Shown: one piece after another, positions 1 to 64,000 of the stretch
Numbering within the stretch: position 1 is the stretch's first letter
How the letters are laid out: every line of letters starts with the position of its first letter
DNA from: Harriotta raleighana
Taxonomy: Eukaryota
Direction of reading: 5' to 3'
DNA: 64,000 nucleotides
Assembly: GCA_050575255.1 (NCBI GenBank)
Contig: JBNZDD010013731.1
Span: forward strand, 11,965,956 to 12,029,955
Program-made: the position numbers and the translations under genes
The notes under the pieces: model-generated
Told to the model about the DNA's origin: nothing
Seen by the model: the letters and a program-made list of their open reading frames with translations, nothing else
Databases searched by the model: none

Positions 1-775
1 TTACTAGTTGTATTTAGTTAGGTTGAATATAAAGTGCAAACAAATTCTCTTCTGCTCCCCAAAAAGTATACTTCAAAGTTATAATTTCAATCTTGAGCAA
101 AAAACAATTTACATACCATCTTCTACCTCGGGCCGATGTCCCAAGGCACTTTAAAATGTTTTAATGAATTTAGTTAAAAAGCAGATAAACTAAAATAATA
201 TTGTTGAGTATTTTAGAATCCACTTTACCTATTCTGTAACAATTTAAATTGTGAGATGTTACCTGTAACACTTCCCTGAACTGGTTTAGAATTACAGCTG
301 GATGTTTTCCGTGAAAATAGTAGAATCTGGTTGTTGATATGATTGACTTCAAAAGTCAATAGGGATGTTGTGCTGCCTTTCAAATCAGTTAATTTGTCTC
401 AGTTGATGGAGTTTGCAATTTTTGGCAGCTGCAGACCCAGCTGGAGCACTACACAGAATCCATCCTGAGTGTCAGGTGACGACTCCTTATCAGGCATCCA
501 GCAGGTGGCATAAATGGTAGTAGCCACTGAGATGTATGTCAGTGAACCAGTTCAACTAGTCCAACGGCTAAGAAAGGATGTGTGGCTGCTTTCAGCCTTC
601 AAGAGAGTAAGGAGACTGACCCAACTTTTTCTTAATCATTTATTCTTTGAGGCAAGATTTAAAAGAGAAAAAATCATTTTGTGAATGTTGAATTCCTTTC
701 TTATTATTGTAGGATCTCAATGTTAGATGTTGGAAGTCAGATTTGTCGTTGATCTCCAGTTTCATGACTGGCTGT

Positions 776-852
776 CTTTTTTTTCCTTCTTTCTTCCCTC
801 CTTCCTTCCTTTCTTCCTTCCTTCCTCCCTCCTTCCCTCCTTTTCCTTCCAC
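776..852. repeat. Pyrimidine-rich (CCTT/CTTC)n microsatellite
   Basis: Seen directly; explains the spurious K/E/G-rich ORF 640-852. Confidence 0.9.
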
Positions 853-873
853 CTAAACACAAGTTGGTGACAA

Positions 874-1157
874 ATAATAATAATCCTTGCATTTGATATA
901 GTGCTTTTCATGTCTTCTGGACGTTTCAAAGTGCTTCACAGAATATACTGTAGAGTGAATTGACTGTGCAGTATATTTATGGGTGAAACTTGACAGCCAT
1001 TTGCACACAGCAGTGTCCCACAAACAGTCCTGGATTGAATAGACCAATTTTTTTTTTTTTTGAGGGATTATTATCAGGTGTGTGGAGTAAGGAAACTTGT
1101 TCAAGGTTTAACCACTCTTAACCACTCAGTGCTCTAACCACTGAGCTACAGGACTCC
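874..1157 (-). mobile_element. tRNA-derived SINE (family A), with an internal head deletion filled by short TAACCACTC repeats
   Basis: Reverse complement of GGAGTCCTGTAGCTCAGTGGTTAGAGCACT (A box)...ATCAAATGCAAGGATTATTATT; many copies in the window. Confidence 0.9.
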
Positions 1158-1556
1158 AGCAAAGATCTGTACTTGTTTGCTGTATTTGTTATCCGTTGGT
1201 GGCATATAATCTTGATTTATCCATAACTTTGCATAGGTCGTATACGATACGACTTATGCAAGTTTGCTTGTAACTCATACTTTGTATAAATCATATTAAA
1301 TGTTATAGACCCACCTGATACGACTTATGAGAGTTTGTCTTTTATTCAACAGAGTTTACTTGATAAGAGGAACTGCAAATTAGTTCCCTTGTCAATTGTC
1401 TAAAGTCACTCAGATCACATTCAATTGCCCATATTAACCACAGGCTGAAACCAGCTGGCTTATAGTATATTATATATAATAATAATTATCAGACAAAGCA
1501 TCAAAGCCATGATTTTTTTAGTCTCTGTGTCTCAGTAATATAGTGCTATTTATTTA

Positions 1557-4500
1557 ACTACTGAAGCTATTCACTAAGCGAGTCAGGAACTGAGATGGAT
1601 TATTCGATCCTCAACTGTATTTTCTTCCCCACATCCATGCCATGACCTGCTCTGCCTTCCCTTGCCTCAGCAAAATTGCCCGACTCTGACACTATTTCAC
1701 CCCTTAGGCCACTGAAACTTTCATTCATGCCTCAACTATGCCAATGCCCTGCTTGTTGGCTTCCCTAATTCCTCCATAGGCGGCAGATCATCCAGAATTC
1801 TGCAGCCGTGTTTGACCATCAGTCACCCCCTTCACTCCACCCTCCCCAATCCCAGCTCGGTTCCAAAACACTCGACTGTCCAGCACCTTGGGATAATGAC
1901 CGATGTCATTCTCATTCAAGCCGTGAAAGGTGCTATACAAATAATTTTATTGTTCTGGTTGAAACACGAGGAGTAAAGCCCAGAACACGCTGTTTTTAAC
2001 CCCTCCTTAATTTTAAGGATAATTTCCTCCCTGGCAACATGCCTCTAGTTCAATCCCAATGCTTACCTTTGTTTCCAGTTTTTTTGTGTGCCTCCATATA
2101 AGAGGTATGCCTCCTTGGGGTATTGTCCCCCCATTCGTGAGATGAGACTTGGGAAATTCATTGTTTGTGGTATTGCTGGTAGCCAATGTCCTATATATTT
2201 GCACTGCATTGATTGGTAAACACTGAGCTGTCTTGGGAAGTCCAGGTATTAGTCGGGAGGGTAGGATTAATGTTATGTACAAGGTTTGCTGCGTGCAACA
2301 GTACATCACACCTGTAATGCCATGAGTGTTCAGTAGTGACTGGTTTACTCCCAATTTCCTTGTTCAACATCAATCACTATGGCGACACACACTTAAGATG
2401 TCTTCTGTAGAATTGCCAATGTTACTTGCTCTTTCTATAGTTTTTTTCAGTTTGTCATCCACATCAAGGCTAGTCAGATGGAAGTAGAATTGTAGAAATA
2501 TTTTCTGCACCCTAAAATTAAGTTTTGTTTTACTTTTTCTCCATCTCTGTGCATCCAATAACTCATTGTATGAAGAAGTCTGAGACAGGAATACATAAAT
2601 AGCCCCCAGCGGAGTGCATATTAATGTAACGCTTACTTTGAATCATAGTTTCAAATGGAACTACTCGACTTAAATAAATAAACATGATTTAAGCGTGTGT
2701 TTTTTGGATCAATCTGTTTATATTGTTCAGAAAAAGGTGTTGAACTCGCACAGAGAGATTGGGGTTAAATTTGCCATTAAATTCTCTTAGAATTCTCATT
2801 GACTCTGGGAATTCTGCAATAGAAACAGATCTGAGGTGGAATTCCTACAATCTGGTGTGACTTGCTTCCTATCACCAGAAAGAGTCACTGTTTGGAACTC
2901 CAGCCCACAATCCCTTCACCTTGCTACGTCCCTTGTCTCCTTCAACTAACTCGAGACTTTTCTTTTCGACCATGGCTTCAGTTGCCCCTCCCTGCATCCC
3001 CTACTCTCTGCCCTTCCCCCTCCCCCCAATCCAAACCCTGAACCCCCCTCCACTCCCCATCACCNACTACTGAAGCTATTCACTAAGCGAGTCAGGAACT
3101 GAGATGGATTATTCGATCCTCAACTGTATTTTCTTCCCCACATCCATGCCATGACCTGCTCTGCCTTCCCTTGCCTCAGCAAAATTGCCCGACTCTGACA
3201 CTATTTCACCCCTTAGGCCACTGAAACTTTCATTCATGCCTCAACTATGCCAATGCCCTGCTTGTTGGCTTCCCTAATTCCTCCATAGGCGGCAGATCAT
3301 CCAGAATTCTGCAGCCGTGTTTGACCATCAGTCACCCCCTTCACTCCACCCTCCCCAATCCCAGCTCGGTTCCAAAACACTCGACTGTCCAGCACCTTGG
3401 GATAATGACCGATGTCATTCTCATTCAAGCCGTGAAAGGTGCTATACAAATAATTTTATTGTTCTGGTTGAAACACGAGGAGTAAAGCCCAGAACACGCT
3501 GTTTTTAACCCCTCCTTAATTTTAAGGATAATTTCCTCCCTGGCAACATGCCTCTAGTTCAATCCCAATGCTTACCTTTGTTTCCAGTTTTTTTGTGTGC
3601 CTCCATATAAGGGGTATGCCTCCTTGGGGTATTGTCCCCCCATTCGTGAGATGAGACTTGGGAAATTCATTGTTTGTGGTATTGCTGGTAGCCAATGTCC
3701 TATATATTTGCACTGCATTGATTGGTAAACACTGAGCTGTCTTGGGAAGTCCAGGTATTAGTCGGGAGGGTAGGATTAATGTTATGTACAAGGTTTGCTG
3801 CGTGCAACAGTACATCACACCTGTAATGCCATGAGTGTTCAGTAGTGACTGGTTTACTCCCAATTTCCTTGTTCAACATCAATCACTATGGCGACACACA
3901 CTTAAGATGTCTTCTGTAGAATTGCCAATGTTACTTGCTCTTTCTATAGTTTTTTTCAGTTTGTCATCCACACCAAGGCTAGTCAGATGGAAGTAGAATT
4001 GTAGAAATATTTTCTGCACCCTAAAATTAAGTTTTGTTTTACTTTTTCTCCATCTCTGTGCATCCAATAACTCATTGTATGAAGAAGTCTGAGACAGGAA
4101 TACATAAATAGCCCCCAGCGGAGTGCATATTAATGTAACGCTTACTTTGAATCATAGTTTCAAATGGAACTACTCGACTTAAATAAATAAACATGATTTA
4201 AGCGTGTGTTTTTTGGATCAATCTGTTTATATTGTTCAGAAAAAGGTGTTGAACTCGCACATAGAGATTGGGGTTAAATTTGCCATTAAATTCTCTTAGA
4301 ATTCTCATTGACTCTGGGAATTCTGCAATAGAAACAGATCTGAGGTGGAATTCCTACAATCTGGTGTGACTTGCTTCCTATCACCAGAAAGAGTCACTGT
4401 TTGGAACTCCAGCCCACAATCCCTTCACCTTGCTACGTCCCTTGTCTCCTTCAACTAACTCGAGACTTTTCTTTTCGACCATGGCTTCAGTTGCCCCTCC

Positions 4501-4573
4501 CTGCATCCCCTACTCTCTGCCCTTCCCCCTCCCCCCAATCCAAACCCTGAACCCCCCTCCACTCCCCATCACC
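1557..4573. repeat. Near-identical 1508-bp direct duplication (1557-3064 / 3066-4573) separated by one N
   Basis: Offset of 1509 throughout (duplicate ORFs 1808/3317, 2013/3522); I saw 3 substitutions. Confidence 0.95.
1580..1955 (+). mobile_element. Degenerate L2/CR1-clade LINE 3' fragment (duplicated at about 3089-3464)
   Basis: Similar to the copy at 58375-59068; ends GTGAAAGGTGCTATACAAAT..ATTTT.TTGTT. Confidence 0.75.
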
Positions 4574-4664
4574 ATGCTCGGGTTCTGACTCCTGACTGTT
4601 CAGCACCTTAGGACTTCCCCCCCGACGTGAAAGGTGCTCTACAAATGTAATTTTGTTATTGTTG
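4370..4664 (+). mobile_element. L2-like LINE 3' end
   Basis: TGGAACTC..CCACAATCCCTTC...GTGAAAGGTGCTCTACAAATGTAATTTTGTTATTGTTG tail shared with other copies. Confidence 0.75.
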
Positions 4665-4929
4665 TGCTTTTTGTTTACACGTCCAGTTCCTTATTCATAA
4701 GTAGGAAAGTTACAAATTAGGCCTCCCCCTTTAATAAACAAATGAATGTTTCCCTCCCCACCCCCCCATATTTATTGTCATCATGTTTTGCACCATTTCT
4801 GTGAGCAGGGTGGCAAGTTTAAGGTTTCTTCAATGAAAAGCAAAACAGCAGTTTTTTCCCAACATTATAATCTGTTGGTTTGCTGAAGTCTTCTTTTTCC
4901 CCTTCTTTGCCAACGTTTGCATCCACCAG

Positions 4930-4965
4930 GCAATTGGAGTTATTTCGGATGGGGAGAGCAACAAA
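4930..4965 (+). CDS. unc13b: unc13b 36-nt cassette microexon, (C)NWSYFGWGEQQ(T), phase 1-1
   Basis: Pyrimidine tract with TGC motifs, then CCACCAG|GC AAT TGG AGT TAT TTC GGA TGG GGA GAG CAA CAA A|GTATGT. Resembles the CNWNYFGWGEQ segment preceding DDPDSAVDD in Munc13-1 as I recall it; phase fits the next exon. Confidence 0.85.
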
Positions 4966-5629
4966 GTATGTAATGATTTATTCTTCACAAGTACCTTGGC
5001 TCCTACATTAGCATGCTCCGACAGGAGACACCTGACGTATTCATGCATATAGGGGATACCTACATCCCTCATATTGTATGATACCTTAGCAGTATTTTTT
5101 CCCCTTTGTTGTCTGTGTCTGCACAGCTTTTTCTTTCTTTGTCCGTGTCTTGTTTTGGGATGTGCAACCATTTGCATTTATTCTGTAGAATTCGTATTCT
5201 ATTTATTATGTTCTGCATTATGAAAACTAAACCAGAAAGTGACCACTGTATGCATGAATATTGAGATATCTATCAAACGAGCATGCATGTTCCCTCTCCT
5301 AAATACAAACCTGCTTTAATATCTGCACATCATTGGATAGAAAGAGAAGCAACCTATCCAATTTGTTTCTATTTAAAGTGTTAATGTAAGAGAAAATTTA
5401 TAAGTTTGTTCTTTCTTCTGGTGTGCAGAAAAACTGAATAACACTAGAATTCACAGAAAGTTTTTAACACTGCAAAAATTGACCTGGCTAAATATGGTAC
5501 ATTTATGTTGACAATTTAATTCTGATTAGCTACTTGAGTAATTAATTTGCAAATTAAGATGCCAAGTTCTGCTTCATAAGTTATGTACATAGATTGTAGA
5601 TGTGAACTATTTCTATTTTTTCTTTTTAG

Positions 5630-5846
5630 CACTTGAAGATCCAGACAGTGCTGTTGATGATAGGGATAGTGATTATCGTAGTGAGACAAGCAACAGTATT
5701 CCACCTCCCTACCACACCACCTCTCAGCCAAATGCATCCGTTCACCAGTTCCCAGTTCAATCACGTTTGCCACTCCAAGGTGGCTCAAGGGACCCCTACA
5801 CCGACCTAAACTATGACCTTGCTTACTGCGATCGGAAAGAAATGAG
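5630..5846 (+). CDS. unc13b: unc13b exon [42 protein letters not shown]...DRKEM(R), linker after C2A, phase 1-2
   Basis: TTTTTAG| acceptor and AG|GTAGGT donor. Peptide closely matches ubMunc13-2 [39 protein letters not shown]. Confidence 0.96.
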
Positions 5847-6813
5847 GTAGGTTATCCATTTTAGAAAGGTTGAAAATAGTTTTGTTTCTGAAACTCACAA
5901 AAAATTTGAAATCATTATATTATGCAAACAGTCTGGTCAGTATCTTTGCAAAAACAAAGGATTGTTTTAAAGTTGAAAAAATTGACTTGGATAATTATGC
6001 TACAATAAGTTTAGTAACTTTCTAAGCTGCTGTATTTTGATGTTTAACTTATTCTATCCGTGATAATGTCTTTCATTCTGGACCATCAAGGCAATTGATG
6101 GCAGTCTTTGTAGGTTTTCTCAACATCCCAGTTCTATTTAGTTGTATGATTTATTAGACACTTCTTTCCTTTCTGTTGATTTCCTGTCCTAGTTGTTCTC
6201 TTGTTGCTTAAGTGGCCAATTTACATTTAAGTGCTTTAACTCAAGATAGAAGATAGGAGATCAAGGAAGCAGAATTTTTTAAACAACGGTTAAGGACTTG
6301 AGTGCCCGTCTAATCTTCCTCATTTTCCTCTCCAATAGATGGTGAAGTTTATTTGCTTGTCCATGTGGAAGGGATCCACTTCGTTAAAAATGTGCATGTC
6401 TTCAAATGTCGATTTGACTATCTCCAATATTACAGTTCAAATTTTAATCAAACTATGTAAATTACTTTTTGAAGCATTGCAATCCAACAGATGCTTGATG
6501 GTGCAATGTAAAATGACTTTGCATACAACTTGGCAAAGGGATTTTCGCATCATGGGGCAGCACAACACTTATCACCTGCGATCAATTATTATGTAATGAA
6601 ACTGCACAAAATGAGGAAATATTTTGAGAAAGAATTCTTGGAAAAGGACTTTTGTGGTGTGAAGTTCTTTCCTGCAGGGAATCCTGTCTATATTGAGCCA
6701 ACTCACAATATCTCTACTGATCTGCGATCTTGTCAGAGCCAGATTCTCAGGAATCTGATTTACATGAGTAAACGTGGCAATTAATTGCTCACAACACTGT
6801 CCCATAACAGTCA

Positions 6814-6964
6814 TGAATTGAAATGACCAATTCTGTTTTTTTTTGAGGGATTATTCTCAGGCATATGGAGTAAGGAAACTTGCCCAAGGTTTTGCCCTGC
6901 TGGGAATGGAACCCAGGTCTCTCGCTTGTGAAGCGAGTATTCTAACCACTGAGCTACAGGACTG
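6814..6964 (-). mobile_element. SINE family A, 5' (tRNA-like) half
   Basis: ...GGAAACTTGCCCAAGG...GAACCCAGGTCTCTCGCTTG...CTAACCACTGAGCTACAGGACT. Confidence 0.85.
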
Positions 6965-7405
6965 GTAATGCAGTACTATTGATTCAAGCAGCTTTCCAGA
7001 ATCAAGTTCGGGCATTCTATTTTTTTGTGTGTGCATGCCATTGATGGCCTCCCATCACCCAGAGGAATCAATGCAAGATCCTGGTCCTCATTGTGCTTTA
7101 ATTGTTCGAAACTGTGCATCTATTGTTTTGATTCCTATGACTTTACTCCAAATACCTGGTAGAGATGAAGAAGATTATTTTTCCATCAAACAAAAGCTTA
7201 AAAACAGCAAAAATAAATGCTTGTATTAATTTATAGATTATTGAAGGAAATGTCATAACTAAACTGCCACATTGACGGTATTGTTATCTTGTACAACTGT
7301 TATTAAGATCAAGGCTGAATTCTTTATTATTGGCATGGTAAACATTGCAAGTATACCAGTATTTAAAGACTATTGTCAAATTGCCTTTGTTATTAAATTG
7401 AAATA

Positions 7406-8145
7406 GAGTAAAACCTTGATAATCCGACTTTCCGAAAACCGGCCACTCCCTAAAACCGGCAGGATTTCAAAATACAGTAAAAGCTTGGCTCTCTGGCAGT
7501 CTCGGGACCTGACCAGTGCCATTTAATCAAATACCCCGGATAGTCAAGCCGCAAGTTGCCGAAAATCCTATGCGAAGAATTGACTTATTTTGAAACATAC
7601 CATATTAATAATAGACTAAATAATAACAGAATATTGTATGGATACTTACCAATAAAGGATTCCAGCACACTTGGTGAAATGATCTGTAAAACAAAAATTC
7701 CAGTGGTCAGTAAATTTAATAAGTGCACATGTGCACACGTTGCACGCATATGCAATGTGAGCGTACTCGCGAGTATCCTGGATGACTCTGGTATGAGATC
7801 GTTTGCTGGAATGGTGAATTGTATTGGGAGATACTGGTTGGTTGAGTGTTTTGGTAGGTTGGGTGCCAGATAAACAAGCTTTTACTGTACAACACAGCAT
7901 AATTTTTTTTTCTGATGTCCGGCAAATCCCACAAATTTTAGACCAGCTGCTAGCAGTTCCCAGTGTTGCCACTCTATCACCCGGCGCTGTGGTTGTTGCT
8001 ATGGCATAGTTTGCCTTCAGTGCTCACTTAGTGTTTTTGGCAGGGCTTTCCCAGCCATTTCTAGAGTAGATTCTAAATGATCGGCAAACTTCGAAATCCG
8101 GGAGGTGAGTCTGCCCAATCGTGCCAAATTCTAAAGGTTTTACTG
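7406..8145. mobile_element. Tc1/mariner (pogo/Tigger-like) MITE, outer element
   Basis: TA|GAGTAAAACCTT ... AAGGTTTTACTG|CA terminal inverted repeats. Confidence 0.7.
7475..7887. mobile_element. MITE nested in the previous MITE
   Basis: Perfect 13-bp TIR CAGTAAAAGCTTG / CAAGCTTTTACTG flanked by TA on both sides. Confidence 0.85.
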
Positions 8146-8638
8146 CATTTCACTTTATGCTGTCCAATCTCAAAAGTTTCCCATTTCATTGCAGTTACAG
8201 TATGATAAAAAAGGTCATTGGCATTTTGAGCCTATGCTGGTTATTTTGTTGAACGATTTTAGCCAAAGTATGAATGGCTATGTGTTTCTAGTTATTCATT
8301 ATTCCACACTTATCCAAAGAAAACTCAATTTGTAAATGTTTCATGCCTTTGCGGTATTTCATTTTCCAGGTAAAATGTATTAATTTTATTAATTATCAGA
8401 GAAAAGATTTATATAATAAAGCACATTTCTTCTACCTAAGGAAATACAAAGAAATCATTAGTTAGATTTATATATTCTGGAGGGTAGCACCTTGACAATT
8501 CATTTGAGTAGCAAGATCAGTATAGATTTGTTTAATTTACATGCAGTTAGCAATAACAGTAGTAAGCTGTAAAATGAAGTGAACAATCAATAATCATGTG
8601 TCCTCCTGTTTCCCACTGTCATCCATTTTCCCTACCAG

Positions 8639-8764
8639 ACGATATGATAGCGTAGATTCTGCTGCAAATGGTCGTAGTGATCTAGAGTCTCCATCTGAGT
8701 CTAGTCAGCTAACCAGCCGCCAGTTCTCCCTCGAAAGTAGGCAGTCTCTAGATCTGTCCGATAG
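8639..8764 (+). CDS. unc13b: unc13b 126-nt symmetric cassette exon RYDSVDSAANGRSDLESPSESSQLTSRQFSLESRQSLDLSD, phase 2-2
   Basis: TTTTCCCTACCAG| acceptor, AG|GTGGGT donor, open in the frame required by the upstream exon, length a multiple of 3. Confidence 0.8.
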
Positions 8765-9110
8765 GTGGGTTCTGCTCTCTTTACAGCCTTGATGTTACCG
8801 TGTTCTGTAGTGCTGTGAAGAACGCCATTGGCAGCTGTTTGCATGCCTTTAATGTTTTCATATATGTTACATCTATGTTTAGGATACGACTACTTTTAAA
8901 TCAAAAGAACCAAATCAATTATAGTGTACTCATCAGCACAGGCAAATTGATATTATCTGATATTAGTGTTTTTAAGTCTTGTTTTAGTTTTGTTTTCTCA
9001 GTTATCTATTGATTTGAGATATTCAATATGATTCTTTTTTGTTTATCCTACCCTTTTCCAAATCCTTTTGTTCTCTACACTTTTGCACAAACTTTTTGAT
9101 CCTTACCAAG

Positions 9111-12100
9111 CCAAAAAGTATTAGCATTTAAAGAGAGAGTTAGAATTATACCTGTTGATTCTGGAGTGGGAGAGGAAGAGTGGGATCATAAGTATGACAA
9201 GTTAGGGAAACTGCTCATTGAGAACTTTTTAGTCGAAAGCCAAAGAAGTTGGCAAGAAGAAACTGCAAAGAAGAGCTATGCGATCAGAAAAAGTCAGCAA
9301 TGCAGGGAGCGTGCAGAAAGAGCATCGCGACACTCATTGAGATGTGATCAGTCCTTAACTGGGGAATCGCATGTTCCCAGACACTCTAGTTATCCGGAAG
9401 AATACAATACAATCGATAGGAGGAGGAAAAAGAAATGCAGATACAATAGTTTGGAGGATGGCAAATTGAAAATGCAATATTACCGTTCAAGTAGTCTTGA
9501 TTCAGAGGAAGGCATCCTTAGTGGCCTTCCTGAAATCAAATCTGAAAGTCAGAAATTGAATCAAAGTGACCCTGTACTACACAGGCATAACATCTCCGGA
9601 GTAGATGAGCAATATAACCAGCAACTAAATGCATATAAACATGGATCTATGTTGAAAAATAATGAGTGGAGAGATAATCAGTTGCTTCATAATGAATCTG
9701 ATGATATGATAGATATAGATGAATGCCTAGAAGAAATGTACAATGAGCAGATACTGAAGAAAAGAATGCTAGGGGAAATCTGTGGTGACTATGATGATGA
9801 GCAAGAAGATATATTAATGGGAAAGTCCTGGCGTGAAAGTGCAGATCCTTGCATTAAATATAGGGAACATGATCTTCGTGGAATGCATGGCCCTCAGAAA
9901 AAGTACCAGCTCAGCTATGATCATCATCTTGATGAAGAATCTGAACTCAGAGGAATGTTGCATTCCTCTCAAGGTGATGAAATGAATGAGGAGTATGTTG
10001 ATACAATGGATGAACTTCAATGTTTGGTGGAGTCTGTGTCTGAATACTTGGCTGAGAAAGAAGAAGAAATGAGCAAGTTTGGTTCACTTCCAAAGAGACA
10101 CAACAGGACTTTCCGAAAGTCTCAAGGAGAGATTGAGACCCTGCAGCATTACAACGTTGATGGCAGCGGTGAATGTTTTAAACCAAAAAGACAAGAAGGA
10201 TGCAGGAGACCGAAAGGTTTTGCTATAAATATTGATTGTGATGATAGTGATCAAAAACTAGACCCTATTCCAGACTTAACTGGAGTGAAGAATACCATGC
10301 AGTCTTTATTCAATTCAATAGGTGAAAAAGTAGGAGGAAATAAAAAACAGCCTTCAACCTCTGTGGAAAAAGGGGTTCCCACTTCCCTTGAAAATGAAGA
10401 TGAAAAGAGTAGGGGAGTCCTTGGTCTTGTAAAATTATCTTCTCCAAAGTCAATGCCCAGGAGTTTCACACCACCTTCATCCATGGAAGATAAAACAGAA
10501 ATAACTTTTTCTTCACAGTCTACTGGAACATTACAAGCCGACACCAGCAAGTCAGTTACATCTATTAATTCCGAGAACTCAGAGCAAAAGAAAGCTGGCA
10601 TTAATACCACTTTTACTTATCTTATGCAGGAGGCTCTGCATAATGACTATGACATTGTGAAGAACCAGTTATCATCTTCATCACAGAATACAATCATTGA
10701 TTCAGTCCTGGAGAAATTGAATCCCTTAACATTTTTCACAGAGAAAGATTCTGCTCCGGATTCTTCCAAACCTGCTGTGCAGAACAAAGAACACAAAATT
10801 TCTGAATTTCAGGCCAGCATTTCTGCTAACCTTGATACCCATGGGCATACTTTGAATTCATCTGGTGAAGAAAGAAAAGTTTCACCAAGATTAGAAAAAA
10901 AGCTTGATTCTAATGTTGCTTTGCAAGATGATTGTGATGACACTTTGTTGCAACAGGATAGCAATTTAAGTAGCAAAGAGCAAAAAGGAACTATTTTAGA
11001 CAAACAGTCAGGATATGCAATTGGATTGGACAGCAAATCAGAACCTGTTCAATTTTCACACACTTCAGCACAGGAAAGTAACAATGAGCACGTTGCTAAA
11101 ACCCTGCTGCCTCATCATGTTGGAAGTGTTGAGTTAGCACAAGATGTGAAAGCTTCTGATAAAATGGAATCATCTTTCCAATCAAAGCCTGACAGTGCTG
11201 ACAACTCTGGAATAAATTTTGGATTTTTCAACCCTCTGAAAAAGTCATTCAGCCAAATTATCCATTCTTCATCAGAAGAAGGTGCCTTCAGATTTCCTTA
11301 TTACAAATCTACCGAGGACCTTCGAGATGGGAAAGAAAGAATGAAAGATGATCAAACATTCTCTCTGGTTGGAAAGTTAAAACTTCCCTTCTTTTCATCT
11401 GAAAACATTGCTTCCGAAAAACCAAAAGAAGCAAAATCTGAGGGTGGCCTGTTTTCAGAAATGTTCAAATTTCCTACAGGTGAAAGAACATCTGCAACCA
11501 AAGAAGTGAATGCCAAACAGTCAGACAAAGTAAGAACATCTGGTGAACAACAAAAGGAGGGTAAGCAGACTAGCTTGTTTGGTGTTTTAAGGTTTTCATC
11601 AAGTCCAGAACATGGTACTGAAAAGGAGGGTATCATTGATAAACACGGTACCACTGAAAAAGACAAACAAAATAGTAGCCAGCAAGGTTTTTTCTCGAGC
11701 CTGCTTAAATTTACTTCCAGTGGAAGCCTGTCCACATCTAAAGAAGAATTGAGTGACAAAGAAGATTTAGGTAAAATGGTGAATGCATCAGCATTCCAAA
11801 AAGATCAAAACAAACCAGTACTATTTGTAGATGCAACAAAATCTCCCTCTAGTCAAGGTGTTGTAGAACCAAAACATGTATCGGTAAATGCAAATACAAA
11901 GGCCAGCAGTGTTCCCGAGACACAACAAACCATTCATGGAAACCAAGGATTCCATAAAGGCCTTTTTAAGTTATCTTCAACTGAAGATATATCCTCATTA
12001 AAACAAGAGGTAAGCAACCAAAAGTATCCAGATACAATAGGGAGAGCAGTGCAAGAATGTGATAGAAATAAAAGTTCAACTTTGTCAAATATTTCACTAA

Positions 12101-15100
12101 TTTCATTTCAACAAAATGTTATAGTGCAAAATGAAGAACTGGTAAATAAAAGTGAGGCAGTAAAACCAAACCCGTTACCCGAGAAAGATAAAGAGAACAG
12201 CAACCAGCCAGGATTTTTTTCAGCCTTATTCAATTCAGCAACAAGGAAACCAGAGGAGACGAGTAAGAATGACAGTCCTTTAAGTTTTTTTAAATTCATG
12301 AATAAAAGCGATGAAGCCAGCAAAACAGGAAATGAGAACCAAAGTGAAGGCAATCATTTATCTTCATTTTTCACAAAATCTGTCAATACACCAGAGAACA
12401 AGAATGAAGAAACATCATCCTTCAATTTGTTTAAACATTTTACTTCCAAAACAAAGGACAGTAGTGAACAAACTGAATTGAAGGAGAACCCCAATAAGCA
12501 GACACAATCAATGTGGTCTTCAAAGCAGCCAGAGAGCAGCAATGATAAACTATATGAGAATAAAGCATCTCATATTGTGCAGAATTCAAGTCCAAGTGAT
12601 GTCCCTGGAGTATCGAGAACTTGGCAGGCTCAAGCTTTGACAAAAACCTGTAAAAATATTCCTCAGGAATTTCAAGAAGGGCCCGAGCAAATTCCAATCG
12701 GAACACAAGCATACAAGGCTCCTTGGAATTCTTCATGTAGTGATATGGCTGAATATAATTCATTACCAATAAATAATGCAGCATTGATATATTTATTTCC
12801 ACATTCATTCCAAAGTCACCCAGAATTTATTAGGCCTGAATCGGGATTAAAAACTGAAGCATGCAGTGAAGTTTATTCTCAAGAAGATTCCAATCTGATC
12901 TGGACAGATATTTCTACTGCAGACCGTGATACTTTCCAGGATTCATATGAAGAGTTGAGCAACAGGACAGAAATGGACAATATTATAAATTTGTCGAACA
13001 AGGAGGAGGTCATTAATCCAGACGATGGCAGCTACTTATTTTCCAATAGGACTGAAAACATTATGGAACCTGAGTGTTTGGATTTTAGTGTAGCATCGGG
13101 TGATACCTACAGGTCATTTTCATATGCAAATTCTGCTGAAGAAAGCCTGAGCAAAACCTTAGAGAGATATTGGGATTCGTTAGAACTTAATGGAACTGTT
13201 GACTCATTTCTTGAAATGCCAATGGATCTAAGTTACTCTTCTAGCAATGCAGTTTCTTGGCTTATTCCAAATGAACAAGAATTAGTGACAGAAAAGGAAA
13301 AACAATTTTCTATCAGCAGTTATCAGGAGTATCAAGACTGGCTTGCTTTACTTGAAAACGGTTTATGGTGTCCTTCAGAAGATGGGGAATATGGCTACTA
13401 CATGTACAGTGATGGTGAATATATATATTCCTTGCTCACTGATGCCAATGGCCAATACGTGTATGTTTGGAGACCAGAGACAGATGAAGAACAGGAAGAT
13501 TGGGAGTATTATCAGCAATTGAATGGTGAATGTGATGTAGGACTGGGAGAGGACATGGTTTCTGTATGTGGTTTTAAGGTGCCCATTTCAAATGATTTTG
13601 ATTTGTTCTGGTACAATGAGGAAGAGCAGATTGAATCTGAAATGGACAATGCACCTCTTGATCTTTCTCTGGTTTGGGGAAGGAATGACCGAGCTGTATG
13701 GAAGAATTTAAATACTTTTTCACAACTGTTTGAAGATTCGATAGAATTGAATACGGATGAACCACTTGATTTTTCATCAAAGTACAAAATGTGCAAGCTG
13801 AAAAAACTTAAGATGGATTTTTCTTCTGAAGATCAAATTGAACATTTTCACGGAGAACTTCAGAATATTGCCTTTGATCTGCGAATCGTCCCAGGTAGTC
13901 AGTCGGCTCAGAAGCAGAGTAAAACTAGCACAACACTAGCAAATGAAATCTTAGATTGTGCATCTACAACACCGCAGTCGAAACTTTCATCAGTGGCAAC
14001 CTCATCAGGACTGTTTAGTCTGTTTCGTTCTTCTGTTAAATTGTCAGATCCTTCAACACAGAATACCTCTGAAACCAATCAACCTGAAGAGCACCAACAG
14101 CCTATCAAAAAGATAACATCTTTCTTTTCTTCATTGGGTGATCTTGTTGGAAATCAAAATGCTGAAAGTTCTGTGGTTTCTAGTTCGGCTTTACCAGGCT
14201 TGGCACCAGCCACCCCATCAAAGAGCACATTGGACATGACCAATGACACCATTTCTTTATCAAGAAATAATATGGATCAGACTAAGCCTAATGTTAGGGA
14301 TAGACAGCCTTCAGTTATCTCACAAGATGACAAACCAAGTAATATGTTTGCGTCTGGTTTAAAAAGTTTAAAATCAATATCTAGTAGCTGGAAGAGCACA
14401 ATGAGTGCTTCAGATGATGAACCATCTATTGTTGATCAGAGACACAAAATACAAGATCAGGATTTGGCTAGGTCACCTGCTTTGCACTCTCCTGAAGACT
14501 CAGCTAGAAGTGTAATGCAGCCATCACCTGAGGGGATGTCAAATATAAATCAAAATAAATCTAATGCTAGTGTCAAACCACCTCTAATGTCTTCTCAGCC
14601 TACTGCATTTCAAATACCCACTTCGACGACACACGACTCGTTCTTTAAAAATCCTCTCAAACTTTTTAACCCATCCGAAAATCAGACTCAAGCAAAAAGC
14701 AATGAGGAAACTCGAAGTTCTAGTTTCTTTGACATTTTTAAAAGTGCCAGTGCCAAAGAAGAGCAGAATTCGTCTGGCTTGAATTTTCCGTCGAGAGTAA
14801 CTGAGGCCCATGAAAAGGAGCAGAACAATCTTGGGAAATCTGTTCCTAATGTAGAAAAGCAGCCTTCTGGCATTTCATCCCTCTTTGGCTCAATTGGAGG
14901 ATTCTTCAAAATTGATCCAATTCAACATCCAGAACATGTAATGAATTCAAGTAAGAACGAAAATAAAAGTAAACTACCAATTGCAGCACAAATTGTGCAT
15001 GGTAAAACCAAGCAGAACGAACATGAGAATGCTCTTCTGGCTTGCTTAAGACCCGAGGTGCCATGCTCAAGGTCAAAGAGTTTGCAAAAGCAACGAACAC

Positions 15101-18100
15101 TAAGAGAACCGAATATTGGTTTTGAAACTACTGCAATGAAAATGGTGCCTTCGATGGATGAAGAAAATGATATAACCTCTGTAAATGTGGAACGCACTAG
15201 TGATGAGGCAGAAATAGTCTCTATGTATCAAAATAGATCTGCCTCAAATACTGATGGAGTTGTTATCAATGAATCTACTGTACAGTACCCTGAACACCCG
15301 CCCGGGACTGAAATAAATGCTGCACAAAATATCACCACAACAGAGTTTTCTGATCCCATCATGAAGCAAAGTATTCGAAGGAAATCCACAGTCACAGTTT
15401 GGGATAATCAGTTTAGTTCAGAAAAAGTTAATTCCCAGGTATCCATGAAGGTTCAAGGAAATGGTGAGAATCAAACTGATAGATTTGCTTCTCCATCAGA
15501 GACAGGAAAACAGGAACAAAAACCCAAACAATCTAGTCTCTTTAGTTTACCCTTTGGAGCAGGAGATTGGAAACTTCCAAATGTCTCAAGTCCCAAACAA
15601 CAGGGAACAAACAAAGGCCTATTTTCTTTCTTTAGTGGGTCAGATAATGCAAGTCAGACCCAAACCCCTAGTCGTGATGCATCATTTGCTGGAGCTAGGC
15701 CGACAGTCAGCTCAGAAGGATTTTTCAAATTACCATCATTCTTCTCAACCACTCCTCCAGCTGAGGAGAGAAAACCAAAGGGAAGCACCTCCAGCTTTAG
15801 TTTCTTGAACTTGACATTTCAGGATGAGAAAAGGTCAAAACCAGAGCAAAGGTTTTCAGAACCCACTCAAAATAATGCTGGCTTGTTATCAAGGCAGAAA
15901 GATGTGTTATCTGCTGGCTATTTGAGAGATCCTGATTGTAAAGACTGGAAAGGTGTACCAGAGAGAGAGCAGGTGGACAGAACAACATCAGCCATGCAGC
16001 AAAAGGTTCCTTTAACTTATAACAAAAATGGTTTAGGTGCACCTACTTTGCTGCCAACTTATGAAAATGATGAAGTTAAAATAGATAACACTGTTTGTGA
16101 TAGAGGTACTATTGCTGCTAAAAACTTCATGTATTCATATCCCATGGAGAGTGGAAGTATCCCCTATGTACCATGTCATCCTGATGTTTATAATGTTGAT
16201 ACTGGGGACTATGTTACTGCAGAAAACATTTTGGATGAAAATCTGACAGTAGGTCAAATTGACATTGAAAAGAGCTTGACAGTAGATCACATTGACATTG
16301 ATGAGAGGCTGACAACAGGTCACATTGACATTGATGAGAGTCCTCCAGCAGATTACTTTGACATTGATTACAACACTAAGAATAGTTTGCCTGTGAATGC
16401 TACAGATACAGATGAAGCCTGGACCACAGAAGTTGAAACCTATCTCCCAAATTTGTCAGACGAGACTGATGTAGAAGCCTCTAACCTGGGGATTGAGATG
16501 AGAAATAATTCGGATGAGATTGTTCTGGAAAGAGGAATAGTTTCAGAACCAAAATATTCTCAAGTGGATACGTCCAACAACTTGTTAAATGAAAAGCGGG
16601 AACCTCCAAATACCCCAAATGTTGATATGCTGACTGATTTTAATGCAAGGGAGAAGTTACCTGAAGGTGAAAAGTCTTTAATAGGCAACACAATGGAAGT
16701 GTTTTCAGGCTTTATGACAAAAGTGAAGTTATTTTCTAGCAGTGGAAGTGAATCTATGAAAACCACAACCACCTCATTTCCATCACTCTTTACAAACTCA
16801 AGTTCTCGGCCAAGTGCTCAACCAAGAAGTTCTTTTTTTAACTTGTCACACAATAATAGCCAGATGCCATCTGTAAAACCTGATTTGTTCAGCCTTTTTA
16901 AGGTACCTGCTGAAAAAACTAATCCAGCTGCAAATTTAGAAACCACTATGGTGCAAAACAAAACTGATGCATTTGAAGTTTGTAACAATTCCCAAAGTCT
17001 AGGAGAACCCCTCAAAACAGTCGGCGAAATGCCTATTGATGTTTCTCAGTGTAATATCGCTGGCACTTTATCGGAGCAGGAATCAGAAAATTACATTGAC
17101 AATAATATTCAATGTGACTACGAAAGCACCGATGTCCAAGTCCTTGAAGATGATACGTTCAATACTGAAGATAAATATCAAGTAACGGCCAGCAACACAG
17201 TGGAGTCAGAAGACCCAGATATTTTAGTTGCAGATGAAGGTTTTCTTGTTTCAGATACACAGCAAAGTGAAGAGGTGGAAGATGTTCCTGCAAATGATAG
17301 TATGTCTATTCCTGACACAGCAAGTGGAGATATTTTACAGTTGGGAAGTTACAGTCAAGAATTAGACCACTCGGTAGATGTTAAGTTTGAAGATCTTCCA
17401 AAAGATCAACCCATTTTGCAAATGCATTCCAAGGTTTTGGACGGGCCAGCCTCTTATGGCCTACCATCAAACGAAACTCCACAGAAGGGTGATTATGGGA
17501 CGACAAAATCTGTTTTTGAAATTCCCAGCATTGCTACATCTAAATTCAGTTTTTTGTCTTCTCGAGAAAGTGGCAAACCATTCAGTTTATTTTCACAGCA
17601 ACCATCTCCTTCGAGCGACCCGTCCAGAGAAACTGGTTTATTTTCGAGTTTTCGGAAATTTTCCAAGACATTATTCGATGCAGACAATGGCCAAGCACAG
17701 GATTTCACGCAGAGATCTGTCTTTGGGAAACTGGATCACTTTCCTTGGCAAAAAGAGAGTGCTGCTAAACAAGAGCATGCTGTGGTCACAAAACAACCTG
17801 TAGCAAGAGAAGAAATTGGGAAGAGTGCTCATGACATTCCAGACTTCAGTCACAGTGTAGATACCAAAAGTGAGAGTAGTGCATTAACAGATAAGACCAT
17901 TGTGGGAGAGTCTGAAAAGGTAGGTAATGTTGCAAATCAAAGTGAGAGCAGTTCCCTGAATGATCAAGTTAATCTTATGTCAGGACGTCCAGAGACTACC
18001 GCAACGTCTGCTCTTGAAAGTAGTTCTGAAATAATAGCTTCAGAATTACATACAGCGGAGCTACCAGCAGGAGCTTGTATACACTTGGAGAAGACAACTG

Positions 18101-18203
18101 AGACTGAAACCGATGTTTCCATTGAGACCTACTTATCTCCAGAGCTCCACCAGGCATCACCGCAGAGAGCTTTCAAGAGTTCGGACCTTTTGAATACGAA
18201 AAG
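9111..18203 (+). CDS. unc13b: unc13b giant 9093-nt cassette exon (3031 codons, largely low-complexity/disordered), phase 2-2; reads on to TGA at 18225 if unspliced
   Basis: Uninterrupted ORF 9166-18225 extends upstream in frame to an acceptor CCTTACCAAG| after a long pyrimidine tract. Candidate donor AAG|GCCAGT at 18203/18204 gives phase 2, matching exon 18981. Coding status is near certain; the 3' boundary is inferred. Confidence 0.85.
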
Positions 18204-18980
18204 GCCAGTCTTAGCTTACGCATGATAAATGGCACCAGTAGGTTGACCATTTATAATGCACTTAAAAGTAGGCAGATTGAAGTAGTTTGGTGTTTTTATT
18301 TTAAATCTTTCTCCTTGCATTTTAATTGTTTGTATGTCATTCCTGTTAAAATATCTACTTTTTCTTAAGTTACGCCATAACATTATGGCAGTCCTCTGAC
18401 TCTGTTTATTACCTATAATTTGAAATTACTATTTAATGCAACTTAAAAAGTCTTACATACAAAATGTGCAGGTCATTTACAATGTGCTTTGTGGAAGTTT
18501 TAGCTGTAGTTTGCTTTCTGTGAAGGTGACCATGTGGCAGTATTGTCATTAGTGTGCTAAGTGTAGTAGCACCTGCTGCTTTTGGTGCTGTGTTTTGTCA
18601 CCGTTTCTTAATATATGCCACGAAATGCATACTCTGAAGTATGATCATTAAAGCAATCAAATCCAAGGAATTAACTAAGGTTTATGTGTGAATGCATCGC
18701 AGTCTACATTATGAACGAACCAGGAATTCTTGAATCAAACCTAAAATGTACTTGTACAAAATTTTTCTAATGGTTAAACAATTAATGGTTTTTGGAACTT
18801 GTATAAGAAAATGATTTGGAATGGTTTAGAGTGAAAATTGCTGTCTCATACATTGGTTGCAAAATATCACATTAAAATACTGCTAATCTACCAATTATTA
18901 ATGGCTGCTATGCACTGTATATGTAAGCTTTGGTGCAACAGCTTTGAGTTAGTAGCTAAACTTTTTGATTTTGTCTACAG

Positions 18981-19313
18981 CCCAACAGGAAGCAGCAGAT
19001 ATGGCTCGTCAGGAAACCTCAGCCAAGGCAGCTCTCAACTTAGTGAACTTGACCGTGACAATGAGAGCATCCATGTGTCTGAGACAGAGGATAGGGGAGA
19101 TCGAGAGTCCTTTAAAGGCTCGGGAACTTTAAGGCCAAACGAACAGGAATGGCTCACTGGCCACGATGACGAGCAGGAGAATTTAAGTGAATGTGAGAAA
19201 GCTGAACATCGTGAAGATTTAGAAAACGATGAGAAATTGAATGAAGTTTTACCAGAAATTCCCTGCGACAGTATCTCTCCCCAGCCGGAGGTGACTGCAA
19301 AGCCACTTGACAG
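18981..19313 (+). CDS. unc13b: unc13b exon (S)[24 protein letters not shown]...KPLD, phase 2-2
   Basis: TTGTCTACAG| and AG|GTGGGT; matches ubMunc13-2 [25 protein letters not shown]. Confidence 0.94.
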
Positions 19314-21026
19314 GTGGGTAGCTAGTTTTATGTATAATACAATATCTACATCTTATTGACCCAGAGAGCCACCCAATCTTAGTTTTTTTAAGACCATTTT
19401 ATCTTCATTCTACTGATTGGTTTATAATAACATTTGTTTCTGTAACATCTTTACAATGGGGCAATCAATTCCTTGAAAGATTGAAAAGTAACCATATTTA
19501 GGAATGGGTGTACCTTAGGTACATTTATTGGAAGCAAGCTGATAAATTCTGTTTTCATATGTCGATGAATTATTTCCTATAAAGTAATTGAATATCTTAA
19601 ATAATTTTTACAAATAAATTACATTTCTTTAATAAATATTATTGAAGTCCAAATACAAAAATTTTACATCATGTTTCTTTTTTTTACTAGCCAGCACTAG
19701 AAACAACTATTCAATTAGGTTTAGGCAGTGATATGTAAAGTGATAACATTAGCGGTGCCTCATTGATGTACGAAGTACTGGATAACATAAGCTGAATATT
19801 TTTCTGTTGGAGGGAAACTCTTGTGCCTCACACTGTCACTTGAGACCTTGACTTCAAGTTGCTTTTAGGTTGGAGCTGAGGTTTCATAAATTAGTGTAGT
19901 TTTCACGAGACTTTTTGCAGAAAGCTCAGGTTCCATTTTTATGTTGTTTCTCAGTGATGAAGTGCCAGAAATACTTATACAAGGAATATTTTTTCAACCC
20001 CACGGTATTGAAGCTATTTATCTCATAGAAAAGTGTTCTGAAGAGTTTTTGTTTTTTTCCTTATCAGTAAGCCAGGTGTCTTGATGCATGTGGGAACCAA
20101 CCACAATGGTAAAGGGTATCCAAACCAAGTGGAATTCTATGACTTTAAGTTGAAGAGAAAGATCTCTCACAGTACATTTATATTGTTGCCACTGTATCTG
20201 TTGCAATATTATAAAGTATAGAAGGACATTCATGTTTCTAGCTGTTTGTGTTGCTCAAACATAGTGGTAGATGGTATGTGTCCTGCTGAACTGACTGGAA
20301 GTTGTGTAGCACACTGATACCATTGTTGCTCACTGCATCACTGCAGCCCATTAGTAACATGCTGATTGATGTTTCCCGTGGATATAAGTCATCAACTTCA
20401 GAAGACTTCAGTGGCCAAGTTCTCACCAGAAACTGACAGCGAGGCATATTGAAGCAGAGTTTCAACATTGTGTTCTTCAGACTACATCTCACTGGAAATC
20501 TTAACTTCCCGCAGCTGTCATATCAAATCTAGAAATGTGTTCAGCAGCAATGCAACAAGAAAACCTATTATTTTCTAACAAAAAATTGTGTTTGGGGTGG
20601 GATGTTTTGTGGTTTAAAAATAGTGTCAGAGTTAACTTACATTTGAATCCATTTCTGAACACCTGCAGGAGCTCAGATTAATGACCAGTTACAGAGAAGT
20701 CAGGCGAACCCTGGGTAGAATTTTTATTCCGAAACAGTACTCACTATCCAATACCAGTGCACATTAACTCAGTCTGTGCCCCTGGAACACCATGAAAGCC
20801 ATCATTAGGAAGTAACCATACAATGTAGAGAAAAAAGTTAACACAGTTTAACTCGTATTCTGTGATTTTTTTGTTGTTGTTCCATCATTCTGTGGAAAAA
20901 TACAGGCTTGATGTTCCCAGATTTCCCCTGTTGAAAAAGTGATGTCCTTTAAATGACTCAAGACTGACTCTAGTCTGGGCCATTAAAAGCTCAGTATCTT
21001 CAGTACTATTGAATATGTTTATGATG

Positions 21027-21320
21027 ATAATAACCCTTGCATTCAATATAACATCACATCATCATCCAGATGTCGCAAAGCCACTTCACAGGGTATAATG
21101 TAAGTAGAATGGCTGTATTTTGTGGGTGAAACATGGCAGCCAATTGCACACAATGTCTCGTATACAACCATGGAGTAAATGACCAATTTTGTTTGGCAGA
21201 TTGGTTGGCCAGAACACTGGGAGAAATTGCCTTCTGTTTTTGAATAGTGTCATGGGATCTTTAACATCTATCTGAACATGCAAACAATACCTTGATTTAA
21301 TGTCTCATCCAAAAGACATT
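21027..21320 (-). mobile_element. Older SINE (Deu-domain-like) fragment
   Basis: Tail like family A plus CTGGGAGAA...TTTTGAATAGTGTCATGGGATCTTTAACATC...TTTAATGTCTCATCCAAAAGAC, which resembles DeuSINE cores. Confidence 0.6.
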
Positions 21321-21556
21321 TATTCTGGAAAGATACGATGCAGAACCTTTGTTTAACACATTTAGATAGTGTGTGGAATCTATGATGAAGGAAGCCACAC
21401 AAGGTCCATAGAAGAGATGTTTGAATCATTGAACGGTCCTTTCTGATTTCAGCTTTTTTTTGTTCTTGTAAATTTTCAGAACAAACAGAGGACAGAGGAT
21501 TCAAATAATTTATTTGACGAACTTTTATTTATTGAGAACTTTTTTTGTTTGTCTAG

Positions 21557-21647
21557 CTACAATGATGAAGATGAAGCTCCCCCATTCCCTCCTGCTAGAG
21601 CACGCTGGATTCGAGCTATCAACAGAGTTAGAATGCAGATCCGAGAG
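21557..21647 (+). CDS. unc13b: unc13b exon with the calmodulin-binding helix ARARWIRAINRVRMQIRE, phase 2-0
   Basis: TTTGTCTAG| and GAG|GTAGGA; W-anchored amphipathic motif like Munc13-1/ubMunc13-2 RA.W.RA..KVR.QLQE. Confidence 0.95.
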
Positions 21648-22350
21648 GTAGGACTAGGGTATATCCATTCCCTTATGACTATTCCTGTTTCCAAATGTAT
21701 GAAACACAAATTCAGATCAATTGTAGTATTGTGTTTTTCAAACTCCTGATCTTGTTGCATTGGCTTCATATTGTTGAATTTCAGCATTTTGTTGCCCTAT
21801 CTGTGTGTGCATTGTGGGTGTGTAATAAAAGATGGCTAACATGAAACAAAGTTTGGTTTCAGGCCTGTCACTCGAGTGATGCACTCAGGTTCCTTCTCTC
21901 TCATCATTCTCCACACAATGCTCAATTGAGGTTCTCAATGAGACTAAAATATTGGAAAACACTGACAGGGACCAGTTTCCAAGAAGACTTCTGAACATTA
22001 TGTGAGAGTGGAAGGCGTTCTCTACCACTACAATTTCAGAGTTCTGCATATGTATGTAAAGCAGCATGTAATGGGTTTACTTACTTTTTTCTCCCACACA
22101 CCCATGTGCTGAATTAATGCAATTTTGTTACATTTGTGCAGTTTTTCTTTGCAGATCAGCATTGTTTACAATTGTCTCAAAGACATTGCTTCAACATGTC
22201 AAGTACTCATATTTGCAGATGTGTAGATGATTGGTATCTTCAACTAATAAGATTTATTTTTGGCCTCACTTTTTACATCATGTGCAATGAAACATTGAGG
22301 AGAAGACGCAGAGGGTTCTTAGCTTGCTGGATACTCCCTTTAAGATAGAT

Positions 22351-22620
22351 TCATCGAATTATACAGCATAGAAGGAGGCCACTTGGGTCAATCGTTTCTG
22401 GGTTGGCTCTTTGAAAAGAGCTTTTCCAAGTCAATCCCACTCTCTCGTGCTCTCTCCAAACCCTGCAAACCTGTCCTTCCCAAATAAATATCTGCTTCTC
22501 TCTAAAAAGAAAATAGTTTGGGAATAGTTTCTCCTTGTTCACCCTATCAAATTTCCTGATAATTTTGAAAATTTCTATTAAGTCTCCTCTTAACCTACTC
22601 TGCTTCAAGGAGAATATCAT
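22351..22620 (-). mobile_element. CR1 LINE 3' fragment
   Basis: Minus-strand FSLKQSRLRGDLIEIFKIIRKFDRVNKEKLFP is the typical CR1 ORF2 C-terminus. Confidence 0.8.
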
Positions 22621-25600
22621 TTTATAAAGATTCATAAAGGTTCATCATAACTTAATTCAATTGACAATTTACAAAGGGCCAATAAAAAGCAGGATAGGGA
22701 GTGAGATAAAGTGTGTGGTTTCAAGTGGTGGATTCTCGAGAGTTTAGATTGACAAATGAAGAAGCTGCTATCGCACCTTTGATTTTAATCAGTTATATTA
22801 TAGAGCTAAAAGTCTGCATTAGCAGCATCTGATTGTCTAAGGGCTAGAGCAGTGGTGGCCAACCTGTGGCTAGCAGGCTGATAGTGGCCCATAGAATAGC
22901 CAGCTGTCCAGAGTGGGTAGTAATAATAAGCCTTGCATTTGATATTTATTGCCTTATCATGTCTTTAAGACGTCCCGGTAAGTTAGAAATTTTAGTCCTT
23001 GCCTCACTGGATACTGAGTTCTTTTCCCTTGGTGTGATGATATATCGGGAGTTCACTGTATTTAATGATTACATATCAACCTGTGAAGTTTCAGTTTAAA
23101 ATCTGAATTCTCAGTGTGATTCAAAAAAAAATTGTGAAATTGTTCACACCATATTTCTCTGATTTTGTTGCATTTCCCTCACAGGATAGTCTAGCATTCC
23201 CCTCACTAAACAATGTTTACTTTCTTCATTCCATTTAAAATCATGTATATGTCCATCAAGTTCATCAAGTCCCCTTTAAGTTGTCGCCTTTGAAAACTGA
23301 AGAGCCTTGTCTAATTGTTGCATATACTTCATTCCTCCCAACATGACAGAGGACTAGGTGCTATGAGACTATGTTGCATACAAGTAGGCTTTGCTTGTGT
23401 TTGAGATTTTAATTTATTTGCGCATTAGTTATCGCTTCACTGTAGAATACTAGTGTGTTTGGTTCTGGTTGTATATATTTTAGTTGTCTCTTCAAAGAAA
23501 AGCAAAAATAATTCATTTGACAGGATAACATATTCCAAAGTGAATGAAGATGCATCATTTTCACATCATGCAGCTGGCTTCACCCATTATACTGTATATT
23601 ATAAGTAATTGTTGCTTTAGGGGCTGATGATTGGCCGCTTCATCATATTGGGGTGGCATCCTCGTCACAATTTTGTTTGTTGACGGGATGCATTCGCCAT
23701 TGCATTCCAGGTAATGGCAATGGCTGTGTGGTTTGCAATTCTGTTTCTCTGTTAGTTAAAAAATCCAATATTCTAAAACCAGCCATGCTGTGATTGCCGC
23801 CAGACAGAATGTTTTCATATGTTTTTTTTTCTCTCTGTGTATATTATAATTACATTATAGGCCATGTAATTGAATAGATTTTGGCGAAAGACATAAATAA
23901 CGGTGTATTACACATCATATGGATTGCTATTGTACAATCCACTATGTATTTGCTTTTCTTCCTGAAATCAGTTAGTCCTGACAGCTTAATTGTCTTGGCC
24001 TTTTGAATTTCCGCTAGTGGTTGCCCAGCACAGTCAGTGCTTTCAACTAAAGTGTACCGCTTTGGGCAGGAGGTAGGTTTAAAGAGTAGGATTGACACCA
24101 TGATCAGGCACTGTCAACTTGACTGTGGATAATGAGGTAGAAAGGAGCCAGCTGTTATGAAGCAGCTTTAAGACAGAGAGAGGGGAAAAAATCCCCAAAA
24201 GCATCCAGCTGAGTGATGTATGGAATTGCACAATCTTCACAGCGACATTGTACATGTCATTATTAAGGCTGAGTACAACTCCACTAGATGGATTAGCTTC
24301 AACAGAAAGCTGAGGACGTTTATCAAGAGTGCAGTTTGGAGATGAGTCAGCCATGAGCAATGTCTATCATGTTGTGGACTGTTCAAATGTACTGAAAGAA
24401 AAAAAAACTGACAGGTATGTCTATTTTTAGTTCCCAAGTCTCTGTATAAACAAAACAGCATGCTTTTGGACTATGTTAATGAGCTGTGGTTGATAAATGC
24501 ATTGTCATTTACATTCAGTTGTGATTTCAGTTAGACACAGATTAAATTCCAGAAGGATCAGGCAATACTGTCCCAAGTTTGTGCTTTAAAAATTTGAAGT
24601 TCAAGATTCTATTGGAATTGAATTAATCATTTGCACCAGGGATACAGCACAATAGCTGTAGTTATATTATGTGTATCATGTGAACACTTAGATTTTTTTT
24701 TACTTAACTTTGAAAACATTATGTTATAACTTGCAATTATTCACCACCATCCATATAAAATGAATGTCATGAAACAGATGGGGATTGCTGTGGAGGGGTC
24801 TTTGAAGGTGTTCAGTAAAGGCACGGTCTAAAAAATAAGTTTCTTTAAGAGCATTTTGAAGGCAATGATAGAAGGTACTAGGTGAAGGGAAATTATATTA
24901 TTGGAGCAGTTTTTAAGCTGTACACAGAGAAACTGTTACCTTTAGAACAAGCTGAGAATGCAGTGAAAGGAAAAAAATTGAATCCATAGTAAATCCAGTT
25001 GACACCATATCATTATTTAAAACTTCAGACTACTCCTGGCTTACAGGCAAGGTGCAGATTTGTAAATAATAATAATAATCCTTTCATTTGATATGTTTGA
25101 TACTCTACACCATGTCATCTTGTACTGCTTGTTTGGCATTAATTCTTGTCGTACATTTTACTACCAAGCTGTCAGTTAAACCAGAAAGTAAAATCGTAAC
25201 ACTACTTGACTATTTCCAGTGAAGTCAAAGCTTTGCAAACCTATAAAAGAAGTCAGCATGAGGTTCTACAATAGATTGACAGTCAGTTCACTTTGCAGTA
25301 TATTCTGTGAAGTGCTTTGAGACATCTCAGAGACATAAAATTCAAGAATTATTGTAGATTGTTTAATGTTGGCACCTAGAATCTCGATCTTCATGAAATT
25401 ATGTGGTTTTCACCCACCTGTTGACTATTCAAGAATGATTTTGTGATAAACGAGAGCTTCAGTAATGAACCAAGGGAACAATATCTGCCTTCCAAAATCT
25501 GATCCTTTATTTAAAAATATTAAGTTCCATTCACTTACTTGCCTCTAATTTCCTTCACTCTCCATCACCTAAAGGCACAAACTGATGTTGGGTTTTTGTT

Positions 25601-25903
25601 CCAGACATTTTCCACTACCCTGTCCAATTGTGAAAGTCACAAGTCAGTCAGAAGGAAAGTTGTTCAAATGGAGGTGGGGCATCACATCTAAACATAATCC
25701 TGTCTTCGACCGTGTCCATCCATGTGGACATCTGAACCTTGCCAACTGCATAGATCTCTGAAATGGAGACACAACCTGATTTTTGTCTCCTTGGTTGAGT
25801 TGATCCACATCAGGAGAGGAGGTAGCTAACTCAGAACAGAGCAGGGTTTATACCAGCTATTCCATGGGGCTGACTTTCACTTTAAGATGTGGTTTTACTA
25901 CTA

Positions 25904-26101
25904 TTAATAATCCTTGCATCTGGAAGTTTAAAAGCGCTTCACAGAATATACTATAAAGTGAATTGACTGTATATTTGCGGGTGAAACACGACAGCCAATT
26001 ACGCACAGCAGTGAGTGTCGCATAAACAGTCATGGATTGAGTTACCAAATTTATTTTTTGAGGGATTATCAGGTGTGTGGAATAAGGAAATTTGCCCAAG
26101 A
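25904..26101 (-). mobile_element. SINE family A, 5'-truncated
   Basis: Matches the body and tail of the family. Confidence 0.85.
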
Positions 26102-26503
26102 TTTACTGACTAAACCAGCTTGTGATTTTCTATAAGTATCACAATGTGGCAATCTGACATTAGGTGAAGAGATTGCTCACAGCTTTCTTTGCTCATTTAA
26201 AATAACTGTCTCTCTCTCCTCAACCCAAGGATCATTATAATGTTTGCCTCAGCTCCTGAACACTGACACCTGCTGGGATATGGTCCCTATGATGGGAGCA
26301 GCCCATTTGATACATCCACCAAGTGGACACTTTCTAAATTCGAGCTAAGATAGTTCCAGATGTGTCAGCAGGCCACACATACACAAACTGGCTGTACGCT
26401 CTTACTCTTCCAGTGCCTCTGAATTCCGTATTTTTCTGTTTCTTAGCCCATTTACCTGTCTCTTGTCCCTCTCTTGCTAACCCAAGTCTTTATGAAACTT
26501 TGT

Positions 26504-26806
26504 GGAGTCCTGTAACTCATTGGTTAGAGCACTCTCCTACAAACGAGAGACCTGGGTTCAGTTTCAGGCAGGGCGAAACCTTGGGCAAGTTCCCTTACCT
26601 AAAAATAATTCCTCAAAAAACAATACCTTAATAATTTTGTCACTTCAATTCACGACTGTTTGTGGGAGAATACTGTGCGCAATTGGCTTCCACATTTATA
26701 GTCCACATACAGTAAATAGTCAATTCACTTTACAGTATATTCCGTGAAGCGTTTTGACATCTAGAAGACATAAAAAAGTGCTATATCAAATGCAAGGATT
26801 ATTATT
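26504..26806 (+). mobile_element. SINE family A, full length
   Basis: GGAGTCCTGTAACTCATTGGTTAGAGCAC...GGTTCA (B box)...GCAAGGATTATTATT. Confidence 0.9.
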
Positions 26807-28036
26807 TGTTTCAACAGAGTAAATTGCACAGAATATCAAGCGGATTAGTTAGCATTCTCGGGATTTATCCTTTAACCTGCATTTCTTTTTTAATGGGGAA
26901 AGCAAATCTAGCCAGAGTACTTTTGGTGTGAAATGAAACAATTCTCAGTTTTCTGTAGAGGTGTGCATTCTTTGTTTTAATATAAGATTTATGACTCATT
27001 TTCTCTGCATAGGCCACCCAAAGATGCTCATTGCTAGGCATAGCTGGAGTGGCTCGATTCAGTTTATCAGGCATATTGCAGCAGATCCAGACACACTTAT
27101 TCCCAGGGGACATTCAATACCAGCAACTGTTGTACAATTTCTGGTCTGTATCCAACATTCTCAATATTACATTAAAGATTCTCAAAAATGTGGTTGTGTT
27201 ATTGAAACTATAACGTTAACCCCAAATATATTTTAACTGCTTGACCAATCATTTTTAAAAAAATCTATGAACAAATCACATTGCTCAATGCTATGAGCAG
27301 TTGCATATTGGCCATTGCGATCCCTTTCCCTCGTTGGCCTTTTCAGAGAAAATTCCAAAATACATAAATGGAGTTTAATGTGTGGCAATATTTGGAGTGC
27401 TGCCGAATGGCAGATGGTAGACAAAATTTACATTTTGAACATTTATTTTTAACAGTATGATGATGTGAAAAGGGCAGGGTAGCTGGCTGGTAGTCAGGTG
27501 TGAGGCTGGATTCACTAATTTGACAGAAAAAATGATGCAGCATTGAAGCTTTATCAATGCATCCTTCGGGGATGGACCATTTATGCTTTGAAATCTGGTA
27601 ACCTAGGACATTAACTGAAGTCACTGATAGAAGTAAGGATGTGGTAGGTAAATTTTTGCTAATTTTCTTCCAGCACTTAGCTAGATTAAACACTCAAAGG
27701 AGTTTTTCCCATCTGCATTTTACCAGATGTTAAGAAATATTTTTTTCATACATTGCAACTCTTTCTTCATTTAATGTTGCTGTAAATTTAACAATTACTT
27801 AATTTTGTGACAGAATGAAATTAAAATGATGACGATCTTTGGATTATAGTGTATTAATCAAGAGAAACCCCTTTGTATGTGAGCACATTTTTGATGTTTT
27901 TATTGTAACTGTGTATCATACAGATGTACATTTTATTTTCAAAGGATTTTATTCAGATCATAGTACACCCTTTATTTTAATTGGTTCCAAGCCTTCCAGA
28001 TTACATTAAGTGACTGACTGAAAAAGGAACCTGTTA

Positions 28037-28671
28037 CAATAAAACCCCGTTTATCCGGCACCCACGGAACCTGGCCAGTCGTGGTTAAGCAATTGAATGA
28101 TTTGTTAATTTAAAAAAAAAATTAAAAAAATATTTTAACATATACCATATTAATAATAGACTAAGTAATAACAGATAATAACAATAGTGTATGGATATTT
28201 ATTGTAAATGTTGTACATTGTACTGTATAAATAATAGAGTAAATACAGTAATGACGGATACTGTAATAACAGAATATTGTATGGCTTTTATTGTAAATGT
28301 TATATACTGCTACTATATAATAGACTAAATACACTAATAACAGATACTATAATAGCAAAATATTATATTAGTACTTTATTTATACTTAACTTCGCAGCAT
28401 CGAGAGGAAAACAAAACAGCAAAATGGCGACTTTTTTAAAAAAAAAGGCAGTTATCGCGATATTTCAAAGGAGCAGGATTGAGTTTAGACTTGACTAGCG
28501 GCCAACTGAAATACCTGCACTAATACTCACGTGCGACAATCGATTCATTAAATGCGTCATCATTATTTTGCCGGATAACTTCCAGTGTATCTAATCGGGA
28601 CTTTTTTTTCTGAGGTTCTGGTTCAATGGGGTTTCCGGTTCATCGAGTCACAGATAAACAGGGTTTTACTG
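28037..28671. mobile_element. MITE family B (Tc1/mariner-type) with expanded internal AT-rich repeats
   Basis: TA|CAATAAAACCCCGTTTATC ... GATAAACAGGGTTTTACTG; body homologous to 38805-39190 and 45969-46410. Confidence 0.85.
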
Positions 28672-29359
28672 CATATTTGTTGCTGTTCATGGTGAGACTG
28701 AGAATGGGATCAAGGTACTAGTGGGCCTGATGATGTTCCTCGTACAGTACCATCCCTGGCAGGAAAGCAGTAATAATATTCTGCTTGCAATGAATTGCAA
28801 CTCCTGATCCATATTTTCTTTAGTTCTATATTTTTAATTGGTGGATTATTTGTAACATAATTGCAGTGGTTAACTGGTCTTTTGGCTCCCTTAAGCAATG
28901 GTGTAAATTTATATATTTATTTCAGAAACCATAACGGTATTATATGTAAGATTCATTTATAACCCAGTGCATATTACTGTACTTTGAAACATAATTGTAT
29001 TTTTATCTTAATCTATGAATTTTGTCTTAGAATCCAGTGCCTTGGGACATCTTCCCGATGTGAAAGGCGCTCTACAAATGTAATTTTGTTGTTGTTGTAT
29101 GAATGATTAATTTATGGCTTCTGTGTTTCTGTAGTTCTGTTTCATGCATCTGTGAAGCAGTCTGCATTTTACTTACCACCAGGCTGGAAACTAATGCATA
29201 AAGGAAAAAGGTTAACAACACCTGAATTTCTATATCACCTATCACGGTGGGTAACAGCTCAAGTGTTTTAAGAACGTAGAAGCAGTAAATTCACAGGAAA
29301 TCTTTCAGTATAGTACATATTAACTAACCACTACATATTGTAATTGTAAATTTAATATA

Positions 29360-31895
29360 ATGATGTTTTCTAGAAAAGAGATGTTCAATTTAGAAAGGAA
29401 AAAGAGCATAACTATTGCTTTTAAATTCAAAGCATCAAAGACGAAAACCCTGAAGAAAAACAAACTTCCAAAGTCCAACATTTCACTGAGTTTGAAGCAT
29501 AAAATGCAGAGAGTATTACGATATGGTAGAGATTTTAACTTGTCTAGATTCAGAGACTGCCATCCTTCTGTTGAAATTGCAACTGATATGTTTGTGTGTG
29601 GCCTCAAATCAGAGAATCCAAAGATTACGGATTCCAGCAGTGGAAGAATAGGCTCCAACTCATCTACAAACAAAGAAGTTAATTTGCCAGCAACAATATG
29701 TAGCATGGAGGAACAAATAATAAATGATTGTGCACAAGTCCAAGATACAATTGAACAAAATAGGACTCGTTTTCCAAACAGAGAACCTCTGGACAACACT
29801 CCATTGCTTCATGGTTTGCAAACACTTAACAACAAAGAAATATTCAATGAATTAAGCAGTCAAGATCTGCTCATTGATGTACCTGGTGTAAATGCTGATC
29901 AAACTGTCAGTGCTTACAGCTTATGCTTAGGTAATAAGTACTTCCTAAACCAGTCAGAGGATAATGTTGAATGTATACTTAAAGAGTTACAAGGAATTAA
30001 TAAATTACAAGAAGGAATTATAGACTTACGAACCCAATTGTCTTCGTTGAAGGGTTCAATGGATGAAGTGTCCATTTGTGTAGATGCTTTGTTTAATGAA
30101 ATAAAGTGGTTGAGGAATACATTTCAGTCAAATGACTTAAATACTGTGCACAATTTGGATGAAGTAATGGACCCACAAGAAGATGTAATGCTATGCTTTT
30201 ACAATGTTCCTGAAGAATTCAATGAAAATCTAGAAAATATAATTTACAATCTTTTATCTAAGGATGATTGTGTTGATGACATTAAACACCTGTTCCATAT
30301 CAAGGAAATGTATCGATCAGATTTGATGAGGAACATTCAAGTTGGAGAACCGAGGCCCATTATAGCAATGTGTATCAGTCCTGAACACTGGGATCTCTTC
30401 TCCACCAAATGTTACCAGTTACAGAGCATGGGGATTGACGTTTCCATCTACATATCCTCAACAAGACATAAGCATAATTTGCTGCCTTCAGTGAATGCTG
30501 CGGTAGAGATGGGTTTGAATGAACACAAAAGGAAAACCTTCAAGCTTTGTGATAAGGAACCTGAAGGCACACTTAGTGGAATATTCAGTGGCTTAGAAGC
30601 TGGATCAGCTTTGTTACTCAGTAAGATTGATGAATTTGCCAAGACAGAAAGTCAAATTGATAAAGAAAAATGCTACTTTTGCAATCCAGTTGAAGTATAT
30701 GGTTTGTCACCGAAAACAAAAGATGAGTTTTCTATTGAGTGTAAGACTGACCAGAAGCTGAATGCTGATAGTTTGCTCATGGAAGAGTCTTCAGAGGTTC
30801 CTGAATATTTTTGGGATTTTGCAGAATATTGTGAGTTATCCTCAGAAGATTTGACTGTGCTGGAGCAAACTAAGGACCTGACTCGTGTGGAGGAAGATGA
30901 TTTAATGTTCCAGGAAGAAAAATATCATATTGAAATAACTCCCCCAAATCAGCTGGTGGCATCCTGCAGTGAAACATGTCAAATATCTACCAGTCAGATA
31001 ACACTATTGCATAATCATGAAGTGGAGAACTATATATCATCTGTGCAAAATGATTTTTATATAAATTTATCAGACGATGTGTATGACCGAGATTACGACA
31101 ATAATATACCTTTGCCTTGCAGTAAAGCTGAATGTTTGCTGAAAAGCACAGGTGCTGAAAAATATAGAAATTGCCATTGTAAATGTGACTATCAGGAATG
31201 GGGTCATTTTGTGGAGCAAGAAATAGATGGAAATCCCAAGAAGGAAAGCGTTCCTTCAGCGGATCTGAGGTCCAGCTTGAAAAGATTGGGAGAAAGGCTT
31301 CTACATTTGAAATCTGTTCTGAAGGCAGTATTTATGAGTTTAGAGAGTAAGAGCTCACAGAATCCTACAGATTCACTGTATGTTGATGCCAAAAAGTTTC
31401 AGAGCAGGAATCCAAAAAAGAACTGTTCGTTATATAAAAAGGATGATTTGAGGAAAGTAAATGAAGGCAACAGTGGAAATCAACATGAGGATTTTGCAAA
31501 AGAAGCTTGTGGCACATTAGTAGAGAATCTCACTGCACATCCACAGCCACCTTCAGCAAAAGGTTCATCCACTTGTTATCAACCTTCAGCACTCACCAGT
31601 ACACCTTGGAGGCTACTGCTTTACAAAGCTAAAGAGGCTTTTTCAGATCAAGGGCTACTTTCTTCTTGTGAAAGAGTCAAAATAAATGTCAACCATGACA
31701 AAAATAGTTTCTTAGATAGTTCCTCTAAATGCAGAGCCAGTGCTCCACAGACTGTGTCCGGAGATACTGAATATTTAAGCAAACGCATGACTCATTTTAG
31801 AAATGTTCTTGAAGAAAGACAACAAAGAACCTTAAAAGGCATAGAACATCATGACCACGTGATATCAGCTGATGAACAGGAAGCAAGAGTACAAG
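29360..31895 (+). CDS. unc13b: Alternative N-terminal coding exon of the bMunc13-2-type isoform (about 845 codons); reads on to TAA at 31984 if unspliced
   Basis: 874-aa ORF between the CaM exon and the common exons, where the brain-type N-terminus sits in mammals. Has a coiled coil ILKELQGI...EIKWLR and KRMTHFRNVLEERQQR, resembling the bMunc13-2 CaM site FKNVLREKR. Donor CAAG|GTATAT (phase 1); possible upstream acceptor TTTCTGTAG| at 29134. The start ATG is uncertain. Confidence 0.85.
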
Positions 31896-32891
31896 GTATA
31901 TCAGATACACCCATGAAACAATCTAGAAATGACATTACCCTCCATTACTGCGTGTCCTTTCCCTCCAAAAAGTCATTTATTTAATTGCCTGCTTGAATTT
32001 TGTGTTTGTACAAATAGTGGTTTTGTGAATTTGTGAATCTTTAAGATAATGATATTTGCAGGACAACATTTTAATCATTAACATACGGATATTAATAACA
32101 AAATTGTATTGAAGCACTGCTCCTCTTTTGCCAATAATTGTTCAGTCTGAATGAATAAAATAAATGATTGTATCTGAGATGCATCTGAATGCAAGAACCT
32201 GTCTCACTAAGTACATTATAATGATATTTTTCTTATTAATGACTTTTCCAATATGTTTCCATTATTCACAATGTAATGTTTTGTTGCTGAACAAAATGGA
32301 TATAATCTGGACTAATCACTTCTGAGCTATCTTCTAAATATCTAAAGGCTCAGAAACGTAGTCAATAATGAAATTTTTACTTTTAACTTTTAACATCCAA
32401 TTCCCATTCAAGTTCATTTTGTTTCTGCAATTGTCAGCAGTAACAAATATTAATGACAGCATTTTTTTCTCAAAATTCTTCTTGGGCTTTTTGACAACAA
32501 CAACAAAATTGCATTTATAGAGCATCTTTCAGGTCGTGTGGATGTCCCAAGGGCTTGACATCAAACTACACGATCTGAATCAAGATATCTTCAAAATATT
32601 GAAGAACATGTAATAAACCTCCCAGAGAAGAGTTATATTTTGTGTTATTAAGTAAATATTCCAACTGAAGTTCTTCAGTGGATTATTTATGAAGCACTGA
32701 GTAGTTTTTCATCTTTGATCTTTGCCCAAGTACCCTAGGCCGAGAACTGTGATGGCAATGCTTCTCCCAGGTCTGAGTGAGGCTCCATGTTACAAGGTGT
32801 GCTTCTTAGGAACCATATGACTTCTATTCTGTGCTTTCTTGTGATACCACAAATACGATTAGTCACTGGCTTGGGCATTAAATAAATAACT

Positions 32892-33172
32892 AATAATTAA
32901 TCCTTGTATTTGATATAGTGTTTTTCACGTCTTCTAGACGTCTCAAAGAGCTTCGCCAAATATACTGTAAAGTGAATTGACTGCCACTGTAAAGTGAATT
33001 AACTGTGAAATGTGGCATCCAATTGTGCACAGCAGTGTCCCACAAACAATCATGAACTGAAATGGCCAATTTTTTTTTGAAGGAATAAGGAAACTTGCCC
33101 ATGGCTTTGCCCTGCCAAGAATTGAACCCAGGACTCTTGCTTGCAAGGCGAGTGCATTAACCGCTGAGTTCC
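32892..33172 (-). mobile_element. SINE family A
   Basis: Reverse-complement match, with a small internal duplication of ACTGTAAAGTGAATT. Confidence 0.88.
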
Positions 33173-34340
33173 ATGATTAACAATGCAAATGCCATCCTGT
33201 CATTCCGTGACATACACTTGGAGTTACAGTGTGCTATTCTTAAATTTTTAAATTGCTAGAATCTTGATAATTAAATAAGAACATAGAATAAACATAGATA
33301 CTTGAATAGTGATCTCTGCTTTTTAATGAATTGTATGCAGCTTTCACTAATTCTGCAGTATATAACTGGTGCATTATAGTGTATTTGTAAACTTGCTGGT
33401 CATAAATGGAGCTGAAACAGAATTGGCGGAAGGAGTATGATCTATATGAGACTTCACTGGGCTGTGTTGTAGCCTTGCTTTGTTACAAAATAAATCAAAA
33501 TAAATTGTAAGGCACAATGTAATTAAGGATTTTTTTAAAATGTAGGATTCATCTTCAAGTTGAAACATAAGATTAGAGTCAGACTATTGCAGCTATTGTT
33601 TTTGCCACTGTATGAAAACATAGAAGGTATTTGCTCGGTATAGATGCAGTGCTCCCTGTCCCTACAAATAACTGGGAAATGGCCTCTGGGTTTTCAGTTG
33701 CCTCATGCTTATAATACATTTCTATGTGAGACAACATTGACCTCAAAGTCCTTCATGTATTATCCGATTAAAACCTACTAATTGCTTGGTTTGAAATTCA
33801 TTTTGATGAGCAATTCTATGGCAGTGAAGCAGTGTTCTTTTGGCATTTATTTACATATTACTGTAATTGGAAAAGATGTCCAGTTTATAAAGTTTGTTGA
33901 AATATCATCTTTTGTTTCGTGGAGCTAAAATGTCATTGCAACATTTGTTTTATATATTTGAAGCAAAACAAAACTAATTAATGGTGTGTCGAATAAAGAA
34001 ATGAGTGTGTGTTAATATGTTTGAAACTGAAACATGGCTACCCGATTTCAGTGTGGAAAATCTGATTAACTTTTCTCATGGATATCAGATCTAATTAACT
34101 GTTCAGAAGAATGGAAGTGGCAGTCAACATAATTGAGGCACTTATTAATAATCTTGGAAAATGGGTTGGATTAGAACATTCATCCATCCACCTGCTGGGA
34201 GGAAGGAGTAGAATAAAATGGTTTTAAAAAGGGAAGCAATGAAAATATTGCAGAATACTTGGAATATTCCAATAATAATGTGTAATACAAGGAAGAGATT
34301 ATCTGCACTCATAATCTTTTCCCTTGTTTTCTCTTTTCAG

Positions 34341-34363
34341 AAGGGTGTACTGCAGATGGACAG
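34341..34363 (+). CDS. unc13b: unc13b 23-nt linker microexon (E)GCTADGQ, phase 1-0, joining the b-type N-terminal exon to the common exons
   Basis: Strong acceptor TTTTCTCTTTTCAG| and donor CAG|GTTAAA. Its length converts the phase-1 donor at 31895 exactly to the phase-0 acceptor at 35940. Confidence 0.75.
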
Positions 34364-35939
34364 GTTAAACTATTTCTTGTTGGTGTATTTGCATTAAGCA
34401 TACACACGTTTTCCATTACTGTTGTCTTGCGTGTCATTTTGTCACTGTGTTGCTCACTGACATCACTCATTACATTGTGCAAAAGTCTAGGATTTTTCCA
34501 GAGTTTGAGATGTATCAACGAGTTTGTTGTACACTGATTGAAAGTACTCAGAAAGTGCTTGTTTTTCGGAACACTAATGTAAGTGGGTGATTTCTTAGTG
34601 CTCTGAGTTGAAGCTGTTTCATATAAACTGTGATTTGATTTTAGATTTTACACTAAAGTTGCTTCATCATGGTGATATAGAAGCTGAAAAAAAATTGCTA
34701 TTTTTTCTACCTATATTGCTGGTAGGGATTTACCCAACAAGGCTCAGGGAAGAATTGGGAGAGAGAAGGTAGGAATTCTATTCCCACTGGTGGCATTGTA
34801 CAATTATTTCTTCAGCATTTCACCAGCCTCAGCCTGGCATTGTTGCTAAGTGCACAAAGATTATCACTAACGTGCAGTGCTTACGTTTGTAGGAGATGAA
34901 GCACTTGGTCACATAAATATTTTTGTCAGGTACAGATCTCCGATTTTTATTGCTTAACATTTAAGTTACCTAAGGGAGATTCAGAACACAAAAACTCTCA
35001 ACTCTATGAGGAATATGCTTTGAGGAATAACAAGATAAAATGGGCTCTCAGCCTTGAAAAGAGATGTTTCAGGGGGAACCTTATTGAGCTATGTAAGATG
35101 ATAAATGAGATATATAAAATAAACCACGAACAGATGTACTGCACAGCTGGACAAGAAGGCACCAGACAGGATTATAAAATTTAGGACAGGCATCAGGAAG
35201 TATATCGTAACACAGAGTCATGGAAATGTGGCTAGAGTTACCAGGGAGAGTGGTATAAGTCAACACATTAGACTTATATAAAAACAATTTGATTCTGTAA
35301 TGGGAAGTGTTCCTTCTGGAGCAATGAGATTTTGGTCGCTGTTGAGAATTGTTGCCAGTATTCTTGTGCAGTTCATGATGAGACAGAGATTATAGCCAGT
35401 TGTTGGGAAATGCAAAGCACAGTTTACAGGTATTCAGATCAGCAATGATGTAATACCTAAAATAATCAATACTTTTGTATTGTTGGATGTGATATTTCTA
35501 ATATCAGTACAATAACATTACAATAATAATATCTACAATTGGGCTTTTCATCTATTGGTGTGCAAAAGGGCACGTTTTTCTTTAGAATTTCTTTCTGCTG
35601 TAACATTAAACAGTGAAGGTTTAAGGTGTCGTTAACATTTTTTATTTCCTCTGAAATATATCAATTTATCAATGGAAAGATCCAGTGACTGAACCAATCC
35701 TTTAATCTCCAGCGATACTGATGAAATGCTATTTAAAATTCATTCCTCTGCCCATTTTGTATTGTCTCTTATTATTTGCCACAATTTGTGAGAAATTTGT
35801 GTTTCAAATACATATGGAAACAGGATATTGTAACAGCATGAACTGCTTTGTATTATAAATGCATTGACATCCTGAATATTGTGTCATTTTGATTTGTAAA
35901 TAACTTATTTTTCGTTTACTCATTTTTGTGAAACACTAG

Positions 35940-35983
35940 GCTGGGGGAGATGATCCATCAAAACCGCCTTGGTTTAAAGGAGG
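35940..35983 (+). CDS. unc13b: unc13b 44-nt exon AGGDDPSKPPWFKG(G), phase 0-2
   Basis: CACTAG| and GG|GTAAGT; corresponds to IPDDGDPSLPQWLPEG of Munc13-2; bridges the CaM exon (phase 0) to exon 38120 (phase 2). Confidence 0.9.
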
Positions 35984-36622
35984 GTAAGTCATTCCTTTTT
36001 TGATCAGAGCAAATCACACAAATAAGTAAAATAGCTGTAACAATTGTCAGGGACTAAATAGCAATTTGGTTTTGTTGGACTATTTCTTTCTATTCTTGCT
36101 GAGCAGTGAATCCTATTGGATGAAATTTGAGATTTGCAAGAATAAACAATTATGGCCACCTTTTTGAGTTCTATGTAATATCCTTCCAGCTCCCCTTACC
36201 AAGAAACTGTTATCACCCGATTTTAACTAATAATCTGTCACTCCACCTTTCAAATCCTGTGAAATGTTTTGAGACGTCTCAATGAGCACATTAGGCACAA
36301 TGCTAAATGCAAAGATTAATATTATTATTATCATCAATGGCAGGATTGGCCTATCAACAATGTTTGAATGGATTGACCACTGTTATAGTTATGAACAACA
36401 GGCATCAGAAATCAAATGCTTTTAATTTATTCTAAAATGACCCAAGAAACAATAAGCGTGGAAAACACATTTCTTAGCTCTTGAATGGTGTGTGACAGGA
36501 GCAGTTGTTTTTCTCAAATCCAGGCAACTGTGAAGAATAATTAGGGAAAACAGTGAACCAGTGCTAGACTACAGCAGTTCTTGAGGCCGACAATAGATTA
36601 CATTTGTACATTTGTATTCCAT

Positions 36623-36960
36623 TCAGGTCTGGAGGAAGTCCCAAGGCGCAGGACAGTTGGGGTGGGAGTGACTGGGATCAGAGGGTGGAGGACAGGGAGT
36701 GTAGTCAGAGGCGCAGTCAAAGAGATCTGTCTTGAATGAGGCAAAGAAGTGAGCGAGGTGAAGGGAATGTGGGATGGAGTTCCAAAGGATGGAAGCAGAG
36801 AGGCTCAAGGTCCAACTGCTCATGAAAGGGTGGGCTGGGCGTGTGATATGGAGCAGGCCAAAATCTGCTGATTGGAGGGAGCAGACAGGTTGATATGGGG
36901 TTAGGCAGGTCACAGAGGTAGGAAGGGGCAAGGCCATTGAGGGCCTTGAAAATGAGTGTC
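36623..36960 (-). mobile_element. L2-like LINE 3' fragment
   Basis: Minus-strand YQPVCSLQSADFGLLHI...LWNSIPHSL...ASFKTDLF, typical L2 ORF2 end. Confidence 0.8.
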
Positions 36961-36975
36961 TTGATAGGATGTGGT

Positions 36976-37150
36976 TATAATAATCCTTGCATTTAATGTA
37001 GTGCTTTTCACATCTTATCAATGTCTCAAAGTGCTTCACAGAATACTGTATCCGATAAAGTCAATTGTTTGTATATTTGTGGGTGAAACATGGTAGCCAA
37101 TTGCGTACAGCAATGTCCCCACAAACAGTCGTGGATTGAAATGACCAATT
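36976..37150 (-). mobile_element. SINE family A, 3' half
   Basis: Reverse-complement match to the tail and body. Confidence 0.85.
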
Positions 37151-37891
37151 TTATTATTGTTTTTTTTATATAAAGTTCTGCTTGTCCAGTTTGGTCTATT
37201 TCTTATGTGCAACTGTTAATGCAACACTGCATGTTCGTTCTCTGCTTTGTGTATTTATTACTATTATGCAATATGTTATTTGTAAAACTGTCTTATTTTC
37301 GGCTAATCTCTTTGAAAGATTAATTGTTATACAGTATAGACCCATTTGTATGTCATACTCTTTTGTGATGCATGATGGAGGTTGCGACTCCTGGCAGACA
37401 GCTACAGATTCAAAGCATTGAGTTATTTCTTCATGCGATTACTTAATTGAGAGCTTCTTTGGGTACCAAACTGTTAAACCGCGAGAACTCTGCTCCAACA
37501 TAATCTACTTCCACATTCACATGTGTACTCGGGGAAACATTTCAAGGTTTTTTGATGTGCACCAAGTTGCTTGAAGGTTGAGTGTTTGGATCACCACACA
37601 CTCAACCACAAACTCTCAAATACTCCCTGAGGGAAAGTTGAGGTAATGTACCATATCAGCGTATCCTGCTGTGTGGAGAAGCCTGACCTCTGAGGTTTAA
37701 GTCCATTAGTAAGGATTGCACAAAGAAAAGGAATTATCGGTGCAACGTTTTTGCTTATGAGTCCATGTCTTTTGTGATCACAGAGCAACACTGTTAGAAT
37801 GCATGGTAGAATGTGGATTTGTATAGAGTATGGGTCTGTGCTCACTGGAAGTGTGGTATAATCTGCTTATGGTGCTGACTACCCTACTCGC

Positions 37892-37917
37892 ATGCTTAAC
37901 AAATGGCCAATTTATAG
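37892..37917 (+). CDS. unc13b: Candidate alternative first coding exon MLNKWPIY(R), phase 2
   Basis: ATG with an in-frame upstream TAA (37859-37861); donor TAG|GTTGTC in the phase needed for exon 38120. The donor is not strong. Confidence 0.45.
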
Positions 37918-38119
37918 GTTGTCAGGTTAACACTGATGTCAATTTGCGTGTGCACACAATGCACTGGATGAATGCTGATATCATCCCATTTGGTGTGTGT
38001 ACATGCTAGCTGCAGAAAGCGTTGCTGATGTCACTTCACAAAAGCAGTGACTACAGCAATGCTTCCTGTGCGTACGCATGGTGATGTCACAAATATGAAT
38101 ACTTTTGGTGTTTTTGCAG

Positions 38120-38198
38120 GACTGGAGGTGGCCTGTTTGGTATTGACAGCATGCCAGACCTCCGGAAGAAAAAACCCATTCCACTTGTTAGCGATTTG
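38120..38198 (+). CDS. unc13b: unc13b exon [26 protein letters not shown], phase 2-0
   Basis: TTTTTGCAG| and TTG|GTGAGT; conserved Munc13 [17 protein letters not shown]. Confidence 0.97.
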
Positions 38199-38804
38199 GT
38201 GAGTTTTTCTTCTTTCCCAAAATAAATGTACATGTGTTGTAAGTGATCCCATATGTACTTGCAATATATATATATTTTTAAATGCTGTTGGTAATTCTGC
38301 CTCTCCCCCCTCTGTTTTGCGTTCTAATTTTATTCAACTGTTGATTTGGAGAAAATTCAGATGCTTTTATTTTGGGGATTCCAGGGAGAATGTGGTTTGC
38401 ATTTCAGCCAAGATTTTGCCTCATAGTTTTGGCCAACGTCCGTGCTTCAGGCCACTTTGGAGAGGAAAAACAATACAGTACAATAAGCCTTGGTTCATAT
38501 TGTATGTTTTGCAATCAACAATGGAATCTGTATAGGTTTGGGTTATGTGAAAGGAAATGGATTTAGGACCTACCTGGCAAGGTCATTTCAGAAGCTGATC
38601 TGTGAAGCATACTGAATAGTTGCAATATAAATGCAGGATGGGTTTGATCAAAATTAGTTCCCAGATCTTCGATCCTGGTACCTCATCTCCAACACCCATC
38701 TTTGTTCTCCATTAAAACATTGGAAACTTAATGTAACTCAACTCACTCATTGTTTCTTAGAGTCTCAAGCTCAAAATACTGTAGGGTCTTAACCTATAAA
38801 TCTA

Positions 38805-39190
38805 CAGTAAAACCCCGTTCATCCAGCACACACAGGACCTGGCCAGTGGCGGTTAAATGATTTTCCGGTTGAACAGATTTTAAAAAAATATTTTTTTTAA
38901 TTAAAAATTATTTTAACACATACCATATTAATAATAGACTAAATAATAACAGAATATTGTATTAGTACTTTATTTATACTTAACTTTGCAACGGCAGCCC
39001 TCACCTGACGGAGGTAAAAAAAAAAGCGTGACTTTTAAAAGGAGCAGGAGCGAGTTTAGACCCGACTAGTGGCCAGCTGCACCAGTACTGCTCCAGTACT
39101 CACGTGCGACAATCGATTCATTAAATACGTCATCGCTATTCACCAGATAACTTCCGGTTCATCGAGTCACGGATAAACAAGATTTTGCTG
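38805..39190. mobile_element. MITE family B
   Basis: TA|CAGTAAAACCCCGTTCATCC ... GGATAAACAAGATTTTGCTG|TA. Confidence 0.88.
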
Positions 39191-40385
39191 TATTTTGTCT
39201 TCAAATCTAAGATCATGCAGAGTAATGTAAAATTCTTAAATTGAGACTTGAGTTTGGAAGCCGGTTCTTTGCAAAATATGTGAAAAAAACAACTTCCAAA
39301 TAGACAGAATCTAGGAATTTTACATAATTTTGAGATATCTTAACTGTTAAGAGATATGGTCTTATGGGTTAAGACTAGACCTTTGAGGTATGCAGGTTTG
39401 AGCAGTTTTTATTCTACTTGCAGACATCTCAAGCAGAGAACCTTACTTCTAGCAGAATGACCATTGTGTTAAAAGTATCTGCCTGCACCTTGCAATCACT
39501 TGTTCTTGGTTTTATTCCTCCATAGATTCCTAAGCACACATTGCTTAACCTTTCCGCCAGTTACACCCTCACCTCCTTAATACTGTAGATTGCTTTTACT
39601 AAGTACCAATGCAGAAAACAAAATTTTAGGTCAGAGCTGCTCCATGCTGCATTCACTTGATTTCTTTTTAAGATCCCTGTGGCTGGAAATATTTGTAGTT
39701 TAAACATGTATTTTTTTTCTATCTTAATGTACCTGTGTATTTCTTAATTTGCCTTTCTACGTGGATTCCTTTCTTTATAATGATGAAATGTTTCCAGTGG
39801 TCAATTAATTATGAATTGAACTGTCTCCTTTTAGCTTGCTGCAAAGTGTTACACAAACTCAGGGAATTTTACAATGTACTGAATATGTTATACAGGGTTT
39901 CTAAATACAGTAATTCTTTAACAATCTGTTATTGATTTAACACTAATTGCTTTACTGTTAATGCATTATTGTTTGCATTATTATTCGTTTAAAAGAAGTA
40001 TTGGCCAATTTCAAAGCATGCACATCAGAATAGTGAAATTATCCAAAAATATTTGAATTCCATAAAAATAAGTGCCTTTTGGTGTGCTTAAAATCATCTA
40101 AATAGACACAAACTTTAAAAATGGTGATTTAACTTCATTAGAATTTGAGATGGAATTCTAAATATTGTACAATATTATCCAGATTTGTTAATGAATTGTG
40201 AGATGATCTAGACAGCAAGGCGAGATAAACCCAGTTTTTCCTAATTTACAAGATTACAATTTATGGACTGGGTACTTTCCATTAGTTAAATAACATTATC
40301 ATATAACTTCTATTACCAACTGACAAGTTGATTTCAGCAATAACATATTATAATTCTTTTGTATGCAATCGTTCCTTATGTGCAG

Positions 40386-40391
40386 GCCATG
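40386..40391 (+). CDS. unc13b: unc13b 6-nt microexon GCCATG (Ala-Met), phase 0-0
   Basis: TGTGCAG|GCCATG|GTAAGT with an upstream TGC at 40364; gives VSDL-AM-SLVQ as in Munc13-1 and neural Munc13-2. Confidence 0.9.
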
Positions 40392-41050
40392 GTAAGTGGT
40401 GCAACAATATCCCAACTAGACAAAAAAAAAGTTTGTCTTTTTTGTCTAGCTACCCCTTATTCCACCACTTCCTTGTTTAATCCTAATTTACAGCATGTTC
40501 CTGATAGTTTCCTGTACTGTATCATCAATATTTTTACCTGTTTGTTTTTAGCATAATTTAATTCTAGTAAACAATACTATATTGCTCTGAAACAGGACTG
40601 AACCTTATACACAGTGCAGAATGTTGTCTTATATGCTAAGACTAGACATGGGGAGGAGAAATGCAAACATTTGGATTGATTACTGACTGAACTTGGATTC
40701 CAAATAGCTTTGATGATGTTTGCTCTTTATGGTATTTGTGGACTGGTTGATCTGAGACAGCTGCGAATTGCCCCGAATGATATATTATGTATCTTATCAT
40801 TCAAAATATTTCCGAATGAATTCTTTTCTGATGTCTTTTCAACTGCCTGATGTGAATAAGGTTCAACACTTCAGAACTGTAGGGAAAAACAACCTTGTTT
40901 GGATAGTTTTTAATTTATACAAGATATTATTTCAATTCTTATTACAAAGATTCACCTATTTTAGAAGTTCCTTTTGCATGTTTATTCACAGCAGAGTTAA
41001 TTTTGTGTCTCTTTAACTAATTCCTTAACATTTTTGGTTTCACATTACAG

Positions 41051-41125
41051 TCGCTTGTACAGTCGAGGAAGGCTGGCATTACCTCGGCAATGGCCACTCG
41101 TACCTCCCTAAAAGATGAAGAGTTG
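41051..41125 (+). CDS. unc13b: unc13b exon [25 protein letters not shown]
   Basis: TTACAG| and TTG|GTAAGA; [13 protein letters not shown] is the UNC13B-type sequence (UNC13A has ALASSTLNNEEL). Confidence 0.97.
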
Positions 41126-42449
41126 GTAAGAAAAATGGAATGTCATAACGTGTTTGTTATTATGTGTTTTTATCCCCATACTGATTGCTTAGATGAGCTC
41201 TGTCAATCTTGTCATCTTCTTGAAAACTTTCCTCAGTGACCTTCCCATCTATTTTGGGAATAAGGTGAATTTATTCATCACCTTTTCCTTACTTCTGATG
41301 CTTGGAGTCACTTTGATTGCATAACACCACACCTTTCCAACTGCAAAATATCTTTCCCATGCAAGCTGTGCCTTGCTTTGTCAGAGCTGCACTCCAGATC
41401 AGCCCTTAGTGATGTTTTATACAGCATCAACATACAGCTTTTGATTTTGCTCCCTTTAAAACGCATTTCCTTATTTGATTTTATTGCAGCCAAGAACTGC
41501 TTTATTTATTCATACTTTGGTATAATTTATACATTCAAAGATGTTGCTTGAGGCACAGTCTCTCCACTTAGCAATATATCCTGTGAAGGTTTGGAATATC
41601 CTCCTGATGTGAAAGGCACTATACCAAATGCAATGTTTATTATTAATAATAAGTAGTCCTTCCTCCAGTTATTAGAAATAGCAAAGGTGTATTTCAGTTG
41701 CTGCTGCTAACAAAGCTTGTAAAATACATGTGTCTGCTCTTTTGTAGTCCAACCCTGAAAGATCACAATGTAAAATCACCTCAAATGTATTTTTTTCATT
41801 CCATGTGTTTTGGGCATTCAATCATTCATTAATCAAAGCAGTCAGCTCGTTTATCAGCACTATAATGCTGTGCCTTATAAGGTCATGGGCCTCATTCACA
41901 GCTCATTCAGCAACATAATTATGATTAATACTGTTTCTTGATGCTTGGAATGACTTAGCTTGGATTGCACTTGAAATATTATGCATCAATGGCTCACTGG
42001 AAAACTAATTATAGTTAGCACTCAGTTTCTTGTCTGAAGTGTTTATGTCCAAGTCCAAATTTAGGGTCCCATGTTTAGATTTTCTTTTGGTAGTTTTTCT
42101 TCCCCCACTCTCCGCCCCCCCGTTTTCTTCTTTCCTCTCCCGGAAGGTGTTTTGAATTTTGACACTGCTGAAGTACAATTACGTGACTACCATTTGTTTT
42201 TGTTTGAACACAAGCATCTCTAGCAATATGAGATTCACAAACAGGAAGCATGATTTAATATCTCTGGGCTAACCTAAAGCTTTGAAGCCAATTTCTAATA
42301 TCCCAAAAGCTGGCCCAGCTGAGAACAACAAACACAGCGTAAACCAAGAAGTGAACCTGGGACATTTCCAGTTTACATGCCTCAGCAAACTTGCTAAATA
42401 ACTTGCTGAGCTACTGAGAGCTGAAAGCCTAATGTTTAATGGAGGATAA

Positions 42450-42950
<501 letters not shown>

Positions 42951-43917
42951 TAGGTTCATCTGAATTGTAAATCCTACCGTTCTCTACTTCCAGATCCATA
43001 GCAATCTACTATCAACATTCCGTTGGGTCTGTCTCCCTGGGCCAATTCTGCTTTATATTCTATCAAACCCACAATACAATAACAACAACAAAATTTATAG
43101 AGAGCCTTTCAGATCGGGAGGATGTCCCAATAAAGCTAATAAAAGCAATTGTCTGAATGCTTTGAAAGACTAAAGTGGAAGTAATAAAAGATGTCTGAAG
43201 ACAGTAATGTGGGGAATTTTTGTTTAATCTACATGTTCAAGAATTAGGGATTGAATTGTTGGAGTCAGTTTTGATGGTGCAGTGGACAGAATACCAGGTT
43301 ACATACTAGGAGCTGCTTACAATTCTGGTTCATGCTGATTTAAGCACTCTGACACTCCGTCCGGCATGGAGGGTGTTATACAAATCCAAGTTGTTGTTGC
43401 TGATACTGCCGATGTCAGTCAGGGCTGCTTGGGGACTCTCCTTCCCAAAGTTATGGTGGGAAAAAAGTTTTCCTGCCCCTTTCAGCACTTTCTATGGTTG
43501 TGCACTATTGTGACGTATGGGTGGGGAGAGAGATCAGGCTCAATGTTGATTCCCTCTACATTGGAGTGTCCTGCTGACATTCACTGCTGAGGCTCATATG
43601 ATGAGTAGAGTTCTGCAGATCATCCAATGCTTGCGGGACCACAGCCCAGCAAGGGGAAGAGCAATTTGACATGTGCCCACTCGGTGAAAGTTAGAAAAAA
43701 TTTAAAATGTTAAAAACGTCTGAAAAAATCAAATTGCTTAACAATGCTATATTAAGTTCCAATGGTAAGGAAGGAGCAAAACTAACATACTGTATTTAAT
43801 TGTGATTCAACATTGGCCAACAAATCCTTGAGATGCACAATCATGGTAATGTAACACCTGTAAATCATTTTGGGGGAAATGTGGTTTTGTTGATGCTGCG
43901 ATGTTACCTTTGAACAG

Positions 43918-44145
43918 GAGCCGCGGAAAAGAGCTCCAAACATGGGGCGGAGGATCGGACACAGAACATCATTATGGCGATGAAAGACAGAATGAAAATC
44001 CGAGAACGCAACAAGCCAGAAATCTTTGAGTTGATCCGTGATGTTTTTGGGGTGACCAAAGTGGCACATGCACAACAGATGAAGACGATCAAACAGAGTG
44101 TACTTGAGGGAACTTCCAAGTGGTCAGCAAAGATTACTATAACAG
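43918..44145 (+). CDS. unc13b: unc13b exon, C1-C2B linker (R)[26 protein letters not shown]...WSAKITIT
   Basis: GAACAG| and ACAG|GTACAG, phase 1-1, conserved peptide. Confidence 0.97.
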
Positions 44146-44154
44146 GTACAGGGC

Positions 44155-44527
44155 CGAAATATAGTCAATTCACTTTACACTATATTCTGTGAGGCGCTTT
44201 GACACATCTCGAAGACGTGATAAGGTGCTATATACTAAACTACGCCTTACAAGTGTGAGACTTGTGTTCGAATCTGGGCAGATCAGGGCGAAACCTTGGG
44301 CAAGTTTACTTATTCCACACACCTAATAATAATCCATCCCAAAAAACCACAATAATAAAATTGGTCATTTCAGTCCACAACTGTTCGTGAGACACCGCTG
44401 TGCGCAATTGGCTGCTGTGTTACGCCCAAAAATGTACAGTCAATTCATTTTACAGTATATTCTGTGAAGCACTTTGAGACGTCAATCAAATGCAAGTATT
44501 ACTATTATATCAAATGCGAGGATTATT
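44155..44527 (+). mobile_element. SINE family A tail followed by a second, near-complete copy, starting about 10 nt after the exon donor at 44145
   Basis: AGTCAATTCACTTTACA...GTGCTATAT, then CGCCTTACAAG...GGCGAAACCTTGGGCAAG...GCGAGGATTATT. Confidence 0.85.
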
Positions 44528-44921
44528 TTTATTAAAATTAAGTCCACATTATCCGTTTTTAATAAACTGGAAAATGTTAGGGATCTTAATCACCGATGCA
44601 CTCAAATTTCAGTCATTTCAAATGAAGTCTCAAAGTATCCAAATCATTTTCTCCTTTTACTTGAATGCTCCAGTTAGAATAGTTATCCCACTTGCGAGGG
44701 TGAAAGTCTGTTCTCCATATAAACAAAACAAGTATCACACTCAATGCATTGCCACATTACAATTTACACCACAAGTGCAGAACAATTATATTTGTGGGTG
44801 AGACAGTATCCATACATAAATATCATTTTAAGTGCAGAATATTTTCTTGTTTGTTGCAAATATTTATTCAGTCTGGGTGACAATAAGGACAAATTAATGT
44901 GGTCTCATTTAGTGCCTAAGA

Positions 44922-45233
44922 TCAGTGGTTAGAGCACTTGCATATAAGCATGAGACCCGTGTTCGAATCCAGGCAGATCAGGGCGAAACCTTTGACAAGT
45001 TTCCTTACTCCACACACACACGCACAACTAATAATAATCCCTCCAAAAAAACCACAATAATAAAATTGGTCATTTCAATCCACGACTGTTTGTGGGACAC
45101 TGCTATGTGCAATTGGATGCCACGTTTCACCCACAAATATACAGTCAATTCACTTTAGAGTATATTCTGTGAAGCTCTTGGAAACATCAATAAGATGTGA
45201 AAAGTGCTCTATCAAATGCAAGGATTATTATTA
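44922..45233 (+). mobile_element. SINE family A
   Basis: TCAGTGGTTAGAGCAC...GTTCGAATCC (B box)...GCAAGGATTATTATTATT. Confidence 0.9.
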
Positions 45234-45968
45234 TTCAACTCATCTGCTTCAGTTTATTCACGCCGTTTGCATTATGTGAAGCCTCCTGCTTCAGGGTTTT
45301 CACAATTATCATTAAAATCTTGCAATTCAGAAATCAGTTAGTACAGAAACACAAATATATGCTACAACCTCACAAATGTCATGGAACTGGTGGATGCTTC
45401 CAGTCCATGACTCATGTGGCACAAAATGCTTTCTAGCACAGAAAGATCTTGTTTTTCAGTTTAACGTATTACATAACACTAACACAGTCTGACATTCTTT
45501 GGTGTTAGATTTCAGGAATGTTGACAAATGTTACTCTTAAATATCCATATTCAGTGGCCTCCCTCAGCTGCATGACCCTGTTTCTGTTAGAGCTGATAGC
45601 CTACAGAATACAGACTCCAAACGTTATAGTAAATCCTGAGACATGCTTTCAGATACCCTCCTGACACGAAATGGGAAACTTAAAGAGAAGGACTTAAAAA
45701 GTTTTTTTTATTCATCCCCACCCTTTCTCTGCGATCTGCAACCTTACTCCAAGGTTGCTCCTTCTGCTCAACAAACACTGGCCTGCTTCACCTTCAGAGG
45801 GTGAGTTTCAGCCTTTCTGCCTCACTCTCTGGATCTCCTTGCCAGATCTCGCCCACGTTTACCCCTATCTTCGCCCACAAATATACAGGCAATTCACTTT
45901 ACAGTACATTTGTTGAAGCGCTTTGCGACATTTAGAAGACGTGAAAAATGCTATATCAAATGCAAGTA

Positions 45969-46410
45969 CAGTAAAACCTTGTTTATCTGTGACTTGATGA
46001 ACCGGAAAACCCGTTCAACCGCCATTTCAAAAAAAAGTCCTGATTCGATGAACTGAAATTATCCGGCAAATAGTGATGACACGTTTAATGAATGAACTGT
46101 CGCAAGCGAGTACTGGTACAGATACTCGCCCCTGGCCACTAGTCAGGTCTAAACTGCGCCTGCTCCTTTTAAAAGTCACGTTTTTTTTTACCTCCGTCAG
46201 GTGAGGTTCTCCCATTGCGAAGTTATGTATAAATAATAAAGTACTAATACAATATTCTGTTATTATTTAGTCTATTATTAATATGGTATGTGTTAAAATA
46301 ATTTTAATTTTTAAAATGTTTTTTAAAAAATTATTTAAATAATAATCCGTTCAACCGGAAAACTGCCATTGGCCAGGTCCCGTGGATACCGGATAAACAA
46401 GGTTTTACTG
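45969..46410. mobile_element. MITE family B, opposite orientation, inserted in the tail of a SINE fragment (about 45870-46421)
   Basis: TA|CAGTAAAACCTTGTTTATC ... GATAAACAAGGTTTTACTG|TA, perfect 19-bp TIR; flanks rejoin as AAATGCAAGTATTATTATT. Confidence 0.92.
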
Positions 46411-46714
46411 TATTATTATTATCTTCATGCCTTCAAAGTCTAACTAAAGACCTGTTTTTCTGACTATGCTTTCAATTACCTCCTTTTTTTTAGTGACTTG
46501 TTTTCCTCCTTGAGATCTATCGAATAGCACCTTGGTACTTTAGTTTTCATTACATTTTCACCATTTGTGTGACCAGTATTTATGGAGACTTAAGATGTAT
46601 TTATTGTCACTGCCACAGTAATGAGCATGGTGAAAAAGACACTGACATTACTGAGAACTTTGGTGCAGCAAAACCTTTTAGACACTAAAGTGTGGTGTTC
46701 AATCTTGTCTACAG

Positions 46715-46856
46715 TGGTGTGTGCACAGGGACTTCAAGCCAAGGATAAAACTGGCTCCAGTGACCCATACGTCACTGTTCAGGTTGGCAAAACCAAGAAA
46801 CGAACAAAGACTATCTATGGGAATCTGAACCCTGTCTGGGAGGAGAAATTTTATTT
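46715..46856 (+). CDS. unc13b: unc13b exon, C2B domain part 1 ([47 protein letters not shown])
   Basis: CTACAG| and TT|GTAAGT; Ca2+-binding Asp residues present. Confidence 0.98.
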
Positions 46857-49206
46857 GTAAGTTTCCTGTTGACTCAATTTTTCTCATACTTGTGGGAGAA
46901 TCAGGTTTAGCATAATATTGTTTGTTCATTGTAACCTGTTTAGATTATTTGGGCTTTCATGGTTGATGATGAGAAATGATTGTGATATAATTATCTATTA
47001 AATGTCACACTCTCCTTTATAAGAAAACAGTCTTTCCTGAGTCACTCAGCTTTGCAGCTATAATTGACCTCAGCATCCCAGTGCTGTGTAGGGCAAGGTA
47101 ATGATCCCTGCTGGACATTTCTGCATATCAGATGAGAACAGTCTCGGGCTTGGCTGTGATTCCCCATTGTGTTGAATGGTCCTCCCAATTCCTAATACTG
47201 TATCAACATCCAGAGCAAATAACCCCCTTGGATGAAATTTCTGAAGTTAGCTTGACCCATTCATAGAATCATATAGCACAGAAGGAGGCCATTCAGCCCA
47301 TTGTGTCTGTGCTAGCTCTTTTAAAGGAGCTGTCCAGATCAATCCCACTGCCCCCCTCTCCCCATAGCCCTGCAAACTTGTCCTCCCAAAGTGCAGACTC
47401 ACCTGTGGGCATTCTTGCCCTCAAATCACAAATTTTGGGATTCAATTCCTTCCCCACTCTAAAGACAATTCACGATTCTATGAAGCTCTGTGAGACTTCT
47501 CACCGATGTTATAAGGAGCGATATGAAATTCAAGGATTATTATTATTAATGGCTGACAAATCTCATGCAGTACATTGGAGGGGGATGGGGGGCAGAGGGA
47601 GACTTACGGGTGGAGTTATAGATCCCAAGATGTAGAAAGATATTTCTCTCAACATGCTGACCAACAATCCTCCAGTTAAATTCGGCTTTCACCTATCACC
47701 TAAGGGCACCTGAGTAAAGTCGACTTATTCCATGTAAGGCATTTTGAGGTACTTGAGGATAATAATGCGCAATGATAAATGCTAATTATTTCTAAACCAT
47801 GTGATATCTACTTCCACCCCTCAGTACCTTTAGCAGGGAATAGGAAGATATTGGAAAGAGGGAGAAAAAACCTATGTGCATCAAATCACAAGATCAATTC
47901 CCATTTTCTCTGGGTTTTAATGTAATTCTTGAAGTGAGATTTTACAGATTGTATGAAGCACAACATTATCTTTTCATTCTCTGTGCTTTCTGAATGTGGG
48001 CATGACCTATTACCAGTGTCAGCTTGTGTTTAGTTTGATGCTGGAAGCTTAACGCCTGTTTTAGTGATCTTACATTTTGAAAATAGGCCAGCAGAATACA
48101 GTTAACGTGCATGATTGAGTTAAACTATTTTTGCTTTGTAATAAGTGTCACATTATACAACAGAATGTTGATAGTCATTGCTGTCTTATAGCATCTAATT
48201 TTAATGCTATTCTTCCTGTCTGGAACAAATGCGCTCAGCTTGCCACACAGAAGCAGAGCGGATGTTTTTCTCAGCCTGTTCCACAGCCACCTTTGGACTG
48301 AATAATTTTTTATGCGCTCCATTCTTATTTGAACCTAATAAATCACTTTGACATCTTGAGTTCAGAGTGAAGATTCACATTTTTGTTTAAAATTGTCATT
48401 TTAAGTCTCGGTATAAATGACGCACAGGTCTTGCTTATTTTTGGTTTAAATATCAGCCACTAATTCTCCTCTTCATTACCTGTCCACTTGCATCAGGCAT
48501 TGTTTGATTTGTGAAGCATGTTGTTTTAATTTCTGCCCTCTGCCATTTATTGGTCACTTCACAACATACTGCACAAGTGATTGTTTGCTGATCACTACCT
48601 TTACCTGCTTCAGTGCTGGGAGTTATGTAGTGAGATTTTTCTTCTTTTCTGTTCCAATGTAAATAACTATGTAAATGTAAATTTTTGGCATTTAAAATCT
48701 GTCTGTCATCCTTTATCTCATCCATCTAATTGGTGTAGCTCATTTTGAATTGTGTCAGTATTCATTTGGTGTCATCATGGTATCTCATTCTGAGAATAAA
48801 CATCTCTTCCAGAAGCAAAACAGACTGAAGGAGAATGCCATTGCTCATTTCCTCATCACATAGAAAGAGGCCATGTGGCCCATTGTGCCTGTGCCAACAC
48901 GTTGAAATAATTATTAAACTCGTCCCACTCCCCCTCTTACCCCCATACTCTTGTATATTTGCCCTTTTTATATACCTATCCAAATCACTTTTGCAAACTA
49001 CTGTCGAATCTGCTTCAACCATAGATTCAGGCAGGACATTCCAGATCGTAACAACTTTCCAGGCTTGTTTTTATAATTGTTCTTGGTCCTAATTAGAGAA
49101 CAAAAATGAATTTTGCAGTAAGTCCTTTCAGGCTTCAGCACAATCAACTATCGATGGAACTTTTCAGGTTTTGTAAATAAACTGTGCTATATCATATCTG
49201 GTATAA

Positions 49207-49416
<210 letters not shown>

Positions 49417-49943
49417 TGAAAAGATAACATTTACTTTCCCACCTCCAGTCCATGGGCTACAGGTTGGCCACTACTGTTTCAAACCTTTTCTCTTTGCATC
49501 ATTGTAAACTCTCTTTTGTGAGATTAGAAAATAAACAATTTATAAATACTGTTTGTAAATATGGTTGTACAGTAATTAGGTTTTGCAAATGGCTGCTCCA
49601 AAAAAATTGTGCAATGTACAATGTAAAAAAAATAGAATTAAAACATCCGGAATGGATGTGTGCATTGCTATGAATGAAGTCTTTCACAGAAGAATTAATT
49701 TTCTCAATAGGTACTGAATGAACACTGTGCATAGAATATGTAATACATTAATCATTTAAATGAATTACTATTTAGATGCATGTTTCTTTTTTTTTAGTAG
49801 AACCCCGCCCCCCAATTTTTGTTGTTGTTTGACTGGGAGTGAAGTCTATGTAAAAGTTAAAACTTTGTTTTGAACTTTATTTGTTCTGTGCTGTGTGATA
49901 AATTATACACTGCTGCAAGTGTCAGTTAGGCAGTTAGACACTT

Positions 49944-50249
49944 GGAGTCCTATAGCTCAGTGGTTAGAGCACTCGCCTTGCAAGCAAGACACCTGGGTTT
50001 AATTCCAGGCAGGACGAAACCGTGGGCAAATTTCCTTACCCCAAACGCTTAATAATTCCCTCGATTTAAAAACAATAATAAATTGGTCATCTCAGTCCAC
50101 AACTGTTTGTGGGACACTGCTGTGCGAAATTGGCTGCTGTGTTTCTCCCACAAATATACAGTCAATTCACTTTACAATATATTCTGTGAAGCGGTTTGAG
50201 ATGTCTAGAAGACATGAAAAGCTCTATATCAATTGCAAGGATTATTATT
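49944..50249 (+). mobile_element. SINE family A, full length, ending about 35 nt before the acceptor at 50286
   Basis: GGAGTCCTATAGCTCAGTGGTTAGAGCACTCGCC...GCAAGGATTATTATT. Confidence 0.92.
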
Positions 50250-50269
50250 CTTAAAACAAGACAAATTGA

Positions 50270-50425
<156 letters not shown>

Positions 50426-50811
50426 TGAATGACTTTGGACCAGAATAGAATACTGGATGATTATCAGTGCGTTACATTGCAGTAATCGAATGAACAGTGC
50501 TACAGACATCTGTACCATAATTTGTTATGCTACAATTATTCTCACAATTTAGATCCCAACATTATCACCAAGTGTTATTGTGAATACCTGGATATACAAA
50601 TTGCCTTCTGAAATTGGCTTTCCTCTGAAAATTTAGCAGATTCCAGTATTGTGGTCTGGGAATCTCGGCAAAGTACCAGGAGATAGGTGTGAATTTTTGT
50701 GTGCAACATCCGTCTGTTTAACTAAAAGTTTGGTGGTGTCTTGTAACTTTGGTTATGATTATACTTTTGGATATTTTCTAGATTGCTAAGCCCACAACTG
50801 TTATTTTGCAG

Positions 50812-50975
50812 AACCTTTTCCACTGTCTCACGGACCTCCTGAGTAATGGTGTTGTGAAAATACCAGAAGCTAAGGGGGATGACGCTTGGAAGGTTTACTT
50901 TGATGAGACCGCACAAGAAATAGTGGATGAGTTTGCCATGCGTTATGGCATTGAATCCATTTATCAGGCAATGAC
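50812..50975 (+). CDS. unc13b: unc13b exon [54 protein letters not shown](T)
   Basis: TTTTGCAG| and AC|GTGAGT, phase 0-2. Confidence 0.97.
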
Positions 50976-51479
50976 GTGAGTTTAAAAGGAAAAAAAAATG
51001 ATCAAGAAGAGAAGTAATAAATTGTGGGAAAAAGAAAACCTGAGCATTTATTTTTCTAATCAATCAAAGCAATAGCAGAAATTGAATTTTTTTTAACTTT
51101 AAAAAAAAATGTAATGCCATATCTGAAATGAGGGCTAGTGATTCACTACACATAGTACATTATATGTTTAGGCTGTGTTTTGACAGATAGAGTAGGTTCC
51201 AGAGAACTGAGATTGATTGCCATGTTAGAAATGAGCAGAGCAGCAAATATCACAAATTCAATGCTATCAACTTTTTTTTAATATACCCAAACAATTTTCG
51301 TCTTGGAGAGGACTGCTATTGAGCTTGTCGACTGTTAATTTTCAAAGGAACATACAATATGTTAAAAGCAGTTGCCTCAATTGGAGGCAGCTAAATTAAA
51401 AGCTACAAAGATTTTTTAAGATTGGTCAGCTTGGTGCCTTGACACATGGAGAAAACCATCACAATGTTTACAAACCATC

Positions 51480-52066
51480 CCATGTATCCCATCTACACAT
51501 CATCCAGACTCTCACTTGCTACGCAAGATCTACGCGATCTTTGCCCCAGGCTTGCCTCCATCACTGCCTCTTCCCTCAGCCTCAGCCTGCCTCTCCCCTC
51601 ATTTACATTTTTATCATGTCCATGGTTGATTATTCCATTTATTAATGCAAGGGTTACTATTCCAAAGCCTTCCTCCATACACAAAATTACAAACCATCCA
51701 CGAAGTCTGCATTCTGTGCCCTCCTCCACAACAGGCTTGGCTAGTCCATTTCCCAATCCCCACTCACAAATTCCAGCAGATTATTGTGAATATTCATGTC
51801 TTTTCTTTCAAATTCCTCCACAGCTTTGATCTTTACAACCCTCCTCGGCAGCTCCCTCCACTTAGCAAACATCAACCTGCTTCATTCCCCCACCCAATCT
51901 GCCCCACCATCAGTATGTGAGCATTTTGCCCAACAGTCTCTCCACATAGATCCCTACCTCTCCATCTTCACAATTTGCTTAAATATTGACCGTCCAGCTT
52001 GGACTCCCAGTCAGGTGTGTGAAGGCCTTGGCACATGAAATGTGCTATAGAAATATGAATTGTTGC
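51480..52066 (+). mobile_element. Highly degenerate L2-like LINE 3' fragment
   Basis: C-rich sequence collinear with 58375-59068 (CCATGGTTGATTATTCC ~ SRLDY; tail ATGAAATGTGCTATAGAAAT...TTGTTG). Confidence 0.55.
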
Positions 52067-52199
52067 TCTATTAAGATTAAATTCAGTGCATTGGAGAGTG
52101 CTGCAGATTCACACTTTATTAGTGGTGATTTCAAAAAAAAATACATAAAAAATCGTGTCTATTTCTGTTGCAAATATATATGTGTATAGTACTAAATAA

Positions 52200-52379
<180 letters not shown>

Positions 52380-53423
52380 TGAGCCTACAGTTTTCTTGAA
52401 CCTTTTGTCTTTTTTTGTCACCAATTTATTCACTTTCTCGTCGCCTGAATGAAATTCCCTTTGTTCACACAGAATAATAGAAATTATAAAACCAAAGGAA
52501 GCCATATAGTCCTGTACTGGTGCTCATTAGAACATCAGTGCCAAGATGGGGTGTTTTAATGTATTCCCCGATGCTCCTCCCTTTCCCAAACCTGTTAATG
52601 CTGTTTCTCTTCGACTTTTTTTTAATAGTGACTGCTTCAGATTTGCTGTGGATGATTTGCACTGATATGAGCTGTTTTAAATTGTCATACTTCCCCCACA
52701 GCTACTAAATACTGAAGTCTTTGATAAGGACACTAGTTAGCATCAGAATAAGATGGTTAGATAAGAAAAGTTTTCCAAAACACCTCTGTTCAATTCCGAA
52801 GAAGTAATATAACAAGGGAGATGGTAAATATCCGTGTCTCCCATCATTTCGCCTGGAAAATATACAGTAACTTCACTGTAAAGCAGATTCTGTGAAGCGC
52901 TTTGAGCTGTCTCGGAAGACATGATAAAACGTTATATCAAATGCAAGGAATATTATTATTATTATTAAATTGGATAGTGAAGAATTTGAGGTTGAAAAAT
53001 ATATTTGTGGAAAAACTGCAGGTTAAATTCTGTAGCACGATTGCTGGAGAAAAGCACCTTTTGATGTCTCATGCAACTCACATCTTATGTACATCATATT
53101 GCTGCAAGAACTCTACTCCTACCAGAGATTGTGGCATTTATGCTAAGTTTTTCTTGTCAATGCCCGTTTTTCAGCACCATTAACTTGGAACCGTGTTTTT
53201 TTCCTTCAGCTGTTGTAAGTCGTGAAAAGAATTATTATTCTCGACTGAGGAAAAAATATGAGCAAGATAAGAAAGGCAATATAGAGTCATTAGATTCCAG
53301 ATACTGTATATCATGCAGAAATTGCCATGTCCAGGCTAGAAAAGTATTTTTCATACTGTGATTTGTGGGTGGTGGCTAATGGAAAACATTTTGAATTTTT
53401 ACACTTGCACAGTATGGTTCTGA

Positions 53424-53588
<165 letters not shown>

Positions 53589-54410
53589 TAATGATTTTCT
53601 CACTGATGTGCTGCCTGCCAAATTTCACAATTGGTATGTGGAAGGTGAAGATATTGGATGTGACAATGCTGGATAATATTGCTTATCTTCAGTCTCTGCA
53701 TTGTCATTAATCACTAAACTATTACTTTTATCATTCCTGCAGCCCATAATTGTGAAATTAAAAATCCCAAACCTTTACAGCAGACACTCAGTGTGCTCAC
53801 ATATATAAACTACTGGAGTTCTATACATAAACATTTGACATCATCAGGACAAATTGAATGGACTAAAAAACACACTAAAGGAAAATAATTTGATTTAAAA
53901 TGTAACTTCTGTTCCACATAAACTCCCAGGATCATTAACATAATACTGTAGTTGGCGAGAATAATTAACATAAGCAGTTGGTTACCTAAACTGCTTTTCT
54001 CAACTACTGGGGAGGATGTAAATGGGCATTGGTTGTCAGGAGGAAAATAGGACTTAGTAACATATTACAAAGTTCATGATGTTCAATTATGAAATCAGTT
54101 GGATTTATTAATGAGGACAGTTGCTCTCTGTCATTCTTTCACTGGGATTCTTGACCTTGTCATTTCAACATGACACCTCATACACATCAGAACTGTTCTG
54201 TCCCATCAGAACAACAACTTGGATTTATATTTAAATTCTTAATGCAGAGTAATGTGTCAGATCACCGTTGGTGCAAGACTCCAATTAGGGAGACTGAGCA
54301 ATCGGTTGAGAGTTCATTCATACTAATCCTCCTCTTCCCTCTCACCAAGTCACTTTTTCTCTATCTCTTTATTAGTGCTCATCCTAAATCTTATTCACTC
54401 TCACTGGATC

Positions 54411-54515
54411 ACAGAGTTCTGATGAAGGGTCATGGACCCGAAACGTTGCCTCACTTTTCTTTTTTCCATAGATGCTGCCTGATCTGCTGAGTGTTGCCAG
54501 CGATTTCTCTTTATG
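54411..54515 (+). mobile_element. Penelope-like element terminal remnant
   Basis: TCTGATGAAGGGTC...GACCCGAAACGTT...CATAGATGCTGCCTGATCTGCTGAGT resembles an abundant chondrichthyan repeat as I recall it; contains a hammerhead-like core. Confidence 0.6.
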
Positions 54516-54832
54516 TTTAAGTAAACGCTGATTGGATGAGGGAGGTTAAATTTATTGAAAAAGGTTTCATGCTTTTTGAGTTTGATTTCCTATCCCAAAT
54601 CCAAGTTTAATTCACCTTAACAAAATCTGATTTTAGTAAGTTATTTTTTGCAGTTTCTCTCTATGATGCATTTCTGTCAACTAGGCAGCTGACACACAGG
54701 TTTACGAGCCTATCATTCCATCTGATGAGAATTTGTAGTTCAAGCCAACATCATTAATAGAGAATTGAATAACTTGTCAATTCTGTCGAATCCTTCTTCT
54801 TAATTGCTGAAGTATTTATTTTCAGAAATTGA

Positions 54833-54955
<123 letters not shown>

Positions 54956-55509
54956 TAGTGCTGTTATTTATGTTTACATTTCAACAATGTTTTAATTCTG
55001 TTCGCAAAAGCATTTAGAGATTAGACTCAGACCTCATCCTTTTGATTGGTGCAAGTTACTGAGGAGAACAAGAACTTCTCCTCTGTAACACCAATTTGTA
55101 TTTACATAGTGGCCCTCACAAAGAGTAACATCTCAGAGTGCTTGAAAGTGGCAGAGCACAAGGCCATGCCAGGTGGAGGTGACAGTAGAGCTCAATCAAA
55201 GAGGAAGGTCAAAGAGGTGCGACCTGAAGATGGGGAAGGATGGGGCAAGGTGGGGGGATTGAGAAAGAATCTTGGAACATAGTGGTTGAAAGCACAGCCA
55301 CTGATGGTGAAACGGAGGACATGAGGAACAACTTTAGCAAATAATTATTAAACAAAAAAGAACATAGAATCCAGTGCAATGCGGACAATTTACAAAACAA
55401 AACTCAACAATATCCAGTTGAAAAAAATGCCAGGTCCGGGGAGATAGAGAATAAGAAAATACCTGGAGAGGTTTGCAGCCATCTCGTGGTCTGTGCCTGC
55501 CTAACACTT

Positions 55510-55531
55510 TATATATATATATATATATATA
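55510..55531. repeat. (TA)n microsatellite
   Basis: Seen directly. Confidence 0.9.
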
Positions 55532-56742
55532 GCAAATCACAATGATTTTCTATAGAGGAAAGCACAAATGGTGTTGCTTCAATACATCTTAGACATAGGA
55601 ACAAGTTACATTTGTATAATGTCTTTCACAAAAGATACATTTCTTGAAACACTTTACAGAAGAAAAACAAACCCTAATTTTTTAATTGATTAGTAATGAA
55701 CTGAATATTGTAGAGGCAAATGTGCCAGCTAATTTTCCCAATCACTGTCCTCCAAAGAATGAGATAAGTAGCCAAATGTTTTGTTTTTTGGGGATTTGAA
55801 TGAGGATGAACCAGGAGAAAACTATATTTTTGTTTAAACTGGTAGAGGGCAATTGTTCCTTTAATGTTGAAGTGGTACAACAACAACAACTTGGATACAG
55901 ATAGTCTCTTCACATGGGGTAGCATCACAGAGTGCTTGACAGTAGTGAAGCTTGACACCAAGCCAGCAAGAAGGCCTAGAGGAAGGTCTTCATGAAGTAT
56001 GAAAACCGGGAAGGGGGGAGGCAAGGCAGAGGGATTGAAGTAGAGAGTTCCGTAGATTCAGGACGCAGTGACTGAAAGCACGAGTGCTGATGGTGTAACC
56101 AAAGGGTAAAGTGACGAGCTGGAGGCCAGATCCAGCTGAGTGAAGATGGTGGTTAGTGGAGTTGGGAGTAAGCAGGTCAGAGATGTTTGTACTCAGAATG
56201 AGCTCCGAAACATGGCCAACTTTTCAGTGCAGTGCTGATAGAAGTGCTGCTTTTTGGAAGAGATGTGTTAAACAATGGTTCCTCTACCTGTTTAGATCCA
56301 ATAATCTACAAATACAAAGTTATCTCCCTTAATATCAATTACCTTCAACATAATTTGAGGTGTTTTGACAAAGCCCTTTGTGAAATGCAATGATTATTAT
56401 TTTCTAGAAACAATTTTTATTCAATAATTTCACTGTTTTGATGGAATGTGGCTGTGTGAATATGCTAGCTGCAGTTTTAACTTGAATTTGTAGTAATAAC
56501 TTCAAGAACATGGTTTACAGGTCTAACCTTGCTATTGCTGTTTGGCTACTCAATTGACTAGAATTGACTAGACTTGAGTATTTTTTAAAAAAAAGTATGT
56601 TAAGTTGATCATGTTGAATACCAGTATCTGGTATTTGTTCTTCTTTATGTGCTTTCTTAAATCTTGTGCAAATATTAATTCTCAGTATGGAGCAAAGACA
56701 AATAATCTCTATAAACATCATGTGTGTTTCATATCTGTTTAG

Positions 56743-56931
<189 letters not shown>

Positions 56932-57512
56932 TAAGGACAAGTGAATTGTCTGGTATTCAAAGTAGACTTCTAGAAATTCCTGTAGTCTCGGTGCATCTGA
57001 TTTTACCGAATGATAAAATTCTGCTTTTGCTGAAATTGTAAAGTGTGTTTTTTTTAATCTGTTTATTACAATTGAATTTACTGATGATAGAAAAAATTTG
57101 GAGTGAGCAGATTGAGGTAAATCTTTTCAATTTGCACATGTTAATAATTAAGTTCACATTTCTGCAATGGTTGTATTTTTAGTTTGAAAATGTTAAATTA
57201 ATGTTTTGATATCACCTACCTAAGGCATTCATTTGTATTATTTAGGTTCAGTACCCTCATTCTTTTATCCTGTCTATGAATGATAAGCAAAGGATTGTCA
57301 TTTGCAAGGAGTTCAGTGGAGCAGCCTGTGTGTTTTATGGTGTACCAGCACTTCACTTTATTAATAATAATATTACTTTATTCGCTTGAGTATTTGAATA
57401 TATTCCACACTGAAAATATTTAATAAAAATATTTTTTTCCTGCTTTCTATCTTGTGTTGCTAATTTTTTTATTGACTTTTTTTCATCATTGTGTTTATCT
57501 TTTGTTTCACAG

Positions 57513-57646
57513 AATAAGAAACAAGATCTGCCTCCAGAGGAGCAAGGCCCCAGCATCAAGAATTTGGATTTCTGGCCGAAACTTATCACACTTATTGTCT
57601 CCATTATTGAAGAAGATAAGAATTCTTATACTCCAGTCCTTAACCA
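57513..57646 (+). CDS. unc13b: unc13b exon [44 protein letters not shown](Q) (MUN)
   Basis: TTTCACAG| and CA|GTGAGT, phase 0-2. Confidence 0.97.
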
Positions 57647-58099
57647 GTGAGTAGAAATTCACTTTCATTATTTCTGTGTGGTGGGATTTCATAGACACAC
57701 AGGTTAATGCTGGGCATCAAGGTACCAGATACCATGGGAACCACATTTTCAACCTCCACCAGTGAAACATTTGCTGATATAATAGAAATGTGTCTTATTT
57801 TAGCAACGGCCACATCAATAAATCCCAGCTATAAATCTATTGCAGTGCCGTTTCATATTTTAAGGATCTATCAAAAGCACATAAAAATGTCTGAGGAGAA
57901 CTCTGCTTGGATTACATGTGATACCTTCAATCTTACCTGTTGGGTCAGTTGATAAATACATTATCCATAATAGATCTGTGTTTCTGTCGGCAATATTGCC
58001 ACGGGAAGGTGCCACAGACAGACATGAAGTGAATTCACAATTTATCTGGATTGTTATTATTCTATTCTCGGTATTGAATACTGTCAGTGACATTCACCA

Positions 58100-58266
58100 G
58101 AATAGGTAGACAGGACCTTAACGTTTCATCCGAAAGATGGTACCCCTAACAATACTTTCCCCTAGTGCTGTGCTGGAGTGTCAGGCTGGACTCTTAAACT
58201 GAAACCCCAAATATGGGTTTAAATCTACAACCTTTCCATTCCAAGATGAGATGGCGACAGGGCTGA
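58100..58266 (-). mobile_element. Old Deu-domain-like SINE fragment
   Basis: TTAACGTTTCATCCGAAAGATGGTACC...CTAGTGCTG..CTGGAGTGTCAG.CTGGA followed by a degenerate tRNA-like head on the minus strand. Confidence 0.55.
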
Positions 58267-58374
58267 AATCTAGATTGTATCTGCGAGGCTTGCGTTTCTT
58301 TACTTTAAACAACTGTTAAAAGATTTGACAGTAGTTATTGTGCATCAGGCACTGGCAACATCAACCTCCATGGT

Positions 58375-59068
58375 TGCACTCTCCCAACCTCACCAAGCCA
58401 GTCAGGAACCTAGGTTTCTTGTTCGACCCTCAACTGTCTTTCCTTCCCCACATCCAAGCAATGACTTGTTCTGCCTTTCCCCACCTCCGCAACATTGCCC
58501 GACTCCACCACTACCTGACCCTCAAAGCCGCTGAAACCCTCATTCATGCCTTTTTTACATCCCGGCTCGACTATGCAAATCCTCTGTTTGTTGGTCTTCC
58601 CAATTCCTCCCTCCATAGGCTGTAGATCATCCAGAACTCTGTGGCCCGTTCCAAACTCCGTAATCACGTCTCCCCCATCCTCATCCGAATCCATTGGCTC
58701 CCCATCATCCAGAGGATCCAATTCAAGATCCTGGTCCTCACATTTACGGCCTTCCACAATCTCACCCCACCCTACATCTGTGACCTCCTATTCCTTTACC
58801 AACCTGCCCGCTCCCTCTGCTCAGCAAACTCTGGCCAGCTCCACATCCCTCAACCCACCTGTTCCCATCTCACTCCTTTCCTGGCCTCTTTCAAGTCTCT
58901 CTTCAAGACTCTCCTCTTCGATGGACCCATCGGCAATTCCTAATTCCCCCCCCCCGCCCCCCCGCAACCCGTCCTCAGCTTGGGTCTGAAACAGTGACTG
59001 TCCAGCGCCTAGGGATGCCCTCCTGACATGAAAGGTGCTGTACAAGTGTAATTTTGTTGCTGTTGTTG
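58375..59068 (+). mobile_element. L2/CR1-clade LINE 3' fragment (ORF2 C-terminus remnant with stop codons and frameshifts)
   Basis: VRNLGFLFDPQLSF..HI....SAF.HLRNIARL...AETLIHAFFTSRLDYAN...GLP, then HVSPILIRIHWLPIIQRIQFKILVLTF; tail AAAGGTGCTGTACAAGTGTAATTTTGTTG. Confidence 0.9.
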
Positions 59069-59105
59069 TGTGTGCTGTATGATGCAGGTGCCAGGCGCTT
59101 GTTGA

Positions 59106-59297
<192 letters not shown>

Positions 59298-60719
59298 TAA
59301 ACAATTTGAAAGTGGAATTAATGTTGTTTTTTTTTAAAAAAATAGATGAGTTCTCTCTTAAAAGCTGCTATCGAATCGGACTTCACTACCCTTTCAGGCA
59401 GATCATTCCAAATTCGAACAACTCTCCCAACCTCATCAAGCTAGTCAGGAACCTAGGTGTCTTGTTCGACCCTCAACTGCCTTTGCTCCCTTAGTTCCTT
59501 CCTTAGTTTTTCTTTTTTTGCAGTTCTCCAGATTGTAACATCTTGGCTATGATTTAAATGGAATTACAGAGACTCTACAACACCAAAAACAGACTATTTA
59601 GCCCAACATAGGCTAAACCTGTGTTTATACTCCAGAGGAATCTCTTTTCCCTTGTGTATACTTTGAGTTTCCTCTTAAATAGATGAATGCATTCTCCTTC
59701 AACCACAGGTTCTTTCAGTGAGTTCTATATTCTCTCCATCCTTTATGGGGAAAAAAAAGGTTCCTCCTAATCTCTTTTAGGCCTTCTACTGGCTATTTTA
59801 GATTTAATCCCCATTGTTATGGACAAACCAACAAGTGAAAACAGCATATATATGTCCACTCTATTAAACTTTTCATAATTTTCAAAGCCCCTTAAATGCC
59901 TCGCCTCCAGAGAGAGAATTTCAGTTTAGAAATTTTTTGGTTCGTTGATTTCAATTATGATTCTGACAGTTGTAAAGAATTTTAATTGTATTTGATAGGC
60001 CGTTATTCTGTAAATGTCAAAAGATATTATCCTGTACGAAAGCACCTGTTTTCATTGTAGTTTGTCTTAACTGAATTCAGTTCCATTTAACATTAACACT
60101 TTAGCCATTTTAAAAAATTATCACTTTGCCATTGTGCATGGTTTGATTTTGGGAGTAAAAATTTGCATTATATTGCTCACTGAATATTAATAATTCTTGC
60201 TTTTATATAGTGCCTTATCACATCATTGAGAAATCTCAATGCCCTTCATAGGATATACTGTAAAGTAAGACAACTGTATATTTGTAACAAGTATTGAAAA
60301 CTGCAAGAATAAAACACAACGATTTCCTTTACACAGCATTTCTAGACATGACATAGCTTAAAAACACAGGAGTGTACATGTTTGTAAAAGAACGTTACCA
60401 TTTAGGACGTCCTCCCGACCTGAAAGGTGCTTTATAAATGTAATTTTGTTTTTGTTGTTCTTTGCTACTTCTTTCTCCCCACAAATTCTCTACCATCAAT
60501 ATGGACACATCTATAATTGGTAATAGAATCTGCCTCCGTTGTGTCTTGGGTAATCCTTTTCACTGATGTATCCACTGGATAAAGTAGTTAACTCGAAATT
60601 ATCGATTCATCTGGCTTCTGGGTTTGAGGACATTACTATAAAAATCCTTGCATTTGGGAGAGTGCTCCTGATTGGCTCTTGCCAACTCCTCCACATATCA
60701 AGCATTGACACCATCAGAA

Positions 60720-61448
60720 TCCACTCTACCTCACCAAGCCAATCAAGAACCTAGGCGTTTTGTTTTACTCTCAACTGTCCTTTCTCCCCCATATCCATAC
60801 CATGACCTGCACTGGCTTCCCTCATCGCTGCAATACTTTCCAACCCTGCCATTGCCTCACCCCTCAAGCCGCCAAAACCCTCATATATGCATTCGTCACT
60901 AAGATTTGACTACTGAAACTCCCTCCTTGTTGGCCTTCCCAACTCTTCCCTCCACAAGTTGCAGATCATTCAGAACTCTGCAGCTCGTGTCCTCTCCAGC
61001 ACTAGGCTCTTTCACCCTATTAGCTCCACCCGGCCCCATCCCTCAGAGGATAGAATTCAAAATACTCGTCCTCACTTATAAGGCCCCCTCCTACCTCTCT
61101 GACCTGCTGTCAACCTGTCCGCTTCCTCCATTCAGCAGGCTCCGGCCTGCTCCACGTCTCCTACCTGACCCTATCATCGGCGGCTAGGCTTTCAGCCTCT
61201 CTGCCCCACCCTTTGGAACTCTATCCCACAATCCCTTCGGCTTGGTTCTTCTCTTGCCTCCTTCAAGGCACAACTAAGATCCTCCCTTTTCACTGTTCCT
61301 TCAGCTGCCCTAATACCTCTCTCATCCCAACCCTGCCCCTCTCCTCCATCCCATGCTCGGGTCCTGATCCCCAACTGTTCAGCGCCTACATTTGTAAAGG
61401 GCCTCCTGAAAAATGGCCCTTTAGAAATGTAATTTTGTTGTTGTTGTT
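60720..61448 (+). mobile_element. L2-like LINE 3' fragment
   Basis: Homologous to 58375-59068 (QRIEFKILVLTYKA, LWNSIP); tail AAATGTAATTTTGTTGTTGTTG. Confidence 0.85.
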
Positions 61449-64000
61449 TATCATGGTATTGTACATATTATCAGAGGCTAGATCATTTATTTCCCTTTAG
61501 GATGAGAGAAATTTAAAGATTTCTTTAATCTTCTGAAGCCTTGTTCAAGAACTGTCTAGAAAATGTTAACAACCAGAATGGAGAGTAATTATTTGTCATC
61601 ACCCTTTATTCCAAGCATTCGTATTTGAAACACGCTCTTTTGTTAGAGAAAAAAGTCATCTTGATTGCAAAGGATTAAATCCAGTATAGTACACGTAATT
61701 CTACGACTAGTTACAATTCCTATCTGCTTTATTGACATTTTCCATTCATTGCTATTTATCAATACTTGTGCTTGCCTTTCTCACCGCATTTAATTTATCT
61801 TTACATTTTACCATGTTTCATCTTTTGTTCCCTGCATTTGTGCCTGTTCATTCTTTAAGCCCCAACTGTGTTTCGTATTCGCAAAGTGTTCTTCTACGGT
61901 GGTAAGATATATACTTTCTTCCACATTGTTGTTTTTCTTTTGTAGCTCCTACCTTTTGAAGTAGATCTATAGAATTGATTTAGCTGTAAAAGAGAAAAAA
62001 AAAACTAGCAGCCCAGAGTGCTATAGTTATAATCTCTTTTACTTAGGAAACTCAACATCATCTGTGACTTCCCTGCTTAACTGGATGACTTCCCTGTTTA
62101 ACTAGATGACTTCCACTTTCATAGCAATTAGTAATATGTTCCTGCAGAGAGTAGAAGTGTTCTGCTTGAAATTTACTGTGTTTTAATGCACTTCAAGTAA
62201 TTAAAAACCAATTAAGTTTACTTCAGTTATTGAAATGTGAAGACCAGGTAAATGGTTCCATCTATTTTCGACTGTGACCATGGTGAGCAAGGTAACATTG
62301 TACAATATTTCATTGCTGTGCACTGTTGTTTTTCATTCAGTCTAATGTCTTATTAGATTGTACAGTCAGAGAGGGATCTAAGACTTGATAATCTATCCAA
62401 CAGTGTCTATCCTCTTTGAGGTGAGGAAGGGGAGGTCTCAGGAGTTGTTGTTGATTGCAGCATTTTTCCCACTCAGCTCCTGTTTACCCAGCAAGCAATA
62501 ACCCTAATGAAATGGATGGTCAGTGGGAAATATACCATGCAGTGTCTTAATAGCAAGCTAAGTGGTTTTAGCTGGTTAAATTCAAGCATTACACAAACAC
62601 ACAATCATGGGCCAATGAGTCTCAGCTCTTGCCATCCTGCATGTAATACATTCCAGATTTAGTTAAGTCAAGTGCATCCCTTCAGGGAGAGAATATACAT
62701 TTCATTAGCCACAGGGAACTTGTCATGTACAGGTGGCATACATGAGTGGAACTCAGTCTGATTTATATACTATTATGCATGGTGCTGAGTTCTGCATGAA
62801 TCAGATATCCACTTGAGGAAAAACATCAGCTTCCTATTCTAAACAATCCTGGTTTAAAGCAGAGCGCTTCATTGGTTTATATTGTTTATTCTGCCTTTTT
62901 CTCAGTATATTGCCCCCTTTCCCCACCTCGTGTGAATCAGTGTTGAGCTATGAGCTTTGAGATTGTTTTCTTTCCTAAGAAGTCACCAACCCCCATTTCT
63001 AAACCTATCCTTACCGCAAGAGACTGTTCTGTGTGTTGCTCCTTTCCCATTAGGAGAACGTTTCAAAGTACCTCACAGGATTCATTGTGAAGTGTAGTGA
63101 TTGGGAATTTTGTAGGTTAACAGTTGAAACCCCAAACTCTAGCTATGCTTATCGAAGTATTCATCTATGGATTTAATTATTGAGAAGCCAATGCACTGAA
63201 TAATTACCAATAGTGAATGAGTTAGATGAGTTGACTGTTTGAGAAAGAATCACCGATTTGTTTTCTTAATTGCCATCTTAAATGTTGCTTCATACTGAAA
63301 TTTCGGGAAAAGATTAATCATTTAAGACAAAAGGGTCATGTGTCTAGACAGTGAAACTTACCTCAGATTTATGATTCTAGTTTCTAGGTAATGTCTCGTT
63401 TAACATCCGCACTGTGATTGCCTAATTACAAAAGCCCGGGCTCATCTTGCATAGATATTAAATTAAATTGAGACTGAGATTCTCAGATGTTCAATTCACA
63501 CTTGTTAATCATTTAATCACTGGTGATATATTTACCTCATCTAGGTATAGCATTGCCTGCTCAAGATAGTTATCCTCCATCTACGGGTTTCTGCATTTAC
63601 AAAAAAATGATGTATTATGTATGTGCTATAATTCATCGCAAAATAGAAGCTTGAATTTACTGGCTTCATCTCAAGACAAGAGAAATTTGTGAATCCAGCT
63701 GCCAATGAGTGATATATATTCAGCTATGCATTAAAATGAGCGAGAAGATAAATTTGTTCCAGAAATATTGATATTTTTGAACGTATGCAAATATATTTAG
63801 CACTCTTCATAACAAGATCACTAGATTAGTGGCCAATTTATGATTGTCCTCTTTGGGGGAAGTAAATAAGTAGGTCTCCAGGAGCTGAACTGGTTCACAA
63901 GATTAGATTTGTTTGGCGCATCTCATTTCATCCTTCCAAGATATCCACCCTTTTCCTGGCTACCCTTTGCTCTTATGATTTACTTGTAGCAGTGGAGACA

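Follow-up and report, generated by a model that had tools for sequence, protein, structure and literature searches.

The stretch of DNA analysed here (the window) comprises 64,000 nucleotides of a contig of Harriotta raleighana and contains part of UNC13B, the gene for Munc13-2. Using tblastn, some 20 exons of the eagle and turtle UNC13B proteins could be mapped in order across the window, which bears out the gene identity given in an earlier, sequence-only reading of this DNA. Exons for the C1, C2B and MUN domains are present downstream and are homologous to those of named UNC13B proteins (Pfam was run on the gibbon homolog). The C2A exons lie upstream of the window, and C2A is present in the homologs which carry the giant exon listed in Table 1.

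Table 1. Features of the UNC13B locus, with positions in the window
Feature	Position	Strand	Remarks
Upstream UNC13B exon	5630..5846	+	Phase-2 end GAG/GTAGGT, able to join 18981 directly
Cassette exon 5' of the giant exon	8639..8764	+	126 nt, phase 2
Giant UNC13B exon	9111..18203	+	9,093 nt, 3,031 codons, phase 2-2
Likely alternative acceptor TAG/T	9388..9390	+	Phase 2; matches entry point of human, turtle and some other models
Conserved island DELQCLVESVSEYLAEKEEE	9955..10119	+	Likely helical; mean identity 0.60 vs 0.20 for the exon
PXDLS motif 1 (PMDLS)	13219..13233	+	
Aromatic-rich core island	13306..13497	+	Helix and four-strand meander predicted from a model; flanked by PMDLS, PLDLS and PLDFS
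PXDLS motif 2 (PLDLS)	13654..13668	+	Best conserved
PXDLS-like motif 3 (PLDFS)	13762..13776	+	
GC donor AAG/GCCAGT	18201..18209	+	From sequence; K-R-[P/L]-V footprint across vertebrates; same in X1 and X2
Read-through codons and TGA stop	18204..18225	+	
Predicted intronic RNA hairpin	18220..18259	+	40 nt, conserved arms
ATTAAA, candidate intronic poly(A) signal	18647..18652	+	Unchanged in X1 and X2
Downstream UNC13B exon	18981..19313	+	First residue S

The giant exon is flanked by an AAG/C acceptor at 9110/9111 and an AAG/GCCAGT donor at 18203/18204 (slashes mark exon boundaries), and the next acceptor on its 3' side is CAG/C at 18980/18981. It lies in a stop-free frame of 3,041 codons (9100-18225) which terminates in NTKRPVLAYA followed by the TGA, seven codons past the GC site as had been stated. 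When 8640-8764, the giant exon and the sequence from 18981 onward were joined in silico, 3,184 codons without a stop resulted, in agreement with the limits, length and symmetric phase 2 first proposed for the exon. The register of the acceptor agrees with the bamboo shark and eagle models. Judging from the homologous models, the internal acceptor at 9389/9390 is likely usable in H. raleighana as well.

The best matches of the giant frame are in catshark and bamboo shark, which identifies the source as a cartilaginous fish. At E≤0.001 there were 68 homologs among 7,986 scored candidates, so the similarity is not due to chance; a second search gave 98 among 4,572. In both searches the homologs ranged over sharks, sturgeon, teleosts, frogs, reptiles, birds and mammals. 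The source genome has one copy of the core island; a search with it against 1.84 billion representatives gave 63 matches, of which ten were looked up, and the eight that were named all come from jawed vertebrates. A scan of metagenomes yielded one teleost-like locus from 264 pattern matches, which has the acceptor and ends 5' of the donor. From sharks to humans the frame remains open for approximately 2,700-3,500 codons with its invariant motifs kept, and the human RefSeq protein NP_001358118.1 (4,340 aa) carries the exon. The sequence-only reading had pointed to very long UNC13B isoforms in mammalian annotation and thought the exon probably conserved, and both statements hold.

Exit from the giant exon

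The intron which follows the exon has GC at +1/+2, AG at -2/-1, GT at +5/+6 and an AG acceptor, the pattern of GC-AG introns. On a simple donor matrix this site scores 4.42 and is the top phase-2 donor in the frame; the best phase-2 GT, at 10550, reaches only 1.59, consistent with the earlier claim that no strong phase-2 GT donor lies near the frame end. A GT donor at 17919 scores higher than the GC site (6.2), but was rejected as an exit: it is in phase 0, its use would bring in a stop after 20 codons of the downstream exon, and the 19 aligned homologs do not preserve its codons.

Among 152 proteins compared, 90 run on into the next exon; 82 of these join x-S-P at the register of the window and eight leave the giant exon elsewhere, the 90 spliced models including many isoforms of single species. 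Unspliced frames end in K-R-[P/L]-V and a short tail. A human pair is informative at this point. NP_001358118.1 reads TNK/SPT and the unspliced P0169 reads TNK-R-P-V, with 2,723 of 2,723 upstream residues identical; since the codons for S and R share only AG, and the P codon puts C at intron position +2, the human donor must be GC. Read from these codons, it is AG/GCCNGT. The residue after R (n = 77) is P in 36 cases, L in 39 and another in two. Proline is found in sharks, sturgeon, lizards, axolotl, Xenopus, marsupials and most placentals. Leucine is found in birds and most teleosts and fits either a GC or a GT donor; for these animals we infer a GC donor as a one-step reading. In a relative approximately 91% identical in the exon, 18197-18260 is unchanged in both of two sequencing runs from one study (X1 and X2). 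The conservation of the GC donor at the orthologous position, a point raised by the sequence-only reading, is thus upheld by the shared register and by the forced GC in human. One orangutan model (PNJ26536.1), which may be a prediction artefact, reads past the GC site for some 20 codons and is then spliced to a different exon.

Three outcomes had been envisaged for this exon, namely skipping, inclusion and read-through, and each exists as an annotated protein in homologs. All 13 short isoforms checked skip it. That skipping gives ordinary ubMunc13-2 stands to this extent, but the short form usually drops the 126-nt exon too (11 of 13; it is present in the other two). This small exon is kept in birds, frogs and Harriotta and absent from the mammalian proteins inspected. 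Inclusion with onward splicing is represented by the 90 proteins mentioned above, and read-through by models annotated in bamboo shark, manakin, Pogona, hamster and guinea pig, which consist of C2A plus the giant region. Across species the read-through tail extends 2-39 residues past R and is not conserved as protein, so that truncation itself alone could matter. Both ATTAAA hexamers listed earlier, at 18647 and 18871, were found in the window; GATAAA at 18224 is a further candidate poly(A) signal. Poly(A) signals and cryptic donors are no scarcer inside the giant exon than in 200 synonymous shuffles of it. The intron stretch 18382-18687 (+), which includes the ATTAAA at 18647, is approximately 94-95% identical in the relative, against approximately 91% in the exon.

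The runs X1 and X2, which are RNA by guess only, provide a few joints. In one X1 contig 8764 is joined to 18981, with a shorter side of 30 letters, which falls one short of the threshold of the tool. In X2, exon 5630-5846 is joined to 18981 by a contig whose loose end before 18979 matches the exon end in 29 of 30 letters. An X1 contig is unspliced from 9059 to 18291 and may be DNA or pre-mRNA. These contigs, which drop rare forms, contain no joint that enters or leaves the giant exon at a 10% share, and none that leaves it at a 1% share. From the homologs, inclusion of the exon through the GC donor very probably occurs in some cells; most likely it is a regulated exon which is usually skipped.

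Immediately downstream of the donor the RNA is predicted to fold into a hairpin, with a weaker outer stem formed by 18206-18219 and 18268-18279. Neither this hairpin nor the PXDLS/T cluster described below figured in the sequence-only reading. The folding z is -4.25 for 18220-18259 alone and -5.18 for intron positions +1 to +80. The latter is the best among the 15 donors of the gene, and 5 of 798 window tiles reach the same value; within the window the hairpin is therefore unusual, not unique. With the splice-site residues removed, each of six distinct read-through tails from mammals has its top score at position 18219 of the window, out of 127,912 positions; they come from related species and are effectively one test. 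They match in a frame shifted by one base, and hence it is DNA rather than protein that is conserved there. The Xenopus tail, again from peptide, fits both arms with a shorter loop. Read in this manner from peptides, the arms appear to persist in mammals and Xenopus. In the relative a single change, at 18275, breaks a pair of the outer stem. No Rfam match was obtained for 18100-19000. Masking of the donor by structure is not supported, the predicted accessibility of the GC donor (0.12-0.27) being unremarkable beside that of the 14 remaining donors of the gene (0.02-0.68). On the predicted fold we infer that the hairpin is a splicing-regulatory structure, and it is rather likely that the weak donor and the hairpin together set the frequencies of skipping, inclusion and read-through. 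When more flanking sequence is folded, a pairing (18183-18206) is predicted between the donor and positions 18183-18189 of the exon, the codons for the D-L of a DLL motif that fishes retain.

The insert and its PXDLS/T motifs

The insert specified by the giant exon is acidic, with a net charge of -159, and rich in serine (13.6%), belongs to no Pfam family, and contains about 12 short conserved islands in a sequence whose mean identity is 0.20. A model of the aromatic-rich core island gives pLDDT values of 73-82 for a block over residues 61-100, with a model mean of 48 and low confidence in the motif regions. The island itself had no Pfam family, no PDB sequence match and no usable Atlas match; for the model there was no Foldseek match at E≤0.001, and the best VIA Z was 3.9, to propeller blades, which is generic.

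Around this island are three motifs of the PXDLS type, with weaker look-alikes at 12982-12996 and 13870-13884. In motif 2 the residues P169, L170, L172 and S173 are invariant in 43 rows. Strict PxDLS occurs once or twice in each of 20 vertebrates, where 0.07-0.17 would be expected, and CtBP-type PXDLS/T motifs are found in 146 of the 147 exon-containing proteins with a core island (five proteins without the island are left out of this count) and in none of nine short isoforms. Among divergent representatives 21 of 53 are without strict PxDLS, while P-x-[D/N]-L-[S/T] is kept at site 2 in 45 of 52 (a hand count, with one core-less row dropped). Frogs have PLDLA at this site. The substitutions seen at the motif are S/T, D/N and a free second position.

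PXDLS/T motifs are ligands of CtBP2 and of the B domain of RIBEYE, the site of Piccolo being PVDLT (PMC10760060). By the motif definition of that paper, the giant exon encodes such motifs, conserved and in a predicted disordered region. The source genome has CtBP-type genes at three loci. A five-residue motif is a capacity to bind and not binding; from the motifs, the exon probably engages the CtBP cleft, of CtBP1 or of RIBEYE (the scaffold at ribbon synapses of sensory cells), in a multivalent fashion. That the scaffold so bound is the synaptic ribbon is possible, though we regard it as doubtful.

Repeated SLF/GLF-type segments are enriched in the insert: they number 10 against 0.16 expected, by a pattern taken from the Harriotta sequence and also enriched in 19 others. 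A count of S/T/G-rich amphipathic segments, as in curvature sensors of the ALPS type, gave four, with a mean of 0.67 and a maximum of 4 in 30 shuffles, and three in human with a shuffled maximum of 2. At 16234-16368 (+) the exon holds four copies of a 33-nt (11-codon) repeat encoding an HIDID-like peptide, and this is the site of a length difference in the relative.

A proposed role for giant Munc13-2

The explanation which we favour, with moderate confidence, is that UNC13B has an ancient exon with a GC donor and hairpin, included in restricted cells, whose motifs anchor Munc13-2 to scaffolds of the CtBP family. What is shown of this is the frame, the register of splicing, the sequence of the donor and the conservation of the motifs; the remainder is as follows. 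By default the giant exon would be skipped to give ordinary ubMunc13-2. In some cells its inclusion via the GC donor would introduce approximately 3,000 residues, for the most part disordered, as a long flexible tether running from C2A to the calmodulin site and the C1-C2B-MUN priming module, and the PXDLS/T cluster would hold the priming machinery at a CtBP-containing scaffold (CtBP1 or RIBEYE). Non-splicing combined with intronic polyadenylation would give rise to a truncation like that of Piccolino. A more specific version, in which a previously undescribed giant Munc13-2 of jawed vertebrates binds RIBEYE and so links the ribbon to priming, with the GC donor and hairpin as a switch to a truncated scaffold, is speculative and we consider it rather unlikely. 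Against a role at ribbons, the review PMC6539712 has loss of Munc13-2 leaving docked vesicles unchanged at photoreceptor ribbons, with a moderate effect there, and Munc13 mutants showing no effect on hair-cell exocytosis.

The truncated form might instead be the main product. The weak GC donor and hairpin would then favour non-splicing, an intronic poly(A) site would end the RNA, and C2A plus the giant region, devoid of C1, C2B and MUN, would act as a scaffold or as a decoy binding RIM, much like Piccolino. The RefSeq read-through models in five animals, the ATTAAA at 18647 unchanged in the relative and the unspliced X1 contig point in this direction, as does the origin of Piccolino itself from intron retention, with an intron-encoded tail that varies by species (PMC3735604). 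The models may, however, reflect nothing but the failure of a predictor to call a GC intron; their tails are of very uneven length, and the conserved in-frame donor argues for selected, spliced inclusion. A stop codon far upstream of later junctions invites nonsense-mediated decay where polyadenylation does not intervene, and this counts against truncation without a poly(A) site. Taken together we hold truncation to be unlikely as the main outcome. The exon could also be real and its motifs serve some partner other than CtBP, or CtBP1 outside ribbons, the insert acting mainly as a spacer or condensate former. Conservation restricted to a dozen short islands would suit such a role, the motifs flank an aromatic island on which they could pack, and the ribbon phenotype of Munc13-2 loss is moderate (PMC6539712). 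Yet S/T, one of the substitutions at the motif, is an exchange that the CtBP cleft is described as tolerating (PMC10760060), and the low model confidence around the motifs does not suggest a folded core, so we judge this account quite improbable. Finally, the frame might be rarely used or vestigial, its annotation propagated between genomes and little protein made. We found no description of the protein of this isoform in open-access text, and the isoform used for annotation in a study of human genetics is that of 1,591 aa (PMC8634081). A frame kept open with invariant motifs from sharks to humans already makes the vestigial reading unlikely, and the frame also occurs in unannotated, assembly-derived sequences; we give it very little credence.

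With cell-restricted inclusion as the preferred reading, the giant form may be compared with known proteins. Human isoform 6 (NP_001358118.1) has the same exon, exit register and motif cluster; it differs from the longest Harriotta form in using the internal acceptor, which gives an insert of 2,749 aa rather than 3,031 codons, and in lacking the 126-nt exon. In the relevant passages of PMC11292464 it is named solely as a cloning reference. The only two Munc13-2 variants described in PMC5379939, ubMunc13-2 and bMunc13-2, come from the same gene and share C2A, the calmodulin site and C1-C2B-MUN; unlike the giant form, the short isoforms are without PxDLS.

Piccolino, a truncated Piccolo of ribbon synapses, resembles giant Munc13-2 in being presynaptic, of very great size and equipped with several PXDLS-like motifs (PMC3735604, PMC10760060, bioRxiv 10.64898/2026.04.28.721253). 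It is truncated by non-splicing and an intronic stop (PMC3735604), for which the stop and the annotated models may be the Munc13-2 counterpart, and its multivalent binding of CtBP/RIBEYE (bioRxiv 10.64898/2026.04.28.721253) offers an analogue for the motifs found here. It differs in being the product of another gene; giant Munc13-2 has no zinc fingers, and its motifs belong to a priming factor, where the exon encoding them is optional. For Piccolino, binding and a place at the ribbon have been demonstrated; for giant Munc13-2 both are proposals. By this analogy giant Munc13-2 may work like Piccolino, without being a member of the Piccolo family. The giant ankyrins, whose giant neuronal isoforms differ from the common protein by a single exon of great length (PMC5135030), resemble it in exon layout; a relation in sequence is not claimed.

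The exon and the giant isoform are already annotated. In open-access text (subscription papers and bioRxiv supplements being outside the scope) we found no description of the giant isoform, GC donor, hairpin or motif cluster and no paper combining UNC13B, CtBP and PXDLS, and UNC13B was absent from three supplementary text files of a retina long-read paper. If the proposal is true, CtBP at the ribbon or active zone would be linked directly to vesicle priming by a conserved motif cluster within the priming factor itself. With the giant exon the coding length of UNC13B becomes approximately three times as great; the gene is associated with human epilepsy, and its variants were annotated to the shorter isoform noted above (PMC8634081). 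If the exon and GC donor alone hold, an annotated but unstudied isoform is what remains.

Several further features of the window deserve mention. At 4932-4961 (+) there is a micro-exon, NWSYFGWGEQ, all ten residues of which are identical in eagle; it is absent in many homologs and is probably optional. The intron after the calmodulin-site exon contains an open frame of 886 codons (29324-31984, +), without PxDLS, to which one homolog (P0040) has similar sequence and which is likely a bMunc13-2-type alternative first exon. A strong predicted hairpin at 38001-38080 (-37.9 kcal/mol, z -5.8) closely precedes the exon at 38120, the likely meeting point of the bMunc13-2-type and ubiquitous forms; good folding (z -3.9) is also predicted for the intron that follows this exon. 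Lastly, a proline/serine-rich intronic frame of 156 codons at 58519-58989 (+) is possibly a remnant of a retroelement.

Follow-up and report, generated by a model that had tools for sequence, protein, structure and literature searches.

The b-type exon of UNC13B and the module within it

The window analysed here, a stretch of 64,000 nucleotides (64 kb), carries exons of UNC13B, a gene for synaptic vesicle priming, on the + strand. The features considered in this report are given below, with coordinates as positions in the window.

29360..31984, + strand: b-type (bMunc13-2) first coding exon of UNC13B, as assigned from sequence; an 874-aa ORF with 73-78% identity to Callorhinchus milii b-type models
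29966..30121, + strand: coiled coil, aa 203-254, probably ORF1p-derived; it is the orthologue of the motif by which rodent bMunc13-2 binds ELKS1
30122..30181, + strand: variable linker, aa 255-274, positioned where the coiled coil of ORF1p would have its C-terminal part; pLDDT <50
30182..30454, + strand: ORF1p-type RRM, aa 275-365, with E285, E289, R319 and R332 matching the L1 salt bridges and no CTD after it; 91% identity to C. milii
31766..31837, + strand: likely Ca2+/calmodulin-binding site of the bMunc13-2 type, from a visual match to a segment printed in PMC7017353
35940..35983, + strand: first small exon common to the ub isoform, with a phase-0 acceptor
42516..42743, + strand: C1-domain exon of the UNC13B core, which fixes the gene identity

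A preliminary description of this DNA had placed a coiled coil and an ORF1p-like RRM inside the b-type Munc13-2 exon, and this arrangement was confirmed. All of the peptides that it quoted lie in one frame of an uninterrupted ORF (874 aa), to which the C. milii UNC13B b-type models are 73-78% identical over approximately 750-780 aa. The exon lies downstream of ub-type exons (5683, 18979 and 21549) and upstream of the shared exons (35940 and 38119) and the C1/C2B exons. A motif similar to the candidate calmodulin site is found in B orthologues. On the basis of the identity to C. milii, the exon order and the calmodulin-site-like end, we assign the 874-aa exon as the bMunc13-2 orthologue.

The shared exon at 35940 requires a phase-0 donor, whereas the GT that looks best within the ORF (31896) is in phase 1. 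This GT would fit an AG located 10 bases inside the shared exon, and no good phase-0 donor was seen at the end of the b exon (31780-31990). A search for a bridging small exon between 31900 and 35930 gave two candidates, neither of them convincing. The annotated gene models of C. milii, anole and horse join the b exon to the core. Often the annotation does not connect the b exon to UNC13B, a possible reason for its having escaped screens; emu has two 826-aa copies of it (P0138 and P0282), each listed as an uncharacterised gene of its own and located on a different contig. The window also contains a 3041-aa uninterrupted open frame (9100-18225, + strand) between ub-type UNC13B exons. This frame, a giant alternative exon in appearance, has no Pfam domain and is missing from the six C. 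milii isoforms that were mapped or listed.

The module, coiled coil plus RRM, comprises residues 203-365 of the 874 aa and is 85% identical to C. milii UNC13B, which makes a chimaera-like fish the likely source of the DNA. Its coiled coil consists of six regular 3-4 heptads, with I213, I220, L227, M234, V241 and I248 at the a positions and L216, L223, L230, V237, L244 and L251 at the d positions, while the linker of 20 residues (aa 255-274) is poorly conserved among B orthologues. No Pfam domain scored above cut-off in the rest of the ORF. A motif pattern of the ORF1p type, composed after the sequence had been seen, had a single match across all six frames of the window (at 30191) and none in 20,000 shuffles of the ORF. 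The match to a profile of stand-alone relatives (described below) ends at position 194 of 288, whereas that of human L1 continues to 232. Judged from these alignments, the CTD is absent from the b-exon module, and the ORF1p match ends with the RRM. The motif GIDV and the helix before it had been described as a helical C-terminal part. This candidate for a C-terminal domain was rejected, as the two elements correspond to strand 4 and helix 2 of the RRM.

Homology to type II LINE ORF1p

ORF1p is the protein with which LINE retrotransposons package their RNA. The direct comparison with Transposase_22 and ORF1p, recommended in the preliminary description, failed at the level of the single sequence: the b exon alone matched nothing in Pfam, Transposase_22 included, or in the PDB. 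A search for near-length homologues likewise returned 0 of 145 candidates. A profile of eight UNC13B sequences (B-only) reached an L1 RRM structure at an E value of only 0.051 (rank 2). Transposase_22 detected the UNC13C paralogue at E 7e-4 (20.2 bits, under the gathering cut-off of 22.4); it matched 4 of 13 UNC13C proteins, all below the cut-off, and 0 of 1 UNC13B. The link to ORF1p has to be made through UNC13C or through stand-alone relatives.

A profile built from five UNC13B and UNC13C sequences (B+C) placed L1 ORF1p at all of the top four positions in the PDB (E 1.5e-6 to 3.8e-4). When the profile was restricted to the RRM, the same four came out on top (best E 2.4e-5), and the next match had an E value of 0.74. 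When the library was searched with the B+C profile, 906 proteins matched at E <=0.001, and the best 150 of these comprised 45 UNC13-type proteins, 103 stand-alone coiled-coil/RRM (ORF1-like) proteins and 2 unrelated coiled coils, which were dropped. Sixty-two of the 103 ORF1-like proteins were aligned into a stand-alone profile. This profile matched human L1 ORF1p at E 3.3e-21, with the CTD included; for its match to the B-only profile the probability was 99.4% (E 5e-21). With it the b-exon module scored 61.4 bits and the RRM alone 46.4 bits, while the highest score among 2000 shuffles was 4.4. These scores are partly circular in that the stand-alone set was chosen with a profile containing the studied b-exon sequence. 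Two B sequences of mammalian type from outside the seed, horse and P0140, scored 54-64 bits with it. In the other direction, the B-only RRM profile picked up a stand-alone relative (E 1.6e-8 when scaled to 1.84 billion proteins); the only match of this relative in the present genome was UNC13C (E 2.5e-17). Transposase_22 recognised 12 of the 62 stand-alone relatives at E <=0.05, indicating that the Pfam model is narrow.

The salt-bridge residues of the L1 protein were also compared. Salt bridges join E165 to R215 and E169 to R202 in L1 ORF1p (PMC6428221), and by alignment these positions map to E285 (E165), E289 (E169), R319 (R202) and R332 (R215) of the b exon. All four residues are invariant, at the sequence level, in 8 of 8 UNC13B and 120 of 120 UNC13C sequences, and the two arginines are spaced 13 residues apart, as they are in L1. 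A 5-residue insertion that human L1 carries before strand 4 is absent from both the b-exon module and the stand-alone relatives.

The predicted structure was less specific. An RRM-type fold was predicted for aa 275-365, and a Foldseek search with the whole module put ORF1p at ranks 2, 3 and 5-7, its trimers being the best natural matches. However, no match reached E <0.001, and with the RRM alone ORF1p came 42nd among matches that were generically ferredoxin-like. ORF1p was absent among the 50 matches listed by a VIA fold search (best Z 7.7), and a viral fold library gave no match at E <0.001. The structural evidence backs the fold class, not the family. Blank single-sequence searches and generic fold matches are what would be expected if a common type of coiled coil simply happened to stand beside a common ferredoxin-like fold. 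This explanation is very improbable, given that the RRM-only profile scores far above its controls, that four signature residues are in register with the 13-residue arginine spacing of L1, and that the B-only and stand-alone profiles match each other, the shuffle control is low and the B-only RRM profile extends to a stand-alone relative. The ORF1p ancestry put forward earlier is borne out through the B+C, RRM-only and stand-alone profiles; we consider the b-exon module to be a truncated homologue of type II LINE ORF1p, a relationship that is firm through profiles.

Whether the immediate donor was a LINE is a separate matter. The module might have come from a different carrier of the same protein family, such as a host gene, a viral or mobile gene of the baculovirus FP type, or a gene of the NADAR-fused kind, in which case it would be ORF1p-like without being a domesticated retrotransposon. 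Four of the 62 relatives match the baculovirus FP family, against only 12 that match Transposase_22; Baculo_FP_2nd clusters are present among atlas leads (0.87-0.89, leads only); NADAR was found in 5 of 40 scanned matches, a set that included three UNC13B-type proteins; and no donor-like copy was found in this genome. On the other hand, type II ORF1 occurs in the L1, CR1, L2 and R1 clades (PMC4120745), the UNC13C match reported by Kitao et al. was to a Dfam LINE ORF1 (PMC12129022), and in both paralogues the frame that surrounds the module is long and without interruption, as retroposition predicts. We regard a non-LINE donor as quite unlikely. The features of an intact LINE, a downstream ORF2 and many genomic copies, were not found: the genome holds only two module loci, and outside the module no part of the ORF carries a Pfam domain above cut-off. 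A Transposase_22 search of the same genome gave no match, and its control was likewise silent. No DNA context for the stand-alone relative was found among prokaryote or viral contigs.

The five NADAR-bearing proteins (P0167, P0191, P0201, P0202 and P0207) are stand-alone ORF1p-like proteins with NADAR at the C-terminus, and several more look alike by eye. In these proteins an ORF1-type module is thus combined with an ADP-ribose-processing enzyme.

Paralogues, age and selection

Both of the candidate module loci in this genome proved to belong to UNC13 genes, namely the UNC13B locus and a second locus (G000:C13718), which is UNC13C. The UNC13C module is 35% identical to the b-exon module over its whole length (E 6.5e-25) and occupies the same place in the gene. 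The UNC13C RRM alone found the b-exon RRM at E 3.1e-11, which shows that homology extends past the coiled coil. The related coil that the preliminary description placed in Munc13-3 is present, and the homology there covers the RRM as well. A metagenome scan returned one UNC13C locus.

No C2A exon was found in the 33 kb upstream of the UNC13C module exon. At a third locus (G000:C13251), which we read as UNC13A, C2A exons are present and no module was found within 90 kb (14,296 bases of which are N, none of them in the expected b-exon interval). At this locus one core exon was matched three times and another twice (G000:C13251:50961-52030 and 32618-33838), either as mutually exclusive exons or by assembly duplication. 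Core identity over 441 sites was 0.92 between A and B, 0.86 between B and C and 0.84 between A and C; with another query (479 sites) the values were 0.88, 0.84 and 0.83, respectively. As this comparison has no outgroup, it gives only a hint that A and B may be sisters and that the b-type module exon may have been lost from A.

In a FastTree phylogeny of the coiled coil plus RRM (165 columns; 8 B, 8 C and the 63 of 103 stand-alone proteins that were long enough), B and C formed one clade against the stand-alone proteins with SH support of 1.0. The same clade received weak support (0.75) on the 89 RRM columns only. The motif ELxG[IL], common to B and C, was found in 0 of 99 stand-alone proteins. 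The single clade suggests one capture that preceded the B/C duplication, and two independent captures were rejected on the same clade support and motif. UNC13B b exons with the full module occur in basking shark, emu, anole and horse, and UNC13C has it from chimaera to marsupial. This makes the capture older than the B/C duplication and older than the divergence of cartilaginous from bony fishes. It is therefore likely, from these sequences, that the capture occurred before jawed vertebrates diversified, and the B+C clade agrees with the great age that had been proposed. A recent insertion was rejected, the module being single-copy and conserved to mammals.

The survey of UNC13B and UNC13C exons that had been suggested found the module in both, and the RRM is under purifying selection. 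Relative to run X5, synonymous differences outnumber non-synonymous ones in the RRM by 6 to 2 (pN/pS 0.08); the numbers of non-synonymous and synonymous differences are 3 and 2 for the coiled coil, 5 and 0 for the linker, and 37 and 11 for the flanks (pN/pS 0.86). These counts are small; they cover 40 of the 177 rows and 33 of the 36 letters, up to position 30826. Coil plus RRM differed from the flanks at p 0.015 (Fisher), and at p 0.13 when the linker was included. The RRM is 91% identical to that of C. milii, as compared to 73-78% elsewhere in the exon. The exon thus combines an intact frame and an orthologous position across distant species with purifying selection, as a domesticated exon would. 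Among 40 B-type matches, the RRM is complete in 6 and partial in 1, and 33 (such as P0144, P0145 and P0151) have the coiled coil only, so that the coil is kept in 40 of 40; the three coil-only proteins that were looked up are all from ray-finned fishes. Internal deletions of the RRM were also seen in P0135 (UNC13C-type) and P0152 (B-type).

Function and comparison with known systems

In rodents, residues 145-187 of bMunc13-2 bind the C-terminus of ELKS1 and target the isoform to active zones, and Munc13-3 does not bind ELKS1 (PMC5379939). The horse coiled coil begins at approximately residue 141, close to this region, and the coil at aa 203-254 is the orthologue of the rodent ELKS1-binding coil. 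In this fish, too, the coiled coil is probably the working part of the module and would dock the b isoform on ELKS at the active zone. The RRM may have been retained as a folded protein-contact or spacer domain that does not bind RNA and would be dispensable in ray-finned fishes.

The possibility of RNA binding, raised in the preliminary description, was not supported. The b-exon RRM is acidic (net charge -7 to -8), as compared to a median of +4 in stand-alone relatives and 0 to +4 in mammalian UNC13B and UNC13C. With no CTD, this charge and 33 of 40 B-type proteins reduced to the coil, RNA binding by the b-exon RRM appears unlikely. A reading in which the module is not only derived from ORF1p but still acts like it, trimerising Munc13 and binding RNA, would accommodate the six regular heptads, the purifying selection on an RRM that keeps both salt bridges, the neutral to mildly basic RRMs of UNC13C and mammalian UNC13B, and the good conservation of the coil-to-RRM segment in UNC13C (68-96%). 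We nevertheless hold it to be unlikely.

Our preferred reading, to which we assign a probability of roughly three in four, is that the b exon contains a truncated type II ORF1 homologue (aa 203-365, without the CTD) that was probably captured once, from a mobile LINE retrotransposon, before UNC13B and UNC13C were duplicated, and whose coil probably docks the isoform on ELKS as in rodents. More tentatively, and with slightly less than even confidence, the brain-specific N-termini of Munc13-2 and Munc13-3 could go back to a single LINE ORF1 that was acquired before UNC13 was duplicated in vertebrates, which would be the oldest vertebrate LINE-protein domestication; the coil would have become a RIM-independent, ELKS-dependent anchor to the active zone, and the RRM, most intact in Munc13-3, would oligomerise Munc13 or recruit a partner. 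Such a history would explain where these N-termini, described as novel and unrelated in the synapse literature, came from. It would also connect a presynaptic interaction that has been mapped with a retrotransposon protein, and it points to a domain in bMunc13-2 and Munc13-3 that is folded and under selection.

To our knowledge, few domestications of LINE proteins have been described. Our literature search, which left subscription journals mostly uncovered, found no paper on the origin of the UNC13B module, its link to ELKS1 or its age. Kitao et al. (2025; PMC12129022) noted, as an aside in the Methods and Fig. S8 and without analysis in the sections consulted, that the canonical UNC13C exon is L1 ORF1p-like. 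UNC13B has no mention in the main text of that paper or of its preprint. Thus the likeness of the UNC13C exon to L1 ORF1p was known, and the UNC13B case, the ELKS1 link and the age are apparently new. The rodent ELKS1 study (PMC5379939) called the B and C N-termini unrelated save for a short coil and, in the part available, gave no origin for them, whereas here homology reaches through the RRM.

The closest known counterpart is the UNC13C (Munc13-3) exon, with the same module in the same clade; it differs in its clearer motifs, its basic RRM, its status as a canonical exon and its lack of ELKS1 binding. Human LINE-1 ORF1p (2yko, 2ykp, 2w7a and 2ldy; Transposase_22) shares the order of coiled coil and RRM and has the salt-bridge residues in register. 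In contrast to it, the b-exon module has no CTD, has an acidic RRM, is without the 5-residue insertion and sits in a host exon. Lyosin (MYL4 exon L) and L1TD1 are, like the UNC13B module, ORF1-derived coding sequences under selection, and Lyosin is also without a CTD and lost in some lineages (PMC12129022). Unlike either, the UNC13B module has an experimentally mapped partner (ELKS1, in rodents). The UNC13B/C module, present from cartilaginous fishes to mammals and in two paralogues, would also be the older domestication, as compared to Lyosin (>280 My) and L1TD1 (eutherians).
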